This document shows, piece after piece, positions 1 through 64,000 of a DNA stretch of 64,000 nucleotides. How positions within the stretch are numbered: the stretch's first letter is position 1; each line of letters opens with the position of its first letter. The stretch is from an uncultured virus (IMG/VR IMGVR_UViG_3300021138_000005) (lineage: Duplodnaviria; Heunggongvirae; Uroviricota; Caudoviricetes). A program made the translations under genes and the position numbers. Under the pieces are notes generated by a model. That model did no database searches, was not told the origin of the DNA, and was given only the letters and a program-made list of their open reading frames with translations. The stretch is from the IMG/VR virus record IMGVR_UViG_3300021138_000005; one strand, 5' to 3'.

Positions 1-39
1 CTGACGTTGTTGTTGACTAACTGCCATTTTTGTCTCTCA

Positions 40-438
40 TCATGCTATGCTGTCTAAGGAGATAGCTCTTTGGTCAAATTCTACGCTAAAGGTATTGATA
101 ACACCGTATGGTTGATATAATAACGTCATTTGAACCATGAGTCCCTGACTGAATTGTGTGACTTGTGTGTTCTGCAAGACAACTCGCGAATCAGATTGTA
201 CCACCCTGGTTGCTTCTGCTATCACAGCTTGTATCGTAGCGTCATCGAATGGCTCAAAGAGCAGATTCCATATGTTACAACCATAGGTTGGCATCATCAC
301 ACGTTCACCAGGAAGCGTATTAAAATGATTGTAGAGGTCGCGTTCAATCAAGGCAACATCTGCAAAACTTTGTTGCTTGCTATTGGTATCTAGGGTACTA
401 AACCCATAGAACACTTTTGTTGGAGCTAATATGGCCAT
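40..438 (-). CDS. Baseplate wedge subunit, gp25-like
   Basis: TLPGERVMMPTYGCNIWNLLFEP motif typical of the gp25/GPW family; follows the gp5-like gene. Confidence 0.85.
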   Translation of the reverse strand: MAILAPTKVFYGFSTLDTNSKQQSFADVALIERDLYNHFNTLPGERVMMPTYGCNIWNLLFEPFDDATIQAVIAEATRVVQSDSRVVLQNTQVTQFSQGLMVQMTLLYQPYGVINTFSVEFDQRAISLDSIA

Positions 439-469
439 ACGTATCGGCTAACCTCTATCTATACTGTGA

Positions 470-475
470 TATTTA
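470..475 (-). promoter_or_regulatory. T4-type late promoter (TAAATA) for the gp25-like gene
   Basis: TAAATA on the minus strand ~30 nt upstream of the ATG, followed by a GAGG SD-like sequence. Confidence 0.55.
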
Positions 476-512
476 GCCATGATAAATATAGTGGTTAAGC
501 GCTTATTATTGC

Positions 513-3452
513 TTATAAACCGCCGTTATTGATGGGATCGCCCTTACAGAAGTTTGTAACTTCTTTGCTACGCCTCTGTTGTAAGCTTGGCACCACTTTA
601 CCGCCTGCGTGGCAATAGCTCATCCATTTCTCAGTCACATCAAAGCTACCCGTGTTCAATATAGCAGCTATGCTATTACAGTTACCTATGTTGTACACAA
701 AGCTTACCAACATATCAAACTGCGTCTGGCTTATCTTTACCTGAACACTTTTTTGAACTTTTGCTTCTCGAGGCGCAAGATCCTGCTTGAAAAGATCTAA
801 AATTTCAGCATCGCTCAGTGGTGAGGTTAGTGGTCGTTTAACACCGTTTATGGTCACGTAATTACCAGCTCTTTCGTCCGGCAGCAGTAAATGTCCTATT
901 CCTATAGTTGGCAAATGTGCAACGTCTGGATATACAGTTGATTTCTTACCTTCGGCCTTTGCTATGAACTCAACACCAGCCTGGCTTGTTACTAGACTTC
1001 CAGCCGGCACTTGATCATTGGTAGGACCTTTGTACGAATACTGCGGATTGCCTTGATTATCATATCCTTCACCTTGATAGGTTCCAGGCGGACTATTGGT
1101 ATTTGGTGCGCCCTTGAGATCCAACGGTTTTTGCTGTGAACTTATGATCTGTCCAGCCTTCAGCGGCTGGTTAGTATATGGATCAACAGCGCTTCCTGTT
1201 TCTACGTGGCCGTTGAATCCTGCTGAAGTTGCAGCGTGTCCATCATATGGTTCGTGAGTTGGCAATTGGCTTACTATCGTGTTTTTTAAAGTAAAACTTA
1301 TCTGACCCGGTGCACTTACTACCGCGTCTTTGAATTGTGTGTCGATAGGTTGTAGTGCTGCAGGAGCTGCCTTCGCCCCGGCAGCAGCTGGGCCATTTAA
1401 ATCAATCTTTGCTCCTTCCATAACGATATTATTGGTTGTGCCAATGCTCAGCAAGCCATTGCTTTGCATGGTTAGATATCCGCCTACTGATAGATCATAG
1501 CTGCCGTACGAATAATCAAACATGTTTTTCTGAGCAGTTCTAGCCATTAATCCGCCGCTCTGGATATACATATCTCTGTTGCTAGTCACGTGCATGTCTA
1601 ATGCAGCGTTAATCATAATCACACCAGCCTGAGTGGTGTTGTTATTTGTAACTACTACATTATCATTAGTGGTATCGTTTTGCAATGTTCCAGTGATTAC
1701 AGACGCATTACTTACTTGCGCCTGATTACCAGCAGCAAATACTACCTGTAGTATGGTTTGGCTACCGTCTGAATTTTGCGAGACACTTGCTAATGTAGCC
1801 TTTGGTGGGCTAGCAGGTTCAGTGCCGCTTGTACTGGTTTGGTTAGCAGGGGGCGTAGGTGGGGGAGGACCAGGCGTTAGGCTGGCATTTATATTGTTTG
1901 ATAAGGTGCTGTAATCAGGGCTTCCGTCTGGATTGGTGGGTATATCTTGGGTAATATCCCCTTGTCCTGCAGCAAATCCATATACTGTTGCCTTAGCAGT
2001 TGGATCAGTTGGTAATATCCAAGTATATGATTGCGCATTAAGACTTTTACGTATATTTTCGAGATTAGTGGTAGTTTGACCAGGATTGTTTTGTCCGTCG
2101 TTAAAATCGTTTCCACCTACTGAAACTACAGCATTTCTCGCATTCTGCAGGCTAGGATCACTTTGCACGGTTTTTAATACATCTGCAGAGTTGGCCGTTT
2201 GGCTAAGATTAGTTAATGTACCAGTATTGCTTTGAACAAGTGTCGGCCCTACACCGCCTGCTGCTGCATCACCGACAACAACTACCGGAGCTCCGCTACC
2301 AGGAGTGTTGCTGGTAGCAGTATTGTTGTTAGGTGGAGAATTGGTAGTGGTTGGATTACTCCATGGTATGCCCGTGATATCCATGCCTTGCACAAAGGTT
2401 CCGGTTATACCGTCGGTCGAAGCTGTTATGGTTACAGAAGTATCGCTTAGATTTATCACTGGTACTTGGGCATTGCTGCTTGTGTAGGCCTTGATGATTT
2501 GTCCGCTGTTAGGATTTGAAGTTGGTGTAGCATTGATTAAGACACTGCTAACTTCTCCTCTAGCTCGCATATATATGCTGCGTCCCGCTTCAATGTTAAC
2601 ATCTAAGTCAGCATGCAGATTTAAAGTGCCCTGGCTGCGTAGATTTATGTTTTGTTGGCCGTAAATGCTAATTGTACCATCTACACCTAGCTCAGCCCAG
2701 CTGTTGCCATCTCTGGATATCATGTATATGAAACCTTCGGTGTCGTTAATTAACACCTGAGCTCCTTGCTGTGTACGAAGTCTTATGTATTTTTGTACGT
2801 CGTTGTCGTCCATTACAAATTGGCTACCGCCCGGACTTAGTATACCATAAACTAGATTAATAGGGTCATCGCGCCGGGCACCAGAATCAGTAATGCCGCG
2901 GCTGCTATCTTTGTCTAGCCCCTGTGTTTTTATTGCATCAGCTAGAGGTGAATATATAGGAGCCGTTTGCGAATTAACAACAACATTACTTTGCAACTTG
3001 TTATATTCTGCTACTGGTAAACCACTGCTTCCGCCATCGCCTGGTATACCCGGTACCATATGGTTCATGTTCTGTTGGTATAAACAACCAAACCATATAC
3101 CTCTTCCGGGATCACCATTGATGAAGCAGCATAATACTTCGTTTTCAAGATCGGGCGGGACAAACCAAAAACCATAACTTGTTTGAGTGTTAGTCCAACC
3201 GGGAGCATTAGTGTTCTCATAAACATTAGTTGCACCTGCAAATGGGCTGGCATAGCTACATGTAAACCATTGGTTTTCATCTAGAGGATCACCACTAACT
3301 TCTGGAATCCATACTTTAATTCGACCCATGCGCTGTTGATCGTTTACAGATTTCACAAATCCCAGATATATCTTGTCAAGCTGAGTTGATCGACCGTCTG
3401 GTGACAGGTCGTATGCAGCTGAACTAACAATGCTCCTAGTTAAAACAGCCAT
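513..3452 (-). CDS. Baseplate central spike (gp5/VgrG-like) with internal SGNH-like domain and C-terminal GH24 lysozyme
   Basis: N-terminal OB-fold motifs (MGRIKVWIP, SYGFWFVPPD), beta-helix-like repeats, C-terminal E-x8-D-x5-T triad (AEGKKSTVYPDVAHLPTIGIGH). Confidence 0.85.
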   Translation of the reverse strand: MAVLTRSIVSSAAYDLSPDGRSTQLDKIYLGFVKSVNDQQRMGRIKVWIPEVSGDPLDENQWFTCSYASPFAGATNVYENTNAPGWTNTQTSYGFWFVPPDLENEVLCCFINGDPGRGIWFGCLYQQNMNHMVPGIPGDGGSSGLPVAEYNKLQSNVVVNSQTAPIYSPLADAIKTQGLDKDSSRGITDSGARRDDPINLVYGILSPGGSQFVMDDNDVQKYIRLRTQQGAQVLINDTEGFIYMISRDGNSWAELGVDGTISIYGQQNINLRSQGTLNLHADLDVNIEAGRSIYMRARGEVSSVLINATPTSNPNSGQIIKAYTSSNAQVPVINLSDTSVTITASTDGITGTFVQGMDITGIPWSNPTTTNSPPNNNTATSNTPGSGAPVVVVGDAAAGGVGPTLVQSNTGTLTNLSQTANSADVLKTVQSDPSLQNARNAVVSVGGNDFNDGQNNPGQTTTNLENIRKSLNAQSYTWILPTDPTAKATVYGFAAGQGDITQDIPTNPDGSPDYSTLSNNINASLTPGPPPPTPPANQTSTSGTEPASPPKATLASVSQNSDGSQTILQVVFAAGNQAQVSNASVITGTLQNDTTNDNVVVTNNNTTQAGVIMINAALDMHVTSNRDMYIQSGGLMARTAQKNMFDYSYGSYDLSVGGYLTMQSNGLLSIGTTNNIVMEGAKIDLNGPAAAGAKAAPAALQPIDTQFKDAVVSAPGQISFTLKNTIVSQLPTHEPYDGHAATSAGFNGHVETGSAVDPYTNQPLKAGQIISSQQKPLDLKGAPNTNSPPGTYQGEGYDNQGNPQYSYKGPTNDQVPAGSLVTSQAGVEFIAKAEGKKSTVYPDVAHLPTIGIGHLLLPDERAGNYVTINGVKRPLTSPLSDAEILDLFKQDLAPREAKVQKSVQVKISQTQFDMLVSFVYNIGNCNSIAAILNTGSFDVTEKWMSYCHAGGKVVPSLQQRRSKEVTNFCKGDPINNGGL

Positions 3453-3476
3453 GTGCTTGATCTAATCCTTTCATAT

Positions 3477-6047
3477 TTAATTCTGTCTATCTCGATTGTT
3501 ATTAGCTGTGCTATAGTTGATCGGATTCTGTGCTAGGATGTCTTTGTTAGCTTCTAGTATCTGTGTAAACTTACCGTGGCTGAAAAGATTGGTTGTCTTC
3601 CTGACCAGATATATACCGGTGAAAAAGTCAGCGCCGCCGTTTGAATCATCCTTGGCAAGACCAGTATCCTCATCTATAACGATACCAGTCTTGAATTGTA
3701 ACAGGAAACTGTTGTCGCCGCCAAGATAATCAGCAAATTGCTGTGTGCTAGATGCATTGCCTGCGCCAGCATTATTTACGTAAGTCATGATCTGTGTATC
3801 CTGTGTCATATTACTCACAGGCATCCACCACGGATCACCTCGGATGGTTATTTCTATATCCTGGAATGGTTTTTGATCTCCAAACACATTACCTAATACT
3901 GCACCGACAAAACCAACACCGGGTGCAAAAGCCTGCGGATCTCTGATATTTGTAGTTTTTGATTGATCAGTATTCTGCGTGGCATTTTGAGCGGTAGGAG
4001 TAGTGTCGTACATACCAACTACCGGCAATGGTGGTTGAGAAAATAATGCAGCATTATTTTTGGTATCTTCTATGTAAGTAGTAGAAAGTGTTGCTGCTCT
4101 GTTAGACAGATAGTTATTGGCTGTAGCTGCATATTGCTGCGCACCAGGTATCTTAGACTGTGCAGCAGATAAAGCTAACTGCCCAGAACTTTGATTGAAT
4201 AGAATCACTCTATCATTAGCAGTGCTTGCTGCGCTGCTAGTTGGCGGATTGGTTGCTGCAGCTGGATTCGTCGGAGGATTACCAGACTGTATCTGTTGCA
4301 ATGCGCTAGGTGCTGGTCCGGCAGGTTGTCCAACGGCGTTGCTGCTATTAGCAGCTCCGTCTGCACCTAACTGTCTATCCAAGGTTGCTGCTTGATTAGC
4401 ATCTGGTGGGGTTTGATCTTTTGGTTGCAACCCTCGTTGTCTCAGATTATCTTGGCTATTTTGATTAACCAAGGCAGGCGTAGCATATTGGAAGTAGCTG
4501 TTACCTTGATTCCAAGTGGGTAGGTTTATTGCCCAAGTGAGGTCCATCTTGATATCAAAACTAACCACTTCGGTGTTTAATCCCGTCCAGATATAATCGT
4601 ATCTCTTTACCAAACGATTGTTCTGGATCATGTATTTGAGTTTGTTGATCTGTGTTGTAGGCTGCTGTGCAAGTTTTACGGCTTGCATATCAGTGTATGC
4701 TCTGGCACTTTCAGTACGAGACAGCACATATGTTATCTCATAGATATAGTCTCTGGTAACTGGATCAAATCCTATAATCTTGCTCATAGGATAGACACTG
4801 ACATACCCGATTATCGCTTCTTCGGTTAGTGTAGCACCGCCACCGCCTGCGCCGTTGGCACCAGTAATCCAATCCTGTGCATCCTTGCAGAGATATACTG
4901 CAAAATTAACCACGTTTTCTATAGCCTGGCCTCTGTTTACAGTAAGCACAGTACGATCACGAAGTTCGCTGGATTGAATACTCATCTCTCCACTACGAGA
5001 AACATGCTTGTCTGTGTCAGCTGGGCGTATGTTCCAATTTTTCCATATGTCTGGATAGACTATCTTGTAGCGTATCTGTTGCACGCTGTCGTTATTAAGA
5101 TTGGTTTGTTGCTTATTCAGCGCATCAATATACCCATCAAAAAATTGGCCAAGCGTAGTAGCTTTGACGTTGAACCCTGCTTGCGGTATAGCACTTTGGT
5201 TCATCTCTCCGTACACGTTATCTACGTAAAGATGTATGTTATAGGTGCTACCTACTTGTGTAGCACTCACGTCCATCTTTTGTATCTTTACTCTATACAT
5301 TTGGTAGAAGAGTCCGGGTGCAATTATGTTTCCGTCCTCATCATAACCATTGAACCATATTTCCAAAAAATAAGGACACCTAGCATGGTTTATGACACCA
5401 ATTTGCTTGCTGCTGAAGTAGATCTTGTCCATGAGATTTAAGCCCAGAGGCTCTGATATCACCATGTCAAACTCAACACTGCTCCACATGTTCCTGCGAG
5501 AAATATTGGCACTAGCATACGCTGTGCTTTTCAGTTCTACTATGTTAAATCCAGCAGTTACTCCGCTTTCAACTATCACGGTCTTGGCCATGTTGTTGCT
5601 GTTTGGATTTGTAGGATTTACATTGTTATACGCTTCTGCTTCGCTGGTCATAAACCAACGTATGTGGTAGGTATAATTAGCATAGACATTCAGAGGATTG
5701 GGTTGCGGGTTCCAGCTTAATCCAAGACTGCTCAATCTAGCATCAAAGCTGCTGTTAGCAGGAGTTGGATATGTCTGAGAGTTTTGCGACAGTGCAGACG
5801 GTACGTTAGTTGCGGCAGGACCGTTAAACTGAGACTGCTCAGGAGATTTTGTTGGGGCAGCGGGCGTTATTGCAGGATTACTGTCAAGTACCGTTGGATT
5901 ATTTGGTGCTATACCACCAAGGTTGTCTTCACCGAGGAATGCTTTATTGGCTGCCGCCGACCGCTTGGCTTCCTCTGCTTGTAAGGCGTTGAACTGTTCT
6001 TCGGTGACTTGCTGCACGCCATCTTTGGTAAGTATAAAGGCCATCAA
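3477..6047 (-). CDS. Baseplate hub protein (gp27/gp44-like), large
   Basis: Lies between gp53-like and gp5-like genes; NPLNVYANYTY and C-terminal ITIRGDPWW / FTGIYLV motifs of hub proteins. Confidence 0.6.
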   Translation of the reverse strand: MMAFILTKDGVQQVTEEQFNALQAEEAKRSAAANKAFLGEDNLGGIAPNNPTVLDSNPAITPAAPTKSPEQSQFNGPAATNVPSALSQNSQTYPTPANSSFDARLSSLGLSWNPQPNPLNVYANYTYHIRWFMTSEAEAYNNVNPTNPNSNNMAKTVIVESGVTAGFNIVELKSTAYASANISRRNMWSSVEFDMVISEPLGLNLMDKIYFSSKQIGVINHARCPYFLEIWFNGYDEDGNIIAPGLFYQMYRVKIQKMDVSATQVGSTYNIHLYVDNVYGEMNQSAIPQAGFNVKATTLGQFFDGYIDALNKQQTNLNNDSVQQIRYKIVYPDIWKNWNIRPADTDKHVSRSGEMSIQSSELRDRTVLTVNRGQAIENVVNFAVYLCKDAQDWITGANGAGGGGATLTEEAIIGYVSVYPMSKIIGFDPVTRDYIYEITYVLSRTESARAYTDMQAVKLAQQPTTQINKLKYMIQNNRLVKRYDYIWTGLNTEVVSFDIKMDLTWAINLPTWNQGNSYFQYATPALVNQNSQDNLRQRGLQPKDQTPPDANQAATLDRQLGADGAANSSNAVGQPAGPAPSALQQIQSGNPPTNPAAATNPPTSSAASTANDRVILFNQSSGQLALSAAQSKIPGAQQYAATANNYLSNRAATLSTTYIEDTKNNAALFSQPPLPVVGMYDTTPTAQNATQNTDQSKTTNIRDPQAFAPGVGFVGAVLGNVFGDQKPFQDIEITIRGDPWWMPVSNMTQDTQIMTYVNNAGAGNASSTQQFADYLGGDNSFLLQFKTGIVIDEDTGLAKDDSNGGADFFTGIYLVRKTTNLFSHGKFTQILEANKDILAQNPINYSTANNNRDRQN

Positions 6048-6358
6048 GCTATCCTTATCAAACTGTCCTTAGAAGGAACATAGATTACCAATCCGGGTAT
6101 GAAATCCCAAACAGGATCTATCAATTGGTTCGGGTTGCGCAGCGCAAAAACCCACCATAGCATGCTGGTTTGATAAAGCTCGTAACTGAGCAAATCTGGT
6201 CTATTCTTGTAAGCATTTGGTATCTCATACAAGCTATCAGTGCTTTGTGGACTGATGTATTGTCCGCTCCAATAACCAAGATACTGCACATAATTGGTAA
6301 CCTGATTGGTTTGAAAATATGGACTATGTTTATCGTAGGTGACCTGTGTCATATCCAC
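6044..6358 (-). CDS. Baseplate wedge subunit, gp53/LysM-like
   Basis: RPDLLSYELYQTSMLWWVFALRN motif. Confidence 0.8.
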   Translation of the reverse strand: MDMTQVTYDKHSPYFQTNQVTNYVQYLGYWSGQYISPQSTDSLYEIPNAYKNRPDLLSYELYQTSMLWWVFALRNPNQLIDPVWDFIPGLVIYVPSKDSLIRIA

Positions 6359-7146
6359 TTACCCTGTTTCATGAGAGCACCTGTCCTAAATTCATCTAGA
6401 TTGAACTGTCTTAACCTATATGCTGTGTTTTGTACAGTTATGCTAACTCCAAGTGTGAATACCGCTGGTAACCAAACATACCCAGACGAACTTGCTAAAC
6501 TGGTATTGAACAGTTGGCTAGCAATGGCCGCTGCATTCCTTGCGTTATTAAATCCTTGTATTTGCGGCGTCGTTTCTATCCTGCTTAATCCCAGAGTATT
6601 TGACTGAGCCTGTAAAGTAGTATAGGTTTGTAAATCAGCGAGATTTATCGGCACATAATCTACATCGGCTGGTAACTCAATGGTATAATTGGTAACAATG
6701 ACGGGCAATTGGTTGAACATGTATTGACCATAAGCATCAAACAACAGCACAGGCGGCGGTGTACCAAGATTAGCACCAGTCCCAAAATACATCTTGGTAA
6801 CTGTGCGCATGAAGTGTATCGCAGCTAACGCATAGATACCTTCCTGCTGATTCTGTACAGAGAACTGTCCGCTGACAGCTAATTTGAGGGCAGGAGTCTT
6901 GGTATATGCTAATATCTCTTGATTAACATGAACCATGTCAATGGCTGCATATTCAACTGGTTGGTCATATGTTATGGTAGGTTGATAGGGCCACACAACA
7001 CCGTTCGTTGATCTCAATGGTGTGAGCAGACCATTACCACCATATATCTGTGCAGCAGCTAATGGTTTTGGACGCAACCGAACTCGACGACCGTTAGCGT
7101 CACTGTCATTGCTAAACGAAGGCGGTGCTCTAAAGTCGTCAGCCAT
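6349..7146 (-). CDS. Baseplate/tail-tube initiator-like protein
   Basis: Tube-like motifs (WPYQPTI, PPPVLLFDAYG); start moved to MADDF, downstream of a late promoter. Confidence 0.55.
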   Translation of the reverse strand: MADDFRAPPSFSNDSDANGRRVRLRPKPLAAAQIYGGNGLLTPLRSTNGVVWPYQPTITYDQPVEYAAIDMVHVNQEILAYTKTPALKLAVSGQFSVQNQQEGIYALAAIHFMRTVTKMYFGTGANLGTPPPVLLFDAYGQYMFNQLPVIVTNYTIELPADVDYVPINLADLQTYTTLQAQSNTLGLSRIETTPQIQGFNNARNAAAIASQLFNTSLASSSGYVWLPAVFTLGVSITVQNTAYRLRQFNLDEFRTGALMKQGKWI

Positions 7147-7169
7147 AAATATCCCAAATGTTTCCAAAC

Positions 7170-7175
7170 TATTTA
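7170..7175 (-). promoter_or_regulatory. Late promoter (TAAATA) of the baseplate operon
   Basis: CATAAATA on the minus strand ~24 nt upstream of ATG 7146. Confidence 0.6.
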
Positions 7176-7288
7176 TGGTGGTAAATTCGTCAATGATTTT
7201 GTATATCAATTTGACTTAGCTGGTATATATCCACAACTTTACAACTGCATGGTCAATCCATGCACACAATAACGAGGCAACACAAAAA

Positions 7289-8149
7289 ATGGCTGTAGTA
7301 CCTAAGATCAAATACCTTACCAACAAAGATCTATTAGAAGAGATACATCGCAGCAAGGGCACATATTGTGAATACATTGAAACAAAATACGCAAATTACG
7401 ACATCATCACCAACGATCTTAGCAAAGTAACAGCTGAACGATTATCAGATGCACGCACTAAGAAGATGGACCAGAGCATCGCAGCAAATAAAAAGGCGCA
7501 GATTGCTGCAGGCGTGCGCAATCCAGTTATCAGCATCACATTAGATGATGTGCTATTAGAAGATATTGTGGTACGAGTGATGACATTTGATCACATACCT
7601 ATCAATGAAGAAAAACTAGCCAAAGCCAAAACCGAAGCAGAACGTCATCTCAAATGTAACTTTCCACCATATCAACATTACATCTTTAAGGAAGGTGAAT
7701 TTGTGTGCGTGGGCAAGAGCCACTGGCAGGGTGGTCTTGAGAACGGGCACTTCTCGGTCACACACGGCAAGATGACCAACAAGCTGGCCATGATGTTCAT
7801 GAAGTTGGTAGAACGTTATGGACATCGCGGCAACTGGCGCGGTTACACATACATTGACGAGATGAAGAGCCAAGCCCTGTTACAGCTCAGCCAGATTGGA
7901 TTACAGTTCGACGAGAGCCGTTCAGAAACTCCTAATCCATTTGCTTACTATACTGCCGCAATTACCAATAGCTTCACTCGCGTGCTCAACATAGAGAAAC
8001 GCAACCAAAACATCCGCGATGACATCTTGATCATGCACGGCGCGACGCCAAGTTATACACGACAGACCGAAAACGACATGAAGAACCAGCAGGCCAGGGC
8101 TGCAGCCGATGCTGCTGCCACTGCTGCTAAAGCCAGTGCCAACGAATAA
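7289..8149 (+). CDS. Late-transcription sigma factor, gp55-like
   Basis: YLTNKDLL N-terminus; NWRGYTYIDEM and NPFAYYT motifs; lies upstream of gp47/gp46 as in T4-like phages. Confidence 0.85.
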   Translation: MAVVPKIKYLTNKDLLEEIHRSKGTYCEYIETKYANYDIITNDLSKVTAERLSDARTKKMDQSIAANKKAQIAAGVRNPVISITLDDVLLEDIVVRVMTFDHIPINEEKLAKAKTEAERHLKCNFPPYQHYIFKEGEFVCVGKSHWQGGLENGHFSVTHGKMTNKLAMMFMKLVERYGHRGNWRGYTYIDEMKSQALLQLSQIGLQFDESRSETPNPFAYYTAAITNSFTRVLNIEKRNQNIRDDILIMHGATPSYTRQTENDMKNQQARAAADAAATAAKASANE

Positions 8150-8199
8150 GCATTTGATTTTTGCTGCGTCCTGCTAAATACTAAACAAAAGGATTTAGC

Positions 8200-9930
8200 A
8201 TGGCTCTGCTGGACGAATGCCACACACTTTGGTCGCTGAAGAAACTTCGTACTGAGCACTTAGAATCTAGCCAGCACAGGCAGGAATTCGCGGATATCGG
8301 CGCAATGCTGGGCATAACTTCCCCGAGGCAGATACTGTGGCACGCCATGCATGCGCAGCCAATACCGCGCTGTGCATGTGGCAATCAATTGGCGTGGCAT
8401 GCGGATCGCAGGGAATACAGGATCTACTGCAGCAAGAGATGCACCGCCGTGAATAGCCAAAGCAAAATCAAGGCAACCAATATCAAGCGCCGAGGCGTGT
8501 CTCATCACACCCAGACACAGTCATACAGGGACAAGGTCAAGCAAACCAGCTTGATTCGTTTTGGTAGCACACATTACAGCAAAACAAGCCAGTTCAAACA
8601 CAGCGTGATCGCAGCTAACCAAGCAAGATTCGGTGTGAATCATCCAGCACAAGATGCTGCTATACGTGCAAAGATCAGGCAGACTACATTTGATAACCAC
8701 GGCGTACATAATCCAATGCACAGCCCTGATATCAAGGCCAAGCAAGCAGCTACCAATCTTGATAGATACGGCAAATCAAATCCGCTGAGCTCAGACACAA
8801 TCAAGGCCAAAGTGGCTGCTACCATGATCGAACGCTATGGTCATCAGCATGCTATGCAGGTACCCGCTATAGCAGAAGCAGCTGGCCAAAAGCGTAAACT
8901 GAATTATTACACTGCCTATGCCTATGAGAAGATACATGACAGAGATTGGTTAGCAGCACAGAATCAATCTGGGAAGAGCATAGGTGAGATAGCAGATGAA
9001 CTGGGAGTCAGCAGCAGCAATCTATGCAAGTATTTCCATGAACACGGATTAGATATCAAGAAACACTTCCGCAGTGCCATGGAGCGAGACATCGCCGAGC
9101 ATCTAATCAGTCTAGATGTTGACATTGTCTGCAACGATCGACGCGTGATATCGCCCTTGGAGATAGACATATGGATACCCAACGCTCAGCTGGGTATAGA
9201 ACTGAACGGGGCATACTATCACAGTGAGCTACAAGGCAAGCAGCAGAACTACCACCTAAACAAGAGCAATGCTGCAACCGAGGTTGGCATTGATCTATTG
9301 CAATTCTTCGACTGGGAAGTGTTTGCCAAACGCCCGATCATACTGGATAAGATACACCATTTATTGGGTCTTAACCATAGCATAGGAGCCAGGAAGCTGA
9401 CGCTAGCAACCGTAAATAAGCAAACAGCATGGAAGTTCTTTGAGGATAACCACTTGCAGGGTGCATGTCCTGCCAGCATGACGCTAGGACTGTTTGATCA
9501 AGACGGCAAGCTCCTATCTGCTATGAGCTTTGGTAAGAGCAGATATAATAAGAAATATCAGTACGAACTGCTGAGATTCTGCTGTGAACTAGGAGTATCG
9601 GTGCCAGGTGCAGCCAGCAGATTGTTAAAGAAATTTATAGAGGACACTGCCAAAGGCCACAAGATTGTGAGCTATTGCAACCGTCGCTGGAGCAGCGGAA
9701 GTTTATACAAAAAGCTGGGCTTCATACAATCTCATATAACACCGCCCGGATATTATTACATCCAGCGCAACGGTCAATACGTCGGAACACGGCAGCAATG
9801 GCAGAAACATCTGTTAAGAGACAAATTGCCAATCTTTGACGACGGTCTCGGCGAAGCCGATAACATGCTAGCCAACGGTTATACCAGAGTCTGGGATTGC
9901 GGACAGCTGGTATATGAGATGGTCACTTGA
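8200..9930 (+). mobile_element. Free-standing Hef-like homing endonuclease: Zn motif, YG-x-x-NP repeats, HTH, PD-(D/E)xK nuclease, C-terminal GNAT-like domain
   Basis: Repeats FGVNHPAQ/HGVHNPMH/YGKSNPLS; EIDIWIP...GIELNGAYYH; YELLRFC...GAASRLL...LYKKLGF; TAAATA at 8175-8180. Confidence 0.7.
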
Positions 9931-9955
9931 TCATTATGCGCTGATGCAGTAACAT
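9927..9955 (+). promoter_or_regulatory. Sigma70-type promoter for gp47/gp46 (likely leaderless transcript)
   Basis: TTGATC-N17-TAACAT ending 8 nt before ATG 9964; no SD. Confidence 0.5.
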
Positions 9956-9963
9956 ACTAGTGC

Positions 9964-10983
9964 ATGGCAAAAGACATAGACTTTTCAAAGACAGTGTACT
10001 TTACCGACATTCATTATGGTCTCCGCAACAACAGCAGAGAACACAATGCCAGCTGTGAGCAGTTCATCGAATGGATGATTGAGCAAGCCGAGGAATGGGG
10101 CAGCAAGAACTGCATCTTCGGCGGCGATTGGCATCATAATCGCAGCGTGATCAACGTGAGCACGCTCAATTACTCAGTGAGCGGACTCAAGAAGCTCAAT
10201 GCATATTTTGACAATGTGTTCTTCTTGCTGGGCAATCACGATCTGTTCTACAGGGACAAGTATGAGATCCACAGCATACCTTACATCAAAGAATTCCCTA
10301 ACATCCATTTGATCGAGACACAGCAAGTGTTTGATGGCGTTAGCTTCGTTCCTTGGATGGTTGGCGATGATTGGAAGTCAGTTCCAGCAATCAAGGCACC
10401 TTACTTGTTTGGACACTTCGAGCTGCCTCGGTTCAAGATGAACGCTATGGTAGAGATGCCCGACCACGGATTGCTAAACGAAACTCACTTTGCCAATCAA
10501 CAGCAAGTATTCACCGGACATTTCCACAAGCGCCAGAATCGCAACAAGATATGGTATACCGGAAACTGTTTCCCTCATGATTATTCAGATGCCTGGGATG
10601 ATAATCGCGGTATCATGCTCTGGGAACCAGGTAATGATCCGATATTTCGTGCATGGCCGGGCGCTCCAAAATATCGTGTAGCCCCGCTAAGCAAGGTATT
10701 AGAGGATCCAGAAGCAGTGATTGACCACAAGACCTATGCTCGCATCGCAGTTGACCTTGATATTAGCTACGAAGAAGCCAACTTCCTCAAGGAACTGTTT
10801 GAGCGCGAGCTTGACGCTCGAGAAGTCAACCTACAGGTTGCTAAAGCAGATGCACAGGGTGCCATACCAGAAGATGGTATCAACTTTGAAAGCGTGGACA
10901 CCATCGTGATCAGCCACCTACAGAGCATAGAATCCAACACCATAGATCGGCAGCAGTTGATCCAGATCTATCAGAGCATATAA
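9964..10983 (+). CDS. Recombination endonuclease subunit gp47 (Mre11/SbcD-like)
   Basis: Metallophosphoesterase motifs DIH, GDWHH, GNHD, GHFH. Confidence 0.92.
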   Translation: MAKDIDFSKTVYFTDIHYGLRNNSREHNASCEQFIEWMIEQAEEWGSKNCIFGGDWHHNRSVINVSTLNYSVSGLKKLNAYFDNVFFLLGNHDLFYRDKYEIHSIPYIKEFPNIHLIETQQVFDGVSFVPWMVGDDWKSVPAIKAPYLFGHFELPRFKMNAMVEMPDHGLLNETHFANQQQVFTGHFHKRQNRNKIWYTGNCFPHDYSDAWDDNRGIMLWEPGNDPIFRAWPGAPKYRVAPLSKVLEDPEAVIDHKTYARIAVDLDISYEEANFLKELFERELDAREVNLQVAKADAQGAIPEDGINFESVDTIVISHLQSIESNTIDRQQLIQIYQSI

Positions 10984-10985
10984 GC

Positions 10986-12770
10986 ATGTTGAAACTGAAA
11001 AGCGTGAGCCTCAAGAACTTCTTATCTGTCGGTGCTGTCACGCAAGCTGTGGATCTGGATCGCAACGGACTCACGCTGGTACTGGGTGATAATCTGGATC
11101 TGGGAGGCAATGGTTCGCGCAACGGTGTGGGCAAGAGCACCATACTACAAGCCATCAGCTATGGACTGTACGGCGAGGCGCTGACCAACATCAAGCGCGA
11201 TAACCTAGTAAACAAGATCAACGGCAAGAACATGGCTGTGAGCATCGAGTTTGAGCTCAATGGCCATGTACATCGTATTGAACGAGGTCGTAAGCCGCAG
11301 TTCTTCCGCTGGATGGTTGACGACGAGAGCAAGGTTGGCGAAGAAGCCACAGATGAAGCACAGGGCGATGCTCGCGATAGCCAAAAGGACATCGTCAAGC
11401 TCATAGGCATGAGCCACACGCTATTCAAACATATCGTAGCGCTCAACACCTACACAGAGCCATTCTTGGCCATGGGTGCTGCTAAACAGCGAGAGATTAT
11501 TGAAGAACTGCTGGGCATCACTCTGCTGAGCCAGAAAGCTGAGAATCTCAAAGAACTGATCAAGAACACAAAAACTGATATTGAGCAGGAAGAGTTCCGC
11601 ATACGCACTGTGAAAACAGCTAACGAGAAGATAGCCAAGACTATCGAGGATCTACAGAACAAGATCAACACCTGGGATGCTAAGAATCTACAAGAGATAG
11701 CTACTCTGGAAGCTGCTATCGAACAGCTTGAGCTACTGGACATTGAAGCCGAGTTAGATAACCACAAGTTGGTGGAAACACACAGGGAACTAGGCAAGGC
11801 ACTCACACAGCTGCGCAAGGATCACGTGACCAAGAACAAGCACGCAACGCAGCTAGAGACGCAGCTGAACAATCTGCTTAGCCAGTTTGAAAGAGCCAGC
11901 GTGCACAAGCAATGCCCCATGTGCGAACAGCAGATCAAAGATCACAAGCACGATGACATCATCGGTGATCTCGAGAGCAAGATTGCCATGTTGGATCAAC
12001 AGGTCAATGCCGAACGGCAAGAAATCAGCGAGCTAGAATCACAGATAGCAGAGATTGAACCCGTTTATACTGCAATGGGCACGCCAAAAACGTTCTATCC
12101 CACGCTGCGCGAAGCAGTCAATCATAAGAGCACTGTGGAATCTCTGCACAAGGATCTGGTCAAGGAACGTGCTGCTGAGAATCCCTATTTGGATCAAGCG
12201 GACAGCTTACAGAGCACTGTGCAGGAAGTCAGCTATGATCAGCTCAACGGATTGGTCAAGAGCCGAGAACATCAAGAATTCTTGCTCAAACTGCTGACCA
12301 ACAAGGACAGCTTCATACGCAAGCGCATCATTGATCAGAATCTGGCTTACTTGAACAGCAGATTGAATGATTATCTGGACAAGCTTGGCCTACCTCACAG
12401 CGTGAAGTTCCTCAACGATCTCACCACAGAGATCAGCTTGCTGGGGCAGGATCTGGATTTTGACAATCTATCACGCGGCGAACGCACACGTCTCATCCTT
12501 GGATTGAGCTGGAGCTTCCGTGACATATTTGAAAACATGAACCAAGCTATCAACCTGTTGTTCGTTGATGAATTGCTAGACAGCGGACTTGATCCTGCTG
12601 GTCTCGAAGGATCAGTTGCTGTGCTCAAGCGCATGGAACGCGAACGTGGCAAGAACGTGTTTGTGATATCTCACAGAGAAGAGCTCATAACCCGCGTCAG
12701 CAACGTGCTGAGCGTGATTAAAGAAGGTGGATTTACTACCTTCAGCTATGAACACGAGATAATTACCTGA
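10986..12770 (+). CDS. Recombination ATPase subunit gp46 (Rad50/SbcC-like)
   Basis: Walker A NGVGKS, coiled coil with CPMC zinc hook, LSRGE signature, Walker B LLFVDE, ISH. Confidence 0.93.
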   Translation: MLKLKSVSLKNFLSVGAVTQAVDLDRNGLTLVLGDNLDLGGNGSRNGVGKSTILQAISYGLYGEALTNIKRDNLVNKINGKNMAVSIEFELNGHVHRIERGRKPQFFRWMVDDESKVGEEATDEAQGDARDSQKDIVKLIGMSHTLFKHIVALNTYTEPFLAMGAAKQREIIEELLGITLLSQKAENLKELIKNTKTDIEQEEFRIRTVKTANEKIAKTIEDLQNKINTWDAKNLQEIATLEAAIEQLELLDIEAELDNHKLVETHRELGKALTQLRKDHVTKNKHATQLETQLNNLLSQFERASVHKQCPMCEQQIKDHKHDDIIGDLESKIAMLDQQVNAERQEISELESQIAEIEPVYTAMGTPKTFYPTLREAVNHKSTVESLHKDLVKERAAENPYLDQADSLQSTVQEVSYDQLNGLVKSREHQEFLLKLLTNKDSFIRKRIIDQNLAYLNSRLNDYLDKLGLPHSVKFLNDLTTEISLLGQDLDFDNLSRGERTRLILGLSWSFRDIFENMNQAINLLFVDELLDSGLDPAGLEGSVAVLKRMERERGKNVFVISHREELITRVSNVLSVIKEGGFTTFSYEHEIIT

Positions 12771-13375
12771 TGGCGGTTAATGGGAAATCTAAAGGATCGG
12801 CCTTCGAACGCAAGATAGCCAACAGGCTGTCTGCAAGGTTTGAAGTCTCTCTGGGAATCAAAAATTCCTTTAGAAGGAACCCTGATTCCGGGTCATTCTT
12901 CGGCGGCAGCAACAAATCACGCACAGAGAGCTACAGCTTAGATTATGCGATTTTCGGAGATCTTATCTGTCCTCGCAATTTCACATACAGTGTGGAGTGC
13001 AAACACTATAAGTCACCACCCAGCTTCCAAAGCGTGCTCAATCACACGGTTACGCAATGGGATGGTTGGCTTGCACAGGCAGAACAAGATGCTGCTAGCA
13101 GCAACAAGCAAATGGTGCTGATAATCAAGTACAACAACGTGGATATCATGGTGTTCCTCAAAACACCGATATCTGGTAAGTATCATAACAGATACAAAGA
13201 CTTCTACATACATTTGCTAGACGACTGGCTGGCTCAATCAGATGACCATTTCTTGTCATCGAAGTTGACAGCTGACACCACTGAACACAATGCTATAACA
13301 GTAACGGAGACAGACAATGGCAGCCAAGAAAGCAGCAGCGAAGAAGACCAAAGTAACGGATTCCAGCCAAGCTGA
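12770..13375 (+). CDS. Holliday junction resolvase-like PD-(D/E)xK nuclease
   Basis: KSKGSAFERKIA...GDLI...VECK pattern. Confidence 0.75.
   Translation: MAVNGKSKGSAFERKIANRLSARFEVSLGIKNSFRRNPDSGSFFGGSNKSRTESYSLDYAIFGDLICPRNFTYSVECKHYKSPPSFQSVLNHTVTQWDGWLAQAEQDAASSNKQMVLIIKYNNVDIMVFLKTPISGKYHNRYKDFYIHLLDDWLAQSDDHFLSSKLTADTTEHNAITVTETDNGSQESSSEEDQSNGFQPS
13272..13299 (+). promoter_or_regulatory. Sigma70-type promoter for the 13317 gene and downstream structured element
   Basis: CTGACA-N16-TATAAC with TGn extended -10 (TTGACA also at 13265); GGAG SD before ATG 13317. Confidence 0.5.
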
Positions 13376-13670
13376 CAAGCCTTGGTTCCCAGCAGATGCT
13401 AAACCAGCAACTGCTGCCACTGAACCAGCAAAGAAAATGAGTCCATGGCAGCGTCGTGCTGCTCCGGTAAACTATGGTACGCTGGCCAAGCCAGGTATCA
13501 GTTTGAGAGAAGTATTCAATCTACACATAGAAGAAAAGCACAAGAAATTGTCCGAAACACAGCGTGATGCGGTGTGGAAGGTCGTTGGCACAAAGTTATT
13601 ATCAGAACCCCTAAGCAAGCTCAAAGAAATCACTGACGCAGAAGTCAAGGCTCACGCAGGCTCCAAGTAA
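13317..13670 (+). CDS. Small basic hypothetical protein (Lys/Ala-rich N-terminus)
   Basis: 117-aa ORF with SD; begins MAAKKAAAKKTK. Confidence 0.7.
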   Translation: MAAKKAAAKKTKVTDSSQADKPWFPADAKPATAATEPAKKMSPWQRRAAPVNYGTLAKPGISLREVFNLHIEEKHKKLSETQRDAVWKVVGTKLLSEPLSKLKEITDAEVKAHAGSK

Positions 13671-13699
13671 GCTCAAGTTCTTACTCGCTTTCTAATCTA

Positions 13700-14155
13700 C
13701 ATATTGGCTCAATAATGGTGATGTGATCACCCGGTGAAAGGATACATTACAGTGTATCACACTCACCGGATGGGGATTCTATCTGCTAGGCCCCTGCCAA
13801 ATAAATCAGAAAAAAGATCACAGCCGCCGTGTGACTGGCCAGCTGTGATGCAAGATGTGTCTCGCCGTTTGACTGTCTTGTAGCTTGGGTAACTCCCATA
13901 ACCGAGTATAGAGGTAGAGATACCTCTGAGAGATGATATCTGTATGTTGGAATTTAGGTACTCCGCCAACTGTCGAAAGACAAGGATAAAAGGGCAATGG
14001 TGTCGTTCGAACCAGAATGATATTTCACATGGTCACTCCCTGGGTAAGGGAGTGATATGGCTGCTAATCGACCAGAATAACTAAAACAGAATTATTAAAG
14101 AGAAGATGTTAGATGAGCTTTAGCTCAGCTAACTGATGAGCGTAAGCTCATCACT
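13700..14155 (+). ncRNA. Candidate highly structured non-coding RNA, family not recognised
   Basis: ~490-bp gap without a credible ORF, filled with about ten stem-loops, three capped by GNRA tetraloops on the + strand (GAGA 13917-20, GAAA 13975-78, GTAA 14142-45). Confidence 0.6.
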
Positions 14156-14161
14156 GATACC

Positions 14162-14350
14162 TTAGAGTTGTTGTTTCTTGTTAGGATTTTGTGAATCATA
14201 GTGCTGTTGGATTATATTAACCATCTTGCGTCTCTGATCTAGAGTAAGCAACCAAGCATCATCGTAATCTAATCCACCATTCATGTGGAACACCAATGAA
14301 TTTACATCGCTTTCGATTGCGTCCACGTTTCTTCTCATCACATCTAACAT
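14162..14350 (-). CDS. gp51-like baseplate/tail assembly chaperone C-terminal ORF (probably reached by -1 frameshift)
   Basis: Small ORF after the gp26-like gene; no SD; its frame is open back to the slippery site at 14398-14392. Confidence 0.6.
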   Translation of the reverse strand: MLDVMRRNVDAIESDVNSLVFHMNGGLDYDDAWLLTLDQRRKMVNIIQQHYDSQNPNKKQQL

Positions 14351-14379
14351 TGAAGTAATGAGGTCAGAGTCCCCGGTGG

Positions 14380-15234
14380 CTATAGCCGAGTGAAAAAAAG
14401 CGCTGGATCAAACTGCAGCTTTTCTGTCCAAGTCTTGCCACAATTAACGCATTGTGCATCAGTTTCTTTTGGTGGACCAACTTGATTGAGCGTGTTTACA
14501 GCTTCGATCACAGCATCAGCTGTGCTTTTTGGTATGTTGGTAAGCCATTCTGCGATATGATCTTTGTCAGTAACAGTTAACTGTTCTGCACCTAGCATCT
14601 CTATGGCAGTGATGCTGTTAGCTACTAATCTAAATGTTAGATGCGTGAGCTTTTCAATGCTGCGTGCTAGCAGATCAGCCCTCTGCATATCGTCAATGAT
14701 GTTTTCATCTTTTTCAATGGCTGATAGTGTACGCTGTTCTTCCATCTGTTTCTGTATCAGTATGGTTCGCATCTCGAAATCATAGGGGCGAATGTGCACA
14801 CGTAAATCACTGTCTATCATGACTGTGGTATCACTATCGTCTATATAAGTCATGTTATCTAACAGATGATTGCATTGTACTTCGAAATTGTTTTCATGAC
14901 CACAGGCTTCGCACTTGCGTTCTATCTCAAACTTACCATTGTTGGTTGCAGCCTTAATACCTAGGAATATAGCATCTAGATCTGGTTGAAGCACTCTTTT
15001 CACATCTTTGACGTCTGGTACACAGCTCTGTATCACGCTTTCAAGTGCATGGCCATTCAGCAGCGCATCTGGTGTGTTAAGCATGATGTCATCAATGGCA
15101 TTTAGACCATATATGCAAACCTCTTGGTTATCATTGACGTTTACTGAGCCATCTTCATACCATCTCCCGCCTGTTGGCAGTCGTATCCAGAGAGCAGGAC
15201 GTCTGAAATGCTTCTGTAATGGATTATTAACCAT
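14380..15234 (-). CDS. Baseplate hub assembly protein, gp26-like
   Basis: NPLQKHFRRP...LPTGG start, TPDALLNG, two CxxC motifs, ends ...FF; divergent from the tape measure gene. Confidence 0.75.
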   Translation of the reverse strand: MVNNPLQKHFRRPALWIRLPTGGRWYEDGSVNVNDNQEVCIYGLNAIDDIMLNTPDALLNGHALESVIQSCVPDVKDVKRVLQPDLDAIFLGIKAATNNGKFEIERKCEACGHENNFEVQCNHLLDNMTYIDDSDTTVMIDSDLRVHIRPYDFEMRTILIQKQMEEQRTLSAIEKDENIIDDMQRADLLARSIEKLTHLTFRLVANSITAIEMLGAEQLTVTDKDHIAEWLTNIPKSTADAVIEAVNTLNQVGPPKETDAQCVNCGKTWTEKLQFDPALFFTRL

Positions 15235-15247
15235 GATCTAAACTCCA

Positions 15248-15297
15248 TAAATATCCTGCTGGCATCTTGCCTGGCATCGAGATATCGCGGATATTTA
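15248..15297. promoter_or_regulatory. Face-to-face late promoters: + TAAATA 15248-53 (tape measure) and - TAAATA 15292-97 (gp26-like)
   Basis: Both motifs lie in the 102-bp gap between the divergent genes. Confidence 0.55.
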
Positions 15298-15336
15298 ACC
15301 ACGATATTTGCATGGTTGAGAAAGAAATAACAGCTG

Positions 15337-18300
15337 ATGGCTACGTTAGATACAGAAGACAAGAATTGGTATCTGCAGGCAGGTTGGGCCAAAGATAAGT
15401 CCATACGTGACCTGGAAGCTAAAGCGGCTGTCAGCAATAATCTTCTGGCATTGATCGCTAAGAACACAGGTAAAGACAGCAGAAAAACCGAAGAAGATGT
15501 TGAGAAAGCACTGCAGGGTAACACAGCTGCAATACAGCAACAGACCGATGCTACTGTAGATCTAGGTAAACTACAGCGCGAAATACAGAAAAGCACACGC
15601 GATCTGCAGAAAAGCCTATATAAAAACGTATCATCGCTGGAAAGGTTAGGCAGCACAGATGCCAAAGGTATGTTTGGCGGTGTCAGCAATACATTAAACA
15701 GCATGGCATATGAGCTAGGAGAAGTAAATCCTGCTCTGGCCGAATTAGCTGGCGGTGCAGCCATAGTTGCAGAAGTGTTTTCAACCATATGGAAGCGCGG
15801 AACAGAACTTGCGCAAGCTACGTTTGACATGTATGATTCTGGTATAGCAGTTACCAACGGCATGGATCAGCTAGTAGATGCTTCTAATGCTACTGGATTG
15901 AATCTACAGCAGCTGGGTAAAGCATTTACCAAGAACGGACAGGTAGTCGCTGCCATTGGCATAGACAGGACCATCAAGCTAGGCAAGGCATTCAACGAGC
16001 TCACGCACGGCGGAACTGATCTTGGTATGAATTTTGAACAGGCGCAGGAAACACTGCTCAGCTATTCAGAGATCATGCGCTCAACTGGTGAGATTGGCAA
16101 GAGATCCAACAGCGAGCTGGTAGCAGGTGCAGTAGAATACGGTCACACTCTAAACATGCTAAGCCAAGCCACTGGCAAGCGTAGAGAGCAGATTGATCAA
16201 GAAATCAAGCAGCAGCTCAAGCGTCCAGATATGCAGATACTGATCAACAGCTTAGCACCGTCGGTGAGAGCAGCTGCACAGAAAGGCCTAGAAGGGCTGA
16301 ATGCATTTGGTGACGAAGCACCCGATCTGCAGAAGATGATGGCCGGCATGGTCACTCGTGGCGAGTCAGGTATGCGCGAAGCCAATCAGCCTTTCTATGA
16401 TGCACTGTCTCAGACAGGTGCAGGCCTAAGTGAATTCAAAGCTATGACACAGGCTACCATGAAAGGTGATCTAGTTGCACAGCAACAGCATGCAGTAGCC
16501 CTCAAGAAAGTCATGCAAGACTATGCTGTGAGGATGCGCGGGTACGTAAATGATGCATCACCAATGGGCGAAGCTGCCAGAGCAGCTCAGAAGTTTGCTA
16601 CCTCGGCTGAAACAGTTGAAGAACTAGCAAGGAGAACACCTGATCAGCTAGCAAAAGCCGCCGAAGCTGACAAAGCCGCTGCTGAGATAACCCAAGCTAA
16701 CCAGGATGTTACTAAAACCATGCTGCGGTTGAACAATTCTCTGACATTGTTTGCTGCTAAAGCATTAGTTCCAATGGCAAATGCGATCGATTACGTGGTA
16801 ACTGCGTTTAACAAGCTGCTTGACAACCTTGGAATCTTAGTGAAACAGTTTCAAGACTCTGATGTATATAAATTCATCTCATCTGGATTTTCAAACCTGT
16901 TTGACACTCTAGGCAACATGATAAAGAACTCGTGGTTTGGTCGCTTCCTGAGCGGACCAATGGGCGGAGCTACCGGCACAGATGCCAATGGTAAACCTGT
17001 TACCGGACCGTCGATGACTGGCGGCGAAATGTTAGCAGGCGGCGCGTTAGCTACTATATCCACTGTTATCATAGCCAAACTGATAGGCAGGGTATTCAAG
17101 ACCATGATGAGCATGGGAGGTGCTGTTAAAAGTTTGCTTGGAATGGGCAAGACGCCTGCTATGGATGCTATGAAGACTGCATCGCCTATGGATCGCATGC
17201 GTGATGCACGTGGTAGGTTTACCAAAGATGCCGGTGGCGGCGGCATGCTAAAATCAGTAGAATCGCTGGGTGAGAAGCTTGGTAATGCCTTGCGCGGTAT
17301 AGGAAATCTAATCAAAGATGCAGTTGCTGGTATTGCTACCACTGTTAAAACTATATTTACTGAAATTAGTGAAGCGCTGGGCAAGGCTGCATCTAATATC
17401 AGTAAGGGTATAGGCGATACCCTCAGCAATCTCAGCAAAGGAATAGGTGACGTTGCTTCTAATATCAGCAAGGGTTTAGGTGATGCATTTAGTAATATTA
17501 GCCGAGGGCTTGGCGAATCCTTTACTAATCTCAGCAAAGGTATAGGTGATGCAATAGGAAATCTTAGCAAGGGATTAAGCACAGCACTTGAATCATTTAG
17601 TGCGGCTATCGGCAAGAGCATCGGTTCTATCAGCAAAGGACTTGGCGAGATGCTGGCTAATTTGGGTACAGGCGTTGGCAAAGGTCTGGGTGGATTGATA
17701 CAAGGACTTGGCATGGGCATCGCTGCGCTTGGACCAGAAGCACCAGAGATATTGTTAGGTTCAGCTGCCATTGCTGGGGCTATCCTGATGATAGGTGGCG
17801 CAGTTGCTGGTGCGACTTGGATCATGGGCGCAGCATTACCTAAGTTTGCCGAGGGTATGAAGTCTTTTGAAGATCTAGATGGCGACAAGCTTGGTAAGAC
17901 AGGCAGCGGTATGATAAAGATAGGCGAAGGCCTTATTGCTATGGGTGCCGGCGATGTAGTTAATGCAGTAGGTGGATTTATCGGTTGGGTTGGCAAGTTA
18001 TTCTCAGAAGATCCCATTGAGAAGCTTAAAAAATTCAGTGAGTTAGGTGAACCCTTAGGTCGCGCTGGCGATTCTATGGACAAGTTTGCCACTGCATTTT
18101 CAAAGAGCATGGCAGCAATAAATTCTGCTAAATTAGATCCTTCTATACTAGAAAGCCTCAGCAAGCTTGGTACATTTTTCCAAGGCGACGGATTCTTTGC
18201 ATCCATAGGCAAATCTTTAGAAAAGTTGGTAGGCATAGGAGATCCCATTGATAAACTAAAGACGATAGGCGATATCAGCGAGCCGTTGACCAAGGCTGGA

Positions 18301-19131
18301 GCTGCTATATCTAATTTTGGCGATGTTTATCCAAAGAGCATGGCAGCAATAAATTCTGCTAAATTAGATCCTTCTATACTAGAAAGCCTCACTAAACTTG
18401 GTACATTCTTCCAAGGCGACGGATTCTTTGCATCCATAGGTAAAGTTTTAGAAAAATTGGTAGGCATAGGCGATCCCATTGACAAACTTAAAACAATAGG
18501 TGATATCAGCGAGCCGTTGACCAAAGCTGGGGCTGCTATATCTAATTTTGGCGATGTTTATCCAAAGAGCATGGCAGCTATCAATAGTGCAATACTTAAT
18601 CCAGCTGTTATGACAAGCCTAGACAAGCTGAAAACTATATTTGAAGGCGACGGGTTTTTTGCCAGCATAGGCAAATGGTTAACCGGTAACGATGATTTTG
18701 TGACCAAATTGGTTAAATTAGGTGAAAGCACTGCAAACGTTCCAACTTTTTCATCAAGACTGACAGGTTTTGCTGATGCGTATTTGTACCTAGTTGAAGC
18801 CTTCAATCAGCCAATATCCACAGAAGCGTTGGCTAATCTAACTGGCTTAACCGATCTCATACATAAAGAAGTTGAACGCAGTTCACCAGGACTGATAGGC
18901 TCATTGTTTGGTTCTAGCACAGCAGCTGCACCTGCCACAGGGAGCTCTACCACTGCTGTGCAAGCTGCTGGTGCCAAGGTAGCAATTACCACTCCTGATC
19001 AAAAGCACAAAGAATTGATGGAAATCATGACCAAGATAAATCTAACATTGCAAGGCATGTCAACCATTGAAGACAGCCAGTTGCGTGTGATGAGGACCGG
19101 TTTCAATCAGGTTAGCGGCACAGTCTACTGA
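15337..19131 (+). CDS. Tape measure protein
   Basis: 1264 aa, helical Ala/Gly-rich, 11-residue periodic repeats (SNISKGIGDTL) and 77-aa tandem repeats. Confidence 0.75.
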   Translation: MATLDTEDKNWYLQAGWAKDKSIRDLEAKAAVSNNLLALIAKNTGKDSRKTEEDVEKALQGNTAAIQQQTDATVDLGKLQREIQKSTRDLQKSLYKNVSSLERLGSTDAKGMFGGVSNTLNSMAYELGEVNPALAELAGGAAIVAEVFSTIWKRGTELAQATFDMYDSGIAVTNGMDQLVDASNATGLNLQQLGKAFTKNGQVVAAIGIDRTIKLGKAFNELTHGGTDLGMNFEQAQETLLSYSEIMRSTGEIGKRSNSELVAGAVEYGHTLNMLSQATGKRREQIDQEIKQQLKRPDMQILINSLAPSVRAAAQKGLEGLNAFGDEAPDLQKMMAGMVTRGESGMREANQPFYDALSQTGAGLSEFKAMTQATMKGDLVAQQQHAVALKKVMQDYAVRMRGYVNDASPMGEAARAAQKFATSAETVEELARRTPDQLAKAAEADKAAAEITQANQDVTKTMLRLNNSLTLFAAKALVPMANAIDYVVTAFNKLLDNLGILVKQFQDSDVYKFISSGFSNLFDTLGNMIKNSWFGRFLSGPMGGATGTDANGKPVTGPSMTGGEMLAGGALATISTVIIAKLIGRVFKTMMSMGGAVKSLLGMGKTPAMDAMKTASPMDRMRDARGRFTKDAGGGGMLKSVESLGEKLGNALRGIGNLIKDAVAGIATTVKTIFTEISEALGKAASNISKGIGDTLSNLSKGIGDVASNISKGLGDAFSNISRGLGESFTNLSKGIGDAIGNLSKGLSTALESFSAAIGKSIGSISKGLGEMLANLGTGVGKGLGGLIQGLGMGIAALGPEAPEILLGSAAIAGAILMIGGAVAGATWIMGAALPKFAEGMKSFEDLDGDKLGKTGSGMIKIGEGLIAMGAGDVVNAVGGFIGWVGKLFSEDPIEKLKKFSELGEPLGRAGDSMDKFATAFSKSMAAINSAKLDPSILESLSKLGTFFQGDGFFASIGKSLEKLVGIGDPIDKLKTIGDISEPLTKAGAAISNFGDVYPKSMAAINSAKLDPSILESLTKLGTFFQGDGFFASIGKVLEKLVGIGDPIDKLKTIGDISEPLTKAGAAISNFGDVYPKSMAAINSAILNPAVMTSLDKLKTIFEGDGFFASIGKWLTGNDDFVTKLVKLGESTANVPTFSSRLTGFADAYLYLVEAFNQPISTEALANLTGLTDLIHKEVERSSPGLIGSLFGSSTAAAPATGSSTTAVQAAGAKVAITTPDQKHKELMEIMTKINLTLQGMSTIEDSQLRVMRTGFNQVSGTVY
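18101..18680 (+). repeat. 231-bp tandem repeat in the tape measure gene (two near-identical copies plus a diverged third)
   Basis: caaagagcatggcagc starts at 18101, 18332 and 18563. Confidence 0.9.
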
Positions 19132-19162
19132 GATTATGCTCTGCATTGCATTGCCGGCATAC

Positions 19163-19170
19163 TATAAATA
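19163..19170 (+). promoter_or_regulatory. Late promoter TATAAATA for the portal gene
   Basis: Perfect T4 late consensus 25 nt before the ATG. Confidence 0.75.
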
Positions 19171-19195
19171 TCCGATCAAATGAGGCGAATACCAC

Positions 19196-20965
19196 ATGGC
19201 ATCTTGGAAGAAATACTTCAGCGCAGTTCCAACTCAAGCTCGAATGCAGCAACGCATGGAGCAGTGGAACAGCGACGGCGATGCTAAACCAGGCAGTGCA
19301 TCAAAATACAATAGCTATCTGCCAGAAGTCTATAGTGGTGCGCCAAACAGAATAGAACGCTATGTGCAGTATGAGCAAATGGATCTCGACAGCGAGATCA
19401 GTCGTGCTTTAGATACTATCAGCGATTTCAGTACGCAGAGTTTTGACAAAGACGATGAGCCATTTGAACTTGCATACAAAGGCAAGCTTAGCGAGACTGA
19501 GATTAAATTGCTAACAGAAACACTGCAGCAGTGGTGCAGTCTAAACAAATGGCGCCAACGACTATGGCGCATGTTCCGCAATGTGATCAAGTATGGTGAT
19601 CAAATTTATGTGCGTGATCCAGAAACCTTTAGACTGATTTGGATTGATCCGACCAAAGTTGAGAAAATTATCGTCAATGAAGACAAAGGCAAGAGCGTTG
19701 AGCAATATGTGATCCGTGAGATGGATTTCAATCTCAATACTCTAGTTGGAAGCGACATGCTATCGCATGATCAATATAGCTTCCCTGGCGGTTATCCAAG
19801 AAGCGGTAATCCGGCTAGCGGTGCTGGCACACTTGCTTACGGCCAGACAAATAGCCCCGGATCTCGACAGAGTCGATTCAACAATGCACCTCAAGACACA
19901 GCAGTTGATGCAACACACGTTGTGCATCTAAGCTTGTCGGAAGGCATGGATAACCAATGGCCGTTTGGTACTAGCATACTTGAGAGCATTTATAAAGTTT
20001 ATAAGCAAAAAGACTTGCTTGAAGATTGCATACTAATCTATCGCATTGTGCGTGCTCCAGAACGTCGTGTGTTCTATATCGATGTTGGTTCGCTGTCCGG
20101 ACCACGCGCCATGCAGTACGTTGAACGCATCAAGAATGAGATATATCAGCGTCGTATACCTAATAGGACAGGCGGTGGTACTAGTGTTATTGATGCTGCT
20201 TACAATCCAATCAGTATCAATGAAGATTTCTTCCTTGCTACCAACGCAGAAGGCAAGGGCACAAGGATTGAAAATCTAGCAGCAGGTGAAAACCTAGGTC
20301 AGATTGACGATCTCAAGTACTTCAACAACAAGATGATCCGAGGCCTCGGTGTGCCTAGCAGCTATCTACCAACCGGACCAGATGATGGTACTGCTGTATA
20401 TACAGATGGTAAGATGGGTACTGCGTTCGTACAGGAATATCGCTTTACCAAATACTGCGAGCGTCTGCAGAACCTCATGAGCCCAATACTTGACAAAGAA
20501 TTCAAACTGTTCCTCAAGCATCGTGGCATAGAGATACAGAGTAACTTGTTTGAGCTGCAGTTCTTTGCCCCTGAGAGCTTTGGTGAATATCGCAGGATGG
20601 GCATGGATGCAGAACAGATTAATCTGTTCAGCACTCTCATGGGCACCGAAGCTACCAAGTATGTCAGCAAGAGATTTGCGCTTGAACGGTATCTTGGTTG
20701 GACGCAGGATGATATCAGCCGCAATGAACAGATGTGGCGCGAAGAAAATGCCGAAAAGGTTAAAACTAAAACTGGATCTGCAGCAGCTGGAGAAGCACCT
20801 GGTATGAATGCCATAGGCATGCGTCCTGAATCAGAATCACCTGCACCAGAAGGTGAAGCACCAGAAGGCGAAGAAGGTGCACCACCAGAAGAAGGCGGCG
20901 AAGCACCAGAAGGCGGCGCACCAACACCAGCACCACCGGGCGGTGGCATATTAGGTGGTACGTAA
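19196..20965 (+). CDS. Portal protein, gp20-like
   Basis: LLEDCILIYRIVRAPERRVFYIDVG, EDFF, GVPSSYL motifs. Confidence 0.95.
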   Translation: MASWKKYFSAVPTQARMQQRMEQWNSDGDAKPGSASKYNSYLPEVYSGAPNRIERYVQYEQMDLDSEISRALDTISDFSTQSFDKDDEPFELAYKGKLSETEIKLLTETLQQWCSLNKWRQRLWRMFRNVIKYGDQIYVRDPETFRLIWIDPTKVEKIIVNEDKGKSVEQYVIREMDFNLNTLVGSDMLSHDQYSFPGGYPRSGNPASGAGTLAYGQTNSPGSRQSRFNNAPQDTAVDATHVVHLSLSEGMDNQWPFGTSILESIYKVYKQKDLLEDCILIYRIVRAPERRVFYIDVGSLSGPRAMQYVERIKNEIYQRRIPNRTGGGTSVIDAAYNPISINEDFFLATNAEGKGTRIENLAAGENLGQIDDLKYFNNKMIRGLGVPSSYLPTGPDDGTAVYTDGKMGTAFVQEYRFTKYCERLQNLMSPILDKEFKLFLKHRGIEIQSNLFELQFFAPESFGEYRRMGMDAEQINLFSTLMGTEATKYVSKRFALERYLGWTQDDISRNEQMWREENAEKVKTKTGSAAAGEAPGMNAIGMRPESESPAPEGEAPEGEEGAPPEEGGEAPEGGAPTPAPPGGGILGGT

Positions 20966-20996
20966 TGCCAATAAATATTACGGTTGGAGCAAAAAC

Positions 20997-21215
20997 ATGA
21001 GAGCCGATGAGATAGAAGGTGCGTACTATTCACCAGAAGATGACAAGTTTAGCCAAGCAAAGCTGCATGATACTCGCAGGCCTAGGTTAACATTAGTCCA
21101 GCTTAACAAGTTGAAAAAGATGCGTGCAGCTAAAGCATTAGAAGATCTTGTTCACGCCGATCATCTAGAAATACAATATGCTCCGCCAGCCGAAGAAGGC
21201 GGTGCACCTCTATGA
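20997..21215 (+). CDS. Small head-region protein
   Basis: TAAATA 20972-77 and GGAG SD before ATG 20997; DTRRPRLTLVQLNKLKKMR. Confidence 0.65.
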   Translation: MRADEIEGAYYSPEDDKFSQAKLHDTRRPRLTLVQLNKLKKMRAAKALEDLVHADHLEIQYAPPAEEGGAPL

Positions 21216-22258
21216 GTTATCAGATTCCATATCAAAGTTCTGCAACAAGCCAGAGTAACATCATCGTGCAAGATGGTACTATCAATACTACTGCTACTAG
21301 CCTTGCTCTAGTTGGCGCAAATAGCGTAAATTTTGGTCTATACATCAATCAGAATTTCGTAGAACTGCTGCAGAGTTTTGCTAGCAATACGTCTCCGACC
21401 AGTCCTTTGATAGGACAGCTTTGGTACAATACCAATACTGGTTCTATCAATTATTACAATGGTAAGACTTGGAGCGTGCTAACCCCGCCATTTGACGGTG
21501 TATCAGGCACTGCTACTGTAAGCATATTAGGTAATGGTGTTGCTCTAACTTTAGCTGGTAATGAAATAATATATGCTGTGAGTTTGGTAGCTTTTCCGCA
21601 AGCAAGTTTGCCATTAACAGTTCTTATTAATGATACTTCTTATGCTATGGCATCACGATTCCCGCAGGGTTTAGGTGCAGGAATCACCATGGCTACAGAT
21701 GCAAATGGTTTACAATTATGGGGTAATGCACGTACTGCTAATGCTTTTTCTAGCAATATGACAATCACTGTAACTGGTAGTGCTAATGCTAGCGTGACAT
21801 TTAATGGTAGCAGTAATGTAACCATGCCAATAGCATTAACAAACGTAGTACCACCAGGATATTACACAAACGTGTACGTGGGCAGCAACGGTATAGTTAC
21901 ATCCGGTGGTTATATCAGTAATCTAGACGTTACTACGGCGTTGGGATATACACCTGGCGTGCAAAATGGACCTGCTAATGTTCTAACATTTGGTTCAAAT
22001 ATAGTACTAAATGGTGTTGTAGGCGGCAGTAACATATTCTATGGTAACAGCAACATAACCATAACCACAACGTTCCTTGATAATCCAATGCCTACAAATG
22101 GCATTATATTATTGCCAATTAGTAGTACATTACCAGTTGGTTGGGCTGTTGCTAATGGACAAGTTATAACTTTACCAAATGGCGGCGGATCGGTAGTTAC
22201 TGCCAATATAAACGGTAGTGCTCCAACTGGGACAAATTACATTCAAAAAGTTTACTAA
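21212..22258 (+). CDS. Virion structural/fibre-like protein
   Basis: Ser/Thr/Asn/Gly-rich; SLALVG...NQNFVELLQSFA...PLIGQLWY N-terminal module seen in phage virion proteins. Confidence 0.55.
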   Translation: MSYQIPYQSSATSQSNIIVQDGTINTTATSLALVGANSVNFGLYINQNFVELLQSFASNTSPTSPLIGQLWYNTNTGSINYYNGKTWSVLTPPFDGVSGTATVSILGNGVALTLAGNEIIYAVSLVAFPQASLPLTVLINDTSYAMASRFPQGLGAGITMATDANGLQLWGNARTANAFSSNMTITVTGSANASVTFNGSSNVTMPIALTNVVPPGYYTNVYVGSNGIVTSGGYISNLDVTTALGYTPGVQNGPANVLTFGSNIVLNGVVGGSNIFYGNSNITITTTFLDNPMPTNGIILLPISSTLPVGWAVANGQVITLPNGGGSVVTANINGSAPTGTNYIQKVY

Positions 22259-22371
22259 GTTTAATTTGTCACTAATCTGTAATTTTTTCGCCTATATTTC
22301 ACTAGATTTATCTTGAGGTATTAAATATACCCGAGTCTGTACCACATCTTACAACACAGGAGACTAAGACA

Positions 22372-23355
22372 ATGGCTAAGAGCAAGCTAGAACAAGTCCT
22401 AGAGCATCTCGTCGCTGGCGACGAAGCTAAGGCAAAAGACCTACTTCATCAGGTATTCATTGAAAAGGCCCGTGCTATTCACGAGGAACTGATCAGTGCT
22501 GATGAGGACATGGAAGAAGAAACACTGGGCGGTGACGAAGGCAAGCAGCTGCGTCACGATATGATGCATCACAGCAATGAGATCGAAGAACTCAGCAATG
22601 AGATCGATAGCGAAGAGATCATGGGCGAAGACGAAGACATGATGGCAGCCGATGCTGACATGGACATGGCTGATGCTGAAGACGATCTCGGCGATGCTAT
22701 GGTAGCTACCGATGATGCTGCAGCAGACATGGGCGACGATGCTATGAGCGGCGACGTCATGGGCGACATTGAAAGCACCATGGGTGACCTTGAAACTGCT
22801 CTTGCAGATCTCAAGGCAGAGTTTGAAAAGCTTGAAGGCGGCTCAGACGATGCTGGCATGGACGCCATGGGTGACATGGGCGGCGAAGAAATGAGCGACG
22901 AAGAAGGCGAAGGCGACGAAGAAGGCGAAGAAGAGATGGACGAAATGTTTACCGAAGAAGACTTCGACGATCTCGCCGAAGCAGTAGAACTTGAGAAGGT
23001 TACTGTGCCACACAGCGGCGAAGTAGGTGCTGGCAAGTTCAGCCCACGCGATGCCAATGAAAAGGCCAAGAGCCCACTACCACCAAGCCAGACCTCACGC
23101 TTTGGTGCTGAGCCAATCAAGACTGGCAAGGGTCCAACAGCCAACGGTTATGCACTGCAGTCTGCGCCATCAAGCGACAAGCTTCCTATCGAAGCCAAGG
23201 GTAACCAACGCAAGAAGGCAACCGATGGCATGGAAAATGAGCAGAGCGGCAAGTATGGTGCCAAGGAAGACAGCAAGAGCGCACTTGACACAACTGATCG
23301 CACTTTTGGCAAGGGCAACCAAACCAGCCCACTTACACATGCCCCGCGCAAGTAA
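22372..23355 (+). CDS. Acidic prohead core/scaffold protein
   Basis: Very D/E/M-rich; between portal and protease; TAAATA at 22322-27 and GGAG SD. Confidence 0.7.
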   Translation: MAKSKLEQVLEHLVAGDEAKAKDLLHQVFIEKARAIHEELISADEDMEEETLGGDEGKQLRHDMMHHSNEIEELSNEIDSEEIMGEDEDMMAADADMDMADAEDDLGDAMVATDDAAADMGDDAMSGDVMGDIESTMGDLETALADLKAEFEKLEGGSDDAGMDAMGDMGGEEMSDEEGEGDEEGEEEMDEMFTEEDFDDLAEAVELEKVTVPHSGEVGAGKFSPRDANEKAKSPLPPSQTSRFGAEPIKTGKGPTANGYALQSAPSSDKLPIEAKGNQRKKATDGMENEQSGKYGAKEDSKSALDTTDRTFGKGNQTSPLTHAPRK

Positions 23356-23377
23356 TTGACACTGCTGATATGATATC

Positions 23378-23410
23378 AAAATACCGCAGGAATTGATCCT
23401 GCGGTATTTT
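23378..23410 (+). terminator. Intrinsic terminator
   Basis: aaaataccgcagga-attga-tcctgcggtatttt perfect inverted repeat. Confidence 0.8.
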
Positions 23411-23487
23411 CTTACAAAAAACACCTATTTGCGGCAGGTTAATCAAACTGTCACTAAATATCACACCCAAACTATATAGGTAGTGTC

Positions 23488-24129
23488 ATGAAAGAAAATA
23501 TCCTAGTTGAACACCTCGCCTACGACACTGCAAAAGCCGAAGTCATAACTGAATCGGCTGGTGAGGGCCAACCAAAGAATGTCTACATGAAAGGTATCTT
23601 CATCCAGGGTGGTCTGCGCAACCATAACGGTCGTGTATATCCCGTGAATGAGATCCGCAAAGCAGTTGAGACCCTGAATGAGTCAATCAGACAGGATAGC
23701 GGAGTGCTCGGTGAGTGTGATCACCCACAAGAGCTCCAGATACATCTCGATCGCGTGAGCCACAAGATCACTGAAATGTGGATGGACGGAGCCAACGGAT
23801 ACGGCAAGCTTCAAGTGCTGCCAACGCCTTGCGGTGAAATCGTCCGCACACTACTGCAAAGCGGCATCAAGCTTGGTGTTAGCAGCCGCGGTTCAGGAAA
23901 CGTAGACGATAACGGCGAAGTTAGCGACTTTGACATGCTCACAGTTGATATCGTCGCAAAGCCAAGCGCGCCTAATGCTTACCCCGTGCCTATGTACGAG
24001 GCAATCATGAATCGCAAACACGGATACCGAACTCACGAACTCGCTGAAGCAGTTCGCCATGATAAAGGTGCACAGAAGCATCTTACCAAGGTGCTGCTTA
24101 ACTGGGTTGACGAGTTGAAACTGAGATAA
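23488..24129 (+). CDS. Prohead protease, gp21-like
   Basis: NHNGRVYP, GECDHP, GVSSRGSG, DIVAKPSAPNA; TAAATA at 23455-60. Confidence 0.93.
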   Translation: MKENILVEHLAYDTAKAEVITESAGEGQPKNVYMKGIFIQGGLRNHNGRVYPVNEIRKAVETLNESIRQDSGVLGECDHPQELQIHLDRVSHKITEMWMDGANGYGKLQVLPTPCGEIVRTLLQSGIKLGVSSRGSGNVDDNGEVSDFDMLTVDIVAKPSAPNAYPVPMYEAIMNRKHGYRTHELAEAVRHDKGAQKHLTKVLLNWVDELKLR

Positions 24130-24141
24130 GGAGTCGGTTGA

Positions 24142-25344
24142 ATGACAACGAAACTAGAAGAGCTCCTTGAGAACGAAGTGCTTGGCCCTGAGGTCAAGTC
24201 TGCGCTCCAAGAAGCATTCCAAGCTAAGATCAAGCAAGCCGAAGCCCAACTGCAGGAAGATTATGCTGCACGCTATGCCAATGACAAGCAACAGCTTGTT
24301 GAGGCAATGGACAACATGATGAGCGATACCATCCGCTCTGAGCTTGAAGAGTTCGCAGAAGACCGCGCTGCTCTGATCGCACAGAAGGCCAAGCTCAGCC
24401 GTGAAACTCTAGCAGCTAAGCGCATTGCAGAGGCTAAGGTAGCTCAACACACTAAACTGCTGAACGCATTCATTGCCAAGCAGCTCAAGGAAGAAGTAGC
24501 AGAGTTCGTCTCCGATAGGAAGACGCTAGAATCACAGCGCAAGCAGATGGCCAAGCAAGTCGAAGCAATCCGCGAAAGCGCAAAGAAGTCAACTCAGGAT
24601 CGCATCAGCAAGCTAGAAGGTTTCGTTGTTAAGAAGCTTTCAGAAGAGATTGCTGAATTTGAGACTGACAAAAAGGCTCTCATTGAGCAGCGTGCTAAGC
24701 TCGCTGCAGAGGGCAAGCAGAAGATCAACGAAACCAAGGCAGCATTCCTAACGAAGGCAACTACGACGCTCGACAAGACGTTGAACGAAGTCATCCGCAA
24801 GGAACTGGTACAGTGGAGAGACGACATCAAGGTTGCTCGTGAAAACAATTTTGGTCGTAGGATCTTCGAAGCCGTTGCAAGCGAATACATGGCTAGCTAC
24901 CTCTCAGAGGGCAGCGAAGTCAAGAAGCTGCAGCGCCAGCTGGCTGAAAGCCAGTCACGCATTGACGAAGCAAAGAAGCAGATCACCGAAAAGACAAAGC
25001 TCGTTGAATCAGCAGCAGCGCAGATCAAGGCAGCCAACGATCGCACACAGAGGCTGGAGCTCATGAGTGAGATGCTAGCTCCTCTAGCACGCGATAAGAA
25101 GGCAATCATGGAAGAGATGTTGCAGGACATTAAGACTAATAATCTTAGAGAAGCCTTCAATCGTTACCTTCCAACCGTGATGAACGGTGAAGCAACTGGC
25201 GCTATCAGGCAGAAGCTGTCTGAGAATGCTACCAATAAGTCCGTGGCATTCACGGGTGACAGGCCAAACAAGCTGTCAGAAGCGGTGAGAGAAGATAACC
25301 AAGACATTGGTCAAATTCTCTATCTCGCAGGCATTAACAAGTAA
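24142..25344 (+). CDS. Major prohead scaffold, gp22-like
   Basis: Long coiled coil between protease and capsid genes; FGRRIFEA motif. Confidence 0.85.
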   Translation: MTTKLEELLENEVLGPEVKSALQEAFQAKIKQAEAQLQEDYAARYANDKQQLVEAMDNMMSDTIRSELEEFAEDRAALIAQKAKLSRETLAAKRIAEAKVAQHTKLLNAFIAKQLKEEVAEFVSDRKTLESQRKQMAKQVEAIRESAKKSTQDRISKLEGFVVKKLSEEIAEFETDKKALIEQRAKLAAEGKQKINETKAAFLTKATTTLDKTLNEVIRKELVQWRDDIKVARENNFGRRIFEAVASEYMASYLSEGSEVKKLQRQLAESQSRIDEAKKQITEKTKLVESAAAQIKAANDRTQRLELMSEMLAPLARDKKAIMEEMLQDIKTNNLREAFNRYLPTVMNGEATGAIRQKLSENATNKSVAFTGDRPNKLSEAVREDNQDIGQILYLAGINK

Positions 25345-25359
25345 AAGGAAGCCAAAACT

Positions 25360-26559
25360 ATGAGCAAGAATCTATTTGAAACTCATTGGTCGGCTACCAA
25401 GACCGCACTCTGCGAAGGTCTCTCAGGCAATCGCAAGAAGGTTATGGAAGTTGTCCTTGAGAATACCAAGAAGGACCTGCAGAGCAAGTCCGGAATACTT
25501 TTTGAAAGTGCAACACCAGGCAGCACGTCTGCAGGTAACGTTGCTACTCTCAACAAGGTTATCCTCCCAGTAATTCGTCGTGTTATGCCTACGGTCATAG
25601 CAAACGAAATCATTGGCGTTCAGCCTATGACTGGCCCAGTTGGTCAGATCCACACGCTGCGCGTTCGTTATGCTGACACGTTTGGTTCGCCAAATCCAGT
25701 TGCAGCTAACACAGAAGCACTTAGCCCATTCCAGATCGCTGCGTTCTACTCTGGTAACGGCAACAGCACTGCTCCAGCAGCTGCACCAGTAAGCGTCCTC
25801 GAAGGCGTGGCTGGTAAGCGCTTGAACATCCAGATCCTCAAGGAAGTTGTAGAAGCAAAGACCCGCAAGCTCAGCGCTCGTTGGACCTTTGAAGCTGCAC
25901 AGGATGCACAGGCACAGCAGGGCATTGACATCGAAGCAGAAATCATGGCTGCTCTGGCTCAGGAAATCACCGCTGAAATCGATCAGGAGATCTTGACCTC
26001 CTTGCTCGCTCTAGCTGGTACTACACTGACCTACGATCAGGCTGCAGTTTCTGGTACAGCAACATTCGTTGGTGACGAACACGCAGCTCTTGCGATCCTC
26101 ATCAACCGTGCTGCTAACTTGATCGCTGCTCGCACACGTCGTGGCGCAGGCAACTGGGTTGTTGTGAGCCCAACCGCTCTCACCATACTACAGTCTGCAA
26201 CGACTTCTGCGTTTGCACGTACCACGGAAGGCACGTTCGAAGCTCCAACCAACACCAAGTTCGTTGGTACTTTGAACAACAGCATGCGTGTTTACGTCAA
26301 CCAGTACGCAAGCGATGCTACCAACGTTCTCGTTGGTTATAAGGGTCCAGGCGAAATTGATGCAGCAGCTTATTACTGCCCATACGTTCCGCTAACGTCT
26401 TCAGGCGTTATCATTGATCCGAATACCTTCGAGCCAGTAGTCAGCTTCATGTCACGTTATGGCTACCTAGAGCTTACCAACACGGCAAGCAGCTTGGGTA
26501 ACGCAGCTGACTACCTCGCTGGTATCGCGATCAATACGGCGCATTTGAAGTTCTTGTAG
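25360..26559 (+). CDS. Major capsid protein, gp23-like
   Basis: IGVQPMTGPVGQIH, TRKLSARWT, EITAEIDQE, YCPYVPL, FMSRYG. Confidence 0.97.
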   Translation: MSKNLFETHWSATKTALCEGLSGNRKKVMEVVLENTKKDLQSKSGILFESATPGSTSAGNVATLNKVILPVIRRVMPTVIANEIIGVQPMTGPVGQIHTLRVRYADTFGSPNPVAANTEALSPFQIAAFYSGNGNSTAPAAAPVSVLEGVAGKRLNIQILKEVVEAKTRKLSARWTFEAAQDAQAQQGIDIEAEIMAALAQEITAEIDQEILTSLLALAGTTLTYDQAAVSGTATFVGDEHAALAILINRAANLIAARTRRGAGNWVVVSPTALTILQSATTSAFARTTEGTFEAPTNTKFVGTLNNSMRVYVNQYASDATNVLVGYKGPGEIDAAAYYCPYVPLTSSGVIIDPNTFEPVVSFMSRYGYLELTNTASSLGNAADYLAGIAINTAHLKFL

Positions 26560-26602
26560 AATTACATATACTTGTTGCAAAAGCTTCAAGTGTTACTTCA
26601 AC

Positions 26603-26630
26603 AGAATGGGAGCCTAAGGGCTCCCATTCT
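26603..26630. terminator. Terminator hairpin between the capsid gene and the convergent endonuclease
   Basis: agaatgggagcc-taag-ggctcccattct. Confidence 0.8.
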
Positions 26631-26641
26631 TGTTATCTGCA

Positions 26642-27496
26642 CTAGAATAAATCAAACCCTTGGCGTTTAAGCTGATCGTGCCAATCTGGTACCAGTTTAT
26701 TGGTTACAGCGATGCGATATATCCTGTAACCGTTGTTTTCAGCTAATTTGTCTTTGCCTCTATCTCTTTCGATTACCCTCTCTAACATGATGATCCTATC
26801 TTCTTCTGATGCTTCAGGACCACCAAACATAAACATCGGATCTCTGTGATACGGGCCGTCTATCTCGACCAAGATATCTTCGCCTATCTTGAAATCATAC
26901 ACCCTGTTGGTTAGATGGAAGCTCCTGATATACGAAACATTGCGTCTGTCTAGCTCGGCTGCAAACTCGCGTTCTGGTCGTGTATTAAACAGTTTAGGAA
27001 CAAGTTTATCAGAATTCTCCTGCATGTATTTCAACCTTGCTTGGCTGTAGCGTTCGCGTTGTTCGTCTGTGGCCTTGCTACCTCGCCGTGCAGCCCACAT
27101 CTGTTCAACCTTAGCCTGTACCATCTCGGGTGACCTAGACTTAGCAATATCGCTCATCTTCTGCCTGAATGCCGCACCCCTGTCCTTGCCCAGCATGGGT
27201 GATCCATTCTCTTCGATGTATCGCGCATAGCTCTCTCGCCACTTATCAATCTCGTTGGCTGTACGAGTTTTGCCCTTGTGCTTTGAACCAATCTTAGCTT
27301 TGGTATCATCACTGTGTTTGTATCCAGTTCGACTGACACGCATCTTAGCGCGAGTCTCTTCACTGACCGGTTTTGGTTTGCGAGTATAGTGTCCAGGAAA
27401 TCGTTCTCTGTATTCTGCGGCTGTAATACCATGTGCTACGAGGTGCTTACCTGATAGTGCTCCGAGCAGTCTCTTGCATATCTGGCATTCGATCAT
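26642..27496 (-). mobile_element. Free-standing homing endonuclease: N-terminal Zn finger, NUMOD3-like repeats, DUF559/Vsr-like nuclease
   Basis: CQIC...HL..H; SEETRAKMR / HSDDTKAKIG; YDFKI...VEIDGPYH; TAAATA on the minus strand at 27524-29. Confidence 0.75.
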
Positions 27497-27542
27497 TTCT
27501 CGACCTATAATTTAAGTGTGCTGTATTTATTGTAATAAATCA

Positions 27543-27570
27543 AAAACCTCAAGATTGCTCTTGAGGTTTT
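27543..27570. terminator. Terminator-like hairpin
   Basis: aaaacctcaaga-ttgc-tcttgaggtttt. Confidence 0.65.
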
Positions 27571-27638
27571 CTGTTATGTAGGTTACCGGACTGTTACAGT
27601 ATAATGTAACATTACATATCCTGTGTCAATGGTATTGC

Positions 27639-28283
27639 ATGTTAGAAAAAGAACTGAATCTAATAGTATATAAGCCGGGGTACGGTGGCCGGTTTATTTC
27701 TGGTTTGTTGTCGTTGGACGAATCGATATATCCTCCATTCTTCTTAGATTACGACAAAACAGCAAGTAGGAAAACGATATTTTCATACAAAGATCTTCGT
27801 AAAAATCATAACAGTTGGTCAGAACATCATAATCTTAGATCTGATACGTTATATCAAAGTGTGTATCTTGAAGAATTTAGCAACAGTGAACACAGATCTT
27901 GGGTAGCTGCATTGCATCCTCATGAATACTACAATTGGTTTTTTGAAAAATATGAGGTAACAATCAGAAATAAAATTGGCAAAATAAATTACATACACAT
28001 TCAATTGAGTGATCATTTAGAGATAGCAATAGACAAATTTAAGAATCATAATAACGGTTTTCCAAAACTTAGAATCGAGGAAAACGAATTAGACAGCAGA
28101 TATGCATATGAAACTAATCCGTTTGTGATTAATCTTGATAATTTTGTACTAGGCGAAGAAACCTTTATTCCAGAATACAGAAAAATATGCGACTATGTGC
28201 AAATACCGTATCAAATAAACGATGCATTAGAACTATACCGAGATTGGTATCTTGAAAGAAAATTTCTAGAATATCTAAGTTAG
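27639..28283 (+). CDS. Hypothetical protein, possibly sulfotransferase-like P-loop fold; AT-rich
   Basis: N-terminal IVYKPGYGGRFI loop; visibly more AT-rich than its neighbours. Confidence 0.5.
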   Translation: MLEKELNLIVYKPGYGGRFISGLLSLDESIYPPFFLDYDKTASRKTIFSYKDLRKNHNSWSEHHNLRSDTLYQSVYLEEFSNSEHRSWVAALHPHEYYNWFFEKYEVTIRNKIGKINYIHIQLSDHLEIAIDKFKNHNNGFPKLRIEENELDSRYAYETNPFVINLDNFVLGEETFIPEYRKICDYVQIPYQINDALELYRDWYLERKFLEYLS

Positions 28284-28371
28284 TATGTTGGTTGAATTAA
28301 GCAATGCTATAGATATTGCCGCGTTATAATGATTTAGTGTACTATAAATATCAATATGATTGGGGCAAGTG

Positions 28372-29109
28372 ATGAGATTACGTGACATATTGACCGAAGG
28401 TGGTAATCAAATACCAGGTGCCAGAGACGTTCCAATAGACCAAGTACAATCTGTTGTAGACAAAGCAGTTAATGTTCTTCCTCCTATCCTTCGTGTAAAT
28501 CTAGCCAAAGATATAGGCTCAGCTGGATTCAAGAAAGTGCCACCAGGTGATATTGATCTGATGATTGAATCGGATGATCTGATCAAGCAGTTTAAGACAG
28601 CTGGCGAGAAAGATCCTGTGAAATCTGCTAAGAAAGCATTAGAAGCATACCTCAAGCAAAAAGGATACGAGTCAAACATGAGCGGTCGAAACGTGCATGT
28701 TGGCATACCGTTTGACGGAGGTATCGCTCAAGTAGATTACATGGTCATAGAAGATGTACCGACAGTAGCACCATATCATCAACATGGTCCTCGCGGCAGC
28801 TACGACGATCCGGATTTCAAAGGCAGCGACATATTCATAGTGATGAACAGCATAGGCAAAGCACTTGGTCTCAAGTTTGATGCGTTCAGTGGCAAGTTGA
28901 TGCGCAGAGATGATAACACCGTGGTTGCTAAAGACAGGGATGCTGTGGCAAAGACATTGCTGAATCCAAGTGCAACAGCTGATGATCTAAACTCTGTAAA
29001 GAGCATAGTAAAAGCCTTGGAAAATGACCCAGCGCGAGATGCTAAGCTAGCACAGGCCAAAGAGTCGGCTGCTAAAGGTATCATAAATCTACCTAATGAT
29101 CTACAGTGA
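28372..29109 (+). CDS. Pol-beta-superfamily nucleotidyltransferase-like protein, late expressed
   Basis: GSAG...GDIDL and QVD motifs; TATAAATA at 28343-50; N-terminus MRLRDILTEGG. Confidence 0.65.
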   Translation: MRLRDILTEGGNQIPGARDVPIDQVQSVVDKAVNVLPPILRVNLAKDIGSAGFKKVPPGDIDLMIESDDLIKQFKTAGEKDPVKSAKKALEAYLKQKGYESNMSGRNVHVGIPFDGGIAQVDYMVIEDVPTVAPYHQHGPRGSYDDPDFKGSDIFIVMNSIGKALGLKFDAFSGKLMRRDDNTVVAKDRDAVAKTLLNPSATADDLNSVKSIVKALENDPARDAKLAQAKESAAKGIINLPNDLQ

Positions 29110-30057
29110 CGATACGACAGATTCTATATCATCAACAGTGCTGCGAACAGTATGATTATCTAGCACATATTTTTTAGCAGCTGGTAAATCATAGACTATT
29201 GGATCAAAGCTTTTCAGCAAGTTTATTAGCTGCCCATCTGTCTGATAGGTCTGCCCAAACTTGTTAAGCATAGCAGCACCGGCTATCTGTCTCGATATCC
29301 ACGGAGTTTCATTTAGCATGCTCTCTAGAATTACCAAACCAAAACCTTCTTGATTGCTGTGCATTAGATAGCAGTCAGCTTCTGATATTGCACTTAGCAC
29401 ATCTGCCTTGTCGTCTATCAACAGAGGCACAACATTGTTGCTAGTAGCAGGCATGAGATCCATGCGATTGTCATAACCACAGGTTACTAACACAGCATCG
29501 TTGAGCTCAGCACGCTTGAACACTTCAGCTAGCTCACGCATCTTCTTGTTGGGCCAGTAACCGCCGCAGCTGAGGAACATGCGCTTGGTTATACCATGCT
29601 TGGACTTAAATCCCGGTTTACCCAAGCTTTCGTTGAGTTTGATTCCGTGTCGCACACGCTTGGCTTTGTTGCTCTGTCCATGCTTGCGTATGTGATTGAT
29701 GTCATCTGGTGTGCTCCAACCTAGGTATGCACACTCTTTTAGGGCTGTAACACATACATCGCTATTGCTGGGTAATATCAACATATAAAGTATAGGACTT
29801 GGTATGCGAGTAGCATTGCTGAGCACGAAATTCTGTAAGCCAACGTCTCCACCGTGTACCACTATGAGATCCCAAGGCCAACCCAGTATCTGTGGATCAC
29901 TGGTAACCTTCACACTGTTGTAATCGCCTTGATGTTCACCAGCAAACACTGTGACTTCGTGACCACGGCTCAGCGCTTCTTCGGCCATGGCAGCTGTATA
30001 GTATTCACTTCCGCCTGGATACGGGGCATATCTGTGTACTGCGAAAAGTAATCTCAT
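29101..30057 (-). CDS. GT-B glycosyltransferase (GT4-like)
   Basis: PGGSE, EGFGLVILESM; ATG 30057 overlaps the upstream stop. Confidence 0.85.
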   Translation of the reverse strand: MRLLFAVHRYAPYPGGSEYYTAAMAEEALSRGHEVTVFAGEHQGDYNSVKVTSDPQILGWPWDLIVVHGGDVGLQNFVLSNATRIPSPILYMLILPSNSDVCVTALKECAYLGWSTPDDINHIRKHGQSNKAKRVRHGIKLNESLGKPGFKSKHGITKRMFLSCGGYWPNKKMRELAEVFKRAELNDAVLVTCGYDNRMDLMPATSNNVVPLLIDDKADVLSAISEADCYLMHSNQEGFGLVILESMLNETPWISRQIAGAAMLNKFGQTYQTDGQLINLLKSFDPIVYDLPAAKKYVLDNHTVRSTVDDIESVVSSL

Positions 30058-31196
30058 TTGTATACCTCTATCTTCTGCAGTGCAGTATGTAACCAAGGTT
30101 CTGGACGCAGATTGGCTACATCTCCTTCAAACTTGTCTCTAGGCCAGCTCCAGTTGGTGTTCATCGCTAGATAATGAGCATAATAAAGATCAGTGCTCTG
30201 GCCAGCGGGACCAGATATCTGATGCACTCGCCACTGATACTGCATGCATTTTTGTGGAACTAACATCCATTTGTTGCCTATGCCGCGCTTGTTATTATCA
30301 TCCATGCAGCAGTAGTCTCTAAACCTACGTGATTCTAATGGTAATTCATACGCACCTTTGTTTTTTGGTACATCGTGCGGTTCAATCCACTTTCCCAGAT
30401 AGTACAAGCAATGCTGCACACCTTGATCTAACTGAGCTCGTATCTGTTCTAAGCTAGGGCCTTTGGTCACTATCAGCTCGTCTATGTCATTGTTGAGAAC
30501 CATGCTGGCATTGGTGAGATAGCGATACTTGGCATGTTCTAGCATGCAATATTGTCCGTAATCACTATCCCAAGGCGCATGATCGCTGCCCTGTGGACCG
30601 TATGGATAGGGCCATGGCACTATCTTCAGCTTGAGATAATCTCTGCTGAGACGATGGTCTAGTTCACCTACGGTGTAACTGCTGCTGGCATTATCATATA
30701 TTAAGAATCCATCTATGCCATGCACGCGATAGTGATAGTCCATCCATTGCTCAATCCATTCAATGGGATTATCCTTCTGCAGAGTTACCATGACCTTGTG
30801 ACCGTTGAAATAACCATCGTTGTGGTTTACAGCAATTGGCAGAGGATCTGTGTTCTTGCTAAGCAAAACGATGTGAGAATCTATCTTTCTAGTTTGCACC
30901 ACCGTGTAACTGACGCGATCTAAATCATAAAACTGATAGTTGAGCAGATTGTTGTCACTGTCTCCAAACCCTGCATTGTCCTTTAACCAATTCTTAGCAT
31001 CATAGATAGGCGGACCTATCAGTATGGTCTGATACTCGTTGAGCTGAACGCAGTCATACCATAGATTGTGCCAATCGAAGTTATCATTGAACTTCATACC
31101 GCCACAGTAGTCTATGCGCTGCTCTGGCAATCTAGCTGGCTCTCGCTTGATAGGCCAAGTTGTTGGAAACTTTACAGTGGTTACTGGATCTATCAT
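30054..31196 (-). CDS. GT-A glycosyltransferase (GT92/GT2_4-like)
   Basis: WIEQWMDYH...FLIYDNAS...NNDIDE. Confidence 0.7.
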   Translation of the reverse strand: MIDPVTTVKFPTTWPIKREPARLPEQRIDYCGGMKFNDNFDWHNLWYDCVQLNEYQTILIGPPIYDAKNWLKDNAGFGDSDNNLLNYQFYDLDRVSYTVVQTRKIDSHIVLLSKNTDPLPIAVNHNDGYFNGHKVMVTLQKDNPIEWIEQWMDYHYRVHGIDGFLIYDNASSSYTVGELDHRLSRDYLKLKIVPWPYPYGPQGSDHAPWDSDYGQYCMLEHAKYRYLTNASMVLNNDIDELIVTKGPSLEQIRAQLDQGVQHCLYYLGKWIEPHDVPKNKGAYELPLESRRFRDYCCMDDNNKRGIGNKWMLVPQKCMQYQWRVHQISGPAGQSTDLYYAHYLAMNTNWSWPRDKFEGDVANLRPEPWLHTALQKIEVYK

Positions 31197-32158
31197 ACTA
31201 AACGCCTCAGATCTTCTATGTGCTTATGGTAGCGCAGCTCATTGGTTATGTCATGGTACACTGGGTTTGCACCCAGAGAGAATTTTTCCATGTTGCGATG
31301 GTTAAACAGTTCATTGCCGTTGCGATCGCGCTGAACCATCACTGTACCACCGCCCCACTTCTTGTATTGGTTTGCATTGCCTTTATGGAACGGACCAAAT
31401 GGCATGAATCCATATGGTACTTTGGGATCTGCTTGGTAATTAATGTAGTTGGGTCGGCAACCTTTGCGTAGATCAATATGTTGCCAGGCCATGCGGAAAG
31501 TTTCAGCATCGCCGCCAAAGTGGTAATAGACATCGCAGTTGTCGGCGTAATGTTTGACCAAATTTAGCTCAATCCAGGACTGCGCCTTGTTAACTAATAG
31601 CTGACCAGTTTCAAATGGTTCGCCGTCATTTGGATTCACATTGAATATGCGCCACATTGGTGCTTCGTCGTGATAGCGATTGGCACGATCGGTGCTGAAC
31701 ACATCTCGCCAAAACAAACTACCCTTGTCTTGGTATTCTTGATCATCGAACAAGAACTCTGGATTGCGTATAGGGAAGCTATCAGCATCTAACCATAGAT
31801 TTTCTGCATATTGGCTTTCCCATAGAGCATATGGTTTAGTGCTCCATCCTGCGTTGATACCATAAATGGTAGTGAAATCTTTGGCGTTACCTTGTATCTC
31901 AGTTACTGTTATCTGATCTGGTGCAGGACTGCGCAATATAGCAGCTTGCTGCTGTGTAATCTCATCTTTGCGATGGAAGATTTCAATGGGTAGTTTGACT
32001 TCTTGTAGGATCAATTCTCGCATCAAAATATAACCACTGGCAATCTCTTTACCATACACGCTGGTTACGATGCTACGACCTGGGTTGAAATGCGGTACGC
32101 CTAAGCGGTTAAGCATTTGATCAACTTTTTGATATTCTTCTTGTAGATTAACCTGCAT
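31193..32158 (-). CDS. Mannosyltransferase-like (GT71/MNN-type)
   Basis: KPYAL...LWLDADSFPIRNPEFLFD...GSLFWRD, ETGQLLVNK, GDAETF. Confidence 0.75.
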   Translation of the reverse strand: MQVNLQEEYQKVDQMLNRLGVPHFNPGRSIVTSVYGKEIASGYILMRELILQEVKLPIEIFHRKDEITQQQAAILRSPAPDQITVTEIQGNAKDFTTIYGINAGWSTKPYALWESQYAENLWLDADSFPIRNPEFLFDDQEYQDKGSLFWRDVFSTDRANRYHDEAPMWRIFNVNPNDGEPFETGQLLVNKAQSWIELNLVKHYADNCDVYYHFGGDAETFRMAWQHIDLRKGCRPNYINYQADPKVPYGFMPFGPFHKGNANQYKKWGGGTVMVQRDRNGNELFNHRNMEKFSLGANPVYHDITNELRYHKHIEDLRRLV

Positions 32159-33011
32159 ATCGTGCCTCTATTACTGGTTTCCATTCTGGTATGCGATCAT
32201 ATTGATGTAAGATGAAATGCCTAGTTCTATTGCTAGTAGTAGCATACTCTCCATCCCACTGAGGTTGTGGTTCTAACAGATGCGGTTTAAATGTGTGCAT
32301 CTTGGCTGGATCAAACGATGTACCAGCTTGGCAGGCCCAACCGTCTTCACTCATGGTGAACTTGGTGATGCTCTTGTAAGGTTCCAGTCCCAGCAGCACG
32401 TTGTACGCAGCTTGGTCAGGATTGTGTACTTTGGTAGCATGCTGGCTGCCAACGCTAAGCAGATAGATGTTCAACCACAGATCTTTCATCACACTGGGTA
32501 CGCCGCACTGCACACCGCAGTTCCAAATTGGATTGGTCTTCATCTTATCGTACACCCAGGGGAAGCTGTTCTGCAGGTTCTCATTGCCCCAAGGTTCGTG
32601 CTGATACTGCAAGCTTTCGCAGCTGGCTAGTATCTTAGCATTGCCCATGTTAGCGTCTAACCATTCACTTGGGTTACGCTGAAATACCACATCCTTGACG
32701 TCTGTGTGTATAACATAACGATAATCCTCAGATTTCATAAGGTTCTCTATGAAACCGTGCAGATGAAGGAAGCGCTCTACCACTATAATAAGCTGACCGT
32801 TATAGAACAGATTACCAGTAGTCGGATCTTGTCCAAACCCCATTACCTTAAATCCTCGGTCGTTTAATTTCTGTACTGTACTAAGATGACTGTTATAAAC
32901 TAACATAGCCTTGTCGCCGGTGAATCCGCAGGCATCAATGCTGTTGACCCAGTACTTTATCTTATCCCAGTCGTAGTTGGTAAATGAACCTATTATAAGA
33001 TCTTTTGACAT
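32148..33011 (-). CDS. Putative GT-A glycosyltransferase
   Basis: YVIHTDVKDVVFQRNP, NCGV, DQAAYN, HQYDR. Confidence 0.6.
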   Translation of the reverse strand: MSKDLIIGSFTNYDWDKIKYWVNSIDACGFTGDKAMLVYNSHLSTVQKLNDRGFKVMGFGQDPTTGNLFYNGQLIIVVERFLHLHGFIENLMKSEDYRYVIHTDVKDVVFQRNPSEWLDANMGNAKILASCESLQYQHEPWGNENLQNSFPWVYDKMKTNPIWNCGVQCGVPSVMKDLWLNIYLLSVGSQHATKVHNPDQAAYNVLLGLEPYKSITKFTMSEDGWACQAGTSFDPAKMHTFKPHLLEPQPQWDGEYATTSNRTRHFILHQYDRIPEWKPVIEARYAG

Positions 33012-33035
33012 GCGTTATTGTGCGGTTTCGACGGA

Positions 33036-33785
33036 TCAATCGCAATTTATTCCCAGATACTTGTCTGCACCGAGGCTGCACATCATGCGCATTATCTTCT
33101 GCCCATTCTTGCTGCGCATGATGCTGCTCAGCTCGCGGTCAGTCTTTTCGTCGTCTTTGATCTGTAGCAGCAATGGCATGTTATCTTTGATTATCTTTAA
33201 GTCATGCTTGGGCCAACGAGGATTATCAAAATATCCCAGTGCCCTGAACCAACGCATGATTAGATGCGGATCTTCTTGGATTCTATCCTGTGTCACAGGC
33301 AGCATAACCACACGTTGATTGCGCAGATCGTCTAATCCGCCGGTGTAATCGTAAAGTATACCATCTTTATCAATGCTCATGCTGTTAATGCTGAGATCTC
33401 TGTGCTGAGCATCCTGTTCCCAGTCTTGGCCGCGTATGATGCGTACCTTACCATCTTTGAGTTCTAGCTTGTAAGCTATGCTAGTTACGTCAACCTTGTT
33501 GTTACCAAAAACAGCTTTGATGGTACCGTGTCCTATGCCTTTATCATCGTGGGCTATGTCTTCTAGATTGAAGATATAGATCAGTTCACTAGGATCGGCA
33601 TCTGTGGCAAAATCTATGTCACGAGGATTTTGACCTCTGACGAAATCACGCACAGCTCCGCCTACTACTCTCGCATCAAAACCATATTTGCGCAGTACAT
33701 CAGCCACACGCTGTACCTCTGGTGTAAACACCTTTTCAAATTCTTTTTCATCTATGTTTAGATTGGCAAGTTTCTCCGTGAGCAT
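33036..33785 (-). CDS. Class II tRNA nucleotidyltransferase (CCA/poly(A) polymerase head domain), short and atypical
   Basis: VGGAVRD, DIDF, RDLSINSM, DYTGGLDDL; start MLTEK directly after TATAAATA. Confidence 0.85.
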   Translation of the reverse strand: MLTEKLANLNIDEKEFEKVFTPEVQRVADVLRKYGFDARVVGGAVRDFVRGQNPRDIDFATDADPSELIYIFNLEDIAHDDKGIGHGTIKAVFGNNKVDVTSIAYKLELKDGKVRIIRGQDWEQDAQHRDLSINSMSIDKDGILYDYTGGLDDLRNQRVVMLPVTQDRIQEDPHLIMRWFRALGYFDNPRWPKHDLKIIKDNMPLLLQIKDDEKTDRELSSIMRSKNGQKIMRMMCSLGADKYLGINCD

Positions 33786-33789
33786 GGAA

Positions 33790-33797
33790 TATTTATA
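33790..33797 (-). promoter_or_regulatory. Late promoter TATAAATA, 4 nt before the ATG (leaderless)
   Basis: Minus strand TATAAATA-ttcc-ATG; overlaps the upstream gene's stop. Confidence 0.65.
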
Positions 33798-35454
33798 GGG
33801 CCAAGCGCCAATAACCTGGGGCGTATCGCGGCAAGACGTATTCGCTCCACTGCGCACCGTTCCATTCTAGCAACTTGCCAGTGAACATGTTCTGTACGTA
33901 CTGCATTGAACCTATGTAGTTGCTGGCTTGAAAAGTTACAGACCATACTGTACCGTCAAAGGTAACAATGTCATTTATATCAGCAACTACTGCACCCCAA
34001 GCTGCACTAGTTTCGGCAGGTTTTTCAGTTAATAGATAGCTTTGACCTACAACAGCAGGCGGCAATCCTATATTAGGACCTTTTGATAGCGGATTCACTA
34101 TTGCAGTTATAGGTGCTATAGTGGTGTTTGGTAGGCTAGCTGGTTCTACAGTCCATATTATTAAATTTTGATCAGTTGGATGAGGTTGTATCCATCCTGC
34201 TGCTTGATACGTGCTGCCTGGATTTAGATCTGGTAATTCAGTCCATACAGTGAGTTGGCTGGCATTGGTACCGTAAATGCTATAAGGATTTAATACACCG
34301 TAGGGTAAGAATAATCTCCACCATGCAATATCTCCGCCTGGGTATGTAGTAGGTAAAAGTCCAATTGATCCTAATGGCGTGCCAGACACATTTGCAAAGA
34401 TATTATCTCCTGCTGTATTATTAATAAACATGATCTGATTGTTGTTTTGCAGCTGAATATTATAGCTGGTGTTAATCATAAGTGCAGCAGCATTATCTAT
34501 AAATGTAGCAATATTAGAAGTTGTAATAGGTATGACTATACCGTTGAAACTAAAGCTAGTACCTGGTGTCAGGATTGGGTTTGGTTGTGAGAATGTTACA
34601 GTAGCCTTGTTAGCTAGCTCTTTTGGATTTCCAGCAGTGCTGCCCAAACTAATGGTATATTGATTATTACCTATCCAGGTCAGTGTAATGCTGTAATCGC
34701 CCGGCGTAATAACCTGTCTGCTAAGAAATTCATATTCTGTCCAATCCACTTGATCCGAGTTAGATTTACTACCTTCTATCACACTGGTAATAATGTTTTG
34801 TATTAGGTTCTGTTGATTTACCTGTGCTGGTGGATTTATCCAGATAGGAAAACGAAATATCATAGTTAACACGTCGATTGGATTTTCGGTACCTATTGGT
34901 ATAGTCCTGCTACTCCACGTTATCTGATCTTGCATCTCAATCCAGCTTAACACTGTCCAGTCTAATGGATTATTGCTGGTCTGTATTTCGATAGCAGGAT
35001 TATAGAGGACCATTATCTGCTCTACTAGCTGTTCCTTTACGCTTTCATTGGGACTCCATATATCAACACTCATGCTAAGTTCATACGGCACAGGCATGTA
35101 TCGAGCTATGCTATATTGATTACCAGGCGTGTTCATGTATTGACCTGTGTTTGGATCATACTCTCGTGTATCAACCTGCACGGTATCAATGACCTGCGGT
35201 CCTTGGCGACGATTTGGTGCCATAGCCAGCCCACTGATCCAACAGGTTATAAACGGCGTAGTTAACAGTTTGTTTTCACTGTTGCCTTTGACCACAGTAG
35301 CAGCGATCCTAGTTGGGTCGCCGTAACGACAGGGCACACGTACCAACTGTGGTGTTCCGTCTGCATTATTACCAACACTGTATGAGAAATTGCTGAATGC
35401 ACGTATAAACTGCAATCGATAATTGCGCAGCTGACCTGAGTACCAATAATCCAT
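33793..35454 (-). CDS. Tail completion/sheath stabiliser (gp15-like) with C-terminal extension
   Basis: YWYSGQLRNY...FSNF, VPCRYG, MPVPYEL, EQIMVLYNP; TAAATA on the minus strand at 35474-79. Confidence 0.75.
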   Translation of the reverse strand: MDYWYSGQLRNYRLQFIRAFSNFSYSVGNNADGTPQLVRVPCRYGDPTRIAATVVKGNSENKLLTTPFITCWISGLAMAPNRRQGPQVIDTVQVDTREYDPNTGQYMNTPGNQYSIARYMPVPYELSMSVDIWSPNESVKEQLVEQIMVLYNPAIEIQTSNNPLDWTVLSWIEMQDQITWSSRTIPIGTENPIDVLTMIFRFPIWINPPAQVNQQNLIQNIITSVIEGSKSNSDQVDWTEYEFLSRQVITPGDYSITLTWIGNNQYTISLGSTAGNPKELANKATVTFSQPNPILTPGTSFSFNGIVIPITTSNIATFIDNAAALMINTSYNIQLQNNNQIMFINNTAGDNIFANVSGTPLGSIGLLPTTYPGGDIAWWRLFLPYGVLNPYSIYGTNASQLTVWTELPDLNPGSTYQAAGWIQPHPTDQNLIIWTVEPASLPNTTIAPITAIVNPLSKGPNIGLPPAVVGQSYLLTEKPAETSAAWGAVVADINDIVTFDGTVWSVTFQASNYIGSMQYVQNMFTGKLLEWNGAQWSEYVLPRYAPGYWRLAL

Positions 35455-35513
35455 GATGTTTCCTTGCTAATGATATTTATTGGTGGTTTATAAATATCTC
35501 AGAGGTATCTAGC

Positions 35514-35726
35514 ATGACTGCCAAACTGATACTACTTGACGACATCTATGAGATACGCAAGCGCAAAGAAGAAGAGCTTGAATTCTACCATGCAGAGCTT
35601 AAAAAACTTAAGGTAAGATTAGATCTGGTCCGACACGAAATAAGTGTGACGAACCAGATCATAGAACTAATAGAAACAGAAAAAGTTATAGATGTCAAAG
35701 ACCGTATAAGGTCTAAATTAACCTAA
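35514..35726 (+). CDS. Small coiled-coil hypothetical protein
   Basis: TATAAATA at 35489-96 and GAGG SD. Confidence 0.65.
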   Translation: MTAKLILLDDIYEIRKRKEEELEFYHAELKKLKVRLDLVRHEISVTNQIIELIETEKVIDVKDRIRSKLT

Positions 35727-36329
35727 TACTCGTTTAGCATCTTGATAATGTTTAGTACGTTCTTCGAGGCCAATCGTACCACCGTTGACACGCTTAGTGC
35801 AACCAACGATGTCATCTGCATCTGCAAACTTGTTTAACCCGTTACGTGCCCAGAACCAAGCAGCACTGCGAGCTGCACCCTCTGCTGTCTCTAGGTAATC
35901 AGGGTTGTTATTGAGATCAAATTTAAGTGCAGCAGCACACGCAGTGTAATTGTCTTTGCCAGTAAGCTGTATCAACCCGCGACCACGATAGCGATAACCA
36001 TCGCCTGTGCTCTCGTCACCATTGCCCATGCGTCCGCCATAGACACGATTAGCAATCTTCTCAGGCTGCTTCTCAAAGTCTGCTGGATTAACGTCTCTGA
36101 AATATTTTGGGAATACCTTAACCAGTGTTTCGGCACGATAGTTGAGATTTTCTTGCACAACGCTGAATCCACCGCTTTCGTGGCCACATTGTGCTAAGAA
36201 CATTGCTTGTTCTTGGGGATTCACTATGTTAAATTCGGTCATTGCAGCATTCAATGGGTCGCAGATCTCATCGATGTCATTTGGATCAGATTGTGGAAAG
36301 ATTTGCTTAAGTTGCTTGGCCGATACCAC
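35718..36329 (-). CDS. GH19 chitinase-like endolysin
   Basis: FLAQCGHESGG, ENLNY, YRGRGLIQLTG, INGG-like VNGG. Confidence 0.92.
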   Translation of the reverse strand: MVSAKQLKQIFPQSDPNDIDEICDPLNAAMTEFNIVNPQEQAMFLAQCGHESGGFSVVQENLNYRAETLVKVFPKYFRDVNPADFEKQPEKIANRVYGGRMGNGDESTGDGYRYRGRGLIQLTGKDNYTACAAALKFDLNNNPDYLETAEGAARSAAWFWARNGLNKFADADDIVGCTKRVNGGTIGLEERTKHYQDAKRVLG

Positions 36330-36338
36330 GATTTACTC

Positions 36339-37478
36339 CTATATGATGTCTGGATCAAGTTTGGCCCTTAGAACTGTGCGTAGATCTTGCTGTTGAGGAA
36401 CCACTACACCGGTCTGTAAGGTAGTCTGCACGTTACCGTTATTTATGAACCCTGCTAGAGCGGCAGTGCTTGGTGTCCAGCTGGTCCTGTAGTCTATCTC
36501 ATGTCTCGACCAAACTGCTCCGCTATTGTTTGCTAATTGTACTCGCTGGAATAGCTGCGGCGGACTGTAATCTACTCGGAGAACCCATGTACCAGCCGGA
36601 GCACCTGGTGGAAAAGATATAGCCGATTGAACAGGCAGGCTTTGGTTCGGTGGTATACCGTCGGTAGCTAATATAGAAACTGCTTGGTTCAATTGTCCCT
36701 CTAGCACATAGAATTGCTGACCTTGAAGATTCCTGAACGGAACTTCTATCGTAGCCTGTGCTACTATCTGATCATTGATAGCGATCTCTCTGTTATATGT
36801 GCTGAGCATATCAGCTAATGTAAGAGGTCCGGTACCATTTGGATTGGCAATAGGATCGCCGTTGAGATCTGTAGCAGGTTTTTGCAGTATGTCTCGGTAT
36901 TCCTGGCTGTCAGTTATTGGATCGCATTTGACTCGCCATATGTGAGGCCACCATGTTGGACTATAACCTTCGGCCGGCCTAGCTCCTTCTTGTACCACAT
37001 AATACTTAGGCAATGAGAAATCTCCCAACGCATAATCATCTCGTCGATGGCTAATCTCTATGACATCGCCGCTCATGAGAGTGCGTCCTATGCTGTTAGT
37101 CATGTCGTTGAGATGGAATGTTATGAATATCGTTTCGTTGCTGAGGAATAGTCCAAACTGGCGAAGATCAAATTCGGTATCAGTGACTGCATAGTGACCT
37201 TTGAGAGCTATCACGTCCTGATCATAAGCGCGATCGCGTATTTCCATATTTAATACGTCTTGTATCTGGAGAACATTATCTTGTCCGGAATTTGCTGCAT
37301 CGAGTGCTGTATTTGGTAATGTGAAATCACCGCTTGCGTTAGTGGGTTTTGGTCCTAGGTATTTGTGCACCAAGAATTCTGTACCGCCTACTCTATATTC
37401 TTCACTGACGATTCGATCAAAAAACTTGTAATCGTTAGTCCTTACGGCTGCGCCCTTCCAGAGGGTTAATGGTGGCAC
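36339..37478 (-). CDS. Neck protein, gp14-like
   Basis: FDLRQFGLFL, SGDVIE, WWPHIWRVKC; TAAATA on the minus strand at 37505-10. Confidence 0.7.
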   Translation of the reverse strand: MPPLTLWKGAAVRTNDYKFFDRIVSEEYRVGGTEFLVHKYLGPKPTNASGDFTLPNTALDAANSGQDNVLQIQDVLNMEIRDRAYDQDVIALKGHYAVTDTEFDLRQFGLFLSNETIFITFHLNDMTNSIGRTLMSGDVIEISHRRDDYALGDFSLPKYYVVQEGARPAEGYSPTWWPHIWRVKCDPITDSQEYRDILQKPATDLNGDPIANPNGTGPLTLADMLSTYNREIAINDQIVAQATIEVPFRNLQGQQFYVLEGQLNQAVSILATDGIPPNQSLPVQSAISFPPGAPAGTWVLRVDYSPPQLFQRVQLANNSGAVWSRHEIDYRTSWTPSTAALAGFINNGNVQTTLQTGVVVPQQQDLRTVLRAKLDPDII

Positions 37479-37579
37479 GCGAATCTCCTTAAAGCAGGCG
37501 CAGATATTTATCGCACTAGATCTAAGATTTAGATCATTGATTTTGCAGGAAAATTATCTCAAAAACGCGGAAAAAACAG

Positions 37580-37607
37580 TTGACAAGCTTCTAAACTGTG
37601 CTACTAT
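37580..37607 (+). promoter_or_regulatory. Sigma70-type early promoter
   Basis: TTGACA-N16-TACTAT with TGn extension and an A-rich UP element. Confidence 0.7.
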
Positions 37608-37630
37608 AAGCTATGATGGAGGGACAAGAT

Positions 37631-38680
37631 ATGGAACAGATTACAGCGATTCCCCACAAGATCAAGGGTATTGATTTCTCCGCTGCTGGCCCTGAGAACG
37701 ATAACCATGCTAAAGCATGGCGCGAGGCTATGGATTGGGCTCGTGTAGAGATTGATTATGCTACTCTCAAGCAATACTTCCAAGCATGGGCTAAGCTCAA
37801 CCGCGATCTTGATGAGCAAGCGCACTGGGTTGCGCTTCCCACATATCATTATGCTACCGTTGGTCGCATTGCTTTCGTGGTGCAGCACGGTGCTGTGATG
37901 CCAGAAGACATCAAAACATGGTTTGATGTTAAAGTTGACGAACTGCTGCAGATCAAGGTTGCATTAGCTGATGAGGACGAGCCGGAGCGCAAGCTGAGTA
38001 CAGTGCAGAAGCGCAACATGGAATATGTAACACTCTACAGCAATATGGAAGCTATCTGGCGCAAGCACATGGGCGATGCTGCCGAAATCGAAGAAGCTAC
38101 TAAGAAATTCTTAGATCGTGCACGTCCTAACCAGCAGATGCTCAAGCGTCTCTATGATCACTTCAAAGAGAGCTTCGCAGATGCTCTGCGTGACAAGGAC
38201 AACGAACTAGTAGCTGAGACTATCGAGCCCATCGTGACCGTGGTTAATGTGCTGGCAACCAGCACAGGTAATGCTCGTGCTGTAGCTGATAGCCGTGGTG
38301 CTAGCCGCAAGAGCATCAAACAAGCCAGCAAGGCCAAGTTTAAGACAGTTGACCTTAACACTGACATGGCCAGCATTAACCCTGCTATGATCCCAGGCAG
38401 CAGCAAGGCGCTGGTGTATAACAGCAAGAGCCGCAAAGTGTACCTGTACGTAGCAGGTGAGGCGGGTTTGGGTATCAAAGGTGCCAAGGTTACAGGTTAT
38501 GACGAGGCTCTGAGCTTTGCCAAGACGCTGCGCAACCCCAAGCAGATCTTAGGGACCTTGCGTGATGCGGCCACCAGCAAGCGAGTGGATGTGGTCATGG
38601 GAGACTACATCAAGGGCAAGAAGCATCCGGTGAACGGACGGCTCAACAAGGACACCTTGGTGATCAAAGTGTTCAAGTAA
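37631..38680 (+). CDS. Hypothetical protein, probably early
   Basis: Long ORF; GGAGG SD before ATG 37631; C-terminal KTLRNP...NGRLNKDTLVIKVF. Confidence 0.7.
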   Translation: MEQITAIPHKIKGIDFSAAGPENDNHAKAWREAMDWARVEIDYATLKQYFQAWAKLNRDLDEQAHWVALPTYHYATVGRIAFVVQHGAVMPEDIKTWFDVKVDELLQIKVALADEDEPERKLSTVQKRNMEYVTLYSNMEAIWRKHMGDAAEIEEATKKFLDRARPNQQMLKRLYDHFKESFADALRDKDNELVAETIEPIVTVVNVLATSTGNARAVADSRGASRKSIKQASKAKFKTVDLNTDMASINPAMIPGSSKALVYNSKSRKVYLYVAGEAGLGIKGAKVTGYDEALSFAKTLRNPKQILGTLRDAATSKRVDVVMGDYIKGKKHPVNGRLNKDTLVIKVFK

Positions 38681-38714
38681 GTTGACAACAGCGTTGCTGG
38701 GAAGCTAAATATAG

Positions 38715-39173
38715 ATGACAATGATAAAGATGGCTACGGTCGTAGCTTTCTGTTTAGCATGCGCAGGCTGCCAAACAGTAAGTGCCGGGAGTTCGAATTA
38801 CAGCAACGAACCACTGGTTCAGCTTACAGCTGACAAGGCCCACCAACATAATGTGCCAAGCTCCCTGGCAATCGCTGTCGTGACATTAGAGAGTAATTGG
38901 GATGCGAAAGCTTTGAGTCGAGGCAACTATGGTCTGGGTCAGATCAAGTGTGGCACAGCTCGAAGCGTTGGTTTTGACGGCAAGTGCTCTGCATTGCTGC
39001 AGCCAGACGTGAATCTTGAATACAGCATGAAATACATGCGTATGGCGTTAGATGAAGCACATGACGATCAGTGCACAGCGCTTACTTTGTATAATCAAGG
39101 ACTCGGCAAGACACTGCGCAAGAAACCTAGCAGATACTGCCGTAACATAATGAAGATCATGAAAGAAGACTGA
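38715..39173 (+). CDS. SLT-domain lytic transglycosylase, putative lipoprotein
   Basis: Lipobox-like LACAGC; catalytic ES, GLGQ, YNQG motifs. Confidence 0.8.
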   Translation: MTMIKMATVVAFCLACAGCQTVSAGSSNYSNEPLVQLTADKAHQHNVPSSLAIAVVTLESNWDAKALSRGNYGLGQIKCGTARSVGFDGKCSALLQPDVNLEYSMKYMRMALDEAHDDQCTALTLYNQGLGKTLRKKPSRYCRNIMKIMKED

Positions 39174-39204
39174 CCTCTTGCTATAAATATCAAGAGGTAT
39201 TCAC

Positions 39205-39957
39205 ATGGCAAGCTCATTAGAACAGCAGATAATTGACGACGTGCAGACCATGCTGGGCGGTGGCATGGTTGATATTGAACTTGACCCAATACACTATTCT
39301 AATGCGCTAAAGTTTAGTTTTGATCGTTACAGGCAACGCAGCGGTAATGCAGATGAAGAAAGTTATCTGTTCCTCCGCTTAGAGAACGATATCACTGAGT
39401 ATTATCTGCCAGACAATGTGGTATCTGTAAGACAGCTATTCCGCCGCGGGCTTGGTGGTATAACAGGTGGCACACAGATTGATCCGTTCAGCTTGGCTTA
39501 CACTAACTTATATCTACTGCAGGCTGGATCAGGTGGCGGCTACAGTGCAGGTTTGCTGACCTACGAATTGTTCTATGAATATCTAGATCAAGCAGGTCGT
39601 ATGTTTGGCCGCGATATCAATTTTACATTTAACACTGTTACTAAATGTCTCAGCATAGTTCGTAGACCCAGCGGCAATGAACAGATTTTGATCTGGGCAT
39701 ACATGTATCGTCCTAATGATGAGATATTGCAAGATCCGTTTGCTCGCCCGTGGATCAGAGATTATACGTTGGCTTGGTGCCAACGTATGCTTGGTGAAGC
39801 TTACAGCAAATTCCAGACTATGCCTGGACCGCAAGGTGGGACTACTCTCAAAGGGGATGCACTCAAGCAAGAGGCTGCAGCAGCTATGGAACGCCTTGAG
39901 AAAGACATCGATCTCTATATCGACAATGCGATGCCGCTCGGAATCATTATTGGTTAA
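39205..39957 (+). CDS. Neck protein, gp13-like
   Basis: LGGGMVDIELD, YSKF...GPQGGTTLKG; TATAAATA at 39182-89. Confidence 0.85.
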   Translation: MASSLEQQIIDDVQTMLGGGMVDIELDPIHYSNALKFSFDRYRQRSGNADEESYLFLRLENDITEYYLPDNVVSVRQLFRRGLGGITGGTQIDPFSLAYTNLYLLQAGSGGGYSAGLLTYELFYEYLDQAGRMFGRDINFTFNTVTKCLSIVRRPSGNEQILIWAYMYRPNDEILQDPFARPWIRDYTLAWCQRMLGEAYSKFQTMPGPQGGTTLKGDALKQEAAAAMERLEKDIDLYIDNAMPLGIIIG

Positions 39958-40531
39958 TGAATAAAGATTTAAGTGCCGCTTTGCCGGCATTTGTAAGCTT
40001 ATCTTGTCCAAGCACTGTGTAAACACCATCTGGCACTGGAACTAAATCTATTCGTTGCCACTGTTGCTTCCAAGTCCACCACGATTCGCTCTTCATATCA
40101 AAGAAAAATAGTTCGCAGAGTTCCCAGGGTTCTTGATCATACAGGAACCTATCTATGTACATCTGTGCTGGCCATGCTGCGTCTGTGTTGATTTTGAGCA
40201 AGCTTGCGTCCTGAGTAAACAATCCTATGACATAAACTCGATGTACCCACCTAGCAATACAGCTGTCTCGTCGCAGCGCATTGTCAGTGTTTAGCTGCCT
40301 TCTAGGCCAAGATCGATGCATGCTCTTATTCGAACGCATGAGATATCGATTGGCTTCTTTGAGGTGCTCTATGTCTAGCTCATAGCAGTGCTCTTCAATA
40401 TCTCCGATACCAGATCCCGGATAGGTCAATATGCTAATCTGATGCCCGCTATAAGTAGCTAATTCTGCTGCTACACTGTTAGCAACACTCTCGCCGCCGT
40501 CGGATAGCATGATTATATTTTGATCAGGCAT
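39947..40531 (-). CDS. Hypothetical protein
   Basis: 194-aa ORF with SD and TAAATA on the minus strand at 40554-59. Confidence 0.6.
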   Translation of the reverse strand: MPDQNIIMLSDGGESVANSVAAELATYSGHQISILTYPGSGIGDIEEHCYELDIEHLKEANRYLMRSNKSMHRSWPRRQLNTDNALRRDSCIARWVHRVYVIGLFTQDASLLKINTDAAWPAQMYIDRFLYDQEPWELCELFFFDMKSESWWTWKQQWQRIDLVPVPDGVYTVLGQDKLTNAGKAALKSLFINQ

Positions 40532-40560
40532 TTAATTTCCTTTGATATGTAGATATTTAC

Positions 40561-41145
40561 TCAGCTGATTAATCCAGCTACTGCTTGCTTGAGTTGGTCT
40601 AAGGTACCATTGTTGGAGATAGTTTGATCAAACTTGGATCTAACCCAGGCCCATTCGCTGGCATGTATGTCACTTGGCGGGGACCCACCTAACCTATACT
40701 GATCAAACCATGATGGTCTGACACCTCGTTCTACATGCCATACCTGTCCATTTAGTTTTTTGATTAGATTGATCTCGTTGGGAAAACGCATGTCGGGGAT
40801 CACATAGTTGAGATTGTTATCGAGCTTGCGCTCCATGCTAGCAATCCATATGTCGTCGTGGAAATTTGAACGGCAAACTTCGGTTCCCCACTGCTGCAAT
40901 ACCAAACGCGGGCTCAAGTTTGGTATCTTAAGCCTGTCAGCCCACCACGTGTCTGTCTGTTCTCGCCAAGCTCTGCTTTCGTCTGTGTCGCCTTCTAGCA
41001 AGTTGCGAGGCCACCCAAATACTGCTGCAACTGCATCTTTGAGACTGTCGGCAAAACTGACCTTAACAAATCCGTGTTCTTGCTCGAGCATGTCTGCTAC
41101 AGTGCCTTTACCGCTGCCTATTAATCCGCATATGCCTATGATCAT
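40561..41145 (-). CDS. Deoxynucleoside monophosphate kinase (T4 gp1-like)
   Basis: GLIGSGKGT, SFADSLKD, LQQWGTEVCR, DMRFPNE, HASE; GGAGG SD. Confidence 0.9.
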   Translation of the reverse strand: MIIGICGLIGSGKGTVADMLEQEHGFVKVSFADSLKDAVAAVFGWPRNLLEGDTDESRAWREQTDTWWADRLKIPNLSPRLVLQQWGTEVCRSNFHDDIWIASMERKLDNNLNYVIPDMRFPNEINLIKKLNGQVWHVERGVRPSWFDQYRLGGSPPSDIHASEWAWVRSKFDQTISNNGTLDQLKQAVAGLIS

Positions 41146-41163
41146 TTGATCCTCCATCGTGCA

Positions 41164-41192
41164 ATAATACTAGGTCTTTGGCATACGATCAA
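41164..41192 (-). promoter_or_regulatory. Sigma70-type promoter for the dNMP kinase
   Basis: TTGATC-N17-TATTAT on the minus strand. Confidence 0.55.
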
Positions 41193-41287
41193 GCGCATTA
41201 CTCATGATACCACTGGTACAAATAGTGGTTTTTTATCATGGTGATGATAAATAGATCAGCACACATTCCCAATGGAGAGGTTCGAAT

Positions 41288-44200
41288 ATGGCCACCTTAG
41301 TATCACCAGGCGTTAGTGTATCAGTTGTAGATGAGAGCGCATATGCAAGCGCCGGTCTTGGTACCACACCGCTCATCTTAATCGCTACAGGCGCAAATAA
41401 ATTACAACCAGGCAGCTCAACTGCAGTTGCACCTGGTACTACTGCAGCACAAGCTAATCAACTTTATCTAATTAGCAGCCAGCGAGATTTGGTACAGACA
41501 TTTGGAACGCCAACGTTCTACACCACTGCTGGTACACCAAATTATGGTAATCAGCTTAACGAATTGGGCCTATTTACTGCTTATCAGTATCTTGGAATTG
41601 CTAACACTGCGTATGTGTTGCGTGCTGACATCGATCTTACCCAGATGGTCCCTACTAGCGTTGAACCAGTTGGTTCTCCATCAGTTGGGCAGTACTGGAT
41701 GGATACTACTAACACAACCTGGGGCATCTTTACCAGCAACGGTAATGTTAACAGTGCACTTAGCTGGCAAGCAAGCAACCCTGTAGTGTTGACAGATAGC
41801 ACCAACCTTGAGATAGTAGTACAAGGAAAAACTGCTGCTATCAGTGGCAGTGCAAACATCATTGCTACTAGCGGTAATTTGGTAATCAACAATACGTCGA
41901 TTGCGTTGACAGCAGGCATGAGCATCAGCGATGTCGCGAGCGCAGTGAATAATTCTGCGGTGCACATGAACGGTATATCGGCTGTAGTGTACGGTAGAAC
42001 AGGCAAGCCAGATGTTACAGTGACCGCTGTAGATGATATGTATCATCTGCGTTTGGTTAGCAGCAGCATTGATACAACAATCGATCTGCTTAATTCCAAC
42101 AGTTATATCTTAACATATCTCGGATTTGTAGCAAACAGCATGCCAACTCCGGAACCAATCAACACTATTGCACCTAAGCAGTCATACGGTGTAGTAGGCG
42201 AATACGTAGTAGATGCATACAGCACCAACCTAACCACTGGGTTGATGGAAAACAGCATATGGCAGAAGATAGAACAAACAACGCTAGATGGAAACACCAC
42301 TGCCTGGTGGTTCAAGGTTGGTAGCCAAGATGTTGAATTTCCAGGTTGGGGTTGGCAGCAAGCTGTACCTTCTGTAATAGTAGGTACTGTAGCTAATCCT
42401 ACTTTGGTTGTGGGCACACAGTGCACTATAAGCATTGGAAATTCTATACCTGTTACCATCACACTATCTGGTACTACAGTGACTTCGTTTGCTGCTGATA
42501 TCAATGCAGTGCTTGATGCTAACAACTTTAATGTGTATGCTGACATATATCAGTCTGGCAATAATCAATATCTGCGCATCACTAACTATGATGCTAGCAA
42601 CACACAGTTTGACGATATAAGCACACAAGCAAACATCACTCATCCTTGGCAAACAGCTGGAATACCTACGACGCAGACCTATTATGGTAGTGTCACAGGC
42701 ACTGTAAGTTCGCCTACATACGTTGCAGCTAATCTTTATGTTCAGTCTGCAACAGTTGTTGCACCCGGTGCTGGTTATGCAGTAAATGATCCATTGAATA
42801 TCGTTGGCGGCGTACACTCAGTAGCAGCGGTTGCTACAGTGACAACAATACAAGCTATATCAGCAAGCATTGCAGCCACTGGTAGCGGTTATGCTCAGAA
42901 TGATACCCTGACATTCAGCGGTGCAGGCTACCTCAGTCCTGTAATATGCACGGTTACTAGCGTTGGCGGCGGCGGTGCAATCACAGGCATCAGTGTTACT
43001 CAAGGAGGACAGTTTAACACTGCAACTCCAAGTAATCCTGTAACTCCTAGCGGTACTAGCGGTGGAGGCAATGGTGCTACGGTAACATTAGGATGGGGTG
43101 TTGGCGCCGTAACAGTAACCACTGCTGGTAACTATACGCAGGCACCTACTAATCCAGTTGCAGTAACAGGTGGCAGCGGAACCAATGCAACCTTAAACGT
43201 TACTATGGATTATCTCGTAAGCAATACGTTTAGCATTGATCCCGGTACTGGTAATCCTATCACAGTGCATGTACCAGCTGCTCCTTATAACAGCCTAGCT
43301 GGTGTTGTAAGCGCTATCAATGCTGCATTCCCTACCGGACCTATCGTAGCGTCAGTGGCCACGGGCAACTATCTAAAGATCACAAACACCAATGGTACCC
43401 AATTCACTCTCCAGGATATCAGCGGTACTCCGTTGAACAGTTCTGGTATACAGGTTGGTTATACATACGGTCGACAGATGATATATCAAGGTTATTATCC
43501 ATCGTTGACTGTTCCTAGTAGCCTTGCTCAACTAGCAGCTACCAATGTTTGGATCAACACTACTCCTCAGGATCGTGGCACTAGCATATCGATCAAGAAG
43601 TACAATGGTACAGCATGGGTTCCGCAAAATACTAATCCTGCAACTGGTACAATACCTATGTACAGCAGTGATGCTGTAGCTAACGCTGCATTTGGTTCTA
43701 CTAAGGTCATTGGTACTATCTATGCTCGTTATAACAACGATGGTAACAGCCCGCCAATAGCAAACACAGTGGTATACGAATGGGATGGATCGGCTTGGGT
43801 AACGTTTGATTACACTCCTAGTGCAACAGCACCAGCCGGATCGCCAGCTAATGGCACGCTATGGTATAATACCTATCTACAGGTTGATATCATGGTTGGC
43901 AACGGCCAAATCTGGCAGGGTTACCGCAATGCATACTCTGCAACTGATCCAAATGGTGCTATCATTGATGGCAGCATGCCAACTACACAGAGCGATGGTG
44001 TAAGTCCATTGGTTACCAACGACATCTGGATAGATAGCAGTGCTACACCGTATCCTCAAATTTACAGATACGATGGAGTATCTGGCACATTTGCTTTGGT
44101 TGATAATACCAATCATAGCAGTCCGTCGGGTATCATATTCAGCGATGCGCGTTGGAATTCAAACGGCCAGACCACAGGCAGCCAGATGCCTAGTGCAATG

Positions 44201-45379
44201 GTTGTCAGCAATTACGTAGATAGTGATGCGCCAAATGCAGAGCTGTATCCATCGGGTATGCTGCTGTTCAACACACGTTATAGCACCTATAATGTCAAGG
44301 AATATGCCGTAGACTATTTCCCAACGTTGAGCGCACCATATCTAACCAGCACTTGGGTCACTGCAAGCGGTAACCGTCCAGACGGTACGCCGTACATGGG
44401 TCCTGATGCTCAGAGGATCATGGTTACAACAGCTCTTAATGCAAGCCTTGAATCAAACCAAGCTATAAGAGGTGATGCGATATATTACAACCTCTTGGCA
44501 ACTCCTGGTTATATTGAATGTTTGCCTGCGATGCAATCACTAAACCAAAGCCGTAACTACACAGGCTTTATCGTAGCAGATCCGCCAGGTGGTCTTCCAA
44601 GCGATACTACCAGCCTGCAGAATTGGGCAAGCAATGCTAACAATGCAGCTCTTGATGGTCCAGACGGTTTGGTAAGCAGCGCAGACTCGTACAGCGGTGT
44701 ATACTATCCTTGGGCACTTGCTACCAACCTGGACGGTACCAACGTATTTGTACCACCTAGCGAGATGGCGTTGCGTACGATAGCATACAATGACCAAGTT
44801 GCTTACCCATGGTTTGCTCCAGCAGGTTTCAACCGTGGTCTAGTAACTGGCGTTAACAGCGTTGGTTATCTCAAGAGCGATGGTACATACCAACCAGTTA
44901 GCTTGAATCAAGGACAGCGCGATGTTCTTTACATCAACCGTATCAACCCAATCAGCTTCATACCAAATCGTGGATTGGTGATATTCGGTCAAAAGACACT
45001 GGATCCTATTGCAACAGCATTGGATCGTATCAACGTTGCACGCTTGATCAACTATCTAGCTTACAACTTGAATACAATAGCTCAACCGTTCTTGTTTGAA
45101 CCAAATGATCAACAGACTCGTCAGGCTGTGACCAACGTGTTTAACAGCTTTATGGCTAACCTAGTTGGGTTGCGTGCATTGTACGACTATGCAGTTGTTT
45201 GCGATACCACAAACAATACGCCAGTTACTATTGACCGTAACGAGCTGTGGATAGATGTTGCGATCAAGCCAGAAAAGGCTATCGAGTTCATCTACATCCC
45301 GATACGAATCCTAAACACTGGTGACCCGATGCCGGGTGGCACACAGCAACAAGGGCAGCAGACTGCTATAGCAGGATAA
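41288..45379 (+). CDS. Tail sheath protein (gp18-like) with large insertions
   Basis: LVSPGVSV start; WFAPAGFNRG, DRINVARL, FLFEPND, KAIEFIYIP; TAAATA at 41248-53. Confidence 0.95.
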   Translation: MATLVSPGVSVSVVDESAYASAGLGTTPLILIATGANKLQPGSSTAVAPGTTAAQANQLYLISSQRDLVQTFGTPTFYTTAGTPNYGNQLNELGLFTAYQYLGIANTAYVLRADIDLTQMVPTSVEPVGSPSVGQYWMDTTNTTWGIFTSNGNVNSALSWQASNPVVLTDSTNLEIVVQGKTAAISGSANIIATSGNLVINNTSIALTAGMSISDVASAVNNSAVHMNGISAVVYGRTGKPDVTVTAVDDMYHLRLVSSSIDTTIDLLNSNSYILTYLGFVANSMPTPEPINTIAPKQSYGVVGEYVVDAYSTNLTTGLMENSIWQKIEQTTLDGNTTAWWFKVGSQDVEFPGWGWQQAVPSVIVGTVANPTLVVGTQCTISIGNSIPVTITLSGTTVTSFAADINAVLDANNFNVYADIYQSGNNQYLRITNYDASNTQFDDISTQANITHPWQTAGIPTTQTYYGSVTGTVSSPTYVAANLYVQSATVVAPGAGYAVNDPLNIVGGVHSVAAVATVTTIQAISASIAATGSGYAQNDTLTFSGAGYLSPVICTVTSVGGGGAITGISVTQGGQFNTATPSNPVTPSGTSGGGNGATVTLGWGVGAVTVTTAGNYTQAPTNPVAVTGGSGTNATLNVTMDYLVSNTFSIDPGTGNPITVHVPAAPYNSLAGVVSAINAAFPTGPIVASVATGNYLKITNTNGTQFTLQDISGTPLNSSGIQVGYTYGRQMIYQGYYPSLTVPSSLAQLAATNVWINTTPQDRGTSISIKKYNGTAWVPQNTNPATGTIPMYSSDAVANAAFGSTKVIGTIYARYNNDGNSPPIANTVVYEWDGSAWVTFDYTPSATAPAGSPANGTLWYNTYLQVDIMVGNGQIWQGYRNAYSATDPNGAIIDGSMPTTQSDGVSPLVTNDIWIDSSATPYPQIYRYDGVSGTFALVDNTNHSSPSGIIFSDARWNSNGQTTGSQMPSAMVVSNYVDSDAPNAELYPSGMLLFNTRYSTYNVKEYAVDYFPTLSAPYLTSTWVTASGNRPDGTPYMGPDAQRIMVTTALNASLESNQAIRGDAIYYNLLATPGYIECLPAMQSLNQSRNYTGFIVADPPGGLPSDTTSLQNWASNANNAALDGPDGLVSSADSYSGVYYPWALATNLDGTNVFVPPSEMALRTIAYNDQVAYPWFAPAGFNRGLVTGVNSVGYLKSDGTYQPVSLNQGQRDVLYINRINPISFIPNRGLVIFGQKTLDPIATALDRINVARLINYLAYNLNTIAQPFLFEPNDQQTRQAVTNVFNSFMANLVGLRALYDYAVVCDTTNNTPVTIDRNELWIDVAIKPEKAIEFIYIPIRILNTGDPMPGGTQQQGQQTAIAG

Positions 45380-45384
45380 TAACA

Positions 45385-45411
45385 GTAAACCGGGCTAAAT
45401 GCCCGGTTTAC
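45385..45411 (+). terminator. Terminator-like hairpin after the sheath gene
   Basis: gtaaaccgggc-taaat-gcccggtttac. Confidence 0.75.
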
Positions 45412-45458
45412 CTTATCTAACACATTGCTGTTTTGGATAATTGGTAGTTAAATATCGT

Positions 45459-45761
45459 ATGACTGGTGTAAGCGAAAACATGGCTGATGTAACTGAGACC
45501 TTGAAAAATGATCTCAGTGCAGCACTTTATACCTATCTTACTGGATTACATAAACAGTTAGAAACCAAAATTAACACAGAAACAGCTAACGATGTTGTAT
45601 TATCGGTGCTAAGTCTAAATATTGGTCATATATTAGGTCAATTAGATCCAACTACGAGAAATGATAATCTTGCAATCGTTGACAGCATCATCAAAGATCA
45701 AATCACCGAAGTCAGCAAGCTAACTGATATACAAACATATGGTATGATAGGCCACGGATGA
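45459..45761 (+). CDS. Hypothetical protein
   Basis: ORF starts 4 nt after TAAATA (45449-54); its stop overlaps the next ATG. Confidence 0.55.
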   Translation: MTGVSENMADVTETLKNDLSAALYTYLTGLHKQLETKINTETANDVVLSVLSLNIGHILGQLDPTTRNDNLAIVDSIIKDQITEVSKLTDIQTYGMIGHG

Positions 45762-46669
45762 TTTCTCGTGTAACCAATGAAAATCCCGACTGTGGGTTGG
45801 TAACATTGTTCATGCATAATTATTGCAATTACTCGTGCTCATATTGCAGCCCTGTGCATCGAGATAACACTCGCCGCTGGCCAGATGATATCACAGCATA
45901 TGTTGAATTCCTCAAGCAGGTACGAGAACGTAATCGGTATCTGTATGTAGAACTTATGGGCGGTGAGCCGACATTATGGCCAAAGTTTAGAGAATTTATT
46001 GATGCAATAGCTGATGACAATACGTATATCGAATTCAGCACCAATGCATCAAGGACATTGCGATACTGGGAAGAATTTCGCAGTGGACCTATGTATATAA
46101 TGATGAGCTGGCACCACGAGCAATGCGACGATGATCACTTCTACGAAGTAGCAAAGATATTGCAGCACAAGGTCAGTGTTGGTGTTGCTCTAATGGTAGT
46201 ACCAGAGAATTTTGATCGAGCAAAACGCATGCAACAGCGGTTAGAAGGGTTGGATATAGAGATATTACCTAGATTTGTTAGACAGGATATTGATAGCGCA
46301 GTTTTCTTTGATTATACCACAGAGCAGCGAGATTGGATAACCAATTATCGATATCTAAAGATGAAACCGCATGCAATGCAATGGGCACTGCCGGTTAATC
46401 TACATCTTGACGGCACAAAGATTCGATTTCCTCAAATACTTGATCGAGGTTTGCACAATTTCAAAGGCATGCAATGCTCAGCTGGTGTAAAGCGATTCTA
46501 CGTGAATTACGATGGTAATATCTATAAGTGTTCTCGCAGAGTTGGTGCAGTAGTTGGTAATATATTTGGCGAGTATCAATTACCTACACAGGGTATCATC
46601 TGTGATCAAGATCTGTGTCCATGTAAATGGGATGCTATCGTAGAAAAACAGTCACCTGAGGCAGCGTAA
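45758..46669 (+). CDS. Radical SAM enzyme with C-terminal SPASM/twitch-like Cys motif
   Basis: CNYSCSYC, GGEPT, CSAG...YKC...CDQDLCPC. Confidence 0.9.
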   Translation: MISRVTNENPDCGLVTLFMHNYCNYSCSYCSPVHRDNTRRWPDDITAYVEFLKQVRERNRYLYVELMGGEPTLWPKFREFIDAIADDNTYIEFSTNASRTLRYWEEFRSGPMYIMMSWHHEQCDDDHFYEVAKILQHKVSVGVALMVVPENFDRAKRMQQRLEGLDIEILPRFVRQDIDSAVFFDYTTEQRDWITNYRYLKMKPHAMQWALPVNLHLDGTKIRFPQILDRGLHNFKGMQCSAGVKRFYVNYDGNIYKCSRRVGAVVGNIFGEYQLPTQGIICDQDLCPCKWDAIVEKQSPEAA

Positions 46670-47500
46670 TAATGGTCTAATTCCCACTGGATGCCCGTCC
46701 AAGGTTTTGGCAATATGTATTGCTTTGGTTGGCACGAGATCAAAATCTTTGCATACCTGGGTGTAGGCTTCTTGATATTTTCGCCAAAAATATTCGGGCC
46801 CTAGCTGTTTCATAAACGCAATGCCAATATGTAGCGGGCTTTGGCAAACCATATTGAATTCATTCATGATAGTGATAGCACCATCTGGTCTTGACCTAGC
46901 AAATCTCAATGCTACACGATCATTGCCGAGTCCTCCCTTGCTCAAGCTTATGGCAAATGTGTGTATAGCAGGATGATCAAAATCAAAATCTATGCCTCGG
47001 CTGCATGATATCCACGCCCCGTCTATGTGTACAGGTATGCTCTGCTTTGCACAGCTATCTAATATATCGTACATATCCGGATGTACGTCGCCGTGTGCAG
47101 GAAACGGCATAGATATTAACAGTTCTTTGCTGGGATCAAGTGTGCTAACGGTAGTATATTCTATACCTTGGTTTAATCGCCAATGATATCTGTATTCGTT
47201 CTCAAAGACCATGAGATTACGATTACCGACTCGCTGGTATAGGTCATCTATGTATTGGGTGCATCCAACACAGACGTCTAACCGTTCAAAGTTTCGGTAT
47301 CCTCTTAAATTACTCATAGCATGTCCGTCGAGATATTCCAAGAACGCAGCTTTGAAATCATTGACAATATTTTCAGAATCTACTGGATTATCGCGATAAA
47401 CAGATTCGTATAACTTGTTTATGCTGGTATCATACATCGGCTGAGGTCGATCAACTTGCAACCATTCTTGAGAATATTGTCTGTTTGTGCCGTCTCGCAT
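46652..47500 (-). CDS. PLP-dependent transferase-fold enzyme (putative)
   Basis: PVHIDGAW and ISLSKG (Schiff-base Lys) pattern of fold-type I. Confidence 0.6.
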   Translation of the reverse strand: MRDGTNRQYSQEWLQVDRPQPMYDTSINKLYESVYRDNPVDSENIVNDFKAAFLEYLDGHAMSNLRGYRNFERLDVCVGCTQYIDDLYQRVGNRNLMVFENEYRYHWRLNQGIEYTTVSTLDPSKELLISMPFPAHGDVHPDMYDILDSCAKQSIPVHIDGAWISCSRGIDFDFDHPAIHTFAISLSKGGLGNDRVALRFARSRPDGAITIMNEFNMVCQSPLHIGIAFMKQLGPEYFWRKYQEAYTQVCKDFDLVPTKAIHIAKTLDGHPVGIRPLLRCLR

Positions 47501-47568
47501 GGCACAAGTTTACTTGTTTGCTGTGAGATCGTATATATTGATATGTTTATTATCATGGATGTATCTTA

Positions 47569-48843
47569 ATGTGGTGCCCACTACCCTGGACACATCTAGG
47601 TGTGAAGAACAACGGTGATTTGCGCATGTGCTCCCACAGCCAGAGCGCAGGCAAAGGCAACACGCTGTTGTGCAACAATAACATACCATTGACCATACAA
47701 GATCTCTCATTAGTCGACGTGATGAATTGCGATACACTCAAAGATGTGCGCAAGGACATGCTCAAAGGTAAATGGCCGACGCAATGCCAACGATGCCTCA
47801 AGGAATCTCTTACTGATTCAAACAGCAGAAATAAATGGGAAACTGATAGACACAAACACAGCTTTACCAAAGAGATGGCGTTGTCTATAACCAATCCAGA
47901 CGGTAGCGTGGTTGGCGGTCAATGGCAAGATTTTGATCTGCGCATTGGGAATGAATGTAATCTACGCTGTGTGATGTGCTTTGCTGGTGAAACGTCTAAG
48001 TGGTATGATGATCACGAAGAAATACTTGGCTGGGATTATTTTGTAGTTGATGGTAAGAAGTACGATCTAACCACATCCAGGTCGGCATTTGGTTGGTCAA
48101 AAGACAAGAAAAACATAGATACGCTAATACAGAACTCTGATGCGCTATTAAAGATAAAGTTTGGCGGCGGCGAACCATTACTGATCAAGCATCATCGTTA
48201 TCTTCTTGAATCGTTGATATCGGCCGGACATGCAGGCAGGATGGAACTTGAATATAGTTCAAATCTCACTGTATTTCCTCCTGACCTATTCGCACTGTGG
48301 AAGCATTTCAAACAAATACGCATCTGTGGCAGCTTAGATGCAGTTGGTGCTGCTAATGAAGCTATACGATATCACACTAAGTGGCAAACAGTGGTTGATA
48401 ATCTGCAGATGCTAGATCAAACAGCTGATAACATACATGTGTTCCTGTCGACCACAATAAGTATCCTGTCTCTCGAACATTACGGTTCTTTGCTAGCATG
48501 GATTGCAGATCAACGATATCGTAAGATACGAGATGCTGTTAGCCATCTGGTATACAATCCAAAGTATTTTAATATTGGATTGTTAGATGAATCTCAGCTC
48601 TACAGGATCGTCAACTCGTCAAAGACAGCCGTGGCTCAAAACCCAACTCTAATGAAAAAGGTAGATCATTATCAAACCATGCACGGAACGATAAACATGA
48701 CCAAGGATGAGATTGCTGAACAGAGAGCTTATTTCCTCAGGGTCTGGGATAATCTACAAAAGAACCAACAGCAAGATTGGCAGGATATATTTCCAATGGC
48801 ATCTGTGGTAGCTAGCGAATGGAGAGCTAATCAACATGACTGA
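47569..48843 (+). CDS. Radical SAM enzyme with N-terminal twitch-like Cys domain
   Basis: CPLPW...CQRC; CNLRCVMC; GGEPLL. Confidence 0.9.
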   Translation: MWCPLPWTHLGVKNNGDLRMCSHSQSAGKGNTLLCNNNIPLTIQDLSLVDVMNCDTLKDVRKDMLKGKWPTQCQRCLKESLTDSNSRNKWETDRHKHSFTKEMALSITNPDGSVVGGQWQDFDLRIGNECNLRCVMCFAGETSKWYDDHEEILGWDYFVVDGKKYDLTTSRSAFGWSKDKKNIDTLIQNSDALLKIKFGGGEPLLIKHHRYLLESLISAGHAGRMELEYSSNLTVFPPDLFALWKHFKQIRICGSLDAVGAANEAIRYHTKWQTVVDNLQMLDQTADNIHVFLSTTISILSLEHYGSLLAWIADQRYRKIRDAVSHLVYNPKYFNIGLLDESQLYRIVNSSKTAVAQNPTLMKKVDHYQTMHGTINMTKDEIAEQRAYFLRVWDNLQKNQQQDWQDIFPMASVVASEWRANQHD

Positions 48844-50146
48844 TACCTTCTGTCCGATACCATGGAATTTCCAAGCTGTGCGCAGCAACGGCGATCTACG
48901 AGTATGCTGTCAAGCTAATATTACCAAGAACAAGGGCGTGCTACGAAAGCCAGATGGTAGCAGTTATAACGCAGCGCATGATGATCTAATGTTAGCACGC
49001 AACAGTGATCTTATGAACACCATGCGTAAGAACATGCTAAACGGTGTATGGAGCGATGAATGCGGCCGCTGCAAATCTGAAGAAGACTCTGGTCTGGTAA
49101 GCAGGCGCAGCTATGAGCATGATAGATGGCCATTACGTGCACAAGATGTACGAGAATTTACAAGCGATGACGGTTTGATAGATACAGCTGCGTTGCCGGT
49201 CACTTACTATGATCTGCGTTTTGGTAATCTCTGTAATCTAGCTTGTCGCATGTGCGGGCCGCAAGACAGCACAGGTTGGTATGACGACTATCATGCGCTA
49301 GAAGGCAAGGATTGGTTTGACGACACACACGGTCGTGAACAGATGACTAGGCAAAACGGTAAATGGATAAGTCCTAGCTATGGGTGGCACGATAGTGATA
49401 GCTTTTGGCAGCAGATAGAAGCCAATGCTGGTAATGTTCAGCATGTGTATATGGCCGGCGGCGAACCGTTGCTTATAGAAAGACATTACGAATTTCTTGA
49501 ACGGTGCATCGACAACGGTGCTGCCAAAAACATGCTCATAGAATACAACACTAACATGACCAGCATCTCATCAAGAGCCATTGATCTTTGGAAACATTTC
49601 AAGACCATACAGATAGGTGCTAGCATTGATGGCTATGGTGCTGTTTTAGAATATCAGCGTTATCCAGCCAACTGGGACAAGGTCTGGCGAAACATACAGA
49701 TCATCGATTCTGGTCCAAGCAATACGGCTGCATGGTTTGCTTATACAGTAACAGCGTATAATGTATTACACATGACAGATTTCATGCGATGGAAGTTAGA
49801 AAACAGTGGTCTTACCAAATTCAACAACACTATCCGTCGACCTATAATTACTCACCATGTTGCACATAATCCAAAACACATAAACATCAGAGTTCTGCCG
49901 CCCGAGATCAAAATATTGGTAAGACTGCGATTTGAGGAATTCCATGCATGGGTACTATCAAAACAATATCCAGCGCATGTGATAGCCAGCAGCCTGGGTA
50001 TCATGAACAGTGTATTAGATTACATGAATGCAGATGATTATCATAGTCAATACTGGGAATGGTTTGGTACATTTACTTCGAGATTGGATTCCATACGGGG
50101 ACAGAACATATTAGACATAGTACCCGAATTCAAAGGTTATCTATGA
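48836..50146 (+). CDS. Radical SAM enzyme with N-terminal twitch-like Cys domain
   Basis: CPIPW...VCC...CGRC; CNLACRMC; GGEPLL. Confidence 0.9.
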   Translation: MTDTFCPIPWNFQAVRSNGDLRVCCQANITKNKGVLRKPDGSSYNAAHDDLMLARNSDLMNTMRKNMLNGVWSDECGRCKSEEDSGLVSRRSYEHDRWPLRAQDVREFTSDDGLIDTAALPVTYYDLRFGNLCNLACRMCGPQDSTGWYDDYHALEGKDWFDDTHGREQMTRQNGKWISPSYGWHDSDSFWQQIEANAGNVQHVYMAGGEPLLIERHYEFLERCIDNGAAKNMLIEYNTNMTSISSRAIDLWKHFKTIQIGASIDGYGAVLEYQRYPANWDKVWRNIQIIDSGPSNTAAWFAYTVTAYNVLHMTDFMRWKLENSGLTKFNNTIRRPIITHHVAHNPKHINIRVLPPEIKILVRLRFEEFHAWVLSKQYPAHVIASSLGIMNSVLDYMNADDYHSQYWEWFGTFTSRLDSIRGQNILDIVPEFKGYL

Positions 50147-60092: not shown

Positions 60093-60117
60093 CCATAGCA
60101 TTAACATCACGTTAATC

Positions 60118-60146
60118 AAAAGCCGCTGCCAAAAACAGCGGCTTTT
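60118..60146 (+). terminator. Intrinsic terminator after the tube gene
   Basis: aaaagccgctg-ccaaaaa-cagcggctttt followed by a T-run. Confidence 0.8.
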
Positions 60147-60164
60147 TCTTGAATAAATATCTGC

Positions 60165-61991
60165 ATGTCTACTCAAATCTTGCGACCAAAACCCTATGCT
60201 TCGTATTTCTTTGGACTGCAAAGTCCTGGCCAGCGCATGTATGCGATACCTCGCTACAAATACATGTACTATGCCAACTTCAATGTAAATGCACAGGCGC
60301 TGAGCATGTATCCTGCACTGAATTTGTTAGGCACTAGGTCTGGTGTTAGCTTCAAGATCAAGGCAATTGATAGACCAAATATCGATCTACAGCAACGAGA
60401 ATTAAACCAATACAATCGCAAGCGATATGCGTATGTTAAATCAGAATATAAGCCTCTAAACCTAACCATGTACGATACGGTTGATAATCAACCGTTTGAT
60501 CTTTGGGTAGAATACTTCACTTACTACTTCGGCGATGCTAGGTTCAAATCTTCCATGACCATGCAATCAAATCCGGTTGATCCGACATTTGACGATAGCA
60601 CAGGATGGGGTCTTCGTCCTTTAGCAGAACAGGTAAACTTCTTCACCAGCGTTGACTTATATCAGATATTTGGCAAAGAGTATTCGTTAACTACCTATCT
60701 AAATCCCAAGATATCGGCTGTGGATTGGGGAAATAACGACAGCAGCGACAGCGGTTTAGAAGAATTGAAGATGACGCTGACCTATGAAACGCTTCAATAT
60801 GACAGCGGTACCATAACAGCAGAATTAGCCAATCAGTTTGGATTTGACGTTTCTGCTACACTCGAGCCACCTGGTACACAGGCAGCAACTATTACGCCAA
60901 AATCTACAGGCGCCGGACCTCACCGATATTCAAACCAAGCTAACTCGGCTGCTACGGCGATCGTATCTGACATAACCAAACCCAGTGCCAGTGTTATATC
61001 TAATTTTGGCATGAATGGCACCAATTATGCTACATTAATTGGCCAGACCCAATATGGACCAAATGTTGCTCAAAATGGTGCACCGATACAGACACAGCAG
61101 GTACCTGGTAGCCAAAATCAATTTGCTACTGCAGTTGGCGCTAATGACACTACATTCAGCGGGCAGGGTGTCGGTAGCCAACCAAGCGATGTTATAGTAC
61201 CTGAAAATTACGGAATTAGCGGATTGCCAAATGGTCAGCTGCCGGTGTCTAATCAATTCTTACCTACTGCTGCATCTAACCAAGATGTTTTCATGAGCAC
61301 CAAGGGCGGAGTAATGATTGGCGAAGGTAGGTTTGGCAGCTATAATTTTGGTGCAGGACAAGTACAATCATCTGGGGAAAATTATACAGTATCCACTGAT
61401 CCGTTGACCGGAGATATCAGCTATCGACCTGGTGTTCCAGACGACAATGCTTTCTATACAGCACAACCAGTTAGATATCCAGGTCAATTTAGCTATCGAC
61501 CTGGTGTTCCAGACGATAATGCTTTCTATACAGCGCGGCCAGGTATCTATCTAGATCAATACGGACCAAACTTTATTAACAGCACGTTTAATCGATACAA
61601 CAGCAGAAACGGTAGATATCTAACGCAAGCTCAACAGATACAAGCAGCTAGACGCAGAGTACAACAAGACGGGGTAGCAATATCTATCGAAGTTGGCCAA
61701 CCAGAATATACAAACTATGGCATACCGACTGGATATGAACAATATCCATATCAACCTGGACCAAATGCTACTGTAGGTCCAGGACTAAGCCTAAGAGTTG
61801 CGCTGTCTAACAATAGTTTTGGTATCACAGTTGCAACAGGAAATGCTGTGGGATTTGGTGGTGTACAAGATAACAATTACGGCAATCTAAATAATTTTGT
61901 ACCGTTAGATGATCCTTACGCATACGGCGGAGACCCAAGCGACAACATACCTCCTCCGGTGGTATATCCATACGACAACAGTGATTACTGA
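60165..61991 (+). CDS. Tube-fold baseplate/tail protein (gp48/gp54-like) with long low-complexity extension
   Basis: PRYKY, IDRP, NQYNRKR, MTLTYE in the N-terminal domain; TAAATA 5 nt before the ATG. Confidence 0.65.
   Translation: MSTQILRPKPYASYFFGLQSPGQRMYAIPRYKYMYYANFNVNAQALSMYPALNLLGTRSGVSFKIKAIDRPNIDLQQRELNQYNRKRYAYVKSEYKPLNLTMYDTVDNQPFDLWVEYFTYYFGDARFKSSMTMQSNPVDPTFDDSTGWGLRPLAEQVNFFTSVDLYQIFGKEYSLTTYLNPKISAVDWGNNDSSDSGLEELKMTLTYETLQYDSGTITAELANQFGFDVSATLEPPGTQAATITPKSTGAGPHRYSNQANSAATAIVSDITKPSASVISNFGMNGTNYATLIGQTQYGPNVAQNGAPIQTQQVPGSQNQFATAVGANDTTFSGQGVGSQPSDVIVPENYGISGLPNGQLPVSNQFLPTAASNQDVFMSTKGGVMIGEGRFGSYNFGAGQVQSSGENYTVSTDPLTGDISYRPGVPDDNAFYTAQPVRYPGQFSYRPGVPDDNAFYTARPGIYLDQYGPNFINSTFNRYNSRNGRYLTQAQQIQAARRRVQQDGVAISIEVGQPEYTNYGIPTGYEQYPYQPGPNATVGPGLSLRVALSNNSFGITVATGNAVGFGGVQDNNYGNLNNFVPLDDPYAYGGDPSDNIPPPVVYPYDNSDY
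61419..61534 (+). repeat. 44-bp direct repeat, 72-bp period (SYRPGVPDDNAFYTA x2)
   Basis: Copies at 61419-62 and 61491-534 differ by one base. Confidence 0.9.
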
Positions 61992-61999
61992 GGTATCAA

Positions 62000-62476
62000 A
62001 TGTCAGGCAATAGAGATATTATCCAAAATAATATACGCAAGCAGCTAGCAATGCAGAGTGGCCAGATCAAGGGCACTAATCAAAACGGAAATTGGCAATG
62101 GTCTAATTCTGCTGGTTCTCCGTTACCAAACAGCAGTGATTATGGAAACTACGCATTATCGCAGGCACCTGCTCGATATGTAACCAGCATGAGCACCAGT
62201 ACATACGAGCTGGCTAAAGGCATGTTTGGTGGTCCAAATGTGCCAGAAGAACTAATAGAAGTATTGGCTAACATGGCCACATATTATGCCAGCCAGACTG
62301 GCCAACCTGTGACCAATCTGTTCAAGAAGGGCATAATGATAAATGACTTCCTTGCTACTGTGAACAGCATTCGACTGCCAACAAGCCAGCTAGGATATGT
62401 GGGGATCAATCCTAACCCTGTGTGGATCAATAATCCAACACTAGGGCCAACCATAGAAGCGGTATTAACCTCGTGA
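62000..62476 (+). CDS. Hypothetical (likely virion/baseplate) protein
   Basis: 158-aa ORF with GAGG SD in the tail operon. Confidence 0.6.
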   Translation: MSGNRDIIQNNIRKQLAMQSGQIKGTNQNGNWQWSNSAGSPLPNSSDYGNYALSQAPARYVTSMSTSTYELAKGMFGGPNVPEELIEVLANMATYYASQTGQPVTNLFKKGIMINDFLATVNSIRLPTSQLGYVGINPNPVWINNPTLGPTIEAVLTS

Positions 62477-63621
62477 CATCTGTACCATATTGCATCTATC
62501 CGTGGTATCATCAAAAAATTGGTACTGACGGAAATGCGCTACCCTGCTGTGCATGGAGTAAATCCGAAATACAAACTCGAGATGGGTTCATACACAGCGA
62601 CTTCATGCAAGATCTTAGACAAAAGATGCTTGATCACCAGCCTCCGTCTAATTGTTGGAAATGCAGCCATTCTGAGTCGCATGGTAAGAAAAGCGTGAGG
62701 CAAGTTGGCTTTGAAGATGCAGAATTTACTGGCATTGATTGGCAAGACACTATTAGTGTACGTAGCCAAGAAGTAGATCTCAGCAATGTGTGCAATCTTA
62801 GATGCCGTATGTGTAGCAGTACTCGATCCAGCAAATGGGCAGCTGATGAGATAGCTATGGGTCAACCGGCTGCAGGATTGATGCAAAATGATTGGCATCT
62901 CAGCATAGAAGAAGCCAAGGTTACCAGAACACTAACCTTTTTGGGCGGCGAACCTCTGCTGCATCAAGATAGGATTTACACAGCATTAAGACTCATCGAC
63001 CAACATGGAGAGATTGACAAGCTGTATGTTATGATGAGCACCAATGCGATGCAGTTTATAACTGATGAATTGTTAGATCTATTGCTGAAATGTCGCCTTG
63101 TTAGATTCTGTCTTAGCATCGACGGTTTTGGAGCAATTTCTGAGTACATACGTTCCGACAGCGATTGGGAAACCATAAATCATGTCACTATGAAAATAGA
63201 TGATCTGCGCAGAAATAATGAAAACATAGTGTATCACATACAGCCGACTATATCCATCTACAATTACGATATGATGGATGAGTTAGTAGATTGGGCTAAT
63301 AATCTATCTACGAAACCTGGTATATCTCCTGTGTTCTTGCATTGGCCAAACAGCATGTCTGCATTAAACATACCTATGCACCTGCGACTACCAGTATCTG
63401 CTAGATATGAGCAGCGTAGCGACTGGCCAATTTATGGACAAATGTATTCTATAGTAAGCAGTTTCCTCGGTGCAGACGAACACCGAGACATTAAATTATT
63501 GGATGATTTTCATAAACTTAATAGCAAATTAGATGAATTACGTAATACATCTTTGGCTGCATCTAATCCCGAATTAGATGCATTCATATCAACAATAACA
63601 GAGTATTCTAACCATGAGTAA
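62473..63621 (+). CDS. Radical SAM enzyme with N-terminal twitch-like Cys domain
   Basis: CIYPW...PCC...CWKC; CNLRCRMC; GGEPLL. Confidence 0.9.
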   Translation: MTSVPYCIYPWYHQKIGTDGNALPCCAWSKSEIQTRDGFIHSDFMQDLRQKMLDHQPPSNCWKCSHSESHGKKSVRQVGFEDAEFTGIDWQDTISVRSQEVDLSNVCNLRCRMCSSTRSSKWAADEIAMGQPAAGLMQNDWHLSIEEAKVTRTLTFLGGEPLLHQDRIYTALRLIDQHGEIDKLYVMMSTNAMQFITDELLDLLLKCRLVRFCLSIDGFGAISEYIRSDSDWETINHVTMKIDDLRRNNENIVYHIQPTISIYNYDMMDELVDWANNLSTKPGISPVFLHWPNSMSALNIPMHLRLPVSARYEQRSDWPIYGQMYSIVSSFLGADEHRDIKLLDDFHKLNSKLDELRNTSLAASNPELDAFISTITEYSNHE

Positions 63622-64000
63622 ATACAGCCAAGGTCGTTTCATACCAAAGAACCCAGCTAAACTGATTGGCAAAGCTGATGTAGTGTTCCGCAGCAGCTGG
63701 GAACTAACCGTAATGAACTTCCTTGACACACATCCAAGCGTGATACAGTGGGCTAGCGAGAGTCTGCGCATACCCTACACTAATCCTCTTACGGGTAAAC
63801 CTAGCCAATACGTGCCTGATTTCATGGTGTTATACCAAGACAAGAATGGAAATCGCCGAGCAGAAGTGGTAGAAGTTAAACCCAGCAAAGAAGCTATTGC
63901 AGAGAATGCCAAGAGCAAGCGCGATAAGGTAAGCCTCATATTAAACACTGCTAAATGGGCAGCAGCTATGGCATTTTGCAAGAAGAATGGCATGACTTTC
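63614..64000 (+). CDS. Head completion nuclease, gp4-like (runs off the window; absent from the ORF track)
   Basis: Translated by hand: MSKYSQGRFIPKNPAK...FRSSWE...WASE...YVPDF...VEVKP. Confidence 0.88.
   Translation, partial: MSKYSQGRFIPKNPAKLIGKADVVFRSSWELTVMNFLDTHPSVIQWASESLRIPYTNPLTGKPSQYVPDFMVLYQDKNGNRRAEVVEVKPSKEAIAENAKSKRDKVSLILNTAKWAAAMAFCKKNGMTF

Follow-up and report, generated by a model that had tools for sequence, protein, structure and literature searches.

A conserved, highly structured element of huge freshwater phages that probably encodes a large non-coding RNA of an uncatalogued class

What occupies the longest stretch without ORFs of at least 100 aa in the 64,000 nucleotides of viral DNA analysed here (the window)? 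This stretch (13671–14379) contains a 491-nt gap (13671–14161), in agreement with the first-pass annotation, which had called the locus the largest gap; the next-longest internal stretch without such ORFs measures 263 nt. Positions 13700–14155 on the + strand are a conserved, highly structured, non-coding element. On its 5' side lies a rightward operon of gp47, gp46, a resolvase-like PDDEXK gene and a 117-aa gene with its own + strand stop at 13670, and on its 3' side a − strand gene of 62 aa (14162–14350), so that two transcription directions converge at the site. The first-pass annotation had read the element as a large folded + strand RNA of no recognised class, a reading backed by covariation, a G-U bias, negative Rfam and ARAGORN searches and the lack of a coding signal. 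We consider it highly probable that 13700–14155 is a real, structured non-coding RNA of the + strand whose class is not in Rfam. It looks like a large (∼360–450 nt) RNA class that has not been catalogued before, the newness being claimed at the level of the RNA class, not of function.

The 4227 models of Rfam 15, which include GOLLD, ROOL, OLE, raiA, HEARO, RNase P, tmRNA, group I/II introns and the hammerhead, gave no match in the whole 64-kb window at gathering thresholds. With E values up to 10, only snoR9 (13.3 bits, cut-off 90) and U6 (12.3 bits, cut-off 44) were returned for positions 13500–14400, both by chance, and 15 homologue loci (36,331 bases) gave no match at E up to 1. The RNase P and intron models were among those with no match in the window (E ≤ 10) or the homologues (E ≤ 1), and ARAGORN found no tRNA or tmRNA gene in the window or in 19 homologue loci; the earlier reading had likewise seen neither tRNA nor tmRNA, nor an RNase P or group I/II core. 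A group I or II intron was rejected on position as well: the RNA interrupts no gene, the upstream ORF being complete and the next gene on the opposite strand. The hammerhead has an unpaired CUGAUGA core followed by stem II and then GAAA. CUGAUGA occurs at 14133–14139, but 14134–14139 form the 5' arm of hairpin P15, no GAAA follows the hairpin and no Rfam model matches, and this candidate was dropped.

Homologues are present in at least 98 of the 267 loci examined and represent 40 distinct sequences. They occur in 18 of the 20 loci found via gp51, in 19/19 and 33/36 viral pattern matches and in at least 28 among the 120 metagenome matches listed, while no true homologue was found in 72 motif-matching stretches of bacterial or archaeal genomes. 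All homologues lie on viral or metagenome contigs (up to 518 kb) that belong to a clade of huge phages from fresh water, distantly related to PA5oct. A blastn search with four family members against 50,697 phage records in GenBank gave no match, and nhmmer and covariance model R1 were negative in the syntenic regions and whole genomes of PA5oct and Atu_ph07 (best E 0.83). No published account of the RNA was found in the abstracts searched or in the passages searched of one 2026 preprint. The element shares 91% identity with the window over 620 nt in locus L005 and 82% in L001–L004, whereas the adjacent gp51 protein is only 71–76% identical in L001–L005; judged by these identities, the predicted RNA evolves more slowly than this neighbouring structural protein. 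Since it is retained in related loci (18/20), sometimes duplicated and slow to evolve, the RNA very likely matters to an entire clade of huge phages without cultured members.

The 12 stems listed by the first-pass annotation are all present where it had placed them. Both strands fold better than dinucleotide shuffles, with none of 100 shuffles as good in either case: the + strand reaches −159 kcal/mol (z = −4.32) and the − strand −161.6 kcal/mol (z = −7.05). Because the z-score is better for the − strand, single-sequence folding reveals that there is structure, not which strand carries it. For the comparative analysis, 34 distinct sequences were aligned with MAFFT (alignment A2, fitted to no structure) and a model of 104 proposed pairs was scored against a control in which the partners were slid by 1–3 columns. 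In A2, 85.5% of cells are paired (35.5–48.1% slid) and 72 of the 104 pairs show changes on both sides (36–45 slid). The covariation score is 0.342 (0.090–0.111 slid) and was reached by 0 of 500 shuffles, a control that overstates significance because the sequences are related; the slid partners are the fairer comparison. An alignment to the core-domain model has 90.2% of cells paired, as compared to 37–58% slid. This comparative evidence is the decisive support for the predicted structure.

As the earlier reading held, the signal favours the + strand. G-U outnumbers A-C by 205 to 121 in all pairs, by 182 to 73 without two misaligned helices and by 40 to 1 in helix P7a, and individual pairs are G-U or U-G in 29/34 and 28/34 sequences. 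Both these counts and the GNRA loops indicate the + strand. Such an asymmetry would not be tolerated in a DNA duplex or cruciform, which argues against a DNA-level element with cruciforms, be it a replication origin, a packaging site or a recombination hotspot. The recombination genes gp46/gp47 and the resolvase-like nuclease next to the site would suit such an element, as would the folding of both strands far better than shuffles and the cluster of four ARGCUCM copies just upstream (13617–13675). However, the loop-to-strand pseudoknots described below covary, the genes converge and do not diverge, ARGCUCM is found 28 times against 34.7 expected, and the element recurs at an unrelated locus; we allow a DNA element only the slimmest chance. 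The structured replication origin that the first-pass annotation kept as its alternative is disfavoured by the strand-asymmetric conservation, the two RNA-type pseudoknots, the absence of a skew inflection at the site and the copy elsewhere. The ARGCUCM cluster was also considered as a general promoter and rejected, given the same window-wide count.

A protein-coding gene on the − strand would explain the open frames of 59–138 codons on that strand, present in several relatives as well as the window. The − strand is stop-poor, and stop-free runs of 50–118 codons, mostly on that strand, lie in the core of 34/34 homologues. Substitutions are nevertheless flat over codon positions (3/5/4, 10/11/9, 14/18/14 and 27/26/26), several 1-nt indels fall within the ORF between close relatives, and the frame that is open varies by homologue, leaving the coding explanation practically without credence. 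Also rejected was a mini-ORF that begins with the AUG in helix P1, as its frame and length are not kept among homologues in our reading of the tail segments.

The features of the + strand RNA are collected in Table 1. The ∼360-nt core, kept in every full-length homologue, would fold into a 5' four-way-junction domain (P2–P5) followed by the hairpins P6 and P7, then a central body clamped by two pseudoknots, PK1 (the strand after P8 with the P11 loop) and PK2 (the P7 loop with the strand after P10), and then P12a and P13; a single-stranded tail and, in most subgroups, P14/P15 would complete it.

Table 1. Predicted features of the RNA and its 5' flank, with window positions. Support is from alignment A2 unless marked; "new" marks helices added to those first listed.
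Feature	Position	Strand	Description and support
Flanking hairpin	13666–13685	+	Outside core; AGUAAG/CUUACU arms across stop codon of 117-aa gene
Core	13700–14059	+	∼360 nt, P1 5' arm to P1 3' arm; spanned by nhmmer and covariance-model matches
P1	13700–13703 (CAUA) / 14056–14059 (UAUG)	+	Tentative closing helix, 4 bp; new
5' domain	13704–13800	+	Four-way junction of P3, P4 and P5, closed by P2
P2	13704–13708 / 13796–13800	+	Double changes in 4/5 pairs
P3	13717–13731	+	Double changes in 4/6 pairs
P4	13732–13768	+	Double changes in 8/13 pairs
P5	13772–13794	+	gggg/cccc; weaker helix, double change in 1/4 pairs only, 77.9% of cells paired
J2/6	13801–13816	+	A-rich single-stranded linker AUAAAUCAGAAAAAAG; from alignments
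P6	13817–13849	+	Hairpin; P6a 13817–13824/13842–13849, P6b (new) 13826–13829/13836–13839
P7	13850–13881	+	Hairpin; P7a 13850–13855/13876–13881, P7b (new) 13859–13861/13871–13873
P8	13886–13898	+	Hairpin (UGGG/CCCA), new; then invariant AUAACC
PK1	13904–13909 (GAGUAU) / 13958–13963 (GUACUC, P11 loop)	+	Pseudoknot; covariation
P9	13910–13927	+	Hairpin, GAGA loop; then invariant GAG
P10	13937–13940 / 13985–13988	+	New; encloses P11 and P12; 97% paired, double changes in 3/4 pairs
P11	13946–13950 / 13966–13970	+	100% paired, double changes in 2/5 pairs
P12	13971–13982	+	GAAA loop; double changes in 3/4 pairs
PK2	13864–13870 (GCCGUUU, P7 loop) / 13989–13995 (AAAGGGC, directly 3' of P10)	+	Pseudoknot
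P12a	13999–14008 / 14015–14024	+	Hairpin, new; twin-motif copy 1 (ACCAGAAU, 14011–14018) in and around loop
P13	14033–14055	+	Hairpin, 9 bp; invariant CUCCC...GGGAG; double changes in 4/9 pairs, 87% of cells paired
3' tail	14060–14108	+	Single-stranded; twin-motif copy 2 (AUCGACCAGAAU, 14067–14078)
P14	14109–14118 / 14123–14132	+	Double changes in 9/10 pairs
P15	14134–14141 / 14146–14153	+	GUAA loop; double changes in 6/8 pairs

In the 5' half, the tentative P1 has 89.7% of cells paired, with one-sided changes only (C-G to U-G and U-A to U-G) and its fourth pair unpaired in 8/34 sequences. The internal loop of P4, GUGAAAGGAUA ... UAUCANACUCAC, is invariant in alignment A1, and the AAAGGAU run that leads into P6 is nearly so. 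P6a and P6b together show double changes in 11/12 pairs, around a conserved GUGUGAC loop. P7 shows them in 9/9 pairs, carries G-U at columns 207–250 in 29/34 sequences and supplies the 5' strand of PK2 from its loop. A strand swap between P3 and P6a ranked high in a blind covariation scan and was rejected; it is broken in L161 and L164 and arises from the likeness of stems among close relatives.

Double changes in P8 occur in 3/4 pairs in A2 and in 4/4 in the model-fitted alignment A6. For P9 they occur in 5/7 pairs in A2, where only 63% of cells are paired because MAFFT misaligns two subgroups there, and in 4/4 pairs in A6 (69.5% of cells paired). The P11 loop reads GGAA..UAGG...UCCGCC invariantly. 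Part of it forms PK1, which had the third-highest score in the blind scan; 97.1% of its cells are paired compared with 28–60% slid, double changes occur in 39 cells, and the pairing is maintained in the divergent copies L271 and L297. Another pairing from the scan, between the 5' arms of P8 and P13, clashes with two well-supported helices and was discarded. PK2 has 6 pairs and a G-G mismatch in the window and nine differently spelled complementary versions in other subgroups (5–9 bp, several perfect), although self pairing (6.97 bp) against cross pairing (5.93 bp) discriminates weakly. The first-pass annotation had proposed a pseudoknot between 13863–13869 and 13996–14002. The kind of contact was right and that pairing can form in the subgroup of the window, whereas other subgroups use 13989–13995, so that the family-wide partner of the P7 loop is offset by ∼7 nt. 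PK1 is nested within PK2, and dozens of unpaired nucleotides are invariant.

An RNA of this size with a closing helix, multi-helix junctions, long-range pseudoknots that lock the core, GNRA loops and invariant unpaired nucleotides resembles RNase P RNA and the group I introns, and it could be a very diverged member of these or another known large ribozyme, beyond the reach of Rfam models. A few short strings also resemble conserved RNase P strings, a lead and not a test. RNase P has a universal catalytic core, in which the long-range helix P4 joins conserved regions. Within the P8 loop, the string that resembles RNase P is free to vary from subgroup to subgroup and not conserved outside its own. 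At E = 1, no Rfam covariance model matches either the window region or any of 15 divergent homologue loci, and the element lies outside genes and hence is no intron. In group I introns the P3/P7 pseudoknot is interleaved, unlike the two nested pseudoknots here, and neither the helix order nor the nesting of PK1 in PK2 maps onto the two families. We regard a diverged known ribozyme as very improbable.

Two copies of an 11–12-nt motif, which reads ACCAGAAU in the window, stand in the 3' part of the proposed RNA, one in the P12a loop and the other in the tail. The first-pass annotation had noticed this repeat as ACCAGAAT, which is indeed present at 14011–14018 and 14071–14078. The two copies change together in three lineages. 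Of 21 homologues that were folded, 16 are predicted to enclose the motif in a hairpin, with stems that differ in sequence. The P13 loop, in our own reading, contains a GNRA tetraloop in 28/34 sequences. Most subgroups have P14/P15, which the second copy (L271) and the L045 group lack; no U tract was found 3' of these hairpins. Two contacts of the motif were tried and rejected. Kissing with the P5 loop gave a best helix of 4.8 bp on average as compared to 4.5 bp for shuffled loops, with other loops equal, and the L012-type motif is complementary to the 5' arm of P15 in that subgroup only, the window-type motif being different with P15 unchanged.

A search for a sigma-70 promoter upstream of the RNA gave no match, and T4-type late promoters (TATAAATA-like) were found before structural genes and not before the RNA. 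No intrinsic terminator was found on the + strand between 13200 and 14500; two − strand matches fall inside P6. As neither a promoter nor a + strand terminator was found, the RNA could instead be processed from the 3' end of the upstream operon transcript. A hexamer resembling nAGACT, loosely conserved and located 6–9 nt ahead of the 5' end in some subgroups, is not convincing as a promoter. Among the sequencing runs listed as containing the stretch, 20 from 14 studies, none is on record as RNA. Two runs are labelled metatranscriptomic and were judged to be probably DNA; they yield low-depth pieces of relatives over 13370–14135 and 12923–14061 that are uninformative on strand, ends and level.

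These results bear on a further explanation, that the element is a structured 3' UTR closing the rightward operon, acting in cis as a terminator at the convergent junction or as a shield of the mRNA against 3' exonucleases. Both in the window and in most homologue loci, an ORF of the same orientation immediately precedes the RNA, the promoter search was negative, transcription converges at the site, and P14/P15 come last, with 9 nt separating them from the stop codon of the 62-aa gene. On the other hand, a stabiliser or terminator needs far less than ∼360 nt, two pseudoknots and dozens of invariant bases that stay unpaired, and P15 has no U tract. The core also persists in L271, without P14/P15 and among different flanking genes, and in L016, where the ORF on the 5' side is on the opposite strand. 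We give the operon-end explanation a small chance.

L271 comes from record G005, which holds a strong copy and this second, divergent one. The second copy retains the full core architecture beside a spanin gene, with a weak holin-like ORF upstream in place of the 117-aa gene. Because it stands in another gene context, we infer that the RNA may act in trans and not on its neighbours; the opposite-strand ORF on the 5' side in L016 speaks for the same reading.

If the RNA is real, its rigid double-pseudoknot body may be a pre-organised platform, and the twin motif may bind the same partner, a dimeric protein or else a nucleic acid, in two copies. A partner-binding platform or RNP of this kind is quite possible as the mode of action. 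A ribozyme is somewhat unlikely, something else altogether unlikely, and an RNA-only multimer of the ROOL/GOLLD type distinctly unlikely. More broadly, though still doubtfully, the RNA might represent a new catalytic or self-assembling class, in which the double-pseudoknot core would be the active site or building block and the twin motif would provide substrate- or guide-like recognition strands or the inter-RNA contacts of an RNA-only particle. If true, infection by nearly any member of a clade of 300–520-kb phages from fresh water would produce such a particle.

To our knowledge, only a handful of large (>300 nt), intricate bacterial or phage RNAs are known, among them RNase P, group I/II introns, OLE, GOLLD, ROOL and raiA. 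Each of them opened a line of work. For the RNA described here the comparative support is unusually clean, including two covarying pseudoknots. ROOL and GOLLD, which phages and prophages often carry, are larger than ∼360–450 nt and often adjacent to tRNA genes. The present RNA has no match to their Rfam models, is smaller and has no tRNA genes nearby; it is like them in being large, elaborately folded, backed by covariation, found mainly in uncultured phage DNA from lakes and metagenomes, and without an assigned function. Cryo-EM is reported to show GOLLD and ROOL as RNA-only multimers (10.1101/2024.12.08.627333). The prohead RNA (pRNA) of phi29 is, like the present RNA, phage-encoded and structured, and differs from it by the lack of any Rfam similarity. 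pRNA is part of the phage machinery and not a regulator: it measures ∼170 nt, acts on the packaging motor as a multimer formed by loop-loop contacts and is not known outside phi29-like phages. No link between the RNA described here and virions emerged from the analysis. RNA II of ColE1, a structured replication pre-primer, is likewise a transcript of several hundred nucleotides (predicted in our case) whose folding could matter at a replication or recombination locus; here, in contrast, neither an antisense partner nor an origin signature was seen, the skew does not change, and a second copy lies elsewhere in one genome. The twin, co-evolving motif offers a concrete handle for finding a partner, and the RNA itself is well suited to in-vitro transcription, chemical probing and cryo-EM.

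The 117-aa protein encoded upstream was considered as a partner of the RNA and is not supported, a comparable ORF being absent upstream of the RNA in L016. It belongs to no Pfam or PHROG family. Its AlphaFold model (pLDDT 71) has a disordered basic half and a three-helix bundle, and a Foldseek search against the PDB gave no match at E ≤ 0.001. The RNA adjoins baseplate genes, with gp51 next to it. Judged by eye, the arms of the hairpin that spans the stop codon of the 117-aa gene vary in step among relatives.

The phage is very large, and the element (+ strand) occupies a 491-nt gap (13671-14161) within a T4-like module; its neighbors are listed in the table. The first-pass annotation had described this as the largest gap, and 13671-14379 is indeed the longest stretch of the window without an ORF of at least 100 aa. 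The gp46 homologue shows its best identity (46%) to the Pseudomonas phage PA5oct counterpart. The relatives come from IMG/VR and metagenome contigs, the longest of 518,643 bp; one has direct terminal repeats and two are classed as 100% complete. The DNA runs containing the stretch are labeled freshwater, lake, aquatic or plain 'metagenome'. As listed, the 117-aa ORF begins inside the PDDEXK/resolvase-like gene and overlaps its end by 59 nt (13317-13375); the first half of the ORF product is basic and predicted to be disordered. The 62-aa ORF encodes a real, well-conserved small protein that matches no Pfam or PHROG family and has a MNGGLDYNDAWLLT..QR motif in 12/12 aligned loci. Its gene invariably comes after that of the gp51 baseplate protein, and L020, a gp51 locus without the RNA, has it too.

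Coordinates of the RNA, its pseudoknots and neighboring features in the window
Feature	Position	Strand	Remark
Mre11-like phosphoesterase	9964-10983	+	
Rad50/gp46-like ATPase	10986-12770	+	
PDDEXK/RusA-like nuclease	12770-13375	+	
117-aa ORF	13317-13670	+	upstream of RNA
ARGCTCM copies	13617-13675		four copies
Stop-codon hairpin	13666-13685		AGUAAG / CUUACU
RNA element	13700-14155	+	core 13700-14059
PK1	13904-13909 x 13958-13963 (P11 loop)	+	blind covariation scan
PK2, homologous register in window's subgroup	13864-70 x 13989-95	+	six pairs and a G-G mismatch
PK2, first-pass register	13863-69 x 13996-14002	+	seven pairs, two G-U
P12a hairpin	13999-14024	+	
GAUGAGC copies	14112-14118; 14135-14141	+	5' arms of P14 and P15 respectively
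62-aa ORF	14162-14350	-	converges on RNA
T4 gp51-type baseplate protein	14380-15234	-	converges on RNA

Twenty related loci were obtained via the gp51 protein, and blastn detected the gap sequence in 16 of them. Gap identities were 91% (L005), 82% (L001-L004) and 76% (L006, L008, L009), against 71%, 76% and 64% for the gp51 protein in the same groups, and are higher than the gp51 protein identity would predict for non-coding DNA. Two invariant motifs were run as patterns against public collections, and an nhmmer profile sorted true homologues from chance matches. By this measure 98 of 267 fetched loci are homologous: 18 of the 20 gp51 loci (L007 stops short of the element and L020 lacks it), 19/19 and 33/36 viral pattern matches, and at least 28 metagenome pattern matches (28/120 among the matches listed). 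None of the 72 pattern matches in bacterial and archaeal genome contigs was homologous. Collapsing the homologues left 40 distinct sequences, the window counted. Four different family members had no blastn match among 50,697 GenBank phage records, and the complete PA5oct and Atu_ph07 genomes gave no match to R1, a covariance model built on the core. Filtering a wider pattern scan with R1 left matches in 17 of 80 loci checked, among them a third subtype (L297, L337; 41.6 bits). Among the gp51 loci L020 is the most distant; where the RNA would be, it has a 1.6-kb gap (L020:4080-5685, 32% G+C) with a 248-aa ORF, in which nhmmer gives no more than a weak match to the 3' portion of the RNA profile.

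Every stem drawn in the first-pass annotation was found where it had been placed. On both strands none of 100 dinucleotide shuffles folds as well as the gap, and the margin is wider on the - strand (z -7.05) than on the + strand (z -4.32), so that folding energy is evidence of dense self-complementarity without indicating the relevant strand. Covariation among homologues, which had been named as a check on the fold, is present. We aligned 34 distinct sequences with MAFFT (A2, mean column identity 52%), leaving out six of the 40 that were incomplete (L100, L175, L187) or alignable only in part (L017-L019). RNAalifold predicted 45 pairs on A2, with compensatory changes in 33. An 18-helix model, written from the window sequence and scored on A2, which was fitted to no structure, had 85.5% of 3428 cells paired, as compared to 35.5-48.1% when the 3' partners were slid by 1-3 columns. 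Two-sided changes occurred in 72/104 pairs (36-45 in slid controls) and the covariation score was 0.342 (0.090-0.111 slid). Shuffles reached the observed values in 0/500 cases for four of five measures and in 5/500 for the fifth, but this control overstates significance because the sequences are related, and the slid control is the one we rely on. The weaker helices are P1, the tentative closing helix, with no double change, P5 with one, and P9, which is misaligned in two subgroups. R1 (114 positions) located the element in 40/43 sources, missing L020 and two cultured-phage regions; its alignment, biased to the model by construction, has 90.2% of cells paired (37-58% slid). The P12a hairpin is predicted, with differing stems, in 16 of 21 folded homologues. 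The 3' arm of P15 could alternatively take the first GAUGAGC copy as its partner, and AACUGAUGRGC is near-invariant across subgroups despite its stem position, a conservation exceeding the need of a plain hairpin.

A blind scan, in which every A2 column pair was checked for stacked covarying pairs, recovered the known helices and, ranked third by score, a six-pair helix that was not expected, the pseudoknot PK1. On its own PK1 is 97.1% paired (28-60% slid), and its three central pairs switch among G-C, A-U, U-A and C-G in 8, 14 and 17 of 34 sequences with zero unpaired cells. The divergent copies L271 and L297 keep it too, spelled differently again. In the second pseudoknot, PK2, the P7 loop is complementary to the strand directly 3' of P10 in every subgroup, with letters that vary by subgroup (nine versions of 5-9 bp, several perfect). 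The seven pairs of the pseudoknot proposed in the first pass can form in the window's subgroup, but that register is broken in the L006 and L023 groups; variation within the window's subgroup does not choose between the two registers. A crude self-versus-cross test of PK2 (6.97 vs 5.93 bp) is weakly discriminating because subgroups share letters.

The + strand is identified by its G-U pairs and loops, as had been noted from the sequence. Modeled pairs include 205 G-U against 121 A-C cells, or 182 against 73 without P5 and P9, which MAFFT misaligned; in the cleanest helices the ratios are 40:1 (P7a), 28:6 (P6b) and 14:3 (P1). One P7a pair is G-U in 29/34 sequences and a PK1 pair U-G in 28/34, and both become A-C mismatches when read on the - strand. 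GNRA tetraloops occur on the + strand only, in P9 (GAGA), P12 (GAAA), P15 (GUAA) and, by reading, P13 in 28/34 sequences. The - strand is stop-poor, with ORFs of 59-138 codons in several relatives. A protein-coding gene is ruled out by flat codon-position substitutions against five relatives (e.g. 10/11/9, 27/26/26), by several single-base indels within the - strand ORFs between close relatives, and by a longest open frame that is not the same from one homologue to the next.

No Rfam 15 family matched the window at gathering scores; at E up to 10 there were two chance matches, far under cut-offs, and 15 divergent homologue loci matched no family even at permissive thresholds. ARAGORN found no tRNA or tmRNA, in line with the earlier reading. 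Tested for membership, the RNA did not belong with tmRNAs, hammerheads, terminators, introns or protein-coding genes. Full-text literature searches, as far as listings and abstracts, and a term search of one 2026 preprint returned no description of it. The element is real, on the + strand and new as an RNA class, and the initial proposal of a large folded RNA stands on covariation, G-U asymmetry and the absence of an Rfam 15 match. Its fold is conserved, compact and doubly pseudoknotted, with many invariant unpaired nucleotides and one motif displayed twice.

That motif includes ACCAGAAU, whose recurrence at 14011 and 14071 we confirmed. It spans 11-12 nt and has two copies in every homologue, one in or around the P12a loop and the other in the single-stranded tail after P1, differing by one inserted base. 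In three lineages the copies have changed in concert (window type CGA(A)CCAGAAU, L012 type CU(C)AUCAGAAK, L045 type CUA(U)ACGAAA). This concerted change implies a common partner. The P5 loop was considered as an internal partner and showed complementarity no greater than shuffled loops. Our best guess, a tentative one, is that the RNA is a pre-organised platform that would bind two copies of one partner via the twin motif. A ribozyme is a live if rather unlikely alternative. Large ribozymes share long-range pseudoknots with the RNA, but it could be assigned to none of them. Less likely still, though also live, is an RNA-only multimer such as ROOL and GOLLD form; these large 'ornate' phage-associated RNAs are the closest in kind, but membership tests placed the RNA outside both.

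Five large records each contain one strong copy of the RNA. One of them, the phage record G005 (309,756 bp), has an additional divergent copy (L271:1878-2240), 294 kb from the main one. R1 gives this copy 32.7 bits; aligned to the full-length profile, it covers positions 10-471, and it retains the full architecture without the P14 and P15 hairpins. On one side it has a spanin gene and a weak holin-like ORF, on the other a 375-aa gene, and a NUDIX/cytidylyltransferase gene is nearby. This subtype was found again in another contig, L295. In L016 the ORF at the 5' side of the RNA is on the other strand, and 19 homologue loci contain no tRNA genes. The distant second copy, the L016 arrangement and the absence of tRNA genes argue for a trans-acting RNA gene over an element serving the recombination or baseplate operons in cis. 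The RNA would be produced from the + strand, by a promoter of its own or as processed read-through of the upstream operon, and once made would probably act in trans.

No promoter or terminator was recognised for the RNA, and no T4-type late-promoter-like TATAAATA lies ahead of it. Such motifs precede several structural genes (~19165-19180, 28340-28355, 35490-35505 and 59465-59480, approximate coordinates read off printed intergenic stretches), in keeping with the gp55-type late sigma factor found in relatives. Four ARGCTCM copies (AAGCTCA, AGGCTCA, AGGCTCC, AAGCTCA) cluster at the 3' end of the 117-aa ORF, within its final 55 nt and across its stop; relatives have 2-5 of them upstream of the RNA, at distances that vary. 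ARGCTCM is not enriched window-wide (28 found, 34.7 expected). By reading, the copies in L012 and L026 lie in different frames, which suggests a motif at the DNA or RNA level, and the RNA's own 5' end reads UGGCUCA. The arms of the hairpin across the 117-aa stop codon vary in step, by eye, in relatives (AGCAAG/CUUGCU in L022, GGUUAC/GUAACC in L001). This hairpin may mark where the upstream transcript ends, or be a site of processing that frees the RNA 5' end. In L297, of the third subtype, the 5' flank is a ~22-nt tandem repeat of 2.5 copies (L297:268-325) whose last copy extends into the RNA 5' end, and which could represent reiterated start or processing signals.
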